Shown here: positions 1 through 53,648 of the stretch, piece after piece
Position numbering within the stretch: position 1 is the first letter of the stretch
How the letters are laid out: each line of letters opens with the position of its first letter
Source: Escherichia virus TH29
Reading direction: 5' to 3' (one strand)
Sequence record: MT446403.1
Length of the DNA: 53,648 nucleotides
The notes under the pieces: model-generated
Told to the model about the DNA's origin: nothing
The model's input: only the letters and a program-made list of their open reading frames with translations
Database searches by the model: none
Made by a program: the position numbers and the translations under genes

Positions 1-17
1 TCAATTCCAACTAATGT
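1..17 (-). promoter_or_regulatory. Conserved motif copy tcaattCCAACTAATGT at the repeat boundary
   Basis: Member of a motif family with at least 9 copies; this one sits exactly at the first base of the terminal repeat. Confidence 0.4.
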
Positions 18-187
18 CGAATACTCTTCTTGCAAACAGGACAAGTGATGAATCTGTATGCAAAGTATCCTCGGTCATTCTTTCCTGTGTACATCTTTAA
101 GTCAGAGAACACGTAAGATATTGCAGAGAAACATACCCACACTGGCGTGTGAATGTTACGTTATCCTTTTCCAAAACTTTTATCATT

Positions 188-204
188 TCAATTCCAACTA
201 ATGT
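188..204 (-). promoter_or_regulatory. Conserved motif copy tcaattCCAACTAATGT
   Basis: Identical 17-mer to positions 1-17, 187 bp further in. Confidence 0.4.
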
Positions 205-274
205 TTCAGAATTATTCCAATATTCCAAACAAAAAGAATAATAAGAATAAATTAAAAATAAATGAAGAAAGTTC

Positions 275-304
275 TTGACACCCATTTGGCGATAGGTGTA
301 TAAT
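275..304 (+). promoter_or_regulatory. Consensus sigma70-type promoter (TTGACA, 18-bp spacer, TATAAT) with AT-rich upstream tract
   Basis: Perfect -35 TTGACA at 275-280 and perfect -10 TATAAT at 299-304; AT-rich 240-270 resembles an UP element. Points opposite to all genes. Confidence 0.6.
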
Positions 305-330
305 GCCTTTCTTCCCTAAGAGGTCAGAAT

Positions 331-346
331 CAAATCCCACTAATGT
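331..346 (-). promoter_or_regulatory. Conserved motif copy caaatCCCACTAATGT (variant)
   Basis: Third motif copy inside the terminal repeat, one mismatch to the core. Confidence 0.35.
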
Positions 347-414
347 TTCAGACGAAGTGCCGAAGGCGAATCCTCTCCCAAACCCGCTTGGAACAAGATG
401 CCTCCGGCCTGGAA

Positions 415-651
415 CTATACTGCTTTCCAATCTGAATCAAACAGTTCCTTTGGTCTTGAATAAATTATCGAATTAATTCCCAAGAAAGTGTGATTTCCAT
501 ACTTCTTAACTTCCTGGTAAGCAAATCCATCTACCCAATTACCGCAGTGGGTTTTAATCTTTGTAGCAAACAGAATTCGGTAGTAGTGACCACGTGGCTG
601 GTGGAAGAGAATATCTTCTGGCTTGATTGAGTTGATATTTAAATCAGACAT
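415..651 (-). CDS. Hypothetical small protein, lies inside the terminal repeat so it is present twice
   Basis: 78-aa ORF (MSDLNINSIKPEDILFH...); identical copy at 53338-53574. Confidence 0.5.
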   Translation of the reverse strand: MSDLNINSIKPEDILFHQPRGHYYRILFATKIKTHCGNWVDGFAYQEVKKYGNHTFLGINSIIYSRPKELFDSDWKAV

Positions 652-1192
652 TTAAGAACAATACCCCTTCGGAGAAGATGTAGTCACTGCCGTAATCTTT
701 GGTGATTGCATCCCAATCAATATATGGCGCAAGGCGGTCTGGAATATCCAGTGCTTCACTTTGCTTCAAATATTCTGCAATTGAGTCGCAACGTGTGATG
801 AACATGTCGTTCAAACTATCCACGGTGAAAATATCAATCTCACCACTACGGAATGCCGCAAGAATTACAAACAAATCAGTGTCATTTAAAAGTTCATTGA
901 ATTTGTCATACTTGCGTAGGCTGAATAGGCCATCAACAAAGCAAACTTCTGTAACATCCTCATCTCTTGATTCGAGAATGTCATAAGTCCCTGTTTCTGG
1001 GTACTCGATGCCATATTCTTCGTGTAAATATTCTGACATGTTGAAGCCATAGAGCCGCCATGCCAGACCATCAATCCAAGCATCTTCATACTCGGAATTG
1101 TTTTCGCCTGTGTAGAAACGAACCAATAAGGTTTCATCTCTACGCCAGGACTTAAGCTGTTCTACTGCTTGAGTAATGTTATCGTTTTGCAT
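644..1192 (-). CDS. Hypothetical protein
   Basis: ORF 644-1246; likely start at MQNDNIT. Acidic protein with no recognised motif. Confidence 0.5.
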   Translation of the reverse strand: MQNDNITQAVEQLKSWRRDETLLVRFYTGENNSEYEDAWIDGLAWRLYGFNMSEYLHEEYGIEYPETGTYDILESRDEDVTEVCFVDGLFSLRKYDKFNELLNDTDLFVILAAFRSGEIDIFTVDSLNDMFITRCDSIAEYLKQSEALDIPDRLAPYIDWDAITKDYGSDYIFSEGVLFLNV

Positions 1193-1469
1193 TGAGTTTC
1201 TCCCACATACCTTGAAGTTCCATGTTAAGGATTTTGAGCTGTTCAATTCGCTCTTTCCCGCCCTTGACCATTATACTTAGGATGGCGGCCTTCTCTTCAT
1301 ATGTTACTAGATAACAGCATCTGCCAACCTCAATTTCGTGTCTCAGACTACGGGAATCTTGCACATGATTTGACAAATGTTGGTGGAGTTCTGCCTCTGC
1401 ACGAGACGTACGCTCCTGCATACGCTCTAATTCTTTCGGTATTTCCTGATATTCCATCGGATGCTCCAT
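1179..1469 (-). CDS. Hypothetical protein (charged, coiled-coil-like)
   Basis: 96-aa ORF immediately downstream of the M15 peptidase gene. Confidence 0.45.
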   Translation of the reverse strand: MEHPMEYQEIPKELERMQERTSRAEAELHQHLSNHVQDSRSLRHEIEVGRCCYLVTYEEKAAILSIMVKGGKERIEQLKILNMELQGMWEKLNAKR

Positions 1470-1477
1470 TGATGAAG

Positions 1478-1873
1478 TTATGCTGGAAGTTCGAAGTGCG
1501 GTGCGTCGAGGAATTTAGCCCATTTCACTGGCTTAGTGAAGGTTCGTTCCCATGTTCCGCCCCAACGAATTACAACTCCAAGCTCTTTTGCAGCTTTGAA
1601 CATGTGTTCAGCCACAATTTGGAATCGTTCGAGGTCATTCCAGTCAATTGGATATGGTGCAATATCCAAAGCATTGCCTGACATATGTCGGCTAATAGAT
1701 ACTTTGGTTGCACCCTGCTTTAAAAGCTCTTGTTGACGTTCATAAGAGCGTAAACCTTCCAAAACAGTTACGTCAAAAGGCATGGTTTCACATGCCCGTT
1801 TGAAAACTGCAACTAATGAAGGATTTACTCCCTTAAGTCGGTCTAAAGAACGTTGACCGAGCTTAACATTCAT
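1478..1873 (-). CDS. Endolysin, L-alanyl-D-glutamate peptidase (M15 family, T5 Lys-like)
   Basis: 131 aa with SRHMSGNALDIAPY, WGGTW and DAPHFEL, matching zinc-dependent M15 phage peptidases. Confidence 0.8.
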   Translation of the reverse strand: MNVKLGQRSLDRLKGVNPSLVAVFKRACETMPFDVTVLEGLRSYERQQELLKQGATKVSISRHMSGNALDIAPYPIDWNDLERFQIVAEHMFKAAKELGVVIRWGGTWERTFTKPVKWAKFLDAPHFELPA

Positions 1874-2148
1874 TATTTACCCTTTAACGCATCGTTTAAA
1901 GTATTGTTTAACAGTGTGTTGAGGTTATCAAGTTCATTAAATGCCGCCTGGGCCTTGGTAACTTCATCAACAAGTAATGCTCGAAGGACTGTATGCTCAA
2001 CAAGAACCCATCCGTCAATACAGTCGATGAAAACTTTAACTTTATCGACTGGAGCATTTAAATCAAAGGCAGATAAGTCAGATTTGGCATTGTCCAACTT
2101 GCCTTTTGCCTTACTCAGTTCAACTGGAACTTGGTCAATTGAAATCAT
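1873..2148 (-). CDS. Hypothetical protein
   Basis: 91-aa ORF in a tight same-strand array with overlapping stop/start. Confidence 0.45.
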   Translation of the reverse strand: MISIDQVPVELSKAKGKLDNAKSDLSAFDLNAPVDKVKVFIDCIDGWVLVEHTVLRALLVDEVTKAQAAFNELDNLNTLLNNTLNDALKGK

Positions 2149-2501
2149 TTAATTAGAAATGCCTTAATAGTTGCCGCAGATGGCATAGCTACTTCACCCA
2201 TGCCGCCAATAGGCTTCTCAACACCTTCAAGTGCCTGATTAACAGCCGCTTGACCCGCAGTATGAGCAGCAGAAAGTTGACCGTGAAAGGTCATTTGAGA
2301 CAACAGAATATTCTGTTGAATTTGCCAATATTCCTGTAAAGGAACGTAGGTCCATTCGTCATTTGTCTGGTCATAGAGTTTAATTTCTCTGGCACCAGAC
2401 TCAAACATTGCTGTCAGACGTGCTACATATTCTTGTTGACGTCCTACAGACGTTTCAACCGATTTTGCATATGCAGGCAAATCTTTAATATCAATATTCA
2501 T
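2145..2501 (-). CDS. Hypothetical protein
   Basis: 118-aa ORF with 4-nt overlaps to both neighbours. Confidence 0.5.
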   Translation of the reverse strand: MNIDIKDLPAYAKSVETSVGRQQEYVARLTAMFESGAREIKLYDQTNDEWTYVPLQEYWQIQQNILLSQMTFHGQLSAAHTAGQAAVNQALEGVEKPIGGMGEVAMPSAATIKAFLIK

Positions 2502-2731
2502 TGAAATTTATTCCCACTTGGGTGGATGGTTAATTTGAAGGATGCTAACTCCTTATTGATTGAGGTTGTTCCAATAACTGTTGCCTCAAACAACATAGAT
2601 TTAGCAGTTTCCTTCCCCACACGTTCCAAGTATTTTACAACTCGGTCGTGAATTACTGCCCATTGGCGATATTCGCAATCGGATTCCAGCAGGTATTGAA
2701 CTCCATCAATGATAAATTCGGATGACGTCAT
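2498..2731 (-). CDS. Hypothetical protein
   Basis: 77-aa ORF, translationally coupled to neighbours. Confidence 0.45.
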   Translation of the reverse strand: MTSSEFIIDGVQYLLESDCEYRQWAVIHDRVVKYLERVGKETAKSMLFEATVIGTTSINKELASFKLTIHPSGNKFQ

Positions 2732-3078
2732 TTAACTTCCTTACAATAGGTTGATAACAATGGAAATTTGGCATGAAAGAAGTCAATGTCACGGTAAATC
2801 TGTAGCACCAAACGTTCCTCAGCGTCAACACCAACTAAGGCCAGCTTACTGCTCTGTGTATTGTAGAACACTGTTGACATTGGGTTAGGATTTCCATTGT
2901 CTGGAATCTCAATCCATGTACCTTCGTGCAAAGAAATTGTTACAATGAGTGGCTGGCTCATTGTGATTGTTTCAACAGACATTTTGTATCCGCCACACTG
3001 GAAGCTGCGAACAGATGCTTCTGATTTGAATGCGAATACTCCAAACAAAATTGTGAGTGCAATATATAAAGTTTTCAT
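2728..3078 (-). CDS. Putative secreted/periplasmic protein
   Basis: 116 aa; N-terminus MKTLYIALTILFGVFAFKSEA looks like a cleavable signal peptide. Confidence 0.5.
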   Translation of the reverse strand: MKTLYIALTILFGVFAFKSEASVRSFQCGGYKMSVETITMSQPLIVTISLHEGTWIEIPDNGNPNPMSTVFYNTQSSKLALVGVDAEERLVLQIYRDIDFFHAKFPLLSTYCKEVK

Positions 3079-3080
3079 GA

Positions 3081-3302
3081 CTACTTCGTTACAAGTGGAT
3101 TTCTATATGCCCAAGGTCTGGATAAGAGTTCTATTTTAAATCCCTCGTATCCACTCTCTTTTGAAAGACTTTCTCTAGCAACTGAAATGGCATTTTGCAA
3201 AGTCAGTCTTCCGTCGATAGCAATATTTCCAAAGCTACCACAAGCATCACTCAACTCACCTTTCAAGTCTCGTGTAAGCATTGTTGCATAATAACTTGCC
3301 AT
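3081..3302 (-). CDS. Hypothetical protein
   Basis: 73-aa ORF; GGAGG Shine-Dalgarno just upstream of the ATG. Confidence 0.5.
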   Translation of the reverse strand: MASYYATMLTRDLKGELSDACGSFGNIAIDGRLTLQNAISVARESLSKESGYEGFKIELLSRPWAYRNPLVTK

Positions 3303-3329
3303 AATTCCTCCTAATAATAATAATTAATC

Positions 3330-3355
3330 GAGGCCACTCGAAGTGGAATGGCCTC
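3330..3355 (-). terminator. Intergenic hairpin, possible terminator or processing site
   Basis: GAGGCCA...TGGCCTC 7-bp inverted repeat followed on the minus strand by a U/A-rich tract and the next gene's RBS. Confidence 0.3.
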
Positions 3356-3361
3356 TGTTAA

Positions 3362-4051
3362 TTACAGCTTCTTAATAAGCTCTGCGGATTTGCTTGCGGC
3401 AACTTTCATTTCACCCCGTGCGGCTTTAACGATTGATGCCTTGTCCACGCGAATGTTGCAGTTGCCGATTGCAATCTTGCCATCTGCTGTTGGTGCAAGT
3501 TGCTGTAAGTCAAGCATTTGCTCCAGCTTTTGCAGAAGAATATGTTGTGCTTCGATTGCATTTTGGATATTTAAAGTTTCCATTGTTGCTCTTACCTTTC
3601 TTGAATAAGTTCCGCTTAACGTTAGGCGTACTTGCAAACCTTTTACACCATCATGGTCAATATTGACTTTATTGTATGGTGAGTATGGATGCTTGTACGC
3701 ATTTGTAACAGTTGCCCAATTGCCCTTGTACCAAATAATATCACCAACTTCTACATCAGCGCCTTTAACATCCTCTTCATCTGAGAATGGTTTCACTGCT
3801 TCACCATAAGGGAGAAACACTGGTGTTATCTGTGTGCTGAATGTCGCTGTTGGAGTTCCCAAAGCTGGTGGCCTGTCGAGCACTTTGACTATGCGGCCAA
3901 ATTCAAAATTGTAGTACCCACCAGAATATTGCAACTGAACTGCATCACTAAACCGGAGGATGTTTTCAATCCGGTATTCCCTGTTGCCGTAAACCAATAC
4001 ATCACCAGGCTTTACCAAATTGGCAGGTATTTCGACAAATTTATTTGCCAT
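3362..4051 (-). CDS. Hypothetical protein
   Basis: ORF 3362-4063; probable start at MANKFVEIP. Confidence 0.55.
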   Translation of the reverse strand: MANKFVEIPANLVKPGDVLVYGNREYRIENILRFSDAVQLQYSGGYYNFEFGRIVKVLDRPPALGTPTATFSTQITPVFLPYGEAVKPFSDEEDVKGADVEVGDIIWYKGNWATVTNAYKHPYSPYNKVNIDHDGVKGLQVRLTLSGTYSRKVRATMETLNIQNAIEAQHILLQKLEQMLDLQQLAPTADGKIAIGNCNIRVDKASIVKAARGEMKVAASKSAELIKKL

Positions 4052-4156
4052 GATATTCCTCACGCATTTCTGAACAATGTTTGCAAAACCAAATGGTTAC
4101 ATAATCGTTTTCGTGTGAAATTTCCCAATTATGTAGCCCTATAAAACATAGAATTT

Positions 4157-4552
4157 TCATCGATTAAGTCCCTCTCCGTTTTCGGCATGCCACTCATTAT
4201 GGTGGCGAGGACACAACCAGCGAACATCAAGTGGTTTGTTGTAATCATCATGGTGAGCATGAGTTATTTCACAGCCACATACTTGACAGGGTTTTACTTG
4301 TAATCGTCCACTCCTAATGGCAAGATTCACCTTATTTTGTGCCTTGTATTGATTAGGATACTTCTTCCTGGCATCATTAAGGCCATTACCGTGATAACCC
4401 CGTTTGCGGTCATAGTTTCGGTAATAGTCAATCTTCTCTGCACGGTTTGCCCGTACCTTAGCACATCTGCAAACTTTACATGTCTTGTCATTGGCGTAGA
4501 AGTCTGTAGGAGCTTTTAAACTCCCGCAGATTTTACATTGCTTATCCATCAA
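4157..4552 (-). CDS. HNH endonuclease
   Basis: 131 aa with Cys pairs (CKICG, CKVCRC, CQVCGC) and HAHHDDYNKPLDVRWLCPRHHNEWH HNH motif. Confidence 0.75.
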   Translation of the reverse strand: MMDKQCKICGSLKAPTDFYANDKTCKVCRCAKVRANRAEKIDYYRNYDRKRGYHGNGLNDARKKYPNQYKAQNKVNLAIRSGRLQVKPCQVCGCEITHAHHDDYNKPLDVRWLCPRHHNEWHAENGEGLNR

Positions 4553-4929
4553 AATGGAATTTCAGAGTCAAAGCCCTGCGGCTCATTTGGGTTGTATCCA
4601 GATGACTGCGGAGCTTGTTGCTGAACAGGCGCTTGCTGTTGCTGTGCAGCAGAAGGTTGCTGACGTTGCTGTTGAGCGGCAGCTTGAGGTTGAGCTTTGG
4701 CTTTAGCTTTCTCTTCACGCTTACGCATCATTTCATCAACTTGTTCTTGGGTCATGATGGTCAGTGCCAGCGAGGTAAATTCATTACCATTGGCTTGCTT
4801 GTTCCAACCAGACACCCAATACCAGATTCCGTCAACGTTAATACGTCCACGAACGTCAGGATGTTTTGGGTCTTTCTTGAAGCCATTGGAGCCGATGATG
4901 CCAGTGTTTACGTCTGAATATTGTGCCAT
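4549..4929 (-). CDS. Small protein with SSB-like disordered linker and acidic C-terminal tip (DSEIPF)
   Basis: 126 aa; Q/A/P-rich linker ending GFDSEIPF, closely resembling the E. coli SSB C-terminal DDDIPF tip; N-terminal domain only about 70 aa. Confidence 0.55.
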   Translation of the reverse strand: MAQYSDVNTGIIGSNGFKKDPKHPDVRGRINVDGIWYWVSGWNKQANGNEFTSLALTIMTQEQVDEMMRKREEKAKAKAQPQAAAQQQRQQPSAAQQQQAPVQQQAPQSSGYNPNEPQGFDSEIPF

Positions 4930-5002
4930 GATTAAGATTCTCTTAAGTTAATTTACGGTTTAAGTTTCAGCGACATTGCTAACCACGGAATAGCTTTGTC
5001 TC

Positions 5003-5019
5003 TCACATCCAACTAATGT
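5003..5019 (-). promoter_or_regulatory. Conserved motif copy tcacatCCAACTAATGT
   Basis: About 75 bp upstream of the start of gene 4549-4929. Confidence 0.45.
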
Positions 5020-5059
5020 TGAATTAATCAGGAACACTCAATGAATGCTCCTTGTTAAT

Positions 5060-5281
5060 TTAACAGGATTTACAATCGTTTATAAACTTTCTGCGCAATT
5101 TGCGCACTTGCTTTTTGGTCGGCTTCGCTGGAAAGAATTTGCATTCAACGTTGTGCCAAGGACTGCATTCTTCACCGACAAACCATAAAGTCCATCCAGC
5201 AAAGATGTTCATAGGACTGTGGCTTTTGTGGCTGTACAAATGTGTATTTACACGCATTTCATTCTCCAAGTACTTTATCAA
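5060..5281 (-). CDS. Hypothetical protein
   Basis: 73-aa basic ORF. Confidence 0.4.
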   Translation of the reverse strand: MIKYLENEMRVNTHLYSHKSHSPMNIFAGWTLWFVGEECSPWHNVECKFFPAKPTKKQVRKLRRKFINDCKSC

Positions 5282-5492
5282 AGTACCACATATTTTTGGT
5301 TATCCATTCGCCACTTTTGGATTTGACGTAGCAGGAACCATTGATAGTGTATTTGAATTCAGTTTGTTGCAATTCTGCAAAGGTTTTACACTCATACTGG
5401 TAAACAAAGTATGTAGGCACACCAATGACAACCAGAACAGACAACAACATTAGTACGAAAGGTATTACAACATCTCTCATAACCCAATTCAT
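5259..5492 (-). CDS. Small membrane protein
   Basis: 77 aa with hydrophobic N-terminal segment VIPFVLMLLSVLVVIGV. Confidence 0.45.
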   Translation of the reverse strand: MNWVMRDVVIPFVLMLLSVLVVIGVPTYFVYQYECKTFAELQQTEFKYTINGSCYVKSKSGEWITKNMWYFDKVLGE

Positions 5493-5779
5493 TACATCAC
5501 CTTTGAGATTGGGATTGGGTCGATGTTTGATTCAGGTTTATACCAGCTTACATCACCTGAATCTTTCACAAGCTCCCACAAATTGGAGAATGTACGATAA
5601 GATAAATTGCGGTTATCATCATTAACGACAAAACCCAAAGGAGATTGAATATACGCACCGAGTGTACCGTTGTTGCGAGGAACTCCGTCACCACGACCTG
5701 CGACGATTTTGTATTTCTTACCTTTGGTGAAGTTGTAATTAGTTTCACCAACATAACGTAAAATCGAATTCTTGTTCAT
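5492..5779 (-). CDS. Hypothetical protein
   Basis: 95-aa ORF with stop/start overlap to neighbours. Confidence 0.5.
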   Translation of the reverse strand: MNKNSILRYVGETNYNFTKGKKYKIVAGRGDGVPRNNGTLGAYIQSPLGFVVNDDNRNLSYRTFSNLWELVKDSGDVSWYKPESNIDPIPISKVM

Positions 5780-6006
5780 GACTTTAATTTCTCTAAAGTT
5801 GCCATAACTACCTCTTCTGTACCTTCAATAACCAAAGTGTTCAAAGGTGTGTTTACAGAAAAGAATGTGAATTTCCAAATGAATATACTCCGTCGGAATA
5901 CTCTCATGTCACCTGCCTCTACCCTCTGGTTAATTCCAGATAGAAGCATTGTCTCACCGCCAACTTTCAAATCTCGAAACTCACTTACCAATTCGTCAAG
6001 ATTCAT
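5776..6006 (-). CDS. Hypothetical protein
   Basis: 76-aa ORF. Confidence 0.4.
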   Translation of the reverse strand: MNLDELVSEFRDLKVGGETMLLSGINQRVEAGDMRVFRRSIFIWKFTFFSVNTPLNTLVIEGTEEVVMATLEKLKS

Positions 6007-6044
6007 TTCTCCACCTTCTCCAAAGTTCTCTTCAAGGTTTCTAT

Positions 6045-6356
6045 TTATAAGAAGTCGAAATCTTTAACCTTCTTATGAAATTTCTCCCATTTGGATAGGC
6101 CACCTTCAAGGCTAAAGATTCGGTTACAGCCAGATTCATCTTTAATGACAAATTGAGTTCCTGTCAGTTGAATTGGCTCAAGTGCGCCAAACAACACTTT
6201 AGGTTTTGACAAGCTGGTGGCAAGAACCACATAAACTTTGCTTGGGCAAATATCAAAAGCAAAGTCACGAGTGTAAACTAAGTCACCAACTTTCAAATAT
6301 GCTGGCAACAGGCGACCTGTGGCTGGGTCACGTTGTAAACAAGTACGTTGTTTCAT
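6045..6356 (-). CDS. Hypothetical protein
   Basis: 103-aa ORF. Confidence 0.5.
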   Translation of the reverse strand: MKQRTCLQRDPATGRLLPAYLKVGDLVYTRDFAFDICPSKVYVVLATSLSKPKVLFGALEPIQLTGTQFVIKDESGCNRIFSLEGGLSKWEKFHKKVKDFDFL

Positions 6357-6419
6357 AAATGCTCCAAGTTAATTAATAATATTCAGCAACCACTCTCATT
6401 ATAAGAATGGTTGAGGAAA

Positions 6420-6647
6420 TTATTGAAGTACACCTTGTTCACAAATGTCTGCAAACTCTGCACGATGGTCACGCTGCCATGCCCAGAATGCACCATTCAT
6501 AGGAACGACAGCACCTTTACGGAATGCTGGAGAAATGCTTTCAGCAGACTTAGTTACTTTAAATTCCAAAGGTGAAACAGCTTCACCCTCAATGATTAGG
6601 CCAACTGGAACGTAGTCTTTGGTTGAAGCAACACATTTAAATTTCAT
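6420..6647 (-). CDS. Hypothetical protein
   Basis: 75-aa ORF. Confidence 0.45.
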   Translation of the reverse strand: MKFKCVASTKDYVPVGLIIEGEAVSPLEFKVTKSAESISPAFRKGAVVPMNGAFWAWQRDHRAEFADICEQGVLQ

Positions 6648-6900
6648 GGTACAAAACCCCTAATTCAGATTCTAATTTAAATTCACGGAAGAAATCCATT
6701 GTTACAAATCGGACTTTACCTTCGTCATCAACTACGTTACAGGAAATGTCGGAGTGGACCATCCTGCCTAGCTTCAAAGCAACTTCTGAAAGATTCGCTT
6801 CGCCAGTCCCTGAGATTACACGGTAGATGCGATATGGTGTAAAGCCGCTTAAAGAGTTATTACGGCTTGGGACAATCATCATGCCTGTTCTAGTAGCCAT
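6637..6900 (-). CDS. Hypothetical protein
   Basis: ORF 6637-6951; probable start at MATRTGMM. Confidence 0.45.
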   Translation of the reverse strand: MATRTGMMIVPSRNNSLSGFTPYRIYRVISGTGEANLSEVALKLGRMVHSDISCNVVDDEGKVRFVTMDFFREFKLESELGVLYHEI

Positions 6901-6996
6901 AATAACTCCAATATTAAAAGTACATGAATGCGCCAATAGTAAGTAGCACAAGTGGAAACATCAGAATACAGAATACTAATTTCTTTACGATATCCA

Positions 6997-7170
6997 TTAT
7001 TTCACCAGGAAGTAGAGAACAAGGGCAACACCAACACATGCAATGATTGTTGGCATATAATTATCAATTTTACGATATTTACGTTCGACTGGCTTCTTGC
7101 CTTCGATGGCATTCATCAGTTCTTGATGATTAATCTGCTGCATTAATGTGTTGAATTGCTGGTCGTTCAT
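6997..7170 (-). CDS. Small tail-anchored membrane protein (57 aa, absent from the ORF track)
   Basis: Hand translation MNDQQFNTLMQQ...MPTIIACVGVALVLYFLVK; ATG at 7168-7170 preceded by GGAGG. Confidence 0.45.
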   Translation of the reverse strand: MNDQQFNTLMQQINHQELMNAIEGKKPVERKYRKIDNYMPTIIACVGVALVLYFLVK

Positions 7171-7355
7171 TTAGCCTCCAGAATTTGGTTTAAAGAGCTG
7201 AACACGATTTCCTCATGTTCGTCAGGTGTACATGCATTGATGTATTCAAAGTCATAACCAACAAACTTCTCCGCCCACTGTTGTAAACGAAGTAAAGAAT
7301 TGAAGTACAAACGTTGCTCTACACCATTTAATTTAAAGTAGACGATGAAGTCCAT
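7167..7355 (-). CDS. Hypothetical protein
   Basis: 62-aa ORF. Confidence 0.45.
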   Translation of the reverse strand: MDFIVYFKLNGVEQRLYFNSLLRLQQWAEKFVGYDFEYINACTPDEHEEIVFSSLNQILEAK

Positions 7356-7356
7356 G

Positions 7357-7599
7357 TTAACCTCTTACTTTCAGGAAATCTGGATGTGCGGCAGTTGCCA
7401 CAACTTTGTGATGTTTATCATTCTGGATTGCTTGCCAAACGTATTCAGGATACGCTGCATTCTTCCACACCAGCTTGTTTTCGTAAATTGATGTACCAGA
7501 CATTAAGTCTGCTAACATTATTGCTCTGGTTTTAATATTAACCAAAGCATGAGAAACAACACCATCACGATTGATATATTGATACAGTGCATAATTCAT
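7357..7599 (-). CDS. Hypothetical protein
   Basis: ORF 7357-7659; likely start ATG at 7597-7599 (MNYALYQ) with AAGGA RBS, adjacent to the upstream stop. Confidence 0.5.
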   Translation of the reverse strand: MNYALYQYINRDGVVSHALVNIKTRAIMLADLMSGTSIYENKLVWKNAAYPEYVWQAIQNDKHHKVVATAAHPDFLKVRG

Positions 7600-7600
7600 T

Positions 7601-7849
7601 TCAGAATCCTTTAGTGTACCCAACAGTTTTGCGCAGAATGATTTCATCATTTGAATCATCTGGCTCTAATTCGATTTCAATATTGACAACAATATTGTCG
7701 CTAAAAGTACATGCCTTACTTGAATCAAAGAACTTTACAGCATTATACTTATCTGACTCATTTACTTTAATCCACTTCACAGAACGAACAGTAAAGATTT
7801 GTCCATCTTGCAGGTCTTTAAAGTAAGCCGCTTTAGTAACAGTATCCAT
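7601..7849 (-). CDS. Hypothetical protein
   Basis: 82-aa ORF with AGGAGA RBS; first gene downstream of the 7.86-9.1 kb non-coding region. Confidence 0.55.
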   Translation of the reverse strand: MDTVTKAAYFKDLQDGQIFTVRSVKWIKVNESDKYNAVKFFDSSKACTFSDNIVVNIEIELEPDDSNDEIILRKTVGYTKGF

Positions 7850-8133
7850 TTTATTCTCCTAAGTTAAAAGAAAACTCCCGTCATAACGATTGTGGAGGTC
7901 TTGTGTTACCTTAATCCACCTTAAAGAATCAGGGAGTTACATATTAGTCTGTGTGTGCTGCTCTCGGTTACTTCCTAGTATTGCGAAGCTCTTGCATTCC
8001 CGCAAACCACACCTTTTGCACAGACCGTATGTGACACAACAAGTGCCGAAAACTACAATGATTAGCTTGGAGACATAATCTCTCTAAAATCTGTCACACA
8101 ATTTCAGCAGAATTTACAGAGATTTGGTCTTAT

Positions 8134-8149
8134 TCACATGCAACTAATG
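8134..8149 (-). promoter_or_regulatory. Conserved motif copy tcacatgCAACTAATGa (variant)
   Basis: Inside the 7.86-9.1 kb non-coding control region. Confidence 0.35.
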
Positions 8150-8342
8150 ATAAATGGACATGCTTAATTGCAACCAATTCATCTGCCAAATAGACGAATT
8201 TAGTCACAATCAAACATGCATCATTAATTACAGGTTTGCTCCTATCTTGGAATGTATTTGGCACATCAAGAAGTGGCGCAACAGGTACGGAAAACCGACC
8301 ATGTACAGCATAATAAAACTAATTAAATAAAGGGTTTTATCC

Positions 8343-8360
8343 CAATATTGTCACAATATT
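8343..8360. repeat. Tandem palindrome CAATATTG-tca-CAATATT, operator-like
   Basis: CAATATTG is self-complementary; the same 18-mer recurs at 8592-8609 with degenerate copies nearby and at 11383-11601; often followed by ACATGC. Confidence 0.5.
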
Positions 8361-8591
8361 TACATGCGATGATAAAGCCTTCGCTTGGCTGGAAGCCAGT
8401 ATTCATGCGGGTTGCAAGAATATTGGGTCAATACTGATATAGCTATTACATGCGAAATTGGCACAAATACTGTTACAAAATTAACATGCCGGATTGGTAG
8501 ACAATTGTATCTTCGAGGTGATTAGTCCTCTAACAATTCTGCCACATTCTAACATGCCAATTTGTAGCAATATTTACATGCCATACTATGA

Positions 8592-8609
8592 CAATATTGT
8601 CACAATATT
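8592..8609. repeat. Second exact copy of CAATATTG-tca-CAATATT
   Basis: Identical 18-mer to 8343-8360. Confidence 0.5.
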
Positions 8610-8983
8610 TGTTGCTCAAATTCGGGTGCGGCTACGAGACTAATCTCGATGCTTTGCTCCGACTCTTCTCTTCTTTCGAATTCTGATTGAAAGAAAGAAG
8701 CATGTCCAAAAGTTCCAGTCTTGCCAAAGTTATCTCCCGGCTTGTGGGTGGGCCTTGATAATAGGAGAATACAATATTGGAACAATTGGTCATGCTTGTA
8801 TTGAAGAACAGTTTCGAATGATAATCCTACTTCACACATGGTTGTTGGAGCTTTGTCTGGCCAAAGACAGGGAGTTCAATGATTGCCACATCATTACAAC
8901 ACTGTGTGTTTAGTTGACATGCTGAAATGTTTCTAGAATGATTTCAACATGACATGCGGAATACTTCTCCGTATTCTGTTACT

Positions 8984-9000
8984 TCACATCCAACTAATGT
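8984..9000 (-). promoter_or_regulatory. Conserved motif copy tcacatCCAACTAATGT
   Basis: Just downstream (minus sense) of the RNAP terminator and upstream of the repeat-rich region. Confidence 0.45.
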
Positions 9001-9062
9001 CGAATATTGAAACAATATTACATGCAGCAATATTGCTTGAATATTGGGAATTAAAGGATTTA

Positions 9063-9109
9063 ATTAATAAAGAATAAAGAAAGGGCCATCACCTTTCGAT
9101 GACAGCCCT
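9063..9109 (-). terminator. Rho-independent terminator after the RNA polymerase gene
   Basis: Hairpin AGGGC/GCCCT plus CATC/GATG at 9082-9109, followed on the minus strand by UUCUUUAUUCUUUAUU, directly after the stop at 9117-9119. Confidence 0.6.
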
Positions 9110-9116
9110 AGGTCTA

Positions 9117-11057
9117 TTACTGGCAGAAGTAGTAAGCGTGTTCGCTCATAAGCAGCTCTTCAGTAACAATGTTCTCGTGGTACATGTTGATGCCACCAAG
9201 TTGCTTAGACAGAGATTCAAACTGGTTATTATGAACAAAGATTTCAATATAAGCAGAACGAATAACTTCCATCATTTTAGGAGCATCAGCCAAGCAGCAA
9301 CGGAAACAATCGTGAATTGAAGTAAAGCCACGAAGACCAGCTTCTTTAGCTTTGACTGCAACAGTACGAGCAACCAATGCGTCAATACCTTGAATGTAGT
9401 TAACAACGAAGGTACGCTTGAATTCTTCTTTAGTTGGATTGGACTCACGAATGGTCCAAGGCTTATTCTCCTGAATCTGACCAAAGATGACACGAGTTTG
9501 ACTATCAACACGAATGCTGAATGCATCACAAACATCACGAGATGGGAAGCAAGGCTTCATTACAACTTGACCATCAGTGTGCTTATAGGTGATGTACTCT
9601 TTGTTGAGTTCAACACAACGAGCAAATGCAGCATCAGCAGCTTTCTCAATGAACATGTTAATCTTAGCACCCAATGCGTTATGGATTGCTTCTACACACA
9701 GTTCAGCAAATGCCTCAGCTTTCTCCATAGGAATCTGGAGCGCTTCTGTCATGTATGCAATGAAGTCAGAAGAACCAGTTAATGCAGCTTTACCACCACC
9801 ATATTGGATAGCCATGTATGGAGTTTTGATAAACTTACGACCAGCTTTCGGATTCAAGAATTCATCCATAATTTCAGCGGATGGTTTCATTGAAGAACGG
9901 TCTAATAACTTCAACAGTTCACGGAGAGATAACTGGTATGGGTCAGATGCTTTAGTCTCAGAATCAACCAGACCTGTAGCACGAGCCATTTCCATGTTAC
10001 CAGCAATGAATGCCAGATATTGAGTACCAGAACATTTAGCATCTAAGCCAAAGCCTACACGAGAATCACACTCACCTGTAGTCTCAAACTTGAACCAATC
10101 CAGAGCCAGACGAACATAAGTGAATGGCTTAGAAGGACGCTCACCTTTAGGCATGTTCAGCATACGAGCCAAAGAACCAGCAGGATTCTGTGCAACATAG
10201 GTTAAACGTTTTGCAGAAGTCCAGTCTCCACCAGCAATATCTTCCAGCTCAAGCATGAACATGTTGTATGCCAGAGTTGTTGAACCATCAGCATTAAACT
10301 TGCTCACAGTGTTCTCAACATTGTGGGAATACAGGCAACGAGCAAAGTCAGATGATTGTGGGTTAGGACCAGCACATGCTACATGATACAAACGACCACG
10401 GTTATCAGCAAAGTAGTCAGAGAACAGAGTGTCCTGACCAACCATTGCTACAGCATTGTTCCAAACATGGAGTTCAGTCTGGATTGCTTCTGGCATCTGT
10501 AAGCCACCAAATGTACGTTGTTCTAACATGGAAGAGATAACCCTAACCATTGTTGCATCAACGTGATATTCAGTATCTTGCAGGAATTCGATTGCAGCTT
10601 TCAGAGTTTTGGATGGCTTAACTTTGCCACCTTTAACGAAAGGCTTGCGACGAGATTCAGTTGTTACCTTCTCAGTGAATGGAACTGAGGTATCTTTGGT
10701 TGTAACCAGTTCAACCCATGCATCAGTCATCTGGAACGATTTGTCCTCGTTCATGGTGATGAAACCGAAGTGTTTAGCCAGACCAATCAGGTTGATAGCT
10801 GGGTCAACATAGTGCATTGACTTTAAGTCGTTGTTGTAACGGTTGGCATCAGCAATGGAAGCAGAAGCCAGTTCAACCATCGAGATAGCTGGAATAACGT
10901 CATCACGCGTGAAAGACGTCATCATCTTGAATATGGCTAAGGCAGCAATAGCACAAGTCTGAGGCTGCATATAGTTCTGCTTCTCTTTGGCACGGTATAC
11001 CAGAGCGGTGATAGCAGGGACAACAGATTTGATAGTTTGAGTAGTGATAGTAGTCAT
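9117..11057 (-). CDS. Single-subunit (T7-like) DNA-dependent RNA polymerase, compact form of about 646 aa
   Basis: Motifs align to T7 RNAP: DNRGRLYHV, LDAKCSGTQYLA (motif A), RKFIKTPYMAIQYGGG (motif B), IHDCFRCCLAD (motif C). Start set at MTTITTQ (ATG 11055-11057, GGAGA RBS), not the ORF-track TTG at 11144. Confidence 0.85.
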   Translation of the reverse strand: MTTITTQTIKSVVPAITALVYRAKEKQNYMQPQTCAIAALAIFKMMTSFTRDDVIPAISMVELASASIADANRYNNDLKSMHYVDPAINLIGLAKHFGFITMNEDKSFQMTDAWVELVTTKDTSVPFTEKVTTESRRKPFVKGGKVKPSKTLKAAIEFLQDTEYHVDATMVRVISSMLEQRTFGGLQMPEAIQTELHVWNNAVAMVGQDTLFSDYFADNRGRLYHVACAGPNPQSSDFARCLYSHNVENTVSKFNADGSTTLAYNMFMLELEDIAGGDWTSAKRLTYVAQNPAGSLARMLNMPKGERPSKPFTYVRLALDWFKFETTGECDSRVGFGLDAKCSGTQYLAFIAGNMEMARATGLVDSETKASDPYQLSLRELLKLLDRSSMKPSAEIMDEFLNPKAGRKFIKTPYMAIQYGGGKAALTGSSDFIAYMTEALQIPMEKAEAFAELCVEAIHNALGAKINMFIEKAADAAFARCVELNKEYITYKHTDGQVVMKPCFPSRDVCDAFSIRVDSQTRVIFGQIQENKPWTIRESNPTKEEFKRTFVVNYIQGIDALVARTVAVKAKEAGLRGFTSIHDCFRCCLADAPKMMEVIRSAYIEIFVHNNQFESLSKQLGGINMYHENIVTEELLMSEHAYYFCQ

Positions 11058-11124
11058 TTGTAAGTCTCCAAGATTGTGTATGATTTGAATGAAACGGATT
11101 ATAATAGCGTAGCCATTACACAAT

Positions 11125-11140
11125 TCACGTCCAACTAATA
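11125..11140 (-). promoter_or_regulatory. Conserved motif copy tcacgtCCAACTAATa
   Basis: About 70 bp upstream of the RNAP start codon. Confidence 0.45.
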
Positions 11141-11326
11141 TCACAAACCTGTGCCATTGTTAGCACAGCACAGGGACTTTGACCTTGACTCATAAGCGAA
11201 GCGCCTAACTTGGTGTTGTTTGAAAGCCGATAGGCTGCAGGAAAAAGTTGGGGCAGGGACCGTATTTAAGTCCGATAGGACGTTGGGCTTCCCCTCCCCG
11301 CCACCTCAAAAATAAAAATAATATCG

Positions 11327-11401
11327 CCACAATTCTAGTCTCGTCAATATCGTTACAATTCTAGTCTCATTAATATTGTAGCAATTCGAGTCTCATTAAT
11401 T
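11327..11401. repeat. Three tandem 24-25 bp direct repeats (iteron-like)
   Basis: ccacaattctagtctcgtcaatat / gttacaattctagtctcattaatat / gtagcaattcgagtctcattaatt, head to tail. Confidence 0.6.
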
Positions 11402-11452
11402 CCGTAACAATATTTAAATTAAAAAAAATTATATAAAAATTTTTTATAACAT
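11402..11452. promoter_or_regulatory. Strongly AT-rich tract next to the iterons, possible DNA unwinding element
   Basis: ccgtaacaatatttaaattaaaaaaaattatataaaaattttttataac is nearly pure A/T. Confidence 0.4.
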
Positions 11453-11717
11453 AGTCGGACTTCTGTTCGAACAAATTTCGGCTAGATACAGCTGACCGAT
11501 TGTGAACGAATCTATGTCTAGGTACAGTTGACCGACCATGTACCATTTGGTTTTGAATTTTACGCATTCCTAATATTACTCTTAATATTGTAGCAATATT
11601 GGGAATAAATAAATATTTAACTTACTTATTTTATTCTAGCTCAAAGAGAAACGACGCTAACGCATCGAATCTCTTCTCACATATTAACTGACAAACGTCA
11701 GCCTTCACCATATCCAA

Positions 11718-12836
11718 TCATAATTCAAATCCACCGAGTGCATTAGTATCAACTTCAGAGTCAATTTGCCCAACCAGGTAGGAACTAATCTCAGTCTCCT
11801 GTGGAGCAACCTGTACAGCATCCGAATTCAACCATGCATTAATCCACGGAATAGGATTCGTAGCATCCTTAAATGGAGCATCTAATCCAACTGCTTGCAT
11901 ACGAATATTCGTGATATATTCCACATATCCACACAGAATTTGCTTGTTTAAGCCTATCATTGAGCCATCTTTGAACAGATAATCGGCCCAATCTTTCTCT
12001 TGTTGAGCAGCATCTTCGAACAATTTCTGGCATTCTTCACGACATTCTTGAGCAATTTCGCCCATTTCTGGGTCATCTTTTCCACTCGCCAGAATATTCA
12101 ACATGTGCTGAGTTCCGGTCAAATGGAGTGCTTCATCTCGTGCAATCAGTCGAATAATCTTGGCATTTCCTTCCATTAGCTTACGTTCAGCGAAGGCAAA
12201 TGAGCAAGCAAAGCTAACATAGAAGCGAATTGCTTCCAGTGCGTTGATAGACATGAGGCATAAATAGAGCTTCTTCTTCAACTCACGAAGACTAATTTCA
12301 TGACCGACATGATTCCCTTCCCCAAACAACTGCCATAATGCAGTAAGTTGTTGGAGTTCGTCGTAATATTGGGAGATGCCAATTGCCCGTGCTTTGATAT
12401 GTTCGTTAGTTACGATTTCATCAAAGATTACGCTTGGGTCTGTAACGATGTTACGGATAATGTGAGTGTAAGAACGTGAATGGATAGTCTCGGAGAAGGA
12501 CCAAGTTTCAATCCAAGTTTCAAGCTCAGGAATGCTAACGATTGGAAGCAAAACTGTGTTAGGCCCACGTCCCTGAATGGAGTCCAGAAGGATTTGATAG
12601 CGCAAATTACTGGTGAAAATGTGCTGCTCATTTGGTGGGAGCTTCTGATAATCAATACGGTCTTGTGAAACATCCACCTCTTCTGGTCGCCAGAAGAATG
12701 ACAATTGTTTCTCAATCAACTTCTCGAATATGCCATACTTCTGCTGGTCATAGCGAGCAACGTTGACGTTCTGACCAAAGAACATTGGTTCTAATAGTTG
12801 GTTATTCTTGGTTTGTGAAAAGGTAGTGTAAGACAT
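11718..12836 (-). CDS. nrdB: Class Ia ribonucleotide reductase small subunit (NrdB), very close to enterobacterial NrdB
   Basis: 372 aa; N-terminus [22 protein letters not shown] and internal [29 protein letters not shown] are near-identical to E. coli NrdB as recalled from memory (roughly 80 percent, not computed). Confidence 0.9.
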
Positions 12837-12838
12837 TA

Positions 12839-13399
12839 TTATTTATTTCCTAAATACTTATAAAATTTGTGTCCACCGTAGACTCCTCTTCCAGCAACTC
12901 TTTTGAAATTGCATTTCTCTGTAGCTGTGCAGAAGTGGGTGGCATCGGTTGCATCTGGAGCATCCAACAATGCGAAGTTAATTGCTACATTCATGGTGTC
13001 CCAAACCTGTTTTGATTCAGTCTTCCAATTTGTTTTAACTATGTTCTTCCATTGAGCATTCTTCTTCTTTGCTTCTCTTGTCCAAGCAAACTGGTTGCGT
13101 TGATAAACTACATCGCAAACGGTGTTAGCGAATGGCTTCCCGAATTTGACTCGATTACGGACGACATTAGCTACCAGAATCTTTCCATGTTTGCTTTCTC
13201 CACGAGCTTCAAACCAAATTACTTTGGCATAGCATTCTATATCTTTGCGTTGAGAAATAGATAGTTTCGGATTTCCATTTAAATAGGATTGACTTGCAAA
13301 TTCTGTAATAGTGGCGTTCACTGCCCCAGCCGAAGCTGGGACATTTGCGTGAAACAGACTCACCAACAGAAATGCAAGAACTTGTGCTGAGGGCATCAT
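12839..13399 (-). CDS. SleB-like cell-wall hydrolase with N-terminal signal peptide, probable endolysin
   Basis: 186 aa; signal-like [24 protein letters not shown] and [29 protein letters not shown] typical of the SleB/Hydrolase_2 family. Confidence 0.7.
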
Positions 13400-13414
13400 A
13401 GTTCCTTGTTTGCA

Positions 13415-13756
13415 TTATTTGGCCTTCTTAAACCAATTGAGTGGGTTGAGTTGTTTGATTGCAGCAGTGAAGCAATCTCGAATTGTGGTAATGATTAGGT
13501 TAGCCCCAATCAAACCAATCACCATTGCAGCGATTGTGGCATAGCGCGGTTCATCTTTGAATATGTCCACGAAGCCGGGGAGGGAGAAAACGAACGTACC
13601 AATGACCACACAAAGCAGAGCATCGAGAATAGCTTTCAGCAAGCCTTCCTTTTCATATGCCCCACGAATGAGTGCAGTCAATCCAGCCAGGAGTCCATGA
13701 AGAACTCCATACTGGTGCATTGCTTCCCAAACCATTTGGAAAGTTTGTCTATCCAT
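13415..13756 (-). CDS. Holin-like membrane protein
   Basis: 113 aa with three hydrophobic segments and a basic C-terminus (KKAK), immediately upstream of the SleB-like hydrolase. Confidence 0.55.
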   Translation of the reverse strand: MDRQTFQMVWEAMHQYGVLHGLLAGLTALIRGAYEKEGLLKAILDALLCVVIGTFVFSLPGFVDIFKDEPRYATIAAMVIGLIGANLIITTIRDCFTAAIKQLNPLNWFKKAK

Positions 13757-14298
13757 TAGAATTCTTTCCAGTCGATTGTTTTAGTTAAGTCGAGTTGAGA
13801 AAGTTTGATACGCTTCTTCTTAAGTTCAATCAACATTTCGTTGTCAGACTTCTTAGCCATACCAAGCTCAACCATGTCAGTGAGAATACCGATTTCTTCG
13901 GTCAGTGGTGCGAGTTTCTTCTTACGCATAAACTCGTTATATTTCACACGGTTTTCTTTGTGCTCAACAAACTTCTCACCATCAAACTTCCAGAAGTGTC
14001 TGTTTTCTTCAACACCATCTGGCAGTGATTCCAGCTCAACTATGTTTCCACCGAGCGGTGTAGCCACAGTATCACCAGGACCAAAGTCAATGTGTCGGAT
14101 AGAGCCATCATTTTCGTACACAACTTTGGCTGTACCGTCTTTTAAAGATTTACGAATCTCGTACCAACATGTTCCATTCTTATCGCATCCGAATAGAATC
14201 TTGTGCTCGTCCCTGAGCACTTGTTGGCTTTCAGTCAGGTTCGTATTCTCAACAAACCCTTCATACTTACACAGAATAGCTGTCATACCATGTTCCAT
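13756..14298 (-). CDS. Hypothetical protein, possibly tail fibre assembly chaperone
   Basis: 180-aa ORF directly downstream of the distal tail-fibre gene; call is positional only. Confidence 0.35.
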   Translation of the reverse strand: MEHGMTAILCKYEGFVENTNLTESQQVLRDEHKILFGCDKNGTCWYEIRKSLKDGTAKVVYENDGSIRHIDFGPGDTVATPLGGNIVELESLPDGVEENRHFWKFDGEKFVEHKENRVKYNEFMRKKKLAPLTEEIGILTDMVELGMAKKSDNEMLIELKKKRIKLSQLDLTKTIDWKEF

Positions 14299-15619
14299 TC
14301 ATATATTTCTGGAGTTTACGACGACCAACGTAGTCGATGAATTCGTCAGCAGTTTGGTTGATTACAGCAGTGATTACCCAACCAGATTCATCTCGATACC
14401 CGTAGCCACGCCATGTGGTAGTCTCTTGGTAGGAGGCCAGGCGAATATCGCTCATGAAAGAAGCGTTTACCCAATTCTCTCGTGCAAAACGGAATGGACC
14501 ACCATTGCCAGTGTAGTCAATGTTGCCGTCATTCTGGAATGTCCAGTTGTGTACAGCACCATTATCACCACGTCGTGAGATTACAGGATTTGAGAAATCA
14601 TTATTTCTGCTGTACGCACCAAACGAAATATGGGTTCCATACCCTTGACCAGATGTTACAGTTTGGAGTGTCAAGATTGGGACCCAGGCATCTGGACCAA
14701 CTTCACAGTTGTACACTCCATAAGGGACGTGCCCATCTGTCTCTTGACCCCAACCACGGCCCCAAGTTACGCCGCGATACTGCCCATTCAGGAACAGCTT
14801 GAAGTCTGTGCCAGTTCCACGTAAAGCTAACTGATTGTATCCTTCTGCGATAATACGTGCAGTGTAGTCTAAACCAGAGTTTGCATAGTGGAAGTCGATG
14901 TATGGAATATCGTTATACAACTCTATTGCACCAACTTCTGTGATGCGGTCGCGCTGATTTACTCGTGCAAGCTCTCTCCAATCGGCCCAATTCTGCGAGG
15001 AATCAAGCGTACGACTACGAACCCAAACGTTACCATATATGGATGTATAGCGTTGCTGTACACCATATGCAGTTGGCAAAACTTCCAGTGTGCCAGCATG
15101 TGCTGCTGGATAGCCACCAGCAGAGCCAGCAACAGCATCAGACTCTTGATAATAAACACCAACATCTGACGCACCTGTAAACAGGTTAATGTTCGCGCTT
15201 CCGGCATCCTTGCAAGACATTAGGGGTTGCGCTGTGTACGACCTGCTACCAGACGGTCCGCGAGAATAGTACATGATTGGAGGTCGCGCTGCCTCACCAT
15301 GTGTTACGAGGATGGAGGCATTGCTGTTATCAGAAATTCCAAGCACAGTTATAATTACATATGCCCCACTGAACTTCCCAAGGTCCCACTTCTGTAACTC
15401 TGGTGGAACGTTTACAGCAGAGTTCATCTCAACATATAGAACTTCACCATTGGTGAATGTGTATGTATTGAAATTGAAGTTTGTTACAAATGCTGTGGTT
15501 GGAATCTGGGCATTCTTTTGTCCAACAGTGATTACTTCACCACGAGCAGTACCTGCATTTAAGAATGCAGCAGACTTTAAGGCGGCAATTAAGCCGCCAA
15601 ATGACCAACCTTTAGCCAT
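14267..15619 (-). CDS. Tail fibre / receptor-binding protein
   Basis: 450 aa, Gly/Ser/Thr/Asn/Tyr-rich, following two tail-fibre genes. Confidence 0.55.
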   Translation of the reverse strand: MAKGWSFGGLIAALKSAAFLNAGTARGEVITVGQKNAQIPTTAFVTNFNFNTYTFTNGEVLYVEMNSAVNVPPELQKWDLGKFSGAYVIITVLGISDNSNASILVTHGEAARPPIMYYSRGPSGSRSYTAQPLMSCKDAGSANINLFTGASDVGVYYQESDAVAGSAGGYPAAHAGTLEVLPTAYGVQQRYTSIYGNVWVRSRTLDSSQNWADWRELARVNQRDRITEVGAIELYNDIPYIDFHYANSGLDYTARIIAEGYNQLALRGTGTDFKLFLNGQYRGVTWGRGWGQETDGHVPYGVYNCEVGPDAWVPILTLQTVTSGQGYGTHISFGAYSRNNDFSNPVISRRGDNGAVHNWTFQNDGNIDYTGNGGPFRFARENWVNASFMSDIRLASYQETTTWRGYGYRDESGWVITAVINQTADEFIDYVGRRKLQKYMNGTWYDSYSV

Positions 15620-15629
15620 TACATTACCT

Positions 15630-17021
15630 TTATAAAGTAGAGATTTGGTTTGGTGTCATTTTGAAATCCCAAACTCGGAAGTTGCGAACAGCATAGTTTC
15701 TTGATGTTGGCTGGAAATGAATCTGAGGATACCTGCCAACACATGCAGCCGCACCATTCTGCGAGGTATTAGCAGCTACACGAACACCATCAACGTATAT
15801 TTCAAGTCCAGCGGTTGTGCTTAGGGTTGCAGCAATACGATACCAGCGATTCACTTGGTTAGGGAGGTTATAGTAAATCCAGTCACTAGCACCAGAGGCA
15901 TTTCGGTTAAGGTTAAGCTGCCCCTTGTTCTGCAAATAGAAGTCTATGTTCTCCCCATTCAATCCATTTAAGGAGAAGAATACGCCAACAGAGTCGTCAC
16001 TGCTTGGCGCACGAGGTGAGTTGGAAAGAATATCCACACAGATTGTGCAGTCTGTAAATCCGTATCCAGTACCTTCGTAAAGAGTCTCTCGAACATCCTG
16101 CCCAGCAGTTCTGTACAGGGCGCCACCATAATCGTTGTTAAAATACAGACTATCTGAGGCATTGATTGCACCCTTACCAGAGTTGATATTAAAATCGCCA
16201 ATCAAGTGCTGACAGAAATTTGGTGTAGGTACTGCATACTTTGGTTCTTCTCGCGCCTTAACTTCTGCAAATGTTGCATCAGTAATAATTCGGGAGTTGG
16301 TGTTTGTTGATACCTTGCCAACAACCGGAACACCACTGGCATCCAGCCCAATACGTTCGTCACCTGACTGCATATAAAGGCCAGCAGGACCAAACGACAA
16401 CTTAGAAGTTCCGCTTACATCGAACAGCATACCTTGCTGGAATGTAACAGGTCCGGTGTAAGTACCTCCAGCGACAGGAACAGCACCTGCCTGGGCAGCA
16501 GTTACTTTGTGAGGATTGTTCCGGTCATTGGCATGACTTGCAACAAGGGCATTATATTGAGAAATCAGCGAATCAATCTGTGCTTTGTTGTATGCACCAA
16601 TCATGTTGGCTGTCAGTCGATGTGGGTTGGAAGTGGTATCTGCGATGTGTGCAGAAATCTTGCTAACAATATCATCGTAGTCGTAACGAGATACTTGAAT
16701 AGCACTTGCAGCCCACTGCCCCAAGTTCTCACTAGGACGTAAAGTACGGCTAGGAGAACCAACAGTTGCAACATAAACAGTTCGAGTCGCATCATCCCAT
16801 ACGAGTGAACCAAGTCCATACTGAACATCGGTTCCCCATTCGAAGACACCACGCTCAGCCAGTGCTAGGAGAGTAGTGTCAGCCTTATACTGCAAATAGT
16901 TAAGAACCTGGAAGGTTGGGATTTCTGCAATCCACCCTTGAAGATACTTGGCATCCCCAGGGTCACGCCGTAGGTTGGCATTGTTTGAAGTCCAGACTCT
17001 ATTAAGTTTTGGTCTTAACAT
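15630..17021 (-). CDS. Tail fibre protein
   Basis: 463 aa with NPH-type motifs (SNPHRLTA, NNPHKVTAAQAG) and GGTYTGPVTFQ; shares motifs with 17021-18220. Confidence 0.6.
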   Translation of the reverse strand: MLRPKLNRVWTSNNANLRRDPGDAKYLQGWIAEIPTFQVLNYLQYKADTTLLALAERGVFEWGTDVQYGLGSLVWDDATRTVYVATVGSPSRTLRPSENLGQWAASAIQVSRYDYDDIVSKISAHIADTTSNPHRLTANMIGAYNKAQIDSLISQYNALVASHANDRNNPHKVTAAQAGAVPVAGGTYTGPVTFQQGMLFDVSGTSKLSFGPAGLYMQSGDERIGLDASGVPVVGKVSTNTNSRIITDATFAEVKAREEPKYAVPTPNFCQHLIGDFNINSGKGAINASDSLYFNNDYGGALYRTAGQDVRETLYEGTGYGFTDCTICVDILSNSPRAPSSDDSVGVFFSLNGLNGENIDFYLQNKGQLNLNRNASGASDWIYYNLPNQVNRWYRIAATLSTTAGLEIYVDGVRVAANTSQNGAAACVGRYPQIHFQPTSRNYAVRNFRVWDFKMTPNQISTL

Positions 17022-18220
17022 TATCGTCTCGCAAGCATAGAGATTTGGTTAGCAGAAAGTCTTGGATATACCTCAAAGAATCTTAGAGCCATTACATCCT
17101 TATCTGCAAAGAGTTTGTTATCAATGTAGTCTTTCAGGTCAAGTCCGTCTGGAAAACTGAAAGAATCTTCATTAGAAGTTCGCATAACTACATCAACTTC
17201 ATCGGTAGTAACTACAACAACAACTGTGGTTGGGATATTAAAGGTTGGTCCAAAGAACTTCAACCCATTGTTGGAGATGTTAAATCCACCATACCAAAAT
17301 TCTGGGGAAGCGGTTGTCTCAACAGTCCATAAACCAACAGACTCCGCATCATTAATGTCTTCATGAAAGTCAGCACGAAGCATTGGCACAGGGAGTGCAA
17401 ACTGGTTTCCGTACTTAATGTTGAACTTGTTGTAGTTTGCTTCTGTAATGATTTCAAAAGCACCAGCGGAGTTGATGAACCACGCATGACCACTGCTGTC
17501 CACACCAATTGCAGTGGTCCCATTAACCAATTCGAATATGCCAGTCGAATCATTTCGGTGTACATATTGTGAAACACCGCCACCAGCATATGCTTCTTCG
17601 GTGGAAGTTATCGGTCCTGTGAAAGTCCCACCAGATGTTGGAAGTGTTCCAAGCTGTTCTGGAGTTACCCTGTGGACAGATGCGCCGGTTCTGGAGATGT
17701 GGTATGGGATTGTTGTAACTCGTTCGTCGCTGGCAAATCTGTCGTACACATATTCTTGAAGGTATGTCCCATCAACAATTGTGTCTACAGAATCTTTGTG
17801 AGGGTTCTGTTCTGCCATATGAGCATTGAACACATTCTTGAGATATTGAACCTTTTCATTAAACTTAACAAGGTCGGTCTCAAGAACTTCTTGCCAACCA
17901 CTTCCAGAAGTTGGAGGATTTATATTGCCAGGAACTTCTTCCCGCTTCTGATAAATCTTACCATCAACTATTGCAAAAGCGCCGAGTGAATATGTTACAG
18001 TATCGCACCATTGTAGTATGCCACCAATTAACATATCACGAATCTTAACGTCAGTAATTTGAGTTAAGAAGTTTTGCCATTGTTCGGGAGGCTTTTCAGC
18101 TTCCCAGCCGACATTTTCGTATCGGTCTGGGATATAGGATGGTGCAGCCGTATCCAAATCGGGGTCAAGTGCTTCGCCATCCTGCGCCCAATATTCTGGG
18201 TAATTCAAACGATTTGTCAT
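17021..18220 (-). CDS. Tail fibre protein
   Basis: 399 aa with QNPHKD and GGTFTGPITS motifs. Confidence 0.6.
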   Translation of the reverse strand: MTNRLNYPEYWAQDGEALDPDLDTAAPSYIPDRYENVGWEAEKPPEQWQNFLTQITDVKIRDMLIGGILQWCDTVTYSLGAFAIVDGKIYQKREEVPGNINPPTSGSGWQEVLETDLVKFNEKVQYLKNVFNAHMAEQNPHKDSVDTIVDGTYLQEYVYDRFASDERVTTIPYHISRTGASVHRVTPEQLGTLPTSGGTFTGPITSTEEAYAGGGVSQYVHRNDSTGIFELVNGTTAIGVDSSGHAWFINSAGAFEIITEANYNKFNIKYGNQFALPVPMLRADFHEDINDAESVGLWTVETTASPEFWYGGFNISNNGLKFFGPTFNIPTTVVVVVTTDEVDVVMRTSNEDSFSFPDGLDLKDYIDNKLFADKDVMALRFFEVYPRLSANQISMLARR

Positions 18221-18861
18221 CGGTTCTCCGGTGGATAAACTTTAGAAACATATGGGAGTTCAATAGCACCACCATTGTCCGAAAGAGTTATGGAGATGCC
18301 AACAGGCTTAAAGTCTGGAAGCATGTAAGCCAACAACACTTTCTCTGCAACTGACAGTGTGTTATGCACTTGGTAATGCAAGGTCTGAAATCCTTCAATG
18401 ATTTCAAGATTCAGGCTACGACCAAGAACAAGGTCCACATAAACAATCAGTTCTTCGATTGTGCAGCTTCCTACAACCTTGCGGATACGTGCACGTATTG
18501 CATCTTTAAGTTGAGTGTCAGTACGAACAAAATCGCCAGAGTCTCGGTCACCATCTGACTTCAAGACACCACCAACGCCAGGATTATTGTCATCTCCAGC
18601 AGGGAATGCACTTGGGTCAGAATAGAAACCGAAGTACCCAAGTGGTGCAGCACCATAAATAGTACGGCTGGCACCAATGAGATATGCAATATCATCAACC
18701 ATGACGCCGAATGAATCAGCAAGGTAGCGATATTTAACAGACTCTTCTTGAGCATTTTGAACAAGTTTTAACTCGTCCAAGAAAATCTGGATGTATGCAC
18801 GTAAGTTTGGAGAATCGCTATACTGCATTAGCAGCATATCTAAACCAGATTTACCAGCCAT
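18217..18861 (-). CDS. Baseplate protein (P2 gpI-like by position)
   Basis: 214-aa ORF between the baseplate J-like gene and the tail fibres. Confidence 0.45.
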   Translation of the reverse strand: MAGKSGLDMLLMQYSDSPNLRAYIQIFLDELKLVQNAQEESVKYRYLADSFGVMVDDIAYLIGASRTIYGAAPLGYFGFYSDPSAFPAGDDNNPGVGGVLKSDGDRDSGDFVRTDTQLKDAIRARIRKVVGSCTIEELIVYVDLVLGRSLNLEIIEGFQTLHYQVHNTLSVAEKVLLAYMLPDFKPVGISITLSDNGGAIELPYVSKVYPPENR

Positions 18862-18869
18862 GATTAACC

Positions 18870-20024
18870 TTATGGTGTTTCAGTGAAAACTACAGACGCA
18901 GATGTGGCTACAGCCTTCTTGTCAATGTCCAGTTCGATTGTAGCAATTCCAGTTGGGCTTGCAGAAGTACCAATGAATAATGAATCAACCTGAACACCAT
19001 TAGTAGCGTCCATAATAGGCTTGAAACATTCTGACCAGATAACAGAATCACCTGGGTTCAGGGAGTTGATATACTTCATCATAGCCGTTTGCAACTGGCG
19101 TGCCGCATCGTTGGAACTAATATTAGAACCAGGGCGACGCTTGAATGTACCAGTTACATAAATGGTTGCATCTTCTGGACGACTGAACTTAATTTCGTGC
19201 GGATAGCCTTTACTATCGTAGATAGATACGGATGTAGTACCATGGGTAGGAACACCACCTGTTTTGGAGGAATAAATTCGACGAGCAATTTCGTCTTCTG
19301 TTCCACCCTCTACGACAACAAATACTGTACCCGAAGGCTGAGTCCCAATAGGAGCGCCGGTATCATTATCACGAATACGAATGTAAGAAAGATTAAGGTC
19401 AGCGAGTGCAGCGTAAATAGCTTCAACAAATGCTGAGCCGCTGTGCGCAGTAGTTCTGTCACGGCGGATACGAAGTGCTGGGTCAGACTCATAATCCACA
19501 CCTGTTTGCCCAACCTCTGGGTTGTTAACTGATTCCCAACCTGCGACTGTGGTAACAATTTTATTAACAGTGTTAGCAGCAATGTAATATTCGCCAGACT
19601 CAGTTGCTACTGCCGTAACAGTTCCTGGAATAATACAATCATACTGTGTTTTGAAATTCATTGTCCCGTCACTGACAATAGAGCCAGCAGGGACAAGAGT
19701 GCCAGCCTGACCAGCACAACGAACACCAACACGAGATGGCCAATTGACCAACCTCTTTGTGAAGGTTAGTTCGCAGATGTTGTCCAGACCAACCTTCTGC
19801 ATTGCACCAGGGCGATAGGCATTGAACACCATTTCAGCCTGTTGCCAACACTTAGAGATTTCTTCTGAAATAATTCCAATAACCTGCCCATCTGGGCCTT
19901 CTGGACTAATGTCGAAGTTGGCACCGAACACGCTACGGAATCTGCTATTAATGTGCGACACGATTTCTTGAACAGGCTTCTGTACGAACCCGTTTTCAGT
20001 CACGCCGTACTGGATTGTTGCCAT
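18870..20024 (-). CDS. Baseplate protein J-like
   Basis: 384-aa ORF downstream of a gpW/gp25-like gene, typical baseplate wedge order. Confidence 0.5.
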   Translation of the reverse strand: MATIQYGVTENGFVQKPVQEIVSHINSRFRSVFGANFDISPEGPDGQVIGIISEEISKCWQQAEMVFNAYRPGAMQKVGLDNICELTFTKRLVNWPSRVGVRCAGQAGTLVPAGSIVSDGTMNFKTQYDCIIPGTVTAVATESGEYYIAANTVNKIVTTVAGWESVNNPEVGQTGVDYESDPALRIRRDRTTAHSGSAFVEAIYAALADLNLSYIRIRDNDTGAPIGTQPSGTVFVVVEGGTEDEIARRIYSSKTGGVPTHGTTSVSIYDSKGYPHEIKFSRPEDATIYVTGTFKRRPGSNISSNDAARQLQTAMMKYINSLNPGDSVIWSECFKPIMDATNGVQVDSLFIGTSASPTGIATIELDIDKKAVATSASVVFTETP

Positions 20025-20371
20025 GTTAAGTAATCCTCAAGACTTCCATAATCTGAGATAGCAATGAATGAAACTCTTACTTCACGCTCACGAAAGTCAG
20101 CATCAATATTTATAGAGATAAGTTGTTGAACACCTGGGGTGCTCCGAATGACGTTGGCGATGGCTGCTTCAATATCAGCAGTTCTGACAGTCTTAGTGAA
20201 GATTCCCTCGAACCAAGGGAGGCCAGTGGTCGTGTCATGTTTCCATTCTCCGAACACTGTTAATAATCTACACTTAACTATTTGAGCAACCTCTTCTACA
20301 CCACCGACTCTGGTTGCACCACGACCAATAATAATATCGTGGTTAGAATCTAACAGTAAGTTTCCAGCCAT
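20000..20371 (-). CDS. Baseplate wedge protein (gpW / gp25-like)
   Basis: 123 aa, size and position typical of gp25/gpW. Confidence 0.45.
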   Translation of the reverse strand: MAGNLLLDSNHDIIIGRGATRVGGVEEVAQIVKCRLLTVFGEWKHDTTTGLPWFEGIFTKTVRTADIEAAIANVIRSTPGVQQLISINIDADFREREVRVSFIAISDYGSLEDYLTWQQSSTA

Positions 20372-21162
20372 TATTTCATCGGCCCTACATCGCCGCCTTC
20401 TGGGTTAGTGTGGGTGTGTTCGTTAACCGTGACTCCGTTAATGGTGAACGTACCCTGTTGAACCATGTTACCTGTGATGGACATTGTTCCACCACTACCA
20501 CCGGACACGGACATTCCACCAAGTACGGTGAGTGATTTGGTAACTGTTGTGTCGCCATCCAAAAGGATTTGCGGCGAGATAACAGACGCTTTCTCTGTCG
20601 CTTCAATTACTATCTCCGAATCTTTCGTGATTGTAATCTTTGCAGCACCAGTAATAAGTTCTACCTTTCCGTCACCATGGAGTGTTAGACGTTGGTCACG
20701 ACTTGCATTTCGGAGTTCGGTAACTCCTGCATTAAATCCTGGTATTGCACCTGGAATTGGTTGTGTCCCAATAATGCACACAGCAGAATTGTGAGAGAAC
20801 AATTGGCTGAATGCTGGGGCAGGTCTTCCACCAATCATGCCAGCAGAGTCTTTATTCTCTGCCAGCCAATGTTCGATTCCACGTTGAGCAAAATGAACAT
20901 AGCAAGGAGTACCATCTGGGACTGGATGCGTTAAACTCCAGCCACCACCCTGAATGAATTGTACGGGAACATTTCTGAGCCGCTTCTTCTTCTCCAGGGT
21001 GTAGGCATTGGTGTAACCTGTGAATAGGTTTTCGATTGCAAGCTGCACCTCACATGTTTGAGTTACAGCATCGAAGTTGTAAATATGGCCTGGGTATCCT
21101 GTGTTAACAGTTGCAGACTTTACATCGTTGTTATGACTCGCCACGTTCAAGTACACTCGCAT
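20371..21162 (-). CDS. Baseplate central spike (gpV-like)
   Basis: 263 aa; Gly-rich beta-strand C-terminal region ending VNEHTHTNPEGGDVGPMK. Confidence 0.5.
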   Translation of the reverse strand: MRVYLNVASHNNDVKSATVNTGYPGHIYNFDAVTQTCEVQLAIENLFTGYTNAYTLEKKKRLRNVPVQFIQGGGWSLTHPVPDGTPCYVHFAQRGIEHWLAENKDSAGMIGGRPAPAFSQLFSHNSAVCIIGTQPIPGAIPGFNAGVTELRNASRDQRLTLHGDGKVELITGAAKITITKDSEIVIEATEKASVISPQILLDGDTTVTKSLTVLGGMSVSGGSGGTMSITGNMVQQGTFTINGVTVNEHTHTNPEGGDVGPMK

Positions 21163-21493
21163 CTACGATGAAGAGAAACATTTGTCGCCAAGTGTAAATC
21201 TCTTCTCCTGGGCTTACAGTATTCGTAACGTACATGTTCGGCAGTGGTGTACTGTATTGTTTAAGAATATCAATACCACCACGAATAGGGATTCCATAAA
21301 TCTTTTCGGATGAACCCCAAGCAAGGTCAAACATATAACAGTTCAAATACTCGTTTAAATACAATGCAGACATTTTGACTGTGATTCCACGGAACTCAAA
21401 AGATACATCCTTTGAGATATCGTATGGAACAGTCTTCACATATCCCGGTGGGAGTAGTGATAATATTTCTTGCAGTGCTTGTTGTTCTGTCAT
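21131..21493 (-). CDS. Hypothetical baseplate assembly protein
   Basis: 120-aa ORF within the baseplate cluster. Confidence 0.45.
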   Translation of the reverse strand: MTEQQALQEILSLLPPGYVKTVPYDISKDVSFEFRGITVKMSALYLNEYLNCYMFDLAWGSSEKIYGIPIRGGIDILKQYSTPLPNMYVTNTVSPGEEIYTWRQMFLFIVDASVLERGES

Positions 21494-22392
21494 TTGAACA
21501 GCCTTCCTTTAACCGAAGACAGTGGGGATTCAAGTTTGGCAAGTTTATCTTTCAACGTACCAAGTTGACTCACTGCCGTAGCACCAACTGCACCCAGACC
21601 TGGGAGAGTTATACCAGCACCACCGAGAGCACCTATTCCAGCACTTTGAGCAATCTTCCCAAACTCTGAATAGTCTGTCATGGACTGCATTGCTTTACGG
21701 GCTTCGATTGCCAGAACATCTTCACCGATAACTTGCAACTCTTCCAGTGTGATTTCAACAGCCAGGATTGCAGAAGTCATCTTGTCGGTCTTTGTTCGAA
21801 TGCCTGTTACTACGCAATTCAAATAAGGCCCAATGATAGTGGAGATGTACAGCTTGGTTCCGGTCGAACGGAAGTTGTTGAACAAATCATAAGTGGACTG
21901 GATTCGGTTGCTTGTTTCAAATGCAGAAGCAACAGCACCAGCAGCAGCACCAATGATTGGGATGATTGGGTTATTAAAGATTGCACCAGTGGCAACAGAT
22001 AAACCCTGAACAGAAGCAGTCCACATTGCAGCGTTCTGCATGTTTGTTGCAACAGCAGTTAACTTTAAGATTCGGTTCTGTTTGATGATGTGGTCACTTA
22101 CCATGAAGCCCGAACTTACAGGGAACTTGGTAACGATTGATTGAGCATCGTGCTCTTCACTAACCATTGCATCAAACTTGAAAGAGTTGAAGCTCTCTGG
22201 AACCGAAGAAACGACAAGAGATTCCATTGTCTTGGCAATGCCTCCAAAGGCTTTACCAAACAATCCTTCATCTTCTTTCTGTACCGATGGGCCATTTGAC
22301 CACATGATTACAGATGGGTTATGCCCATAGCTAAATGCTTTTGACAGGGATGATAATCCATCCCCGATAAGACTTGTATCAATTAATGCCAT
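21490..22392 (-). CDS. Baseplate / tail structural protein
   Basis: ORF 21490-22440; start likely at MALIDTSLIGDG, overlapping the upstream stop by 1 nt. Confidence 0.5.
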   Translation of the reverse strand: MALIDTSLIGDGLSSLSKAFSYGHNPSVIMWSNGPSVQKEDEGLFGKAFGGIAKTMESLVVSSVPESFNSFKFDAMVSEEHDAQSIVTKFPVSSGFMVSDHIIKQNRILKLTAVATNMQNAAMWTASVQGLSVATGAIFNNPIIPIIGAAAGAVASAFETSNRIQSTYDLFNNFRSTGTKLYISTIIGPYLNCVVTGIRTKTDKMTSAILAVEITLEELQVIGEDVLAIEARKAMQSMTDYSEFGKIAQSAGIGALGGAGITLPGLGAVGATAVSQLGTLKDKLAKLESPLSSVKGRLFK

Positions 22393-23498
22393 TAGAAAGA
22401 CTCCATAGCCATTCCACTGTTTAAGTAGGCTTGCTGCCAAGCCGCTTCTTTACCGCCCATTGCAGTATTGCCACCAAGCATTGCAGTGATGGTTGTTTGG
22501 AAAACAGTTTCATGGGTTGAGCCATGGTGGACAACTTCTGTGATGAAGTATTTATCTTCCATCGCCCAACGGAACACGCTTTGGTCTGTGTTAAGAACAA
22601 CACCCTTTCCAGTTACAGAAGTAACACCATTCGCCAGCAATTGTTCTCCCAGCAAAGGAGATACATCCAGAATCATCCCTGGTTGATAACTGGCATTCAG
22701 AAATGTATTCAAGGAGTATGTTGCAATTCCAGCAATAGGGTTTCCAATAACCTGGTTGGCATCCAGCTTGATTGGTTCACGGTCTTTTGACATTCTATCT
22801 ACAGCATCTTTGTTGCCGTAGGTATCTGGGAAGATTTGAATCTCACCAGTGGTTACAGAGAATAGTAAATTGTATTCTCCAAGCAGGGTTCGGAACTCTT
22901 CCAAGAATGTGTCATGGAATACTCGACCCAACTTCAACTGAGATTTGAATACAGATTCTTCAACACCAAAAGATGAAATGGTGGAGAAGCCATAGTCTGC
23001 ACACATAGAACGAATGGCGTCTTCCAAAGTTGCACCATTTGGAATATCTTTCATCTGAGTAAATTCAGTAGATGCACCGTAGGCTTTGGAGATACAAAAC
23101 AATTGTGTTACGTGTTCTGGAGGACGTCTGAATCCAACTGCGTTTGTTACTATGCCAGAGAAGATTGTTGGCAGGACTTGGCCAATTTCAATCCTTACTT
23201 CCGAATCAGCCTGGCTTGGGCTTTGATACTTACTATGACCAGCATTAACAATACGCTCGTCTTCATAGTATCCTGCACGAATTTCAATATACATATCACC
23301 ATAAGACTTGTCTTGAAGGAATTTAACTTCATCGACGCCCAGGTTGTATAGAGTAATATCGGCAGTATCTGCTGGCCAACCAACAGTTGACCGGATGGTG
23401 AAATCAATCTTGTGCGCTTTAAACACAGACTTGGTTTCTGGGTCATCCTTTCTTGAGACAACTATCTCTATACCACGCATCCACGGCATGTTATACAC
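22392..23498 (-). CDS. Tail / baseplate hub protein
   Basis: 368-aa ORF immediately downstream of the tape measure gene. Confidence 0.5.
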   Translation of the reverse strand: MYNMPWMRGIEIVVSRKDDPETKSVFKAHKIDFTIRSTVGWPADTADITLYNLGVDEVKFLQDKSYGDMYIEIRAGYYEDERIVNAGHSKYQSPSQADSEVRIEIGQVLPTIFSGIVTNAVGFRRPPEHVTQLFCISKAYGASTEFTQMKDIPNGATLEDAIRSMCADYGFSTISSFGVEESVFKSQLKLGRVFHDTFLEEFRTLLGEYNLLFSVTTGEIQIFPDTYGNKDAVDRMSKDREPIKLDANQVIGNPIAGIATYSLNTFLNASYQPGMILDVSPLLGEQLLANGVTSVTGKGVVLNTDQSVFRWAMEDKYFITEVVHHGSTHETVFQTTITAMLGGNTAMGGKEAAWQQAYLNSGMAMESF

Positions 23499-23520
23499 CT
23501 ATTGAAATTAATACATATTC

Positions 23521-23559
23521 AAATAATATTAAAGAAGAATGCCGAGACGAATCCCGGCA
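23521..23559 (-). terminator. Rho-independent terminator after the tape measure gene
   Basis: Minus-strand RNA forms UGCCGGGA-UUCG-UCUCGGCA (8 bp with one G-U, UUCG tetraloop) followed by UUCUUCUUUAAUAUUAUUU; stem is perfect only on the minus strand. Confidence 0.55.
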
Positions 23560-23564
23560 CTTTC

Positions 23565-26500
23565 TTATCTACGTTCCATTGCACCATTACCCATGTTGAT
23601 TGTTTGGGTAACAGTTTGACCGTTCGGAGTTGACACGGTTGCAGACGCTTGCTTATTGTTCACAGTAGCTTTGACTTCAACGTTAACTACAGTGGCCTGT
23701 GTCTGACCATAAGACAGTCCATTTCTGGTGAAGCCAGTTGCACCTTCTGCAATAGAATCGCCCTGAGAAGCCCATTCACGGTACTTCTTGACGCGGTTCT
23801 GTGCCTGTAGAGGAACAGCATTGAGCCAGTCGGTTCCGTGTTTGTTGATAGCATCATCAACAGTTCCAGCACCATCCGTATACGCCGCCATAGCCTTCTC
23901 AGCGTCACCATTATAACGCTTGAGCATTGCATCATAGTAGTCACGACCAACGCGAGCACGCTCTTCCAGCGAGTTATCACGGGCAGGTTTAACACCAAAT
24001 CCTGGGTCACGGGAAGTTGAATCAAGAACCTGCATACGACCTTTAGCACCAGTCGGAGATGTAACCACCGAACCATCTGCGTTCAAATCGCGGTTCCCTG
24101 ACTCCTCTCCTGCGATAAAGTCATATACCGTTCTGGTAGTATCAGCTAAACCATTTGACGCTGTACGCGCTACTCTGGCTGCATCTCCACCTGCTTCGAT
24201 AAATGAACTCCCGTAGGATATTGCAGCTTGCGGAACTGCGTATCCTGGCAGCACCCCAGCACGCTCCGTCTGCGCTATTCCTAGCTGTGCAACGCCATCG
24301 GCATACTGTGAGTTGGCTCCACGGCTTACGTTCTCCTGAGCCTCGTTCACGCTGTAATCTGTACGGTCATAGGCGCGAGCCATGCCATCCAGACCTGCCA
24401 TCTCCATAGCCCCAGCGATACGAGCCTGACTCCAGCCCCGCTCCTGACCACGTTCACGCATTACCCGCGCTAAGGCCACAGGGTCGCCCTGTGCCGCACG
24501 AATGTCGCCAATAGTGATAAGACCACGGGTTCCCTGAACGATGTTGACAGCGCCGCTGGGGTCGCCATTCAGGAGGGTGTTATAGGCACTATGTGTGGTT
24601 CGATTGAGTCGGCCAGCTTGTTGCTGATTAAGCCCCAACATTTCCAAGCCCTGCGACATGGAAGAATACTCATTAGGGTTATTGACACCAGCGTCTAAAG
24701 AGTTTCCGTAGAAATCGTTCAGACCTTCGAGCGCCTCGTTACCAATCTGGGTAGCACCAATAGCCATACCCGCCACACGACCCCACGGAGTCATCATGAG
24801 AGCATTCATCGCACCATTGGATAGTGAGCCTATACTACCGCCAGCCACGCCAGCAGCCAATGCGCCACCAGCACGACCGAAGTCATCTGAGAAGCTGCCG
24901 CCAGTGTTCCAACCACGACCACCGCCGCCACCGGAACCACCTCCACCAATGCCATAACTACTAGCATCGAAGGTGTCCCAGAAGCCGCCACCACCGCCAC
25001 GACCACCATTGTCCCCGAAGTCGGCATCTTGTCCACGCAGCTTGTTTTCTTCCTGAGCAGCGAGGATACCTTTCTTGACAGATACTGCCATCAGGTCATT
25101 ACCAGTTGTGCTGTCAGAGCCTACGGCAGAGGCTGTGGCTTCACCAACTCCAGCACTGGTACGGTTGCCTATGAATGGGTCATCGGCTGTACCAGCAGCG
25201 GCAGAGTAGCCACGCGTTGACTTCTGCTTAACATCCTTCCAGATGCCATCGCCAGTCATTGCAGCACGAGCACCTTTGATTAAATCATCATTGGACAAGT
25301 CTGAATTAGCTTCAACAAACTCTCGACCAGCATTAAGACGACCAATAGTAGAATCAATCTTATCTTTGTTGCGTTCGTACCATCCCTCGTCTTTCTCAAT
25401 CCATTCCGATACCGTCTTGTCTCCGATTGTCTGAGAGAACAATGCACGACTACGGCCAGATACAAGCATACCAAATTGAATTTGGTCGAGGTAATCCTTA
25501 TGCTCACCAGCAGATAGGTTAGAAAACTTCTTAGCCCTTTCAGGGTTCTTGTGTTCCCAAATCGCGTCATCACCGATAAGGCCATCTGGGGAATACATGA
25601 ACGACGGATAATTGTCATTTGTTATTGCGCCAGCTTGCTCAATGTCGAATCCAAACTCTTTGGCGACACGGTTACGAGCAACTTCTTCCGTCCGATGACC
25701 TGCTTCGAACATTCGTTGGGTAAATTCACTTGGCCCCTTTCCGCGTTGTAGGCCAATTTTATCAACCATTGCAGCCCAAGGTCGAGTATATTCATTGTTA
25801 CCAAGAAATGAACCGACAGTTGAGCCAGTAATGTCATATTGCTTGCGGAAGTCTAACCATTCCTGAGTGCCCTGTTCCATGTTGTGATAACGGATTGGAC
25901 CTTCTTGCGGAGCTGGTTGTGGAGCAGAGTCCAAATTAGATATAGCAATGCTCTCGCGACGGGCGCGAGCAGAGTTCCAACTTGTTGGAGAATCAAGTTG
26001 TGCAAGAAACTCTGTAGAGGGACTCAGTTCTACAGGTCCAGTATTCCTTAAACGTTCAGCAGGGTCGAATGTTCGAGCGACTTCTGCCTCATTATATTGA
26101 TGAGCATTCTCAAGAACGCCACGAATAGATGAACCAGAGTAACGAGGGTCGTCACCAATATCTTTCTTAAGGTTATCGTAACCGGAACGAACATCTGCAA
26201 TGTCTGCGTAACGAGAAGCAGAGTCCAGAATTAAATCTCTGTCAGAAGATTGAGTGCGATATGCATTCATTCCTCTTTCAGCACCACCAGAATAAACCTT
26301 TGCCGCAGATTTAACTACGCCAGAAACATCTTGGTAGAGCGTTTTGCTTGCATCAGACCAACCTGGAGAACCAGACAAGGATGCAGATAAAGAATATTCA
26401 GCCTTAATGCCACCACCAAACGAACCAAGAGGTAAACCAGATGCGTTAAGAGGCTGTCGAGGATGCTGAATATCACCGACAATAGATTCGGAGCCAAGTT

Positions 26501-27242
26501 GTGGCAATGAATCCATGTATGAAAGTTTTGGCCCCGACTTATTTCCTACATTCATTGCAGATACGGCAGCAACTTCTCGGAAGTTTTGCGGTAATTCTGA
26601 TTCTAAACGTTTGGCTACACGATAAACATCTCGTGCATAGCGGTCTGGGTTGTCGTATTGTTCACGGTCAACATACATGTGAGCAAGATAACCAAATGAC
26701 TTGGCAATATCTCCACGGTTTGTGGAATATTCATCCATAATATTACCGGTGTAGTGTCCGGCAAGTTCAGGCATTATATCTTGATGACCTGCAAGAGTAT
26801 CTCGCATGTACGAGTTAAGCATTCCCCAATGACCTTCCGGCTTGTTGGGGTTGGCTTTAGGCATGTGCATCCAAACATCATCAGTGGATACACCAAGTTG
26901 TTCCATGTATGCGTGAACTGCTTCTACATGGTGTCCTGGTCCGTTCATTGCAGCATGGAATGTTTCAGTCAGCCCAGCACCAGAAATCATCTGTGCTACA
27001 TGTGCTGCATCTGAAATCATATCAGAAGTCCCGTATGAAGTTTCATCCTCATACATCTGGGAATCTGGTTCGCCCAAAAGCTGTGAATTTGTTTCCATCC
27101 AACCTGACGCAGCACTTGATTCAAGTTGCTGGGCCATATCTCGTTTGCGCATACCAGGATTGAAGGACAGACCGTACTGAGCACCCATGCCGATTAGTTC
27201 GGCCTCGGATAGCTTCATTAAATCTTTTAAGTTCTTAGCCAT
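23565..27242 (-). CDS. Tail tape measure protein with C-terminal lytic transglycosylase (SLT) domain
   Basis: 1225 aa; Gly-rich central tract (GGGGGFWDTF..., GGGGSGGGGGRGW); C-terminal ESGNRDLNADG...GAKGRMQVLDSTSRD...AYTDGAG matches SLT motifs. Confidence 0.8.
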   Translation of the reverse strand: MAKNLKDLMKLSEAELIGMGAQYGLSFNPGMRKRDMAQQLESSAASGWMETNSQLLGEPDSQMYEDETSYGTSDMISDAAHVAQMISGAGLTETFHAAMNGPGHHVEAVHAYMEQLGVSTDDVWMHMPKANPNKPEGHWGMLNSYMRDTLAGHQDIMPELAGHYTGNIMDEYSTNRGDIAKSFGYLAHMYVDREQYDNPDRYARDVYRVAKRLESELPQNFREVAAVSAMNVGNKSGPKLSYMDSLPQLGSESIVGDIQHPRQPLNASGLPLGSFGGGIKAEYSLSASLSGSPGWSDASKTLYQDVSGVVKSAAKVYSGGAERGMNAYRTQSSDRDLILDSASRYADIADVRSGYDNLKKDIGDDPRYSGSSIRGVLENAHQYNEAEVARTFDPAERLRNTGPVELSPSTEFLAQLDSPTSWNSARARRESIAISNLDSAPQPAPQEGPIRYHNMEQGTQEWLDFRKQYDITGSTVGSFLGNNEYTRPWAAMVDKIGLQRGKGPSEFTQRMFEAGHRTEEVARNRVAKEFGFDIEQAGAITNDNYPSFMYSPDGLIGDDAIWEHKNPERAKKFSNLSAGEHKDYLDQIQFGMLVSGRSRALFSQTIGDKTVSEWIEKDEGWYERNKDKIDSTIGRLNAGREFVEANSDLSNDDLIKGARAAMTGDGIWKDVKQKSTRGYSAAAGTADDPFIGNRTSAGVGEATASAVGSDSTTGNDLMAVSVKKGILAAQEENKLRGQDADFGDNGGRGGGGGFWDTFDASSYGIGGGGSGGGGGRGWNTGGSFSDDFGRAGGALAAGVAGGSIGSLSNGAMNALMMTPWGRVAGMAIGATQIGNEALEGLNDFYGNSLDAGVNNPNEYSSMSQGLEMLGLNQQQAGRLNRTTHSAYNTLLNGDPSGAVNIVQGTRGLITIGDIRAAQGDPVALARVMRERGQERGWSQARIAGAMEMAGLDGMARAYDRTDYSVNEAQENVSRGANSQYADGVAQLGIAQTERAGVLPGYAVPQAAISYGSSFIEAGGDAARVARTASNGLADTTRTVYDFIAGEESGNRDLNADGSVVTSPTGAKGRMQVLDSTSRDPGFGVKPARDNSLEERARVGRDYYDAMLKRYNGDAEKAMAAYTDGAGTVDDAINKHGTDWLNAVPLQAQNRVKKYREWASQGDSIAEGATGFTRNGLSYGQTQATVVNVEVKATVNNKQASATVSTPNGQTVTQTINMGNGAMERR

Positions 27243-27869
27243 TGTCTTCTTCTTTAGGTTTTAGTTCATTACGCAAATCAAGTATTGCGTGGAAAGTTAA
27301 CAAATCCATAATAGAGTAGGTCCCGTCCGAGAGTTCTTTAAGAGAACAGAGAGAACTGTCCTCTATTACAGGACGGTGCAGGAAGTATTTTATTTCCGGG
27401 AACTTCTGAGTTAAATCGTTTCCGGACTCGAATTCTTCTGCTCGGCCATTTTGGATGCTTCCACCGCCTCCAATTGTCTGCGTTCGTTGAGTTCGAGCCC
27501 TTGCTTGAAAAAATCAAGGAAGTTCGATTCAAGAACAAATGCAAACACATGGTGCATGAGCATTAAATTGCCGTTGTACTTCATCTGCATAGTGCGTGGA
27601 TTAACTTCGACACCATCAATGGTCGCCATACACACTACACGTTTAATTAATTCTGTTACTTCCGTATGAGTTCCACCCTGCTGCATCAAATGAATAATGT
27701 CTGCAAAGTTATATTTGTTCTCAACGAATGGGAATATCGAAATACCGAGTTTCTGAACAAGCTCGACTTGGAGGTCAAGAGCTTGGCTGGCACCGAGTTG
27801 TCGCGTACCAACCAAGACTGTCTCACCAGAGTCGGCTTGTAACTCGCGTTGGCGAAGTTCACAAGCCAT
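27235..27869 (-). CDS. Predicted -1 frameshift product of the tail assembly chaperone (G/GT-like)
   Basis: Slippery heptamer U_UUU_UUC at 27507-27513 in the zero frame; the -1 frame is open for 88 codons and stops at 27235-27237, overlapping the tape measure ATG. Confidence 0.5.
27411..27869 (-). CDS. Tail assembly chaperone (zero-frame product)
   Basis: 152-aa ORF between the tail tube and tape measure genes, the canonical chaperone position. Confidence 0.55.
   Translation of the reverse strand: MACELRQRELQADSGETVLVGTRQLGASQALDLQVELVQKLGISIFPFVENKYNFADIIHLMQQGGTHTEVTELIKRVVCMATIDGVEVNPRTMQMKYNGNLMLMHHVFAFVLESNFLDFFKQGLELNERRQLEAVEASKMAEQKNSSPETI
27507..27513 (-). other. -1 programmed frameshift slippery site UUUUUUC
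   Basis: Zero-frame codons GAU UUU UUC fit X_XXY_YYZ. Confidence 0.5.
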
Positions 27870-27885
27870 TCTCTTTTACCTTATA

Positions 27886-28341
27886 TTAGACGCCGATTTC
27901 TGGATACTGGCCAGTTACGATGGTAAGGCGTTCTACAAACACAGCCCACATATTCGAAGTGAAAGTTACACCACGAACGATTGCTGGCTGTTGCAGAATT
28001 GCACCATTGACACCGTTAACCAGAACATCACCCATCTTGTCAACCAACTGCAACTGCAAAGGTTCCCAGAGAGATTTGTTACCAGACAAACCAGTTGCAC
28101 GAGTAAGCTGTGCACGTTGGTAAAGGATTTCGTTCCAGTCTGCCGTTTGCAGCAGTGGGAAAGTGATAACCCCAGACTGGTCAGCAGTGGTTGCTACAGC
28201 AAGTTTGCCGTATGCATCCATGACAGGAACATGCTGTGGCACGTTGTATCGTGCCGTAATTACAGATTGCCCTGCCTGAAAACCGTCTACACGAGCACCG
28301 TCAATCAGGAGGTCTGTATTATAAAACGAATATTGCTTCAC
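27886..28341 (-). CDS. Tail tube protein
   Basis: 151-aa ORF directly downstream of the sheath gene. Confidence 0.6.
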   Translation of the reverse strand: MKQYSFYNTDLLIDGARVDGFQAGQSVITARYNVPQHVPVMDAYGKLAVATTADQSGVITFPLLQTADWNEILYQRAQLTRATGLSGNKSLWEPLQLQLVDKMGDVLVNGVNGAILQQPAIVRGVTFTSNMWAVFVERLTIVTGQYPEIGV

Positions 28342-28350
28342 TGTTCACCC

Positions 28351-29799
28351 TTACTGAATGAAGTTGCCAGAGATTACAGCACCCTGGATTGCACCGGAAC
28401 CGATAGCAATAAAGGAAGTACCTTCCCAAATACGTTCGCCCTTCTGCGACTGCAAGAGTTCTAACGGAGTAGAGATAACTTTGTAGCCTTCTGGATAGAA
28501 GACACCTTCGTTATCAAAGCCAGGGGCAATGAGGCCGTTAGTCTTAGCGAGTTCGAGCGCCAGGGTTACTTGCTGGTTAACCATTGCTACACCAGTGTCC
28601 GTCCAAGGAATCTTGGTAGTGGAAGTGTAGAACAAGTTGAACACGTTCAGTCGAACTTTCTGAGTCAGCCATTCAACACCCTGTACGGAGTCGAACCACG
28701 TCCCATCAGCCATACGACCGTTGAAGAACATTACGTTGCCAGCAACAGAAATGAATGCGTTACCACCACAAGCCAGCAGTGCGCTTACCTGACCAGAAGA
28801 CAAGTCAGCAGTGGAAATACCTGGACCTTTCTTGTATGCCAGAATAAGAACAGAGTTTGCAACGTTGAAGTTAACAGTTGATGCACGGCCCAGAATAGAA
28901 ATTTCTGGATATTCATCACCGTTTGCGGAAGCATCGTAAACACACAGAGTGTTACGCAGGTTCTGGTTCTTAGCACGACGGAAGCTGTTATCAGTGCCGT
29001 TGATAAGAATGTTCTTGTCGTTATCACCCCAACCAAATACTTTGCTGGATGCTTCACACCACTTCGCCACAGACATTTGGTTGTCTACTGGAGAGGTTTT
29101 GCCACGATACTGGCGGTCAAGGCCTACATAGAAGAAGTTGAATGGAGCATCTGCAATATTAGACAAGTCGGAAGAGATGGATAGCTCGTTCTTACCAGCA
29201 ACAATAACTGCACTGACAGAAGATTGCAGCTTCAACACTTCACCAACTTTACCACCAACGTTGCTGATAGTTGCGTTGATGCCAGTTGCAGAAGTGGTCA
29301 GCTTGAACTTGCCAGCTTCCTGGGTAACAGTTACGCCAGCACCAACAGAAGATAGTGCAGTAGTTACCAAATTTGCAACTTCGTCGAAGTCGGCAGCAGA
29401 AGAGAAATCAATCGGGTCAGTAACGTACTGAACGCCGCTAACACTTAACTGCATGGTTGCAGCAGTTTCCAGCTTAATGGTTGCCAGTACAGCAGCAGTT
29501 GCAGCAGTAACAGTGGCAGGAGTTGCTGGAGTCAGAGTATCGTACTTGATAGCGCCGACCAGGAAAGTCTTCGGAGTTGGCTTTTGCGAGTACCAAGAGG
29601 TAGCAGCTTTAGCAATCTCACCACCAGGGAAGTCTGCGAGAACTTCTTTCAAACTGGTATACGAGCGAACCGGATATACATCAACGGTTGGTACAAACTC
29701 TTTGCTCAGGAAGAGCAACGGCCCAAAACCATCAGTCGCAATGGCGTTCGGGGAGATTGCGATATCAACCTGAACTAAGTCAGAAATTGGGATTGACAT
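28351..29799 (-). CDS. Contractile tail sheath protein
   Basis: 482-aa ORF upstream of the tube gene; size and order typical of myovirus sheaths. Confidence 0.65.
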   Translation of the reverse strand: MSIPISDLVQVDIAISPNAIATDGFGPLLFLSKEFVPTVDVYPVRSYTSLKEVLADFPGGEIAKAATSWYSQKPTPKTFLVGAIKYDTLTPATPATVTAATAAVLATIKLETAATMQLSVSGVQYVTDPIDFSSAADFDEVANLVTTALSSVGAGVTVTQEAGKFKLTTSATGINATISNVGGKVGEVLKLQSSVSAVIVAGKNELSISSDLSNIADAPFNFFYVGLDRQYRGKTSPVDNQMSVAKWCEASSKVFGWGDNDKNILINGTDNSFRRAKNQNLRNTLCVYDASANGDEYPEISILGRASTVNFNVANSVLILAYKKGPGISTADLSSGQVSALLACGGNAFISVAGNVMFFNGRMADGTWFDSVQGVEWLTQKVRLNVFNLFYTSTTKIPWTDTGVAMVNQQVTLALELAKTNGLIAPGFDNEGVFYPEGYKVISTPLELLQSQKGERIWEGTSFIAIGSGAIQGAVISGNFIQ

Positions 29800-29801
29800 T
29801 A

Positions 29802-30320
29802 TTAAACCTTTTTGGTTGTGATAAGTGTATTACCATCATAGAAGTTGCCACCAACATATGCACCAGACATGACTCCTATAGGACTCAAATCTTCACGAAT
29901 AATATTGAATTGCATTTTAACCGCTTGGCGAACTTCCCAATTGGTTTCCATTTGTATGGTGGCAAGATTTAAAGGTTCTTTACCAAGAGCAGCAAACTTC
30001 TCCTGCTTCAATTTGGCTTGAACATCGGGACGGTAAAACGAATTATCAAACTTGATAAATTCATCACCCTCACGAGAAAACAATATTGCAAATGTCAGAA
30101 TACGAACACCACGAGTACGGAACATTTCTTCACCATCAATGGTTACTATCCTGTTCTCGTCAAAACCTGGGTTGGTGCTTGATAAACATTTGATTGCAGC
30201 ATACTCACCATGGGGTCGGGGAGCGTTAATCTGCATGTTGTATGTAAATTGTGGGATGCCCACACATACATCTACAATCTCTTTCATGGATTGTAGTTCT
30301 TCGAGTCGAATATCCATCAC
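29802..30320 (-). CDS. Tail completion / neck protein (hypothetical)
   Basis: 172-aa ORF between head and tail genes. Confidence 0.4.
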   Translation of the reverse strand: MMDIRLEELQSMKEIVDVCVGIPQFTYNMQINAPRPHGEYAAIKCLSSTNPGFDENRIVTIDGEEMFRTRGVRILTFAILFSREGDEFIKFDNSFYRPDVQAKLKQEKFAALGKEPLNLATIQMETNWEVRQAVKMQFNIIREDLSPIGVMSGAYVGGNFYDGNTLITTKKV

Positions 30321-30682
30321 TTCTCCAGTACACGAGCGGCAATTACAGAGAAGAATCCGGCATCTTCATAATCGTTTATTGCTATAACTTTATACTGAAT
30401 GCCATAAACAGTGATGATTGATTTCATCGGCATCTCAGTACGACTATGAATCTTCATGAATGATGGTTGACGTTCTCCAACATCCGTTGCTTTAAGCTGT
30501 TGACCAGCTACACCCGAATCCCTGTCACCATATGCAATAGGAGTACAGCGGAACTTCTTCGGAGGTTTCCAGGAATCTTCCACCCAATTATTAAGATTGT
30601 CGTAATGACCTTCTACATATACTGCAAGGGTAGGACGACCAGTGGTTGTGTATTTGTTGAAAGCTAAGCGTTGATTAATCAA
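30317..30682 (-). CDS. Head-tail joining protein (hypothetical)
   Basis: 121-aa ORF, positional. Confidence 0.4.
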   Translation of the reverse strand: MINQRLAFNKYTTTGRPTLAVYVEGHYDNLNNWVEDSWKPPKKFRCTPIAYGDRDSGVAGQQLKATDVGERQPSFMKIHSRTEMPMKSIITVYGIQYKVIAINDYEDAGFFSVIAARVLEK

Positions 30683-31067
30683 ACTGGAACCCAGGACTTA
30701 CCCTCGGCCCAGCAAATGCCATGCGCCGCCATTGCAAATAACGTTGACCGTATACGGTTGACATGAAATCAGCTTCGATATATGGAATAGTCGAAATGAT
30801 TCGGTCGCTGAACTCTACCTGTACATCGTCCACATCGGTACGACTTACAGGCATAGCTGGCATTGCGGCATCACCAGGCATTATGTCGTCAATTGTTGAA
30901 GACCAATGCGCGACAAGTGATGCCATAGCTGGGTCATAAAACCCACACCAACGCGATTCGATTGTACCCATCACAAGTTTTGCATCTTCAACTAAGATAT
31001 CAAAACGGCCTTGGGTCATGTCAGCCATAGCCGGATAACGTTTCACCAAATCGGTCAGTGTAATCAT
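30675..31067 (-). CDS. Head-tail adaptor (hypothetical)
   Basis: 130-aa ORF, positional. Confidence 0.4.
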   Translation of the reverse strand: MITLTDLVKRYPAMADMTQGRFDILVEDAKLVMGTIESRWCGFYDPAMASLVAHWSSTIDDIMPGDAAMPAMPVSRTDVDDVQVEFSDRIISTIPYIEADFMSTVYGQRYLQWRRMAFAGPRVSPGFQFD

Positions 31068-31507
31068 TATGCCAACTTATCGTAGAGGGCCAGTTTAGCT
31101 TCTTCCGGCATATCTTTGATGTTCACACCATTAGCAACCAACACTTTATCAATGTCAGGCATACCAACTTTCACGCGTTCAACAATAGATAGACTGCCAG
31201 CTTTGATAGCTTCTTTGACCAGGTTTACTTTACGAGTTTTACCCGTGGTGTAATATTCCTTAATCACGAGTGCTTCTTTGCCAGACTTAACGTCAGCACC
31301 GATGTTGGAGTCGTCCAGCTTAACTACTTCTTCACGCATCACTTCAACTTCAGTGACAGAAGAGGTAATTGCTTTATACACTTCATCATCAATTTCAACA
31401 GTTGCACCGCCAGGAATATGTACAAAATCCAGCACAGGTTTGCCAGATTTATCCTTCTTGTAGAAGAAGAATTGGAGGTTGCGAGTTTCGTTGTTCTTAA
31501 GCTGCAT
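31067..31507 (-). CDS. Head completion protein (hypothetical)
   Basis: 146-aa ORF immediately downstream of the major capsid gene. Confidence 0.4.
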   Translation of the reverse strand: MQLKNNETRNLQFFFYKKDKSGKPVLDFVHIPGGATVEIDDEVYKAITSSVTEVEVMREEVVKLDDSNIGADVKSGKEALVIKEYYTTGKTRKVNLVKEAIKAGSLSIVERVKVGMPDIDKVLVANGVNIKDMPEEAKLALYDKLA

Positions 31508-31525
31508 TACATTTCTCTTAAATTA

Positions 31526-31543
31526 GGCGAGATTTCTCCCGCC
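31526..31543 (-). terminator. Stable hairpin directly after the major capsid gene
   Basis: Minus-strand GGCGGGA-GAAA-UCUCGCC (7 bp, GAAA tetraloop) between the capsid stop (31551) and the next start (31507). Confidence 0.45.
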
Positions 31544-31550
31544 ATCGGGA

Positions 31551-32558
31551 TTAAATACCGGAGTTGATGGAGATTGCTGCCGGATACATTGCCTGGAAGC
31601 CAGCGAAACGGCCACGGCCAGGTACTTCATAAACCAGACCATGCAGCTGAACTGGTTGCCAAGTTAACGGCAGCGGTTCACGCAGACGGAAGGTACGGTT
31701 GCCCATAGCTTCACGGCACACAACTACGAAGCAATCTGCACCAGAAGCACCGTGACCTTTGATTGCGTTCAGACCCTTGATTTTGTCGCGGGAGTTGATG
31801 AATTGGTTGTTGTCAATGAAGAACTGACCAATAGTCTTGTCAGACTGCTCAGAACGTGCGGTGTTGAAGATGTACTGCTCATGCTCAACAGGCATCCAGA
31901 TTTCAGAAGGACGCATGATTTTCAGAGTAGATGCGTACATTGCAGACACAGCAGTGGTCAGGTCAGCGATAACTTCGGTCGGAGTCTTCTCGTTCCACTT
32001 AGTAGAGCTGCCAGCGCCCTGAGCAACAGTTGCTTTGGTAACGTCTGGGTTTTCGAAGAAGCCAACGAAGCCGTTAGCCTGGTCGCCGTACCATGCAGCG
32101 GAGTTTACATACTGCTCGTAACCACGAATCGCAGCATTTGCTTTACGAGTTTCCAGCGGCAGACCGGTTACAGCAGCAGATGCAACTTCGTCAATATCAT
32201 AGTCGAATGCAGTACCAACAGACTTAACTGTTACGCTGTATTCTTTGCCAGAAATGCTGGACTTCGGCAGGTCGGTTGCACGGGCGTTAATTACCTGAGC
32301 TTTACCAACATGGTTGTAAGAACGGTAGGTCAGCGTGTTAACACCAGCGCCGCCAGTAGTATCAACACCGAAAGCAGCACGAGCTTCCAGTTCAGGATAC
32401 AGGGTGTCGTAAGTTTGAGCTTCAATGAACTCAAGCTGACGTTGAAAGAACACTGCGTCGTCGTCATTCAAAACAACGGTGCCAGAGTCCTGGATACGGG
32501 TGATGGCATCATTCAGTTCAAATTCAGAACCGTCGGCCAGTTTAATCATCTTTGGCAT
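31551..32558 (-). CDS. Major capsid protein
   Basis: 335-aa ORF after portal, protease/scaffold and head-protein genes; followed by a strong hairpin. Confidence 0.65.
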   Translation of the reverse strand: MPKMIKLADGSEFELNDAITRIQDSGTVVLNDDDAVFFQRQLEFIEAQTYDTLYPELEARAAFGVDTTGGAGVNTLTYRSYNHVGKAQVINARATDLPKSSISGKEYSVTVKSVGTAFDYDIDEVASAAVTGLPLETRKANAAIRGYEQYVNSAAWYGDQANGFVGFFENPDVTKATVAQGAGSSTKWNEKTPTEVIADLTTAVSAMYASTLKIMRPSEIWMPVEHEQYIFNTARSEQSDKTIGQFFIDNNQFINSRDKIKGLNAIKGHGASGADCFVVVCREAMGNRTFRLREPLPLTWQPVQLHGLVYEVPGRGRFAGFQAMYPAAISINSGI

Positions 32559-32602
32559 TAAATTTATTCCATTAGGCGCAGATTATTCTACGCCAATTAA
32601 AC

Positions 32603-32898
32603 TTAAGGATGCGTAATGGTGATTGCTTTAGTAGCAGTTACACCAGGAGCAGTCTTATGGGTTGCTTTGATTGTTGCAGAAGTCGCAGTACCAATCGTCG
32701 CAGTTGCAACAGTTACAGTACCATTGGCCGCCACAGTTACTCCAGTGACCGCTGGGTCAACAGTGAAGTTGTAGTCACTTGCAACAGAGTTTGCAAACGT
32801 AAACAGTTTATCAACAGTTACGGTAGCATTTACAGTTGAAGCATCAGCAGTCACAGCTGCCGCTACCGCAGTAACGGTCGGTGCTGGAGGTGGCGTTA
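32603..32898 (-). CDS. Ig-like domain extension reached only by -1 frameshift from the upstream head protein
   Basis: Open -1 frame (RSPKVVTPPPAPTVTAVAAAVTADASTVNATVTVDK...ITITHP) with Thr/Val/Ala-rich repeats; no ATG or RBS of its own (ORF track starts it on GTG). Confidence 0.5.
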
Positions 32899-33369
32899 CG
32901 ACTTTGGGACTACGTTAATCATGACCGGAACAACATCACCAGCAGCAGCCGGATAGCGAAGTGCAGTCAGGTTGGTTGCCTTAGTATAGCCAGCGCCAAC
33001 ACCACCAAATTGACCAGTGGCAGATACGCCAATGTCTTTATCGGTGATTGCAGTAACCAGTTTAACCATGATTGGGCCAGACAGCATAACGCCCAGAGGC
33101 CAGCCAGCTTTGATTGCAACAGTGCCGTCACCAGGACGAGTTGCGGATTCGATGTTAATCTGGCGCATAGTAATGCCCAGAACAGTGCCGTCGGCTTCAA
33201 TACCAGGCTTAACCTGATTGGAAGCAGTACCCTGAACAACAGCTAAACCAAAGTTAGCCATTTCAGTTTCAGCATTGAAAGTCAGGCGCTGAGAGTTAGT
33301 GGTAGCCAGGCCATATTGCTCACCCGCATATGCTGCACCAGTATTAATAGACCAATCTTGCTTTGGCAT
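32896..33369 (-). CDS. Head protein (decoration-like by position), zero-frame product
   Basis: 157-aa ORF between the protease/scaffold gene and the major capsid gene, the lambda D position. Confidence 0.45.
   Translation of the reverse strand: MPKQDWSINTGAAYAGEQYGLATTNSQRLTFNAETEMANFGLAVVQGTASNQVKPGIEADGTVLGITMRQINIESATRPGDGTVAIKAGWPLGVMLSGPIMVKLVTAITDKDIGVSATGQFGGVGAGYTKATNLTALRYPAAAGDVVPVMINVVPKS
32902..32908 (-). other. -1 programmed frameshift slippery site CCCAAAG
   Basis: Zero-frame GUC CCA AAG UCG UAA: heptamer C_CCA_AAG one codon before the stop; -1 slip gives CCC AAA then the open Ig-like frame. Confidence 0.5.
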
Positions 33370-33378
33370 TGTCTTACC

Positions 33379-34443
33379 TTATAAAGAGTTGAAGCGTTCT
33401 AAACGACGTTTGTTAGCTTCTTCGGAAATAGAAACTTTAGGCTTGCGAGCTTCTGAATCTTTCTTAGCAGTGAATTGCATAGATTGGTTCAGGGCATCAC
33501 CCAAAGTAATGGAATCACAATCTTCAAGTGCTGCATCGAAACGAGCGGAGATGTAATCTTCACTCTTATCGCTGAAATCCTTGTCATGCAATTTATTAAC
33601 TACAGCCAACTTAACTTCCGAATCGGACTTGCCGGAGAAATCAAGACTGGAGAACTCGTCGCCAAGACGGGCCACATCAATGAGAAGTGCTGTACGAGCA
33701 ACAACACGTTTGTCTACCTCAGCCTGAATGGCTTCATCGGATAGTCGTGCAGTTTCTGCATCAGCAAGTTTCTGCTCAAGGGTGCTAATCTTGTCAAGCG
33801 CCGCATCACGCTCTGCTTCAACAACATCAAAGGTTGCCTTATCGACAATGGAAATCTCTTCACCAGAGTCACCAATGCGAGTAGTCTGAGCACGACCACG
33901 AACAACAATTGCAGCATGGTTAGGGATAATACGAACTTTGTCGAAGTCTGCATCGGCATCTTCTGCAACAGCCAGTTCTGCATTATGGCCCAGGGAGATT
34001 TGGTCAACACCAGAATCAACTAATCGGATAGCTTGCTCGTCATTCAAAACGATTGATGCAGCCAAGAAAGAACCGTCTGCAATTGGACGACCTTCGATGA
34101 ACCCTTTCTGGAGTTCTTTGTTGTTCTTGATATTGACGTCATCTTTTGGATGACCGATAGTAACCGGAATTGAACGACAACCTTCAATGGTTGCCTCATC
34201 AAATAATACTTCCGGCTTGGTGCGAACACGGCAAATAGATTCTGGGTCTAGATGTTTTGCAATCTCACCAAGTTCTTTCGCTTTGTACAGCATAATGCCA
34301 GTACGAGCAATGGTGCATTCTGCAATCATTTCGCCAGAGTCGCGTAAACGACGGGTCGTCAGAGTGGCCTTGTCGGTTAACAAAACTACTTCATTCACGG
34401 TATCTTCGTCGTTAAGCTGAACCAGGTTTTGGCTTTGCTTCAC
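33379..34443 (-). CDS. Head morphogenesis protein (putative prohead protease/scaffold)
   Basis: ORF 33379-34617 overlaps the portal gene, so the real start is internal (GTG at 34441-34443 or ATG at 34327-34329); C-terminal half is coiled-coil-like. Confidence 0.4.
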   Translation of the reverse strand: MKQSQNLVQLNDEDTVNEVVLLTDKATLTTRRLRDSGEMIAECTIARTGIMLYKAKELGEIAKHLDPESICRVRTKPEVLFDEATIEGCRSIPVTIGHPKDDVNIKNNKELQKGFIEGRPIADGSFLAASIVLNDEQAIRLVDSGVDQISLGHNAELAVAEDADADFDKVRIIPNHAAIVVRGRAQTTRIGDSGEEISIVDKATFDVVEAERDAALDKISTLEQKLADAETARLSDEAIQAEVDKRVVARTALLIDVARLGDEFSSLDFSGKSDSEVKLAVVNKLHDKDFSDKSEDYISARFDAALEDCDSITLGDALNQSMQFTAKKDSEARKPKVSISEEANKRRLERFNSL

Positions 34444-35728
34444 TTGCGTTACCCTTTTGGATGTTAGGAGGTTTAGGATTTGGCTTGCCCAGGTCGCAAG
34501 TTCCGAACACGCCCGAATGGAACATGACTTCGTTTGCAACTTCTGTAGTAATGGTTCCATTGTTAACCAGCAGGTCAACTGCGAATGCCAAATCTTTAGC
34601 TCGCTTCGCTTTCTCAACGTTGGATTCAGGGAAGATATCTAACCATTCATAGTCATATTCTTCAATGCCAAAGTGCGCCTGGACAATCTTATCTACCACA
34701 TCTAAACGTGGGTCAAAGACAGAAGTCTGCAAGCCTGTCAACAAGTCGATATAGTTTACGAGGTCAGATTCGCCCGTAGCGTTCATACCGTCTGGAGATG
34801 CAGAAAGGAAACGTGTAGCCGGAATACCAACTGCGGCAGCAACTATCTTTAAGTATTCCCAAATCAAATCTTTCACACCAGATAGTGCAATTGACTTGGT
34901 GTCATACTTCTCAGTGTTGTCGAGAATTAGGACATTATAAATACTCTTTGCCAGCTTCATGAGTTTGAAGCGCTTCATCACAGCAGCTTCACCTTCAGGT
35001 GATGTAAGCAGAGATTGTAAGCCTTCAACAGTTACCACATCAATTGTGGCTTCTTGAGCAAGGCTGGCAGCAGCAGCAGCGGTTGTATAAAATTGGTCAA
35101 TCGTTTTCAGCAGTGGAATAAGTACCGAATCAGAATACCACATGTTACGTTGGAATTCGAACAGTGGAAGTTCAGTACCCTCGAACCGAAGGAAACGAGT
35201 GTAATGGATATAGCCGGGATACCCCGCCAAAGTGTAAAACTCTGGCAAACCATAATGAGGACTCAAAGGGTCCAGCACCATAGTTCCTGCGGCAAATAAG
35301 CGTGAGCGGTCAATAACTCTCATGGATTTAATACATCCAGTCTTCAAGTTATCCAGACGCAATGGTGTATCAAGTTTACCCGTCCCTTTCAGGTCGAGTA
35401 ATACAAATGAAGTCCCATACAGTCTGGCCCATTGATATGCTTCACGGAACAGTTTGCGGATACGAAGTTTCTTATCAGCTTTGCGCCCTTCTTCACTATC
35501 AATATGTCGCCACTTACGCGTCATGTCTTGAGGAATAACGGTACACACTTTCTGTGATACCCAATCCTCACGGAAGCGGTTCATCAGTTCGCGATAGTTC
35601 GCGTTCTTGTTGGAGAAAGACCACTGGTTAAAAGTAGACTTATCTGCCTGACCGCCCAACCCTGTTACAAGGTTTTCTAACCCATCTGCAACTTTAACAG
35701 AGAGATTGTTTTTCTTTTTGGAAGTCAT
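34412..35728 (-). CDS. Portal protein
   Basis: 438-aa ORF immediately after the large terminase region. Confidence 0.6.
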   Translation of the reverse strand: MTSKKKNNLSVKVADGLENLVTGLGGQADKSTFNQWSFSNKNANYRELMNRFREDWVSQKVCTVIPQDMTRKWRHIDSEEGRKADKKLRIRKLFREAYQWARLYGTSFVLLDLKGTGKLDTPLRLDNLKTGCIKSMRVIDRSRLFAAGTMVLDPLSPHYGLPEFYTLAGYPGYIHYTRFLRFEGTELPLFEFQRNMWYSDSVLIPLLKTIDQFYTTAAAAASLAQEATIDVVTVEGLQSLLTSPEGEAAVMKRFKLMKLAKSIYNVLILDNTEKYDTKSIALSGVKDLIWEYLKIVAAAVGIPATRFLSASPDGMNATGESDLVNYIDLLTGLQTSVFDPRLDVVDKIVQAHFGIEEYDYEWLDIFPESNVEKAKRAKDLAFAVDLLVNNGTITTEVANEVMFHSGVFGTCDLGKPNPKPPNIQKGNASEAKPKPGSA

Positions 35729-35952
35729 TATTTCTTCCTTAGAACAGTTCCATTACCTTTAACAATTTGAATGTTGTCGGAGGTGTGGAGTCGCAGATTT
35801 GACTCGTGTTTTAATTTAACACAGTCACTCTCTGTGGTAGAAACTGCCTCAATCACACACAAAATGTTCCCTTCCAAATCTTGAATCTGGAGGGAGTTGT
35901 TCTTGCGTGAGCGGGCATCTAAGCGAGTGATAACCGCCATATTTACATCCAT
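35728..35952 (-). CDS. Hypothetical protein
   Basis: 74-aa ORF between terminase and portal genes. Confidence 0.4.
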   Translation of the reverse strand: MDVNMAVITRLDARSRKNNSLQIQDLEGNILCVIEAVSTTESDCVKLKHESNLRLHTSDNIQIVKGNGTVLRKK

Positions 35953-37988
35953 GCCGAGTAGTTGGCACTTGGGCCGGAGAATTCGATTGCAACCATATCT
36001 GAAACGTTATCGACACAATCGTCGTGTCCAGTACCACTACCCAAAGAAGTGAATCCAAGTATTTCACGTCTAACGTGGTCAATGTGTTCATGACCAGCAG
36101 GGAAGAATATCCTCTTTTGGGAGAAATATGGGATTGCGTTAAGGAATCGAGTTACCTTGTCATTACCGTTAATGCCATCACGAGGCAGTGGTAAAACTCG
36201 GACACTCCCATCTCTAATAAATTGTTGGTTCAAGAACTGTCCAGCAGACTTATCTTCCATGTACAAAGCACGAGGAATGCAGCCTACATATTTCAAATCC
36301 AACTTATTGCATTTATTCCAGAAGTCGATAATAGCAGTCTTGAGTTCTGGAGTTTCAAACTTACCGAGCATGATATCTAAACAATAAACATCCCGCTCTT
36401 TAGTCACGCCCCAATGCTTAAGGACCGAATAGTCAGAATAAGACTTGGCAGTTGATGCCGTATCAGCAGTGATGAAACTTCTAACTATACGACTTCTGTC
36501 GAAAGCGTCTGGCTCATACTCTTGCCACCAGTCTTCTTTAACAAGGCCATGACCTTGAGCAGACGGGTCGCCAGCATACTGTGAGTTGTATGTGTATGGG
36601 TTGGACTCCTTCATTGCCTCCAAAGATTCTAAACTCTTACGTGAAGGCCACAATGCAGACTTCTCTTCTTTCCTGTTCAAATCATAGAGAATAGGGATAG
36701 CATGAGTGTAGTTCTGCTTCTTAATTAATTTGTCGTACCACTGAGCACTGCCAACACCTTTCTCAATAATCGCTGGGATATTGAGATAGTGGTATTTATC
36801 AGAGGAGCCACCACGGAGTATATAACCAACTAAATCTTGGTCATGAACTCGCTGCATGATGATAACCATCGGAGTACGTGAACACTTAATTTGGTTTCCA
36901 CGTGAATCTGTTATGCACCCATCATTGGCAAGACGGGACATAAAGGTGTTATCAAATCGGTCGTTGATTTCTGCTCGAACAGTGTCAGAGTAGGCATCCT
37001 TCGGTTTGATAACGTCATCCACCACAAAGCAACCGGAGTAGTTTGCGACAAGAAGTCCAGCACCTTTGCCAGTTAGCTTACCACCAGTAGGTACTGCGTG
37101 CATAACTCCAGCTTTGGTCGTACCCCAGCGTTCAAGTGAACGTTTGTTAGGGTCGATTCTCACCTTCGGGAATATGCGTTGGAACAGCGGGTCCAACATT
37201 ACTGCACGGATGTAGCCACTAGATTCCAATACAACGTCTTCTGCATAGGAGGTGATGATGTTGTGGCTTGATTCATTGTGGCAGAATGAATACAGCGGCA
37301 ATGCAATACTCATAAGCTGAGTTTTGGAGTGTCGTGGTGGAATGGTGACAATTAGTCGGTCAATCTCACCGTCAACAACTTTCTGCCCTACTTTGAATAT
37401 TACATCGTGAAAGTCTTGAGACTGGAATGGGAATCCCATCTGAATGTGGAACTGCCATTTACCAAATGCCTCAAAACTCTTCATCAAAATTTTACGGACT
37501 TGTTCTGCAACCTTGGCTGGGATTACAGTTGGGTCAACGTTATGCGGGTCATAAAGGATTTTATCAACAAGCTCTTGTGTATTGTCGTGTTCAGAAGTTG
37601 GCTCTTCTAAAGTCGAACCAGCTACACGGTCTGTTACACCAGCTTGGATTCCTTTCTTCAACTCGTCGGCATACGCAGTTGAATCTTTCTTATCGCCAGA
37701 GCGAAGGCGCTCAAGTTGTGCTCGGAAAACGGAACGCAATACAGCATCGTTTTCAAGACCCTGGCCTTCTAACTCTGCTTGAATTTGTTCTTCATAGCTG
37801 TCAACTATCGCAGTATTTTCTGAAATATATCGACGGAGCAATGGCAAAGATAGAATGCAGAATCTTTCTCTTGAGACTTTTAATACGTCACCGTAGTGTT
37901 TGGCAAGATACGAGGCTACTGTATCATTAAACTCCGGTCCGAGGTCATCAGTCTTTGACATTGATTCGTTCTCTTTGGTTTTAATCAC
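35943..37988 (-). CDS. Terminase large subunit
   Basis: 681 aa; N-terminal ATPase region (VTIPPRHSKTQL, VVDDVIKPKD) and C-terminal nuclease-like acidic motifs (GHDDCVDNVSD). Confidence 0.8.
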   Translation of the reverse strand: MIKTKENESMSKTDDLGPEFNDTVASYLAKHYGDVLKVSRERFCILSLPLLRRYISENTAIVDSYEEQIQAELEGQGLENDAVLRSVFRAQLERLRSGDKKDSTAYADELKKGIQAGVTDRVAGSTLEEPTSEHDNTQELVDKILYDPHNVDPTVIPAKVAEQVRKILMKSFEAFGKWQFHIQMGFPFQSQDFHDVIFKVGQKVVDGEIDRLIVTIPPRHSKTQLMSIALPLYSFCHNESSHNIITSYAEDVVLESSGYIRAVMLDPLFQRIFPKVRIDPNKRSLERWGTTKAGVMHAVPTGGKLTGKGAGLLVANYSGCFVVDDVIKPKDAYSDTVRAEINDRFDNTFMSRLANDGCITDSRGNQIKCSRTPMVIIMQRVHDQDLVGYILRGGSSDKYHYLNIPAIIEKGVGSAQWYDKLIKKQNYTHAIPILYDLNRKEEKSALWPSRKSLESLEAMKESNPYTYNSQYAGDPSAQGHGLVKEDWWQEYEPDAFDRSRIVRSFITADTASTAKSYSDYSVLKHWGVTKERDVYCLDIMLGKFETPELKTAIIDFWNKCNKLDLKYVGCIPRALYMEDKSAGQFLNQQFIRDGSVRVLPLPRDGINGNDKVTRFLNAIPYFSQKRIFFPAGHEHIDHVRREILGFTSLGSGTGHDDCVDNVSDMVAIEFSGPSANYSAWM

Positions 37989-38166
37989 AATCCACTAATG
38001 GCGGAGTTTGCACGGGATTGATGCGAATGATATTGCCCAAACTAGAATCAGCTTTTAAAATGAGCCGATTTAGTGGCATGAATGAATCACAGATAGGACA
38101 TTGTTGGACGATGAAATCATCCTCTGCCACTTCGTAATGGCAGTTACTACATTGAATTGTGCGCAT
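37981..38166 (-). CDS. Zinc-ribbon protein
   Basis: 61 aa with CSNCHY...CPICD Cys pairs; directly upstream of the terminase gene. Confidence 0.5.
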   Translation of the reverse strand: MRTIQCSNCHYEVAEDDFIVQQCPICDSFMPLNRLILKADSSLGNIIRINPVQTPPLVDCD

Positions 38167-38169
38167 AAG

Positions 38170-38204
38170 CGACTCCGAATAAGATAGGAGGCTAGATAGC
38201 CTCC
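38170..38204 (-). terminator. Hairpin between the replication/nucleotide module and the packaging module
   Basis: GGAGGCU-AUCU-AGCCUCC (7 bp) followed by UAUCUUAUUCGG on the minus strand. Confidence 0.45.
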
Positions 38205-38220
38205 CTATTATGCGTGCCGC

Positions 38221-38550
38221 TTAATATTTAATATCGCTCCAATCCATATCTTTAAAGAAATCTTCAAGATATTGTTGGGTAGAACCAACAACCACCACAA
38301 TCTTAAATGGCAGTATCAGCGGCTTTACAGCCGACATTAAATCTTCGCGCCCACGCTTGATACGTTCGACGTTCTTGATTGTATTTTCACCACGAGGAAG
38401 CATGAAAACGATAACATCCGCACCTGTTTCATTGCGCGTTGCAAGTGCACGGGTGAGATAAGTACCACCGCCAGTTGAAGTGACGGTGGATTTCAAATAT
38501 GCAAACTTGACTTTGCGATTATTTACAACAACAGGTGAGGACAGTTTCAT
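38221..38550 (-). CDS. Hypothetical protein
   Basis: 109-aa ORF. Confidence 0.5.
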   Translation of the reverse strand: MKLSSPVVVNNRKVKFAYLKSTVTSTGGGTYLTRALATRNETGADVIVFMLPRGENTIKNVERIKRGREDLMSAVKPLILPFKIVVVVGSTQQYLEDFFKDMDWSDIKY

Positions 38551-38579
38551 TCAGATAGGTTCCAAATAGTTACTAATTA

Positions 38580-39032
38580 CTAAACTCGTCCAGTTGAACC
38601 AAACCCACCTTCACCACGAACAGTAGAATTTAAGTGGTCAACTTCAACGAAATGGTGTTGAGTAGCTTTACTAACTTGCACTTGACAAACACGTTCGCCT
38701 GGTTGAATAACAAAGGCTGTGTCCGAGTCGTTGTGCAGCTTAACCATAAGATTACCGCGATAGTCGGAATCCAGAATGCCTGTGCAATTTGCAAGGCGAA
38801 TACCAGACTTAAAGCCGTGACCAGAACGGCTATGCACTTTGAGTTCGTATCCAATTGGTACTTCGAACTGGAGGCCAGTATCGACAACAACAGAAGAGCC
38901 GGGATTGATAACAACAGTGGTATCGGATACAGTACAAACATCAGCAGCAGCAGCGCCAGCTGTAGCGTACACAGGTAATTTCGCATTAGGATGTACTCGC
39001 TTAACTGCAACAACTTGGGTAATACAGGACAT
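38580..39032 (-). CDS. dut: dUTP diphosphatase (dUTPase)
   Basis: 150 aa with GILDSDYRG and C-terminal RGEGGFGSTG motifs. Confidence 0.85.
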   Translation of the reverse strand: MSCITQVVAVKRVHPNAKLPVYATAGAAAADVCTVSDTTVVINPGSSVVVDTGLQFEVPIGYELKVHSRSGHGFKSGIRLANCTGILDSDYRGNLMVKLHNDSDTAFVIQPGERVCQVQVSKATQHHFVEVDHLNSTVRGEGGFGSTGRV

Positions 39033-39033
39033 A

Positions 39034-39762
39034 TTATTTCTCTGCTTGATAGGTTATGCGTTCAATCCAGTTGAACACTTTGAATACGGAATCACCCACT
39101 TTACCATCAATTAGATGTTCATCCACTGTTACGCGGGTAGGTGTGTCTGGGAGGTTGATGTATCTGCGAGAATCGCCCGTGAAATCAAAACCATCACGAT
39201 GCAAACGCACAATGATGACGAAATCGTAAGCAGACTCAACGGCAACGACTTCATCGCCAAAACCGCCATCGGGATAAATGACATTAATAACGCCACCCAT
39301 ACGCCCCGCGAGTTCTTTAACACGAGCAGCTTCAACATTGCCGAAGTAGTCCTGTCCGTGACGAGGTTTATAGATGTTTTCACTAACATGAATAAGAGCT
39401 TGGCGAGGTGTTCTGCCACCCAGACCTGCAAGGGAGATAGAGTCTTTGAGGTCACGGTCCGAAGCGTAGTGAATAAACTTGTCCACATCAACTTGAAAGT
39501 GTTTGGCAGTATGCTCATACAGTGCATCCTTAAACTGGTGTTTAGTGAATCGGCGCTTGCCGAGAAAGTAAGGTTCCTCGGCAGCAACTATCCTGTTGGC
39601 AATTGTGTCTTTACCACAGCCAGGAGGTCCGTTAAGAATAACGGCTAATTTCTTAATCAAAACTTTCCTCACTCTTGTCTGCGCGAAGTCGAACCAAAGA
39701 AGGGAAGCGGAATTTACCAGCCTCAGTCTTCTCACGATACCGGACTTGCATAATCGAACCAA
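39034..39762 (-). CDS. P-loop nucleotide kinase (putative dNMP kinase)
   Basis: Walker A ILNGPPGCGKDT; ORF-track start is TTG and overlaps the ligase gene, so the true start is probably internal (GTG 39672 or TTG 39660). Confidence 0.55.
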   Translation of the reverse strand: MVRLCKSGIVRRLRLVNSASLLWFDFAQTRVRKVLIKKLAVILNGPPGCGKDTIANRIVAAEEPYFLGKRRFTKHQFKDALYEHTAKHFQVDVDKFIHYASDRDLKDSISLAGLGGRTPRQALIHVSENIYKPRHGQDYFGNVEAARVKELAGRMGGVINVIYPDGGFGDEVVAVESAYDFVIIVRLHRDGFDFTGDSRRYINLPDTPTRVTVDEHLIDGKVGDSVFKVFNWIERITYQAEK

Positions 39763-40408
39763 CTAGCTCGTTACGGTGTTCCCACAACCACTTGCGGATT
39801 TCAGTGTTTGATTCTGGAATACCGTGGTCTGCCAGACAGTCTTTCACCATCGAGCCAGCACTGCCGTAGTTAGAAGAGATAGAACCACACATACCCTTAA
39901 GAGCACCAGTACCTTCTTTCATACCAGTAATCTTCACATCGGCGTATTTGTATGGTACAATCTTCCACCACTTACCTTTTGCATCGCGGACGATAATACC
40001 CTCATGACCAAGCGCCAGATATTTATCCATCAATGCCTTAAGGTTTTCATTGCTTGGGTCCTTGCACCAGCCGATGTACAGGCGTGGGTCAACAGCACCA
40101 TCACTCAACTCATACACGTTTTCTTGAGTTAGTGCGACCGTAGGCGGGTCAATACGACCGAGGATGCTAGAAGTCTCATTCCAACTATTACGGAATATCT
40201 CAGCATCTCTGAACTCCAGGTGCGATAAATGAGGTAAGGGTTTGGAATTACGACTCCAGACACCACCTGCTTTATTACGGATAGCTCGAATTCCGTCAAT
40301 CTTGATGAAGAGTTCGCAGCGTCCTTTGATTTGGCAGTCTGGGTCTTCCCAATCATGAGCATGGGCCTTCGTATATTTTGTACCATCATCGAGAAGCTTA
40401 ATAGTCAT
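39653..40408 (-). CDS. ATP-dependent DNA ligase
   Basis: 251 aa with adenylation motif KIDGIR (in ELFIKIDGIRAIR). Confidence 0.75.
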   Translation of the reverse strand: MTIKLLDDGTKYTKAHAHDWEDPDCQIKGRCELFIKIDGIRAIRNKAGGVWSRNSKPLPHLSHLEFRDAEIFRNSWNETSSILGRIDPPTVALTQENVYELSDGAVDPRLYIGWCKDPSNENLKALMDKYLALGHEGIIVRDAKGKWWKIVPYKYADVKITGMKEGTGALKGMCGSISSNYGSAGSMVKDCLADHGIPESNTEIRKWLWEHRNELVGSIMQVRYREKTEAGKFRFPSLVRLRADKSEESFD

Positions 40409-40922
40409 TAAGATTCAGTCTCAAGTATTCTCGGACAGCACTCTTACGTCCGATTTTGGTTTTAGGGATTGGGTCAATCTTGGCGAGTTTGCACTTAGCA
40501 ATTTGCTCGTCATCTTTCAATTTGGCGAATGCAATACACTTCTTCTCTATGACTGCATCTCGGCGAGATACTCCATATCGTTCCATGTATGTGATGATGC
40601 CATGACAATCATGACACAACAGTTCCAAATCTTCTGGCTGAACCAATAAAAGGTTGTCCACAAAACGGTGAAGGTCTTCCAACTTAAGGAGTCCTCCAAC
40701 CTGCTTCTTGTGGTTTACTTCAATCTCTTTTAACTTATACAGTTTCTTACAGTGATAGCACTGAATGTGGAATATTGGTTTGTTGGATGTACCAACTTTC
40801 AACGCCACACGTCGAGCCTGGATAAGAGATAGCTTGCTTGGGTGTTTAGACCAAACACTGCGAATAGCAGACTGGAGCCAAGAAACAAACTTGGCTTCCG
40901 TACCACAATAACCGTAAGCCAT
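40398..40922 (-). CDS. HNH / endonuclease VII-like nuclease (putative)
   Basis: 174 aa with CYHCKK...EVNHKK...CHDCHG Cys/His arrangement. Confidence 0.45.
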   Translation of the reverse strand: MAYGYCGTEAKFVSWLQSAIRSVWSKHPSKLSLIQARRVALKVGTSNKPIFHIQCYHCKKLYKLKEIEVNHKKQVGGLLKLEDLHRFVDNLLLVQPEDLELLCHDCHGIITYMERYGVSRRDAVIEKKCIAFAKLKDDEQIAKCKLAKIDPIPKTKIGRKSAVREYLRLNLNDY

Positions 40923-40933
40923 TTCAACTCCAA

Positions 40934-41995
40934 TTATTTCTGGAGATACTCTGCATGAGGGATTATACGGTTCTCTTTAAGATGGAATCGGTCAATGACA
41001 CCTTTGTAGTGCCACAAGCGAACGAGGTTTCCATCATCAATTTGGTGATGCATGTACACGAGTCGACCAACTTTGAGGAGTTCTTCTTCCCAACCGTCTC
41101 CGAATCGCATGATAAATGCACCAATAACTTTCTTCAAACCTTCTGCATAAGTAGTGGTCTTATCCAAAAGTTCGAAAGATTCGACAGCACCGACACCACT
41201 TCGACGGAAATATGTTTCTCCAGCCTTGGCACCAGTCTTGTAAATCTTCTCTTCCAGAACACCGCAACCCATAACGTTATCCGTTGAGTCGCCTATAAGT
41301 AGTTGATGCAAGAAGAATTTAGGGCCACAGCCTTTAACTTCTTTCTTCTTAGATTTACCGTTGTCTTTGATAATTAATTTGAGTTCACCATAATCCTTCG
41401 GGATTACAATCTTCTCACCAATACCCTGGGATTCACGCTCCCATTGGTAATGTTTGATTACTGGACCAGTGCCACCGAATTGTCCGATTTGGCGCAAGTC
41501 TTTGTCAAGCGACGCAATCCAAACTTCATCATATGTGCACGGACCAATACGCGTGAGGCTTTTAATCTCATTACGTTTACCCATTGTTGCTTCGTATTCA
41601 TGGCGAGCGAATACAGCCAGAAGGTCATCTGCTTCCAGACCCTTCATCCACATTCCGTTCCATGCAACCATGAGATGTGCTTTCGCATTCTTAAGGTTTT
41701 CTGGACGCCATACGCCATCACGGTTGCCCTTATAGTCAGGAGCAAATTCGTTGCGCATTGTTTTGGATGGGGAGATGAAAGTAATTACTTCCGTGGCACC
41801 AGCACGTTTGGCGAGGAATTCCATTTTAGAATCCATCGACATTTGAATCTTAGCAAAGTTAATATCTTCGGGGTCTTTGCCGTACTCTTCAGCAGCACAG
41901 TGGCTGAATGCAACCATGTCGCCGTCTACCAGCAACAATACTCGTTTCTTACTCACTTTGGTAAGCTCCAAATTAAAGGCTCCCGAAGGAGCCAA
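40934..41995 (-). CDS. 5'-3' exonuclease / flap endonuclease
   Basis: 353 aa with LLLVDGDMVAF, GLEADDLLAV and GDSTDNVMGCGV, the conserved acidic clusters of Pol I 5'-nuclease / T4 RNase H family. Confidence 0.8.
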   Translation of the reverse strand: MAPSGAFNLELTKVSKKRVLLLVDGDMVAFSHCAAEEYGKDPEDINFAKIQMSMDSKMEFLAKRAGATEVITFISPSKTMRNEFAPDYKGNRDGVWRPENLKNAKAHLMVAWNGMWMKGLEADDLLAVFARHEYEATMGKRNEIKSLTRIGPCTYDEVWIASLDKDLRQIGQFGGTGPVIKHYQWERESQGIGEKIVIPKDYGELKLIIKDNGKSKKKEVKGCGPKFFLHQLLIGDSTDNVMGCGVLEEKIYKTGAKAGETYFRRSGVGAVESFELLDKTTTYAEGLKKVIGAFIMRFGDGWEEELLKVGRLVYMHHQIDDGNLVRLWHYKGVIDRFHLKENRIIPHAEYLQK

Positions 41996-42001
41996 TTACA
42001 A

Positions 42002-42865
42002 TTAGAACGGCATTCCAGTGCCGCCAGCAGCACCACCTTCCGCTTCACGCTGTGCTTTTGCAGCAGCTTGAGCTTCCAGTTCAGCTTTCATTGCTGCATC
42101 AACTTCTTCATCAGAAGCCTGATTCGGAACAGAATCATCAGCAGGTTTACCGCCCAGCAGAACAGACAGTTTGGTTTTGTAGAAGTCAACACCAGCAGTG
42201 ATGCGGTTCTTGATTGCGTAAGGAGAATCACCACCAGGCAGTTTGTTGAACACTTCCAGGTCTGGTTCAGACATGTCGAAGAACACAGTCGGGTTAACCA
42301 GAGCTTTGGCTTCTTTCTTCTCTTTGGACTTCATTGGGGAGAAGGTAGCAACCTTGTTCGCAACCTGACCAGCGTTCTTGCCAGACTGTTTGGTGTATTG
42401 AACAATGCCAACAACCAGAGGTTCGCTCAGCCAATCTGGCAGGTTCTTAGCAGGGTGGCCCTGAATACCTTGTTCCAGATTCTGCTTAACTTCCAGAGCA
42501 TCAATCGCCTTAGCGAATTTGTAGATGTGGGAGTTGTCACCCATGAAGCCGTCAGCGTTGTAGGTAAACTCAAAGTCAAACCAACGCGGCTTGTCTTCAA
42601 GATTCTTCGCCATCATTACGCCGTCATCTTCGTCCGGGTCTTGGACCATGACCATGGCACCATTGCCATCAACTTCTTTCATGTACTCGTCGAGCAGCTC
42701 GAAAGTGACCAGAAGTTTCAGAGATGGGTTTGGATATTTAGCAGAGCCTGGCTGTAAGCCCAGGTCGATAATACGGCAGACACGAGCAGGATAACCACCC
42801 GCTTCCAGTAATGGTGCAGCAGAAGGAGTCTTGTTCGAGGCCAAAGTAGGAGCAGCAAATGCCAT
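42002..42865 (-). CDS. Putative ssDNA-binding protein (T7 gp2.5-like by position and C-terminus)
   Basis: 287 aa between exonuclease and polymerase genes; ends with a charged/Ala/Gly-rich tail and C-terminal Phe. Confidence 0.3.
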   Translation of the reverse strand: MAFAAPTLASNKTPSAAPLLEAGGYPARVCRIIDLGLQPGSAKYPNPSLKLLVTFELLDEYMKEVDGNGAMVMVQDPDEDDGVMMAKNLEDKPRWFDFEFTYNADGFMGDNSHIYKFAKAIDALEVKQNLEQGIQGHPAKNLPDWLSEPLVVGIVQYTKQSGKNAGQVANKVATFSPMKSKEKKEAKALVNPTVFFDMSEPDLEVFNKLPGGDSPYAIKNRITAGVDFYKTKLSVLLGGKPADDSVPNQASDEEVDAAMKAELEAQAAAKAQREAEGGAAGGTGMPF

Positions 42866-42876
42866 TTTGAGTACCT

Positions 42877-43122
42877 TTAAATTTCAATAATGTGAGAGTC
42901 AATGTCCAGGTCGGACAGGATAGATTGTGTTACTGCGAAATCTTCCGATTCCTTTAATGCTTTCAGGGCACTTTCGTAGGTGATATCGCCCTGATAATCA
43001 CTTCCAAATAATGCCGAGGCGTGCATCTCAATTGCAGACACCGCCAGTTGTGTGGCCGGAATATCTCCAGCCGCTTGATGGAGTTCCATCTGTTGTTTGT
43101 CGTACAAGGCTAAAACACGCAT
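42877..43122 (-). CDS. Small acidic protein
   Basis: 81 aa with about 14 Asp/Glu versus 4 Lys/Arg. Confidence 0.45.
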   Translation of the reverse strand: MRVLALYDKQQMELHQAAGDIPATQLAVSAIEMHASALFGSDYQGDITYESALKALKESEDFAVTQSILSDLDIDSHIIEI

Positions 43123-45056
43123 TAGTGAATCTCCGCGTAGTTATCACCGAACTGTACATCACATGCACAATCACGGTTAAGTTTAAGTTCTTTGTTGGTA
43201 CGTTCCATTGCTTCATTAAGCAAGTCCGTCCACAAATCACGGAAACCTTTCTTAACTTGGAGAATCAATTCATCGTGGAATTGTCCAGACAGAAGCGGGT
43301 CACAGCCCCAACGTTCGTTGCAAATTGCAATAATGTTGTTACACCAGATATCAAACACATATGCACCAGTACCCTGACACAGTGTTGAGAAGCGGTCTTT
43401 CTCTGTACGCAGAGAATACCAGAATTTGTTTACTGGATTCTGTTGCCACATCTGACCATCAACTGTGATGACTTTAGTGTTAGCAGCAATCTCTTTGATT
43501 GACCAGTTCAGGTCCCAATATGCTTTATGCAGACGTGCAGCCGTTGATTGGTCACAGTCAGCAGAACGAGCAACAGTTGGAATACCAGCACCATACTGAC
43601 AAGCATAGTTAGTGGTCTTAAACATTGGACGTTGCTTACATTTCTGTATGCCATCCTTGTGGTCCTGAGATTCTTTCTCAGTGATGAACCCACCGATTAC
43701 GCCGATTGCAAGGTGAGCATCATAGTCTGGTGCCAACTGCTTCTTAACATATTCAGGGTCATACATCCATTGGAAGTGGTGCTTACAGCGGTCTTCCAGT
43801 GAACACAAGTCAGAGCCTAACTGTTCGTAGTCTTCGCGCCACGCTTCCAGCAATGAACGGAGTTCTTCACCGCCAAATACACGAATAGAAGGGAGGTTAA
43901 CAAGTTCGCGGTGTTTAAGACGTAGAGTATTGGTAAGGCCACCGCATCGCGCAGTAAGGAATCCATCTTCATCGACGTCGCGAAGGAAGCCGTTAACAAC
44001 AGACAGACGGTGTTTATACACGCCCAACCCAATAAGATGTTGAATACCAGAGTCGGGGTTTCTTTCTGCCAGCTTATGCAAGCTCGGACAGATTTCAGGA
44101 TTGCCATCTTCATCCTTAACTGTGATTTGAGGAATCTGGCGAGTCTCGCCCGTCTCCTTGTTACGGTCAAACTTAAAGGTTTCTGGAACCCAGCCAAGGC
44201 TGAATAACCAATCTTTGATTTGTACGTGTGAACCAGCGTTAGGTTCTTTGTAACCCTTGAGCACCTTAATGTGTAAGTCTGGGTCTTTCCAGTCCAAACC
44301 GTTTGCATCACAGACAGCCTTCCACTTAATACCAGTTGCAGACAATTGTCCGTTCATTTTGTGGCATTTAGCTGGACGGGCCTTGATTGCATATTCTGGA
44401 ACACGAGGCATTGACGCTTCCAACGCATCCGTCTTCTCTTTAATCATTGGTTCAAGTTTGGCCTTAAATGCCAATGCTTTCTCAATGTTCAGCTTCCAGC
44501 GAGTGCGTTGTTGAATAACTTGTTGACGAGCTTTGGTCATAAGGTATTCCACGAAGCGACGAACTTCGCCAGGAGTTTTGTAAATCTTAAGCAACTGCAT
44601 GAACTGCTGTTCCCACAAGAGGTGTTGAATCTTGCAGTCTTCCAGTACACGGTTGTTATAATCTGCTTGAGTTTGATTTTCCCAATCTTCAATGACTGGT
44701 TTCGGCACACCAAACTCTTCCCCATAACCTTCCAAACCGTGCTTAACACGACGAGGTTGGAGATACCAACTGATAAACAAAGTATCAATTAGCAGAACTT
44801 TTGAAACGTCGTAACCAAGAAACTTAAGAGCTTCCATATCAAAGGTTGCGCCGTTATGCATAATCATTGTTGGACCGGAGTCCAGAAATGCTTGAATGGA
44901 TTTACGGTCAGTCCATTCGATGACTTTCTCTTCACGAGTCAGTACATCAATAAAGCCAATGTTGTGAAGACGTGGGGCAGCTTGTTTCTTCATCTGCTCC
45001 AACAGGCCAGTTGTTTCAATGTCACTGGCATACATATTTTCCCAAGGATACAACAC
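43122..45056 (-). CDS. DNA polymerase, family A, with 3'-5' exonuclease domain
   Basis: Exo motifs YASDIETTGL and HNGATFD; polymerase motif B RPMFKTTNYACQYGAG and motif C QFHDELILQV. True start may be the Met at about 45035. Confidence 0.85.
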   Translation of the reverse strand: MLYPWENMYASDIETTGLLEQMKKQAAPRLHNIGFIDVLTREEKVIEWTDRKSIQAFLDSGPTMIMHNGATFDMEALKFLGYDVSKVLLIDTLFISWYLQPRRVKHGLEGYGEEFGVPKPVIEDWENQTQADYNNRVLEDCKIQHLLWEQQFMQLLKIYKTPGEVRRFVEYLMTKARQQVIQQRTRWKLNIEKALAFKAKLEPMIKEKTDALEASMPRVPEYAIKARPAKCHKMNGQLSATGIKWKAVCDANGLDWKDPDLHIKVLKGYKEPNAGSHVQIKDWLFSLGWVPETFKFDRNKETGETRQIPQITVKDEDGNPEICPSLHKLAERNPDSGIQHLIGLGVYKHRLSVVNGFLRDVDEDGFLTARCGGLTNTLRLKHRELVNLPSIRVFGGEELRSLLEAWREDYEQLGSDLCSLEDRCKHHFQWMYDPEYVKKQLAPDYDAHLAIGVIGGFITEKESQDHKDGIQKCKQRPMFKTTNYACQYGAGIPTVARSADCDQSTAARLHKAYWDLNWSIKEIAANTKVITVDGQMWQQNPVNKFWYSLRTEKDRFSTLCQGTGAYVFDIWCNNIIAICNERWGCDPLLSGQFHDELILQVKKGFRDLWTDLLNEAMERTNKELKLNRDCACDVQFGDNYAEIH

Positions 45057-45122
45057 AGTATGGCTCCAATGGATTTGGTGAGGTCTACGCTGGTGGGCGA
45101 ACCATGCAGCGTAGAAGCTCTG

Positions 45123-46886
45123 TTATTGATGCGGACCGTTCTTCTTAGTAAGTTGAACAATCTCTTTGGTTTCGAACAAGGAGTCGTCCCAAGAACGTTG
45201 AATGATTCGACCAGAGTCTGAGTCATAATACGTCTTGAAGCCTTCTGTCTTACCACTCTTACGGGCTTTGATAGAACGAATGATTGAACAGTTTGGGTCT
45301 ACTGCCTGACTATTACGCTCGAAGCCAAACATACCATGAGAATATTTAGCAGCAGCACGAGAGCCAGTAAAGTCTGACTTCTTGATTCGTCCACCATCTT
45401 CATGAGGTCGCTGACCTTTTGCCACAGGGTTAAGGTGCGACAAGATATTGACGTGGAACTGGTATTGGTCTGCCAGCTTAGTAATGTCTGCATACAGCTT
45501 GCCTAAGAAGTCGTTCTTCTCTGAGGCAGAAATCCCTTCCGATAAGTAGGTTAAGTTATCTAGAACAAACATATCAATGTCTGGACCAATCTGACGAAGA
45601 ATCGTCTTTAACCCATCCCAAGTTTCATAAGGGTCTTCTCCAGCTTGCTTTCGGTCCCAAATCTCCATGTTACGAAGCATCTTCGCAGCAGTTTGACGGA
45701 ACTTCGCTTCATCGTATCGAGGGTCTTCACGAGTAAACGCAGGTTCCCAATACGGCAAGTTGTCATTGAGGCCAGCCATGCGGCGCAATGTTTCCGCAGG
45801 AGTTTCCTCCATGTATGCAGTAAACACTCCCCAATCATGCTGAATGATATTGTGATGCACAATCTGTCGGGACAGTGTAGTCTTACCACCGCCTTCTGCA
45901 CCACCGATTGAGATAACTTCGGCACGACGCTGACCAAACATTAAGTCGGTTAGTTTAGTCCAGGGATAATCTACACCCTGTTCAACTTCGTCATCAAGCT
46001 CTTCCATAAGAAGTTCTTTATTGACAAGAGCTGTGGGCAGAGGACGAGCAGCACGGAATACAACAGCAGATTGAGTAGCTTTCAACAAGCCACGTTTCAA
46101 ACAGTCGTTGGCATCGTTGGCAGGAAGTGTGGCAATCATCGCACCAGGCAACAAACGACATGCTTCTTTGGCAGCTTTACGACCAGGTTCATCATCATCA
46201 AATACGATAACAACCTGCTCCCAACGTTGCTTAATTTCTTCTGCAACACGAGAAAGACATTTATGCACAGAGCTACTGCCATCACTTAAGCTAATAACAG
46301 CAAAGTCGAGGTCTTCATAAGCACTGCCACGATTCATTGTTTTAAGGATTTGACGAATAGCAATACAATCTTCTTCGCCTTCGGTAATGAATAATGTCTT
46401 ACCGCCAATGGCCTTTGCAGCCATAAAGTTATATGGGTCATTATCTTGAGTATCCCCAACTGACCACATAACCTTCTTATTTAGTAATTTGATTTTCCAA
46501 CGTACAAGTTTACCATTCTTGGTATACCCGTGAGCCAATGCGTTGGGCGTTTTCCCGTCGTATTCAGAATACAACAGTCTCACACCAGCAGCCTTCCAAA
46601 ACTCAGGCTCTATGCTTCTGTGGTCCAAATCAAATGGAGGGCAAGATGTTATTTCATCCACCTCTGCCTGAATCTCTTCTGGCGTCTTGATATGGACTTC
46701 GGGAAACTTCTCTGCATCTGTTCCATATGGATTTGGAACAAGAACACCACATGCAAAGCAAAATCCAGAATATGATGTGTTTCCAGATTCGTCCGTATTA
46801 ATCCAAACTTGCAAGGATTTTCCAGACGTAGATTTACAACCAGGTACATCGTGCTTTATCTTCGCGACGCATTGCTTAATATTCAT
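45123..46886 (-). CDS. Primase-helicase (T7 gp4-like)
   Basis: 587 aa; N-terminal zinc-binding region (PGCKS...FCFACG) and DnaB-type Walker A GGAEGGGKTT. Confidence 0.85.
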   Translation of the reverse strand: MNIKQCVAKIKHDVPGCKSTSGKSLQVWINTDESGNTSYSGFCFACGVLVPNPYGTDAEKFPEVHIKTPEEIQAEVDEITSCPPFDLDHRSIEPEFWKAAGVRLLYSEYDGKTPNALAHGYTKNGKLVRWKIKLLNKKVMWSVGDTQDNDPYNFMAAKAIGGKTLFITEGEEDCIAIRQILKTMNRGSAYEDLDFAVISLSDGSSSVHKCLSRVAEEIKQRWEQVVIVFDDDEPGRKAAKEACRLLPGAMIATLPANDANDCLKRGLLKATQSAVVFRAARPLPTALVNKELLMEELDDEVEQGVDYPWTKLTDLMFGQRRAEVISIGGAEGGGKTTLSRQIVHHNIIQHDWGVFTAYMEETPAETLRRMAGLNDNLPYWEPAFTREDPRYDEAKFRQTAAKMLRNMEIWDRKQAGEDPYETWDGLKTILRQIGPDIDMFVLDNLTYLSEGISASEKNDFLGKLYADITKLADQYQFHVNILSHLNPVAKGQRPHEDGGRIKKSDFTGSRAAAKYSHGMFGFERNSQAVDPNCSIIRSIKARKSGKTEGFKTYYDSDSGRIIQRSWDDSLFETKEIVQLTKKNGPHQ

Positions 46887-47329
46887 TAGATTTTACCTTC
46901 GTTGGCGAACTCCTTGTGCAGAGATTGCCTTATTCTTTTGGACATAACTTGAGCCTCTTCCAATGAAGAAGCCCTCATATACGTTGTCTTACCGTTGTGG
47001 CAGACCCTTACCTGGTAAGAGTTACCTACCTTACGGACGCCTTTTACACCGAGAGCGTTATTAGAGAACACTTTCCTGTTGCTGCAATTTTGCGAGCGAG
47101 TAGAGTCTCTGAGGTTGCTCGGTTCATTATTCAATGTGTTGCCATCAATGTGGTCAACCTCTTCTGGAACGTATCCATTATGAATAAAGAATACTAGGAC
47201 ATGTTTATAAATAGTATATTTATGATTATTATGCCGCATGGTTGCAGACAAATAACCTTTACCATTGAGGGTCCAAGTAAGTGTTCGGGTGCTGGCGACC
47301 TTATATATATAGCTTTTGGCTAGCTTCAT
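46886..47329 (-). CDS. HNH homing endonuclease with AP2-like DNA-binding domain
   Basis: HNH core VDHIDGNTLNNEPSNLRDSTRSQN and AP2-like GVKGVRKVGNSYQVRVCHNGKTTYMRASSLEEA; ORF 46886-47380, likely start MKLAKSY. Confidence 0.7.
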   Translation of the reverse strand: MKLAKSYIYKVASTRTLTWTLNGKGYLSATMRHNNHKYTIYKHVLVFFIHNGYVPEEVDHIDGNTLNNEPSNLRDSTRSQNCSNRKVFSNNALGVKGVRKVGNSYQVRVCHNGKTTYMRASSLEEAQVMSKRIRQSLHKEFANEGKI

Positions 47330-47349
47330 CGCCAGACCTCCTTCAACTA

Positions 47350-48000
47350 TTATTCCTGATTGGTCAGAGCCTTCCAGCAAATTGGGAATAGTTCTGACAT
47401 AATTTTATTCACTTCTTCCGCAAACAAGCGAACTTCATACTGCGCATGTTCGGAGGAACGTTGATTATACATGGATGCCCAGCCATAAAGAGAGCCAGTC
47501 CAAACCCATTCAGTCATCATGGATTGTGGCAACACCATGCGAGCTTGCTCTGGAGCAATCCCCAAACCAATTAACGTTTCATATTCTGCAATGCAAGCCT
47601 TGTTATGGCTTTCCATGCGATAATGAATATCGTCAGCAAAATCTTGTGGCAACGATTGTGCAGTCTGAGTCATCAACTTCTCAGGACGACCGAGTACAAC
47701 ATCTGGTACAAAGCATTCAATCGAGATTGCTTCACCATCTTTGTAACGACGGCTAACTTCATTCCAGCTAAAGCCAGTTTGGTGTTTGCCAAGCTGACGT
47801 GCAATGAAGAGTGGAGCTTTGCAACGCAGGGTTACTTGTGCATGACGGAATGGCGTAATGTGCTTATGCTTTGCAAGAAACTCAATCAGCTTCTCGTCAC
47901 GTAAAGATATTTCATGCGACTCTGCACCATAAGAAACTCGTGCAGCATTAACAGTTGTAAGGTCGCTGCCCATGTGGTCAACGAGTGTGGCAGTAATCAT
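47350..48000 (-). CDS. ThyX-like flavin-dependent thymidylate synthase homologue with divergent active-site motif
   Basis: 216 aa; AARVSYG, KAPLFIARQ and the overall pattern match ThyX, but the RHR(x7)S signature reads KHQTGFSWNEVS. Confidence 0.65.
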   Translation of the reverse strand: MITATLVDHMGSDLTTVNAARVSYGAESHEISLRDEKLIEFLAKHKHITPFRHAQVTLRCKAPLFIARQLGKHQTGFSWNEVSRRYKDGEAISIECFVPDVVLGRPEKLMTQTAQSLPQDFADDIHYRMESHNKACIAEYETLIGLGIAPEQARMVLPQSMMTEWVWTGSLYGWASMYNQRSSEHAQYEVRLFAEEVNKIMSELFPICWKALTNQE

Positions 48001-48056
48001 TTGCTCTCCGGTTCATATGGTGGGAGATTAATTAGCTCCGCACCATAACAATGGTA

Positions 48057-48278
48057 TTATTTTAATGACGCCTGTAGCGACGCATTTAGTACAGAACGCT
48101 TTTCATATTCGCGCTGGTTGTACGTGTTTGTCAGTGCTTCCGCAGCTTCTATTGACAAGATTGCAAAACCACCAAAGGCATTGCGAACTTCTTCAATATC
48201 CATGTGCAGGACTTCACTTGTAATTTGGCTGGCTATTACAGCCTTGTAAATCTCTTCGGCAATTTCAGCAGTTTTCAT
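48057..48278 (-). CDS. Hypothetical small acidic protein
   Basis: 73-aa ORF. Confidence 0.45.
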   Translation of the reverse strand: MKTAEIAEEIYKAVIASQITSEVLHMDIEEVRNAFGGFAILSIEAAEALTNTYNQREYEKRSVLNASLQASLK

Positions 48279-49131
48279 GTTTCTCTCCAGTTAAATTTAA
48301 GTAAGTGCCCTGACGTGGACTATTACGAACATGACAATATATTGGCTTAAATGATGTTTCCACTGCGGCCAAGACACTTATTAAATTTGATTCGAACCGC
48401 CCAAGTGAATCAGCCTTGTTTATGGGGACCATCGGGGAAAAGTATAAACCCGCTTAATACCTATGTCAGATATTAAGAACCCTGGCTTGCATATTTCATG
48501 TGAATAGGAACATAGTCTGGATTTTGAATCCAGCTAACTTCGAGAAGAGGAGTAGCTCAAACGAAAGCCTGAACTTTCTTTCGACACATCACAATCAGCG
48601 CAACTGAGCCGTATCGCTACGGTATGCCAGACGCTAACTTGAGCCTTTTGAACAGAGGCATAACTGTTTGGAAAGTGGTGGATTCGGTGAACTCCGCGTT
48701 CACAATTACACAGTCGGCCTCGGATGCTACATCCCTATCCCATCGTGCAGGTTTCATTAACTCTACGAATCCATTGAATTTGGTGACCAGTACGTTGGTC
48801 AGACGCTGTGGCCTTTACGCGGCCAACGTGCCATTAATGCTGGCAAGACAGAGCTAACGTTCTCAAGCACTTTTGTCTAGGTCTGTTCCCGGCCACTGTT
48901 CTAGGAAGTGACTACCTGAATTTCACGCATTCAATACGGGGCTTCCGTCCTCGGAGGCAGCAATTTCAATTGTTATGCCCAGAGCAATTTGCAGGAATTA
49001 CACCTGCCATACTACAAGTAGCTAGAGTCTCGTTATTTAAAGTCGCACACTCCCTCGACTATAGTATACGTGTATTTAAAGTCCCGTACCGGACTGCCAA
49101 ATGAAATGCGATGGCGAGCATTTTGTTCAAC

Positions 49132-49341
49132 TCACTGTCGGGTAAGTTTCGAACACTTTTGTGACCACGTTTCATTGTGGACTAAAATCTGGGTTTTGGT
49201 TTCGCGTGATAAAACTTTCACTTCTGCAACATCCAAATAGATTGGTTGTGCAATCAAGCAATAATCACTTACGAACCCACTTTGAGAGCAACTCACTATC
49301 GACATTGCTATCAGAACTGCTAGACACTTCTTTCTGAACAT
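49132..49341 (-). CDS. Putative small lipoprotein overlapping the upstream membrane-protein gene
   Basis: Internal start MFRKKCLAVLIAMSIVSC has a basic n-region, hydrophobic core and lipobox-like IVSC; weak RBS. Confidence 0.3.
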   Translation of the reverse strand: MFRKKCLAVLIAMSIVSCSQSGFVSDYCLIAQPIYLDVAEVKVLSRETKTQILVHNETWSQKCSKLTRQ

Positions 49342-49501
49342 GCGATTTAATCTCGATAGATTCCTTAATAGAATCGAATTGCTTCTCTTTGGCTTCCTGA
49401 CGCTCCTCGGCTTTGCCTGAGCTTCTGCCTTTGAGGAACACTGCAAAGAGAATTCCCAATGCAGTCAAGACGCCAAGAAATATTGCCTTAAGCTGTTGCA
49501 T
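49265..49501 (-). CDS. Small membrane protein with N-terminal TM helix and charged C-terminal region
   Basis: 78 aa; TM segment AIFLGVLTALGILFAVFL; ATG at 49499-49501 with GGTGA RBS. Confidence 0.5.
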   Translation of the reverse strand: MQQLKAIFLGVLTALGILFAVFLKGRSSGKAEERQEAKEKQFDSIKESIEIKSHVQKEVSSSSDSNVDSELLSKWVRK

Positions 49502-49509
49502 GAATCACC

Positions 49510-49650
49510 TTAGATGGCACACGCACCACTTGAGCAGTCGTTATCACCAGCACCAGGGACGATTGCTTCTTCGTCCTGCTTCTTCTTGAGTTCTTCAATT
49601 GCTTCTTCGGCAGCACCGAAGTCTAAGTTATCAAGTGCATCAAAATCCAT
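49510..49650 (-). CDS. Small acidic protein (46 aa, absent from the ORF track)
   Basis: Hand translation MDFDALDNLDFGAAEEAIEELKKKQDEEAIVPGAGDNDCSSGACAI; GGAG 7 nt upstream of the ATG. Confidence 0.35.
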   Translation of the reverse strand: MDFDALDNLDFGAAEEAIEELKKKQDEEAIVPGAGDNDCSSGACAI

Positions 49651-49674
49651 GAGGACTCCATGTTTGTTGTTGAG

Positions 49675-49769
49675 GGTGGACGAGGTTGGGTTCGAACCAA
49701 CGACACATCTGTTCGACAGATTGCTCTACCTGACTAAGCTCTGGAGCAGACCTTCTGAGCTACTCGTCC
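49675..49769 (-). ncRNA. tRNA-like element (possible pseudo-tRNA or non-canonical tRNA, anticodon region CGA)
   Basis: Minus strand has a perfect 7-bp acceptor-like stem (GGACGAG/CUCGUCC), T-arm GUUGG-UUCGAAC-CCAAC, D-arm-like GCUU-AGUCAGGUA-GAGC and a 4-5 bp anticodon-like stem with loop GUCGAAC, but about 21 extra nt 5' of the D-arm. Confidence 0.3.
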
Positions 49770-50569
49770 AAAATTGGGTGGGTTTTGGTAACGCAGGTTT
49801 TCCCGAACTGCGAGGCTTGTAGAATCTGTGAGTCGCCTACTGTGTTTTGACATAACATGGGATTGATGGTCCCGACTCACTTCATCTCAGGTACGAGGCA
49901 CTACTTTGCGAGTGCAAGCAGGTGTTGAACCCAAGTACCAACAGGCAACCTAATTTATTCCACCGTTGTGGAAACCATTGGTTAGAGCAGTTTATTTCCA
50001 TGCTCCGGGCAATTCACTTTAAATGAATTAAGTTTGTACTCTGTCACATCCCTACGCGCACTGAGGGACTTAAGTCTGCATTACATCGCAGAATACAAAT
50101 TAATTAATGCTCCGATTTATTAATCACATCTCGAAGCCACAATGCGCCAAATTTGGTTACGTGGGGTTGGAAGACCACGGAGAGAACTTAAATTTAATTA
50201 AGCTGCAACTCGCATTTCAGAATCATTTGCATTTATTTTAAATGAATAAAACAGTCGCAATAACTCCAGGCAGTTTAGGCCCGTCGTAAGACTCAGAAAA
50301 CTACTTCAATTTGCACACAACAAATTTCCCAACATTGCCTTCCGTCGAAGGCTCATGCAATGGTGTTTGAATTATGTACAAATTGAAGCAACTTCAATGA
50401 ACACTCTTGTCTGGGCCACGAGCTTGGGCATCGACCTACCTCCCAACTCTAATCACAAGAATGCTCATTGAAGCCCACTCACTCTGGAATGGGTTCAAGG
50501 CAGCACCGGACAACTTCCAGTGCATGCCAGATCGATTTAGCTTAGCTTCTCAAGTTTGCTCTTGGCAAC

Positions 50570-50908
50570 TTAGAATACCGGAGCTTCTTCTACAGCAGCT
50601 TCTGCTACTGCAACAGCGGCTTCTTCTTCGACCTTAACTTCTTTCACGGTGTCGAACACAGTGCGTTCAACTTCCGGACAACCAGCTTCAACCCACGGCA
50701 GGTAGAATGCCAGGAATGCAGCAGCGGTGTTGGTCTGCATTGAGCGAGAACGGTCAATCAGTTTGTTGGTGTTTGCGAACGCTTCAACAGCAGCTTCAAT
50801 TTTAGCGCCGTTTTCCAGTTTAAAATCGTGTGCGTTACACTCAGCTTCGCTCAGGAACAGGGAACCATCGTTAGCTTCGTACTGAGTTACGGTTACAATC
50901 TTAGCCAT
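50570..50908 (-). CDS. Hypothetical early protein with acidic Ala/Glu-rich C-terminus
   Basis: ORF 50570-50995; likely start MAKIVTVTQ at 50908; motif copy about 80 bp upstream. Confidence 0.5.
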   Translation of the reverse strand: MAKIVTVTQYEANDGSLFLSEAECNAHDFKLENGAKIEAAVEAFANTNKLIDRSRSMQTNTAAAFLAFYLPWVEAGCPEVERTVFDTVKEVKVEEEAAVAVAEAAVEEAPVF

Positions 50909-50985
50909 TTGTATATACCTTATATTAAATAGTTTTGCACGCCACGGTGACGTGACTGTAGATAGATTAAAGAGCCTTTCTCTTT

Positions 50986-51002
50986 TCACATCCAATTAAT
51001 GT
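50986..51002 (-). promoter_or_regulatory. Conserved motif copy tcacatCCAAtTAATGT
   Basis: One mismatch to the core; upstream of gene 50570-50908. Confidence 0.45.
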
Positions 51003-51031
51003 GTCAGGACTGCTCTGATTTAACAAACAAC

Positions 51032-51706
51032 TCAATACATATTGAATCGTTCGATTGTTTTGATTACCAAATCCTTTGTCTCAGCGACAGTGAGTTCAGT
51101 GATGATTGATTCGTCATAACCCTCAATCTGGATTGCTACAAAACGCCCAACTCCTGTTACGGTAAGTCGGTTAGTTCTGTCACGAACAACTACACCAGCT
51201 TCTTGCGCGACTGCTCGCAACAATTTCCAGCGTAAAGTTCGGTTTGGTACAGCAAAGCCCTTTGTCAAGAACAACTCTTTCATGAGTTCCCCAAGGCAAA
51301 CAGCTTCAATGTTTTGTCCTCTTCCAACTAATTCTTGCAACAGGCACAACGTCAACATTTCTAAATTGTTGAAGTGACCAGCGCGCTCCAAGTTAAAGAA
51401 CTCTGGAGGAACAGTCGAACGAGATTTAACAGCTTGCTTATATGCACGTTCTTCTTCCTGTGCAGCAAGCATCAGCATCTCTGGCTTAATGTACTTCATA
51501 GCAGAGAAGCCAGCGCGGGTGGCTTTAATTATGCGACAAGCCTCTTTCATCTTGTAGCGTTGCCACTCACCGCGCTTCGATTCTGGATTAAAATGGACCC
51601 ACATAATGATGACATCTTCCTTGGCAAGATAGACGGCATCATTATCATTGAGCCATTGCTTGCACGTTGATAGTGCAATCTCTTTGTCATCATCATGATA
51701 AGACAT
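51032..51706 (-). CDS. Hypothetical early protein
   Basis: ORF 51032-51763; likely start MSYHDDDK at 51706. Confidence 0.5.
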   Translation of the reverse strand: MSYHDDDKEIALSTCKQWLNDNDAVYLAKEDVIIMWVHFNPESKRGEWQRYKMKEACRIIKATRAGFSAMKYIKPEMLMLAAQEEERAYKQAVKSRSTVPPEFFNLERAGHFNNLEMLTLCLLQELVGRGQNIEAVCLGELMKELFLTKGFAVPNRTLRWKLLRAVAQEAGVVVRDRTNRLTVTGVGRFVAIQIEGYDESIITELTVAETKDLVIKTIERFNMY

Positions 51707-51707
51707 T

Positions 51708-52085
51708 TTAGTGGCCTTGTAGGATACGTTTGTTCGCAGTTTCTGCGTCGATTCCCAAATCAACTAATGTAACCAAGCACTGTGAAATCCGCTCTTGCGC
51801 AGCTTTCTCCAGAATTTGGTATTTTTCGTCGTTAACGCCTAACACATTCTTGGCATGAATGAGTGTAGCCATTAGGCCATGCCCCAAAGCAACTGCTTGC
51901 ATTGCCTGGAGTTCAAAGTTGATTGTGATACCAGCGAGTTCATGCTCTTTCTGGATAATCTCAATCAACTCTTCTTTCGATTTGTCTTGTAAGTTCAAAA
52001 TGGAACTCCGTACATTGGCTGGTCTGTTGTCCAGCTGTAAATGAAAGATTTGGACAGAAGATGCTCGACTGGCTTGCCGAAGCAA
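51708..52085 (-). CDS. Hypothetical early protein
   Basis: 125-aa ORF; N-terminal extent uncertain because it overlaps the upstream ORF. Confidence 0.45.
   Translation of the reverse strand: MLRQASRASSVQIFHLQLDNRPANVRSSILNLQDKSKEELIEIIQKEHELAGITINFELQAMQAVALGHGLMATLIHAKNVLGVNDEKYQILEKAAQERISQCLVTLVDLGIDAETANKRILQGH
51755..51770 (-). promoter_or_regulatory. Conserved motif copy ccaaatCAACTAATGT (variant)
   Basis: About 55 bp upstream of the MSYHDDDK start, inside the 3' end of the upstream gene. Confidence 0.35.
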
Positions 52086-52285
52086 TATTCCATGAAGGAT
52101 GGGTTGTAGGTTGCATTGTTTAACAATTCTTTAATCGAATACTTATTCATAAAGAATGCAAACTTTGAGTCGCTTCCTTCCCAACCAAATATATAAAACT
52201 TTCCACCCAAGAAAGCAAATGCTTCCATCTCTCCTGTGTGAATATTACGGGCCTTAATGACCCGGATAGAATGTTTGCGAATCAT
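51995..52285 (-). CDS. Hypothetical protein, first gene after the right-hand non-coding region
   Basis: 96-aa ORF; ATG at 52283-52285 with GGAGAG RBS. Confidence 0.5.
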   Translation of the reverse strand: MIRKHSIRVIKARNIHTGEMEAFAFLGGKFYIFGWEGSDSKFAFFMNKYSIKELLNNATYNPSFMEYCFGKPVEHLLSKSFIYSWTTDQPMYGVPF

Positions 52286-52923
52286 AGGAACTCTCCAATT
52301 TTCGATTCGATGTTTGTGACGCTTCTCTCATCTTTTGGCCTTGTGGAAACAGCCACAGGGTAGCGCAGGAAGCCCGATTTCCGGGCCGTAGCCTACCGTT
52401 TGTGTCAATTCTGGATAACTGCATTGGCGAAGGGTTACTCCCGTTAGGGTGCGATACGCTAATCACATGAGTGTCGTCGCCTTACGGCTCAGGCGTGTCA
52501 CAGAGGCTTTGCAACCCTTCCCAATACATTCACCCAAATACCAGCTTTGGCGTAGCTGGTGGCTCTGTTTTGTGCGGATTATGCCACTCTAAGCCCTGTT
52601 TGTCCGACTTCCTCGGAGCACCAGCGGCTTGTGGCACAAACCTATTTTAGAATGACTAACATAAGCATGAGGCATAACCCTCTAATTATTCAGCCCTAAC
52701 AGCTTGCTTATTCAGTACCAATTCAACCCAATACATACACAACTATATACAATAGCGAACTATCTGCGAAAACTATCCGGCCCTATGGCCTAAGTTAAAG
52801 TTAATAGTGTGTGATGGAAACATTCCATCGAAAATAACTTTGCAGAATGAGTCGAACATTCTCACACGTCTAGCGGCCGCAACGGTCTACCGAGTTACAA
52901 AGTTATTATCTGATGTTGTTTCT

Positions 52924-53648
52924 TCAATTCCAACTAATGTCGAATACTCTTCTTGCAAACAGGACAAGTGATGAATCTGTATGCAAAGTATCCTCGGTCA
53001 TTCTTTCCTGTGTACATCTTTAAGTCAGAGAACACGTAAGATATTGCAGAGAAACATACCCACACTGGCGTGTGAATGTTACGTTATCCTTTTCCAAAAC
53101 TTTTATCATTTCAATTCCAACTAATGTTTCAGAATTATTCCAATATTCCAAACAAAAAGAATAATAAGAATAAATTAAAAATAAATGAAGAAAGTTCTTG
53201 ACACCCATTTGGCGATAGGTGTATAATGCCTTTCTTCCCTAAGAGGTCAGAATCAAATCCCACTAATGTTTCAGACGAAGTGCCGAAGGCGAATCCTCTC
53301 CCAAACCCGCTTGGAACAAGATGCCTCCGGCCTGGAACTATACTGCTTTCCAATCTGAATCAAACAGTTCCTTTGGTCTTGAATAAATTATCGAATTAAT
53401 TCCCAAGAAAGTGTGATTTCCATACTTCTTAACTTCCTGGTAAGCAAATCCATCTACCCAATTACCGCAGTGGGTTTTAATCTTTGTAGCAAACAGAATT
53501 CGGTAGTAGTGACCACGTGGCTGGTGGAAGAGAATATCTTCTGGCTTGATTGAGTTGATATTTAAATCAGACATTTAAGAACAATACCCCTTCGGAGAAG
53601 ATGTAGTCACTGCCGTAATCTTTGGTGATTGCATCCCAATCAATATAT
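52924..53648. repeat. Right copy of direct terminal repeat (identical to 1-725)
   Basis: Exact repeat of the left end, including the three motif copies, the sigma70 promoter (53198-53227) and the 78-aa ORF (53338-53574). Confidence 0.9.

What the first reader, a model, noticed from the sequence alone, without database searches (positions are those of the whole stretch)
49830..50560. Second long non-coding stretch in the early region, with local repeats
About 730 bp between gene 50570-50908 and the tRNA-like element has no credible coding-strand ORF. It contains an 8-bp inverted repeat enclosing 37 nt (GTGAGTCG...CGACTCAC, about 49839-49891), duplicated ttaaatgaat(t/a)aa elements (about 50020 and 50238) and a degenerate CCAACTCTAAT copy near 50441. 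Together with the other two stretches, roughly 2.2 kb of early-region DNA is non-coding.
Basis: seen in the sequence. Interest (0 to 1): 0.5.

Follow-up and report, generated by a model that had tools for sequence, protein, structure and literature searches.

The report
Phage tmRNA-like tag RNA, anti-host tmRNA
The "empty" 730 bp is a cluster of structured RNA genes whose centrepiece copies the message part of the bacterial ribosome-rescue RNA (tmRNA), encodes its own degradation-tag peptide, lacks the tRNA part, and carries two arms antisense to the host's own tmRNA, which suggests that many phages block or rewrite host ribosome rescue.

Summary
On the coding (minus) strand, 50304-50109 encodes a ~195-nt RNA with every hallmark of the mRNA-like half of tmRNA:
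- a resume context (AUAAAU|GCA);
- a 10-codon tag frame (ANDSEMRVAA*);
- a helix holding the stop codon;
- a covarying pseudoknot;
- a terminal hairpin.

The same element sits unannotated in about 800 phage genomes of unrelated groups: Chaseviridae, Felix O1-like, Ackermannviridae, G7C-like, T5-like, lambdoid prophages and P1-like plasmids. The tag is conserved as a peptide: third codon positions vary twice as much as the first two.

No tRNA-like acceptor domain accompanies it. ARAGORN and Rfam do not call it, and most members have no start codon for the frame.

Its 5' region carries two conserved arms antisense to host tmRNA nt 81-93 and 99-107, which cover the host resume codon and first tag codons.

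Best model (inferred, not shown): the RNA docks on host tmRNA, masks the host tag template and offers its own.

Around it lie long helices that look like processing sites, a helix-plus-pseudoknot module and a degenerate tRNA-Arg. I found no prior description. Identity as a conserved tag-template RNA family is well supported. The mechanism is a hypothesis.

The parts
50396..50469 (-). Helix-plus-pseudoknot module. Closing helix 50469-50455 / 50410-50396. Inner stem UUGGG 50446-50442 / CCCAA 50428-50424. Conserved loop AGGUAGGUCGAUG 50441-50429, whose GGUC can pair with UGGCCCAG 50418-50411.
   Evidence: Fold. The module is 95-99% identical across the genus, more than its flanks. The same motif with compensating stems (GUGGA/UCCAC, GCGGG/CCCGU) occurs in Bas96 and Fifi44, read directly. 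In 4HA13 it sits on the other side of the tag RNA.
50297..50395 (-). Long, almost perfect 25-bp hairpin with an apical stem-loop (GCCUUC-GACG-GAAGGC). It is a likely RNase III-type processing site. Its 3' strand contains arm 1.
   Evidence: MFE -43.8 kcal/mol, z = -7.6, 0 of 200 shuffles as good. 50296-50385 is about 81% identical to an unannotated segment in Felix O1-like phages, with compensatory changes in the apical stem (read).
50296..50304 (-). Arm 1: GUAGUUUUC, antisense to E. coli ssrA nt 99-107 (tag codons GAA AAC UAC).
   Evidence: The equivalent 8-11 nt complement to ssrA 96-107 is present in 35 of 36 family members. Shuffled sequences give a complement of 10 nt or more in 2% of cases.
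50248..50260 (-). Arm 2: UUGCGACUGUUUU, antisense to E. coli ssrA nt 81-93 (AAAAUAGUC|GCAA, spanning the resume codon), with one G-U pair.
   Evidence: This window ranks 5th of 26,814 20-nt windows of the genome for duplex energy with ssrA 77-112.
50198..50236 (-). Resume context AUAAAU (50236-50231); tag frame GCA AAU GAU UCU GAA AUG CGA GUU GCA GCU (50230-50201) = ANDSEMRVAA; stop UAA (50200-50198).
   Evidence: Weak Rfam tmRNA-family matches fall exactly here (alpha_tmRNA E = 0.0013; tmRNA_permuted).
50185..50204 (-). Helix-5-like hairpin AGCUUAA/UUAAGUU that holds the stop codon.
   Evidence: Read. The equivalent helix in the other subfamily covaries (helix 1: 96% paired, 3 of 4 pairs with changes on both sides).
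50147..50179 (-). H-type pseudoknot. S1 is CGUGG 50179-50175 / CCACG 50164-50160. S2 is CCAA 50170-50167 / UUGG 50150-50147.
   Evidence: S1 is 98% paired with 3 covarying pairs. S2 is 96% paired and all 4 pairs change on both sides. Controls with the partner slid by 1-3 columns give 28-47% paired.
50109..50138 (-). Terminal hairpin GGCUUCGA / UCGGAGC with the conserved 15-nt loop GAUGUGAUUAAUAAA.
   Evidence: Alignment: the loop is conserved while the stems differ (GCCCUGA/UCAGGGC, GCCCAC/GUGGGC, and others). In SA91KD it is annotated as a terminator.
50028..50103 (-). Long imperfect helix (about 15 bp) directly after the tag RNA, a putative 3' processing site. Its distal end coincides with an insertion hot spot at 50026-50035.
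   Evidence: Fold (z = -0.4, so weak on energy alone).
49781..50027 (-). Function unknown.
   Evidence: z = -1.8 and +1.0. There is no match outside Chaseviridae.
49675..49769 (-). Degenerate 95-nt tRNA-Arg-like element. It has a 7-bp acceptor stem (A3:U70), an insert of about 21 nt in the D region, a 5-nt anticodon loop, a good T arm and an ACC end.
   Evidence: The homologue in phiEcoM-GJ1 is annotated 'tRNA-Arg, may contain an intron'. It is 71% similar to a true tRNA-Arg that follows the tag RNA in Klebsiella phage VLCpiS13b.

Best explanation
The stretch is transcribed on the minus strand as a multi-module RNA precursor. Long helices flanking the modules probably act as processing sites. 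The central product (about 50304-50109) belongs to a large, so far unannotated family of phage RNAs derived from the mRNA-like domain of tmRNA. It has a resume-codon context, a 10-codon tag frame under peptide-level selection, a helix holding the stop codon, a pseudoknot and a terminal hairpin. It has no tRNA-like domain.

Its 5' part carries two arms antisense to the single-stranded resume region of the host's own tmRNA (nt ~80-93 and ~96-107).

Proposed mechanism (inferred): the phage RNA docks on host tmRNA through these arms. This masks the host resume codon and first tag codons. The host tRNA-like domain with SmpB then delivers rescued ribosomes to the phage-encoded frame, which starts 14-18 nt beyond the duplex in the window's subfamily. 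Stalled proteins would receive the phage tag (here AANDSEMRVAA) instead of AANDENYALAA.

Shown: the family, its structure, the coding-type conservation, the lack of a tRNA-like domain in cis, and the complementarity. Inferred: processing, pairing in vivo, decoding by trans-translation, and any benefit to the phage.
For: (1) Tag frames in unrelated phages are conserved as peptides. Examples are ANDSEMRVAA, ANDSEVLMAA, ANEEVYLAVA, ANDNVFLAVA, ANDDVVLMAA, ANDNQYLAVA and ANDDLMMVAA. Across 26 distinct sequences, mean entropy by codon position is 0.57 / 0.54 / 1.11.

(2) The upstream context AUAAAU|GCA is invariant. ARAGORN reports the same resume consensus in true permuted phage tmRNAs. Weak Rfam matches to tmRNA families fall on the tag in every locus tested.

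(3) Structure test on 28 sequences: 93% of cells paired against 28-47% in slid controls, covariation score 0.51 against 0.06-0.13, and 11 of 16 pairs changed on both sides.

(4) Canonical initiation is unlikely. In 28 of 36 members an in-frame stop lies 6-10 codons upstream of the resume codon with no start codon between.

(5) There is no tRNA-like domain in cis. ARAGORN finds no tmRNA in any family locus. Lambdoid loci of 4.6-10 kb have no tRNA or tmRNA gene at all. In VLCpiS13b, 6947 and Omen a sigma-70 promoter sits immediately upstream of the 5' motif.

(6) Antisense arms: 8-11 nt Watson-Crick complements to ssrA 96-107 in 35 of 36 members. A second arm pairs with ssrA 80-94. The linker between the arms varies from 1 to about 35 nt in length and in sequence. 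Differences in Fifi44 are mostly transitions that keep G-U pairs. The arms match the host context (AGUC|GCA, GAC GAA AAC UAC) and not the phage's own (AAAU|GCA, different codons 4-6).

(7) The target sequence is nearly invariant across Enterobacterales.

(8) Synthetic anti-tmRNA oligonucleotides complementary to tmRNA suppress release of the nascent protein from stalled ribosomes in vitro (PMC3384345).

(9) Distribution: 805 phage records and 656 of 5,426 complete E. coli genomes, mostly on P1-like plasmids.
Against: There is no experimental evidence for the RNA, its ends, its pairing with tmRNA or its decoding.

The arms are conserved by common descent, so the many members are not independent tests. 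Similar duplex energies with the ssrA target occur by chance elsewhere in this genome, for example at 34337-34356.

Host-matched covariation of the arms could not be shown. Most hosts share the same target. Row-capped scans for Salmonella-, Proteus- and Pasteurellaceae-type arms found none. Salmonella phages keep the E. coli-type arm although Salmonella ssrA, as I recall it, differs by one base.

A ribosome has never been shown to resume on a template that is only base-paired to tmRNA at this site.

Part of the tag frame lies in a helix, so some third-position variation could reflect structure rather than coding.

In the VLCpiS13b-type subfamily GUUU may instead pair inside the RNA with AAAC.
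Confidence: 0.5

Rival explanations
1. Pure anti-tmRNA antisense RNA. The arms pair with host tmRNA and simply switch off tagging and rescue, like the laboratory anti-ssrA oligonucleotide. The tag-like frame is an evolutionary leftover or a structural scaffold and is never decoded.
For: Arm complementarity. Anti-tmRNA oligonucleotides are known to work in vitro. No tRNA-like domain is present.
Against: A leftover would not keep a fixed 10-codon length, an invariant resume context, a stop codon in a helix-5-like helix, synonymous codon turnover (AAC/AAU, GAU/GAC, CUG/UUG, all four GCN) and tmRNA-like C-termini across at least seven phage groups.
Confidence: 0.22
2. A complete, autonomous phage tmRNA whose tRNA-like domain I failed to recognise, for example the downstream tRNA-Arg-like element or a separately encoded acceptor piece.
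For: A tRNA or tRNA-like gene often lies within 80-350 nt downstream, as in the window, VLCpiS13b, Felix O1 and P1-like plasmids. The Felix O1 element has G3:U70 and an encoded ACCA end (read; Rfam tRNA 31.7 bits). True permuted tmRNAs do exist in viral contigs.
Against: The neighbouring tRNAs differ between phages (Arg, Leu, Asn, none). Lambdoid copies have none. The window's element has A3:U70 and would be cut away from the tag RNA by RNase P (established knowledge of tRNA processing). Only one other T-arm-plus-acceptor-like element exists in the whole window, a degenerate one near 52.8 kb.
Confidence: 0.1
3. Decaying relic of captured tmRNA and tRNA sequence, or plain regulatory spacer (promoters, terminators, recombination junk) with no RNA function.
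For: The region is mosaic and a hot spot for insertions of Imm and HNH genes. The adjacent tRNA is degenerate. SA91KD annotators called two terminators here.
Against: The core is retained in about 800 phage genomes of unrelated families, with compensatory base changes and peptide-level conservation. The promoter scan finds nothing unusual on the minus strand.
Confidence: 0.05
4. One or more conventional small protein genes, as several database records annotate.
For: GJ1 gp30, Mangalitsa_033/035, SA91KD_35 and the phanotate calls in Ecp_YSF. The 39-aa ORF at 49882-50001 is intact in 5 of 7 genomes.
Against: The annotated ORFs break frame between close relatives. Amino-acid identity (82-85%) is lower than nucleotide identity (~90%) for the 39-aa ORF. 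The alternative AUG frame overlapping the tag is not conserved (read).
Confidence: 0.04

Closest known systems
Bacterial tmRNA (SsrA, Rfam RF00023), mRNA-like domain
   Same: Resume codon GCA preceded by an A/U-rich context with U at -5 and A at -4. A 10-codon tag beginning AND and ending in hydrophobic-A-x-A, the same length as E. coli ANDENYALAA. The stop codon sits in a helix-5-like helix and is followed by a pseudoknot.
   Different: It has no acceptor stem, no T arm, no CCA end and no long P2 helix closing the domain. It is about 195 nt rather than about 360 nt. It carries 5' arms antisense to the host tmRNA. ARAGORN and Rfam thresholds do not detect it.
Two-piece (circularly permuted) tmRNA of alpha-proteobacteria and cyanobacteria, also found here in IMG/VR viral contigs
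   Same: The coding function sits on a separate RNA piece that must be joined by base pairing to the piece carrying the CCA end. The resume consensus is identical (AAUAAAUGCAAACGA).
   Different: In true two-piece tmRNA the coding piece supplies the 5' acceptor strand and both pieces come from one gene. Here no acceptor piece is encoded, and the pairing surface is the host tmRNA's own reading frame.
Mycobacteriophage DS6A tmRNA fragment, TLD only (Hudson et al. 2014, PMC4131195)
   Same: A phage carries only half of a tmRNA and is suspected of interfering with host trans-translation.
   Different: It is the mirror image. DS6A keeps the tRNA-like domain and lacks the message. This family keeps the message and lacks the tRNA-like domain.
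Synthetic anti-ssrA / anti-tmRNA oligonucleotide used in ribosome display and cell-free translation (PMC3384345; the classical oligonucleotide sequence is from my memory)
   Same: Complementary to the same single-stranded stretch of tmRNA (resume codon and tag codons). Its known effect is to suppress release of the nascent protein from stalled ribosomes.
   Different: It is man-made DNA and a continuous antisense. The phage RNA is bipartite and is fused to a replacement tag template.
Prophage-encoded anti-sRNAs and Hfq sRNAs of the lambdoid late-leader region (PasA/C/D, STnc100; bioRxiv 10.64898/2026.05.13.724894)
   Same: Same hyperplastic neighbourhoods, between Q/tR' and the holin gene and in tRNA clusters. 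STnc100-like matches lie near the element in IME250 and a P1-like plasmid.
   Different: Those are about 80-nt Hfq-type sRNAs with poly-U terminators. None is reported to resemble or target tmRNA, and 'tmRNA' does not occur in that paper.

Membership tests
tmRNA (one-piece, RF00023 / ARAGORN definition) | tRNA-like domain: 7-bp acceptor stem with G3:U70, T arm and 3' (A)CCA, formed by the two ends of the same RNA | tested here: not met
   ARAGORN finds no tmRNA in the window or in any family locus. The T-arm and acceptor scan of the window finds only the tRNA-Arg-like element (A3:U70) and one degenerate element at about 52.8 kb.
tmRNA (one-piece, RF00023 / ARAGORN definition) | Score at or above the curated threshold of a tmRNA covariance model | tested here: not met
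   No match at gathering thresholds. The best matches are alpha_tmRNA at 19.5 bits (threshold 50) and tmRNA_permuted at 20.9 bits (threshold 47).
tmRNA (one-piece, RF00023 / ARAGORN definition) | Resume codon context and a short tag frame ending in a hydrophobic A-A type C-terminus, conserved as a peptide | tested here: met
   AUAAAU|GCA is invariant. There are 26 distinct 10-codon frames of the form AN[DE]xxx[LR]x[AV]A, and third-position entropy is twice that of positions 1 and 2.
tmRNA (one-piece, RF00023 / ARAGORN definition) | Stop codon in helix 5, followed by pseudoknot(s) | tested here: met
   Covariation supports the helix and an H-type pseudoknot.
Two-piece permuted tmRNA (RF01849, RF01850, RF01851, RF04321) | An acceptor piece (T arm plus 3' acceptor strand plus CCA) encoded upstream of a coding piece that begins with the 5' acceptor strand (GGGG...) and the D-loop analogue | tested here: not met
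   ARAGORN finds such genes in other viral contigs of the same scan but in none of the family loci. In VLCpiS13b, 6947 and Omen a promoter abuts the 5' motif, leaving no room for an acceptor piece or acceptor strand.
Trans-acting antisense RNA against a host RNA | Conserved, accessible complementarity to a defined target site, retained while neighbouring sequence drifts | tested here: met
   Two arms complementary to ssrA about 80-94 and 96-107 in 35 of 36 members, with a variable linker. The target is conserved across Enterobacterales.
Trans-acting antisense RNA against a host RNA | Compensatory change of the arm where the host target differs | tested here: inconclusive
   Pattern scans for arms matched to Salmonella-, Proteus- and Pasteurellaceae-type tags were capped at 120 rows and returned no family member.
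Trans-acting antisense RNA against a host RNA | Physical pairing with the target in vivo | not testable with these tools
   This needs RIL-seq, CLASH, psoralen crosslinking or affinity purification.
tRNA (for the flanking 49675-49769 element) | Cloverleaf with a 7-nt anticodon loop, detected by ARAGORN or at the Rfam threshold | tested here: not met
   ARAGORN is negative. Rfam tRNA gives 24.1 bits against a threshold of 29, with a shortened anticodon loop. The D region holds an insert of about 21 nt (read).

The most novel reading that the evidence does not exclude
A widespread class of phage RNAs acts as a detachable replacement message for the host's tmRNA. It base-pairs to the host tmRNA's resume region, silences the host tag and makes the host tRNA-like domain with SmpB deliver stalled ribosomes to a phage-specified tag. 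This would be a natural hybrid (host plus virus) two-piece tmRNA. It would let phages as different as P1, lambdoid prophages, T5-like, Felix O1-like and Vi1-like phages reprogram the fate of rescued proteins and possibly of non-stop mRNAs.
Probability: 0.35. Interest if true: 0.93.

Novelty: new variant of a known kind. Interest (0 to 1): 0.85.

Why it matters
tmRNA is one of the best-studied bacterial RNAs. An exhaustive 2014 census found ssrA in phages only among mycobacteriophages and Bacillus phage G. Here a tmRNA-derived RNA appears in about 1.6% of sequenced phage genomes, including model phages and prophages of pathogenic E. coli. It has been missed because finders require the tRNA-like domain.

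If the antisense-plus-replacement model holds, it would be the first case of a virus rewriting the host's ribosome-rescue tag. It would also show that a message can be supplied to tmRNA in trans, and it would give a natural tool for programmable tagging.

Even the minimal reading, a natural anti-ssrA RNA, would be a new phage counter-measure aimed at host translation quality control.

Practically, hundreds of spurious 'hypothetical protein' calls in these gaps could be replaced by an RNA gene annotation, and an Rfam family could be built from alignment A1.

Tried and rejected
- Rfam at gathering thresholds on the window found nothing.
- ARAGORN found no tRNA or tmRNA in the window.
- The sigma-70 promoter and terminator scan was not different from shuffles.
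- RNAduplex of whole phage cores against whole ssrA gave uninformative full-length duplexes no better than shuffles. I replaced it with exact-complement and short-window scans.
- I looked for a tRNA-like domain in several places: an upstream permuted arrangement, the 3' CCACCA-like end of the VLCpiS13b/6947/PE007 RNAs, T-arm-like hairpins inside lambdoid flanking helices, and the neighbouring tRNAs. None is conserved across the family.
- I first drew a PK1-type pseudoknot (GUUU/AAAC plus UUUGCGG/CCACAAA). A simple extended hairpin explains the same bases, and the window subfamily lacks it, so I left it unresolved.
- Host-matched arm variants for Salmonella, Proteus and Pasteurellaceae: scans were capped and came back empty, so this is inconclusive.
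- Seven literature searches covered phage tmRNA, tmRNA-like, tmRNA mimic, anti-tmRNA and prophage sRNAs. None described this element. The P1 genome paper was not available.
- The other non-coding stretch (52250-53350) has no cross-family modules, and Rfam finds nothing more in 47900-53648.
Full report
**Context**

The window is a complete or near-complete genome of a Carltongylesvirus-like phage (Chaseviridae), 86-96% identical in this region to phages such as Mangalitsa, ST32, phiEcoM-GJ1 and PYps16N. All large ORFs lie on the minus strand. The finding therefore has to be read right to left: gene 50908-50570, then the 730-bp stretch, then the tRNA-like element. In annotated relatives the genes just beyond the tRNA-like element include an Rz-like spanin, so the label 'early region' is unverified.

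**Checking the observation**

There is no credible coding-strand ORF. Minus-strand ORFs in the stretch are 26-48 aa. ORFs annotated here in other records (GJ1 gp30, Mangalitsa_033/035, SA91KD_35, the phanotate calls in Ecp_YSF) break frame or are truncated among genomes that are about 90% identical.

- The 8-bp inverted repeat is real but lies at 49828-49835 / 49873-49880. It is what chance would give. One search lists eleven inverted repeats of 8 nt or more here, and that segment folds no better than shuffles.
- The duplicated TTAAATGAAT(T/A)AA is real (50019-50031 and 50238-50250; 0.37 expected).
- CCAACTCTAAT is exact at 50443-50453 and is not enriched in the window.

**What is really there**

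A permissive Rfam scan gave weak matches to two tmRNA families on the minus strand (alpha_tmRNA E = 0.0013; tmRNA_permuted). Both were driven by one short stretch. Read directly, that stretch is AUAAAU GCA AAU GAU UCU GAA AUG CGA GUU GCA GCU UAA, which translates to ANDSEMRVAA*. This is strikingly like the E. coli SsrA tag ANDENYALAA.

blastn showed that exactly this part of the 'non-coding' stretch (50117-50258) is conserved in Erwinia Loessnervirus phages, an Ackermannviridae phage and a Klebsiella siphovirus. The neighbouring 50296-50385 is conserved in Felix O1-like phages. In all of them the segment is unannotated.

Fetching those loci showed the same frame with different codons and related peptides:
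- ANDSEVLMAA (PH4)
- ANEEVYLAVA (VLCpiS13b)
- ANDNVFLAVA (Felix O1)
- ANDDVVLMAA (6947, PE007)
- ANDNTFLAVA (IME250)
- ANEEAYLMVA (Bas96)
- ANDNQYLAVA (a T5-like Klebsiella phage)
- ANDDLMMVAA (a P1-like plasmid)
- ANDAQFLAVA (Erwinia phage Omen)

Across 26 distinct sequences the context AUAAAU is invariant. The frame was 10 codons in every member I kept; I filtered on that length, and nearly all family members met it. The last codon is always Ala, using several synonymous codons. Mean entropy at codon positions 1, 2 and 3 is 0.57, 0.54 and 1.11. That is the signature of a decoded frame.

In 28 of 36 members an in-frame stop lies 6-10 codons upstream with no start codon in between. Ordinary initiation therefore cannot explain it.

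**Structure**

Downstream of the frame, an alignment of 28 diverse members (A1) supports three elements: a helix that holds the stop codon, an H-type pseudoknot, and a terminal hairpin with a conserved 15-nt loop.

In the formal test:
- 93% of cells pair, against 28-47% when the partners are slid.
- 11 of 16 pairs change on both sides.
- All four pairs of the second pseudoknot stem covary, for example CCAA/UUGG, CCGA/UCGG and CCAG/CUGG.

A covariance model built from A1 finds one copy in the window, at 50240-50137. This sequence was part of the model.

**Distribution**

A 510-nt query from the Klebsiella phage hit 805 phage records, nearly all over the core and nearly all annotated 'none'. A core query hit 656 of 5,426 complete E. 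coli genomes: 150 chromosomal places and 554 on plasmids of about 90-100 kb. One of these plasmids, when fetched, carried the element between the dam-type methylase gene and tRNA-Asn/Thr, the arrangement I recall for phage P1.

In IMG/VR the element lies in lambdoid prophages, between what I take from the sequences (from memory of phage lambda) to be the late terminator and the holin gene.

No Rfam family covers it in any of these contexts.

**No tRNA-like domain**

ARAGORN calls no tmRNA in any family locus. In the same batch of viral contigs it does genuine tmRNAs, mostly permuted, which share the resume consensus AAUAAAUGCAAACGA.

Neighbouring tRNAs differ from phage to phage, and lambdoid copies have none. 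In three phages a sigma-70 promoter sits a few bases upstream of the conserved 5' motif. Elsewhere, a long helix ends there. In the window this is a 25-bp hairpin with z = -7.6.

The functional unit is therefore a roughly 175-200-nt RNA that begins at (U)AGUUUUCG and ends after the terminal hairpin. The 2014 census of tmRNA found ssrA only in mycobacteriophages and Bacillus phage G, which is consistent with this family escaping detection.

**The antisense arms**

The conserved 5' motif is the reverse complement of the host tmRNA's tag codons. Exact complements of 8-11 nt to E. coli ssrA nt 96-107 occur in 35 of 36 members (ssrA sequence). A second conserved segment, GCGACU extended to GCGACUGUUUU in the window's subfamily, is complementary to ssrA about 80-94, the stretch that contains the resume codon.

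In the window the arms are GUAGUUUUC (50304-50296, pairing with ssrA 99-107) and UUGCGACUGUUUU (50260-50248, pairing with ssrA 81-93).

Four further observations bear on whether the pairing is selected:
- The linker between the arms varies from 1 to about 35 nt.
- Substitutions in Fifi44 and Omen are largely transitions that keep G-U pairs.
- The arms match the host context (AGUC|GCA; GAC GAA AAC UAC) rather than the phage's own (AAAU|GCA; different codons).
- The target is nearly invariant across Enterobacterales.

In the window's subfamily the phage resume codon follows the second arm by 14-18 nt. By my recollection, the host's resume codon lies a similar distance, about 11 nt, beyond PK1.

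Oligonucleotides complementary to tmRNA are used to suppress release of the nascent protein from stalled ribosomes in vitro. From memory, the classical ribosome-display oligonucleotide is complementary to this same region.

As a control, a genome-wide scan ranks the second arm 5th of 26,814 windows for duplex energy with ssrA 77-112. A few coding-region windows score as well by chance.

**Model**

The evidence fits an RNA that docks on the host tmRNA, masks the host template and supplies its own, with the host tRNA-like domain and SmpB serving in trans.

The steps shown are the family, its structure, the peptide-level selection, the absence of a tRNA-like domain in cis, and the complementarity. 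The steps inferred are processing at the flanking helices, pairing in vivo, resumption on the phage frame, and the benefit to the phage. I can only guess at the benefit. The phage tags keep the AAND...aromatic part and change the C-terminal LAA to VAA, AVA or MAA. From memory of ClpX and SspB determinants, that could alter proteolysis.

The main rival is a pure anti-tmRNA inhibitor.

**The rest of the stretch**

Upstream lies a helix-plus-pseudoknot module (50469-50396). It is 95-99% conserved in the genus. It is also present with compensating stems in Bas96, and it sits on the other side of the tag RNA in Fifi44 and 4HA13.

Downstream lie a long helix (50103-50028) and genus-specific sequence of unknown function.

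Relatives carry insertions exactly at the module boundaries: an Imm gene in Mangalitsa and HNH endonucleases in Pel53 and 4HA13. The whole 706-nt transcript folds with z = -5.6.

**Limits**

I could not test host-matched covariation of the arms. The scans were capped and came back empty. Salmonella phages keep the E. coli-type arm. Literature searches found nothing on this element, but the searchable library is incomplete.

**Verdict**

The stretch encodes a conserved, apparently undescribed tmRNA-derived RNA with antisense arms against host tmRNA. My confidence in its identity as a functional, decoded tag-template RNA family is about 0.9. My confidence in the docking-and-replacement mechanism is about 0.35-0.5.

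Noticed in passing
window 49675-49769 (minus strand): Degenerate tRNA-Arg-like element of 95 nt. It has a perfect 7-bp acceptor stem (A3:U70), an insert of about 21 nt in the D region, a 5-nt anticodon loop, a canonical T arm and an ACC end. ARAGORN misses it, and it scores below the Rfam tRNA threshold. The homologue in phiEcoM-GJ1 is annotated 'tRNA-Arg, may contain an intron', while other records call a 71-nt tRNA-Arg at a shifted position.
   Followed up: partly
window about 52815-52890 (minus strand): A second tRNA-sized element in another 'non-coding' stretch, with a good T arm (GAAUG-UUCGACU-CAUUC) and a matching 7-nt acceptor strand (CUUUGUA / UGCAAAG). Neither ARAGORN nor Rfam detects it.
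   Followed up: no
window 50026-50035, 50307-50313, 50379-50391, 50457-50467: Recombination breakpoints shared among relatives. A superinfection-immunity (Imm) gene, HNH homing endonucleases and other short inserts sit exactly at the boundaries of the RNA modules. The 20-nt direct repeat (50012-50031 / 50231-50250) coincides with one breakpoint and with the point where Pel53 diverges upstream of the resume codon.
   Followed up: partly
L010 1-212 (Serratia phage IME250); L134 81-201 (P1-like plasmid): Matches just below threshold to the Rfam sRNA STnc100 (43.4 and 37.8 bits against a threshold of 47) lie a few hundred bases from the tag RNA, in tRNA regions of an Ackermannviridae phage and a P1-like plasmid. 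A 2026 preprint links STnc100 to the PasD prophage sRNAs.
   Followed up: no
IMG/VR loci L019, L023, L051, L061, L067, L087 and others: ARAGORN finds genuine circularly permuted (two-piece) tmRNA genes in viral contigs. They carry 10-residue tags (ANDERFLMAA, ANDNAFLMAA, ANDEVFALAA, ANESVYRLAA) and the same resume consensus as the family lacking the tRNA-like domain. They are possible evolutionary sources of the family.
   Followed up: partly
L041, L049, L081, L082, L131 (lambdoid prophage contigs): The tag RNA is bracketed by repeated long hairpins of the type CACAACAGGUAAGAGCA...UGCUCUUUCCGUUGUG. Some have a T-arm-like GGGUUCGAAUCCC inside the loop. As far as I remember, the same hairpin is in the late leader of phage lambda itself, without the tag RNA.
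   Followed up: no
window 50116-50130 (loop of the terminal hairpin): The conserved loop GAUGUGAUUAAUAAA contains UUAAUAA, identical to the stop-codon loop of E. coli ssrA helix 5. It also contains UGAUUAA, complementary to ssrA 237-243. In members with a different hairpin (Bas96, L118), a CCUGAUUA complementary to ssrA 237-244 appears in the pseudoknot instead.
   Followed up: no
window 34337-34356 (minus strand): ACCCGUCGUUUACGCGACUC inside a structural-region gene gives the best duplex energy in the genome (-20 kcal/mol) with the ssrA resume region. This is probably chance, but it shows the background level for such matches.
   Followed up: no
L003 (PP952070.1, 'Staphylococcus phage Pel53'): This record is 96% identical to the window across the region and belongs to an E. 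coli/Yersinia phage genus. The Staphylococcus hyicus host label looks doubtful.
   Followed up: no
window 50230-50201 compared with Yersinia ssrA (L143, L164, L210): The window's tag starts ANDS and its resume context is AAUAAAU. This is closer to the Yersinia tmRNA (AAUAAUU|GCA AAC GAC UCG..., ANDSQYESAALAA) than to the E. coli one. Several close relatives of this phage infect Yersinia pseudotuberculosis, whose tmRNA would not pair well with arm 1.
   Followed up: no

Follow-up and report, generated by a model that had tools for sequence, protein, structure and literature searches.

What occupies the gene-free gap ahead of the first open reading frame of Escherichia virus TH29, and what could it do? 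The window analyzed here, that is, the whole stretch of 53,648 nt (MT446403.1), is a complete phage genome, and every real gene in it lies on the minus strand. The initial annotation had placed a non-coding leader between the right terminal repeat and the first gene. This was confirmed: the gap covers 52286-52923, and the ATG of the first ORF is at 52285 on the minus strand. BLAST of the region led to phiEcoM-GJ1/ST32/flopper-like myoviruses of the family Chaseviridae, subfamily Cleopatravirinae. Chasevirus promoters are unidentified according to the ICTV profile (PMC12842549), and a literature search retrieved no transcriptome of any family member and no description of the leader region. The gene map is as follows.

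48000-47350, minus strand: ThyX, an early/replication gene (Pfam)
46886-45123, minus strand: primase-helicase, an early/replication gene (Pfam)
45056-43122, minus strand: family A DNA polymerase, an early/replication gene (Pfam)
37988-35943, minus strand: terminase, a structural gene (Pfam)
35728-34412, minus strand: portal protein, a structural gene (Pfam)
32558-31551, minus strand: major capsid protein, a structural gene (Pfam)
12836-11721, minus strand: RNR small subunit (Pfam)
11144-9117, minus strand: T7-like RNA polymerase (Pfam)
1246-644, minus strand: ArdA-like, a weak match under the Pfam cutoff

The leader lies just downstream of the ArdA-like anti-restriction gene. The annotated relatives whose flanks were examined (phiEcoM-GJ1, Faunus, 4HA13, PM1, and PP101) have a gene-free gap of ~0.6-1.1 kb at the equivalent place. 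The order in these five was anti-restriction gene, one small ORF, gap, and a run of small early ORFs.

No ORF of substance was present in 52286-52923 on either strand. The ORFs that could be drawn in the leaders of 16 relatives varied in frame, start, and end, so none was conserved, and substitutions had no 3-nt periodicity (variable columns by frame position were 9/5/11, 2/3/1, and 9/8/5). The 70-aa ORF at 52254-52466, which had been taken for a chance frame, behaved as one on both counts. A small ORF or other protein-coding gene in the leader was rejected on the unconserved frame and extent and the absence of third-position bias. In several GenBank records, short hypothetical ORFs are annotated within the gap; a structured leader means that these annotations should be corrected.

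The leader had also been described as GC-richer than the genome. This held for 52300-52660, with 51.5% GC against 43.9% for the genome (z = 2.0, top 2.3% among 360-nt windows), but not for 52661-52923 (39.5%) nor for the whole 624 nt (46.5%, z = 0.8).

Conservation of the leader and its flanking motif

BLAST found the region at 84-94% identity in ~45 phage records; in 43 of 50 matching records this identity extended over the full length. The identity was mosaic. Core blocks were 97-100% identical (alignment columns 326-400 and 551-575, equal to window ~52640-52560 and ~52420-52395), and swapped segments fell to 45-67%. Between the conserved blocks, segments were wholly replaced by unrelated sequence of similar length.

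Profile searches extended the homology to other genera. Aeromonas phage phiA050 was homologous across the full length, in rearranged form, and E. coli phages 4HA13 and phiEcoM-GJ1 were homologous at the 5' and 3' parts. Rearranged homologues were also found in Erwinia phage Faunus, Pectobacterium phages PM1 and PP101, and one IMG/VR contig (L042). IMG/VR was scanned with exact and degenerate motifs; beyond copies of isolate genomes, these scans gained only the Chaseviridae-like uncultivated contigs L037 and L042, and the other hits that were followed up did not match the leader profile. An IMG/VR protein scan with the ArdA-like protein returned five close relatives and nothing further, and tblastn with the same protein added no lineages. 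A single metagenome scan with the motif pattern gave 4 real loci and 28 false positives in coding sequence. The leader is conserved across the subfamily Cleopatravirinae and is built of autonomous modules. It had no match in a comparison with 5,426 E. coli genomes, so at the DNA level it neither copies nor mimics the host.

One short element is located directly upstream of the leader, at the inner edge of the terminal redundancy.

52924-52940, minus strand: 17-nt motif ACATTAGTTGGAATTGA

In transcript order, the conserved GAAGAAACAACAUC comes next. The motif and the following GAAGAAACAACATC were near-invariant in Escherichia and Aeromonas phages, and the Erwinia phage differed by a 3-nt deletion. 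The window contained 11 matches to the motif where chance would give 0.23, and all 11 are on the minus strand. Eight of the copies are unique, and all eight are intergenic and on the gene strand. In the annotation of phiEcoM-GJ1, the motif is a 'putative phage promoter'. It is probably a promoter of the phage RNA polymerase.

The exact terminal redundancy of this record is 725 bp (1-725 = 52924-53648). The terminal repeat of PYps23T, a close relative, was mapped experimentally and is 2,339 bp long (PMC8762354). It contains the RNA polymerase gene, and its ends map to window ~11129 and ~8996, ~8-10 kb from the leader. Both of its boundaries fall within copies of the 17-nt motif, immediately after ATTAGTTGGA. 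The 725-bp redundancy also ends at a motif copy, 5 nt further on than in PYps23T, and the flopper record ends in the same motif. Other repeats in the family are about 2.6 kb in Y2 and PM1 and, in 4HA13, 3,120 bp, predicted and not mapped (PMC8762354, PMC9699118). The 725-bp redundancy may represent a virion end at different motif copies than those of PYps23T. It may also be an assembly overlap broken at repeated sequence, in which case the leader would be internal to the virion DNA. Since the mapped repeat of PYps23T lies elsewhere, the leader may be internal rather than beside an end, which makes the premise of the initially suggested DNA-entry control region shaky. The structural conclusions on the leader are independent of which of these readings holds.

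Modules and RNA structure of the leader

The consensus structure of the sense (minus) strand consists of the following elements, given in transcript order; domains 2, 3, and 4 are rod-like.

52833-52907, minus strand: variable cloverleaf-like (tRNA-like) module with an extended closing stem, a T-arm, and a variable middle arm
52813-52829, minus strand: invariant 7-bp hairpin GAUGGAA-UGU-UUCCAUC with a 3-nt loop, unchanged in 16 relatives
52779-52790, minus strand: short hairpin GGCC-loop-GGCC (helix 4)
52661-52711, minus strand: 50-nt three-way element with outer stem AUAAGCA/UGCUUAU, two small hairpins, and the conserved GGGCUGAAUAAUUAGAG
52576-52642, minus strand: domain 2, a 26-bp hairpin rod whose tip (52603-52617) is a 5-bp stem with the pentaloop GGAAG
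52408-52540, minus strand: domain 3, a long-range 26-28 bp helix (helix 14) with a conserved bulged G, closing a 72-nt interior
52359-52397, minus strand: domain 4, hairpin GGUAGGC...GCGCUACC (helices 18 and 19, compensatory changes)
52339-52359, minus strand: last hairpin CCUGUGG...CCACAAGG (helix 21), followed by the conserved GUCACA (52315-52320)
52292-52297 and 52283-52285, minus strand: ribosome-binding site GGAGAG and ATG of the first ORF, essentially unpaired in the consensus structure

Folding was compared between the two strands. For the single sequence, the minimum free energy was -208 kcal/mol on the sense strand (z = -4.2) and -185 on the antisense strand (z = -2.2). RNAalifold with a 16-sequence alignment gave -130.5 for sense versus -99.3 for antisense. 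Canonical pairs made up 99.0% of the paired cells on the sense strand and 88.0% on the antisense strand; the difference arises because 263 cells of the alignment are G·U, which pair on the sense strand only. Compensatory change with pairing kept was observed in 20 of 146 predicted pairs among the 16 close relatives. In controls, sliding the partners by 1-3 columns left 2-5 such pairs, and none of 500 column shuffles reached the observed value. The consensus structure was derived from the same alignment on which covariation was scored. In addition, much of the close-relative covariation traces to a small number of recombined blocks that several phages have inherited, and the cell counts therefore overstate the number of independent events. 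For both reasons, the tests in distant phages are the stronger evidence.

Domain 3 provided such tests. A covariance model was built from close relatives only, with the long helix as its sole structure. The model found the expected sites in L042, 4HA13, Faunus, and phiA050. The Aeromonas and Erwinia sites were missed with default filters and were recovered at the expected places with filters off, at weak E-values of 0.06-0.08; PM1 and PP101 were still missed with filters off. In the covariance-model alignment with the distant phages, which is likewise fitted to the data it is scored on, 97% of cells paired and 17 of 26 pairs were compensatory, versus 0-5 in slid controls. The same loci scored 128-153 bits in sense and 22-30 bits in antisense orientation, with four non-canonical pairs on the antisense strand. 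Minimum free energy folds of nine single lineages (window, MLP1, TH37, Ecp_YSF, Aeromonas, 4HA13, Faunus, PM1, and L042; duplex view for seven) recovered the closing helix, with 25-43 bp and 1-8 G·U pairs each.

The interior of domain 3 was swapped between phages and occurred in at least four unrelated versions. In the commonest one, as read from the sequences, the loop toggles between GUAA (window) and GCAA (relatives), both of GNRA form. In phiEcoM-GJ1, an endonuclease ORF replaces the 5' half of domain 3 (PHROG endonuclease, E = 9e-10); Pfam did not recognize this ORF. As phiEcoM-GJ1 is viable with this replacement, domain 3 is dispensable, at least in the laboratory.

Domain 2 was 97-98% identical among the 16 relatives, and its architecture was present in five lineages. 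Its tip stems co-vary (CCGA/UCGG, CUGA/UCAG, UUGAA/UUCAA, and UUGGA/UCCAA), and its loop follows G(G/A)AAG across lineages. The 7-bp hairpin was also present in Erwinia phage Faunus and in 4HA13; in Aeromonas phage phiA050, one A-U became a G·U on the sense strand, with pairing kept. Both domain 2 and the 7-bp hairpin are nearly invariant even in their loops, which suggests that a protein or another RNA recognizes their sequence: loop and stem sequences are kept beyond what a helix needs, which points to a specific partner rather than a simple processing helix. Helix 4 was invariant and is therefore uninformative about structure.

In the three-way element, helices 7 and 8 included 5 pairs with compensatory change. 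The core motif was kept in the Aeromonas, Erwinia, and 4HA13 phages and in L042, and a diverged copy was found in the Pectobacterium phages. The element lies upstream of the 17-nt motif in PM1, PP101, and L042, whereas it lies downstream in the window phage.

The cloverleaf-like module carries, on its closing stem, the T-arm GAAUG-UUCGACU-CAUUC, a 5-bp stem with a 7-nt loop of UUCRANY type. This arm (helix 2) co-varies among relatives, with UA, CG, and GC at one pair, and alignment reading showed the closing stem to be compensated as well (AACUUUG/CAAAGUU versus AGCUUUG/CAAAGCU). MLP1 and flopper have a different T-arm module in its place, and four metagenome contigs have a plain hairpin. The module was rejected as a tRNA. 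ARAGORN predicted none in the window and 19 related loci, Rfam RF00005 gave no hit at E <= 10, and the middle arm varies in length and sequence.

Toward the 3' end, a GCCCG/CGGGC hairpin at 52372-52386 had been singled out in the initial annotation. It proved to be the tip of the conserved domain 4 hairpin, with compensatory change in helix 19. Hairpins like domain 4 follow the conserved ACAAACG in the Aeromonas, Erwinia, and 4HA13 phages and in L042; the PM1 fold was less clear. GUCACA precedes the ribosome-binding site in all lineages, and the ribosome-binding-site stretch AAAUUGGAGAGUUCCUAUG was invariant in 16 relatives.

Compensatory substitutions, together with G·U pairs that work on the sense strand only, keep the helices of the leader intact. 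Among the options initially listed for this region, a structured 5' RNA was strongly supported by covariation, sense-specific G·U pairs, and the recurrence of these helices in distant genera. On comparative sequence grounds, the gap is a predicted chain of conserved RNA hairpins and long helices, previously undescribed and subfamily-wide.

This predicted RNA did not belong to the families searched. Rfam 15 at gathering thresholds gave no hits in the whole window, including GOLLD, ROOL, riboswitches, ribozymes, 6S, and tmRNA. At E <= 10, 52000-53400 gave chance-level hits only, and the homologous regions of five relatives gave none. No sense-strand intrinsic terminator was found within 52286-52923. 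A riboswitch or attenuator was rejected, as there is no such terminator and the GGAG of the ribosome-binding site is unpaired. Because the ribosome-binding site stays open in this structure, the leader would not be an on/off switch.

Proposed function and alternative readings

We propose, with a probability of roughly one half, that the gap encodes a multi-domain structured RNA serving as an untranslated, cis-acting leader of the early operon, most likely a platform for processing and stability. The RNA would start at or near the 17-nt motif (52940-52924), run as a long untranslated leader into the ORF at 52285, and act in cis on the early transcript. The imperfect helices of 26-28 bp would be its functional core, because phages exchange the tips and interiors freely. 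They would most likely serve as sites for double-strand-specific (RNase III-type) processing, as in the early leader of phage T7, and also as protective structures that would set the 5' end and the stability of the downstream message. RNase III substrates are helices of 20 bp or more. Two helices of the leader are long enough for an RNase III-type substrate (at least about 20 bp), namely domain 2 with 26 pairs and domain 3 with 26-28, and both are conserved across lineages. The retention of stems, the exchange of tips and interiors, and the presence of two stems of more than 25 bp favour a cis-acting platform of this kind. Two points temper this reading and lend some weight to a role in trans or in a ribonucleoprotein: domain 3 is dispensable in phiEcoM-GJ1, and domain 2 and the 7-bp hairpin are more conserved than a helix would need.

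It is possible, although doubtful, that modules are instead released from the leader as stable non-coding RNAs with a function in trans, for example as decoys or sponges of a host defence or of a host RNA-binding protein, or as the RNA of a phage ribonucleoprotein. The cloverleaf-like module would then either mimic a tRNA or provide a handle for processing. Conservation in domain 2 and the 7-bp hairpin extends to the loops and exceeds what a helix alone requires. The modules are swapped, lost, or moved among phages like accessory or counter-defence loci, the leader neighbours an anti-restriction gene, the endonuclease insertion of phiEcoM-GJ1 shows the region to be dispensable, and a module containing a T-arm could recruit tRNA-processing enzymes. 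However, no terminator or defined 3' end precedes the ORF, no similarity to E. coli sequences offers a basis for mimicry, and neither tRNA detector accepts the cloverleaf-like module. In a bolder form, which we consider rather unlikely, the leader would be an unrecognized family of multi-domain non-coding RNAs of Chaseviridae, 0.35-0.65 kb long and on the scale of ROOL and GOLLD, with modules acting in trans in host takeover. If so, it could act as a decoy for a nuclease or defence sensor of the host or as a scaffold for a ribonucleoprotein of the phage, and its exchangeable tips and tRNA-like module would be under arms-race selection.

Three other readings were considered. An antitermination or RNA polymerase-modifying leader, modelled on lambda nut/boxB and HK022 put, would suit a position right after a promoter-like motif and before the early operon. 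The tip of domain 2, where the purine pentaloop G(G/A)AAG caps a 5-bp stem, resembles boxB, and its stem co-varies in five lineages; boxB loops are GAAAA and GAAGA. On the other hand, no boxA-like sequence was seen by eye adjacent to this tip, the pentaloop hairpin caps a 26-bp rod and is not a free boxB, and Pfam identified no N-like protein among the small early ORFs. A host-type mechanism would also be irrelevant if the T7-like polymerase of the phage transcribes the region, and the leader exceeds nut or put in size by a factor of 5-10. We regard antitermination as improbable. A role as DNA (an origin of replication, a signal for packaging or end processing, a pause site in DNA entry, or hairpins of the non-template single strand) is very unlikely. 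The leader does abut the 725-bp terminal redundancy in this record, the 17-nt motif found at its 5' edge also marks the mapped repeat boundaries of PYps23T (PMC8762354), and a protein could bind the perfect inverted repeat GATGGAA-TGT-TTCCATC. Against this, signals in double-stranded DNA would not keep pairing through G·U changes that work on one strand only, and long-range helices enclosing 70-90 nt and the GUAA/GCAA loops of domain 3 are features of RNA. Furthermore, the physical ends of PYps23T lie ~8-10 kb away, and phiEcoM-GJ1 tolerates disruption. There is at most a slight chance that the leader functions as single-stranded DNA of the sense strand. The least probable reading, a very slight chance in our estimate, is that the gap is mainly a cluster of early promoters for host sigma-70, as in the A1-A3 region of phage T7. 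Early promoters for host RNA polymerase had been among the initial suggestions for this region. Weak sense-strand matches occur at 52933-52905, 52770-52742, and 52606-52578, and a -35/-10-like pair was kept, as read by eye, in three divergent versions of 52770-52742. Nevertheless, sigma-70-like matches in 51900-53648 were at the chance level (4 versus 4.2 expected), and no sense-strand match exceeded 9/12 positions. The minus-strand promoter first noted as unconvincing does have a match, CGGACA-17-CATAAT at 52606-52578 with 9/12 positions, but this best-conserved candidate is buried in the invariant domain 2 helix, and the Aeromonas homologue does not conserve it. The one consensus sigma-70 promoter in the vicinity (53198-53227) faces the opposite way.

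Comparison with known systems

The closest parallel to the proposed cis-acting platform is the early leader of phage T7 (RNase III site R0.3; R0.5-R1.3). Both leaders are untranslated and located between early promoters (putative here) and the first early gene, both leave the ribosome-binding site of the first gene free, and both phages encode a single-subunit RNA polymerase. Imperfect helices of RNase III size, 20 bp or more, are shared as well, here as predictions. The chasevirus leader differs in being several-fold more elaborate, with ~640 nt, 6-8 modules, a long-range helix, and a three-way element. No sequence similarity to the T7 leader was found, and the upstream signal is a phage-type motif rather than sigma-70 promoters.

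Lambda nut and HK022 put are cis-acting hairpins just downstream of early promoters, a position that the present leader would share by inference. The tip of domain 2 has the 5-bp stem and purine-rich pentaloop of these elements. Unlike them, the leader has no boxA that could be found and no identified N protein, its hairpin is embedded in a 26-bp rod, and it is far larger.

The module at 52833-52907 shares with tRNAs and viral tRNA-like structures a closing stem and a T-stem of 5-6 bp with a UUCGAnU loop, and in some relatives also a 5-bp arm with a 7-nt loop. In contrast to tRNAs, it lacks a D-arm of normal size, its 'anticodon' arm is variable and without U33, its closing stem exceeds 7 bp, and it has no free 3' end. 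A plain hairpin substitutes for it in some phages.

GOLLD and ROOL are, like this leader, multi-domain RNAs of hundreds of nucleotides encoded by phages. They often lie beside tRNA or tRNA-like elements, and their function is unknown. The leader had no covariance-model match to them even at E <= 10, and its host range differs, as it occurs in phages of Gammaproteobacteria. It is contiguous with an mRNA and forms a string of rods, whereas GOLLD and ROOL are free-standing genes with one compact fold. Chaseviruses are common coliphages and candidates for biocontrol whose transcription signals and early programme are uncharted. A conserved RNA this large, supported by covariation, is rare in E. 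coli phages that are easily grown. Natural variants that lack modules or carry swapped ones already exist (phiEcoM-GJ1, MLP1/flopper, and the metagenome types), so the function of a large structured phage RNA is directly testable by genetics here.

The 17-nt motif and the genome ends

The 17-nt motif ACATTAGTTGGAWKTGA has eight unique copies in the window, and all eight lie on the gene strand. The following copies, and a set of tandem repeats, are relevant here.

52924-52940, minus strand: 17-nt motif, at the end of the 725-bp terminal redundancy
8984-9000, minus strand: 17-nt motif
11125-11141, minus strand: 17-nt motif
11320-11397: three 26-bp units repeated in tandem, AATATCGCCACAATTCTAGTCTCGTC and variant forms of it

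The terminal repeat of the related phage PYps23T was mapped experimentally and is 2,339 bp long (PMC8762354). Both of its boundaries fall at the motif, immediately after ...ATTAGTTGGA, and the RNA polymerase gene lies within the repeat. The end of the window's redundancy is likewise a motif copy. Therefore, the motif may serve as a promoter, as a site of end processing, or in both roles.

The tandem repeats immediately precede the RNA polymerase gene and the motif copy associated with it.

ORFs in and beside the leader

Several GenBank records of relatives (L007, L010, L163, and L164) carry "hypothetical proteins" of 30-50 aa within the homologous leader. These frames were not conserved between the phages. 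In some records, the ArdA-like gene is labeled "tail fiber protein". Two further ORFs are of note.

L001 (phiEcoM-GJ1) 1874-2275: ORF annotated "putative exonuclease SbcC", inside the leader
52934-53065 of the window, minus strand: 43-aa ORF ending ...CPVCKKSIRH

The phiEcoM-GJ1 ORF takes the place of part of the leader RNA. It matched a PHROG endonuclease family and, weakly, an HNH family. The ORF probably encodes a homing endonuclease of the free-standing type, which would make its present label a mis-annotation. By eye, the 43-aa ORF resembles the C-terminal portion of a small zinc-ribbon protein. This protein is present at full length in Pectobacterium phage PM1, as a cassette after the 17-nt motif, and in Ecp_YSF and FXie-2024a, as a 90-aa ORF. 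The window's ORF may be a truncated version of it.

A degenerate tRNA-like sequence

49677-49765, minus strand: degenerate tRNA-like sequence, acceptor GGACGAG/CTCGTCC

Its T-arm is good, the D-arm contains an insertion, and the "anticodon" loop has 5 nt (UCGAA). With 24.1 bits, the sequence did not reach the Rfam tRNA threshold of 29, and ARAGORN called no tRNA here. A tRNA-Arg or tRNA-Leu gene has been reported to be present in some relatives and absent from others (PMC8762354).

Putative antisense-oriented transcription signals

53198-53227 (also 275-304), plus strand: perfect sigma-70 consensus, TTGACA, 18 nt, TATAAT, then GC
52539-52571, plus strand (antisense), within the leader: terminator-like hairpin followed by a T-run

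The hairpin would halt transcription that leaves the early genes in the direction of the terminal redundancy. The promoter is oriented opposite to all genes of the window, and neither an obvious ORF nor an obvious terminator was found downstream of it. The same antisense-oriented promoter is present in PM1 (reverse complement of L048 ~1302-1335) and in the IMG/VR contig L042, in both cases in a sequence context similar to that of the window.
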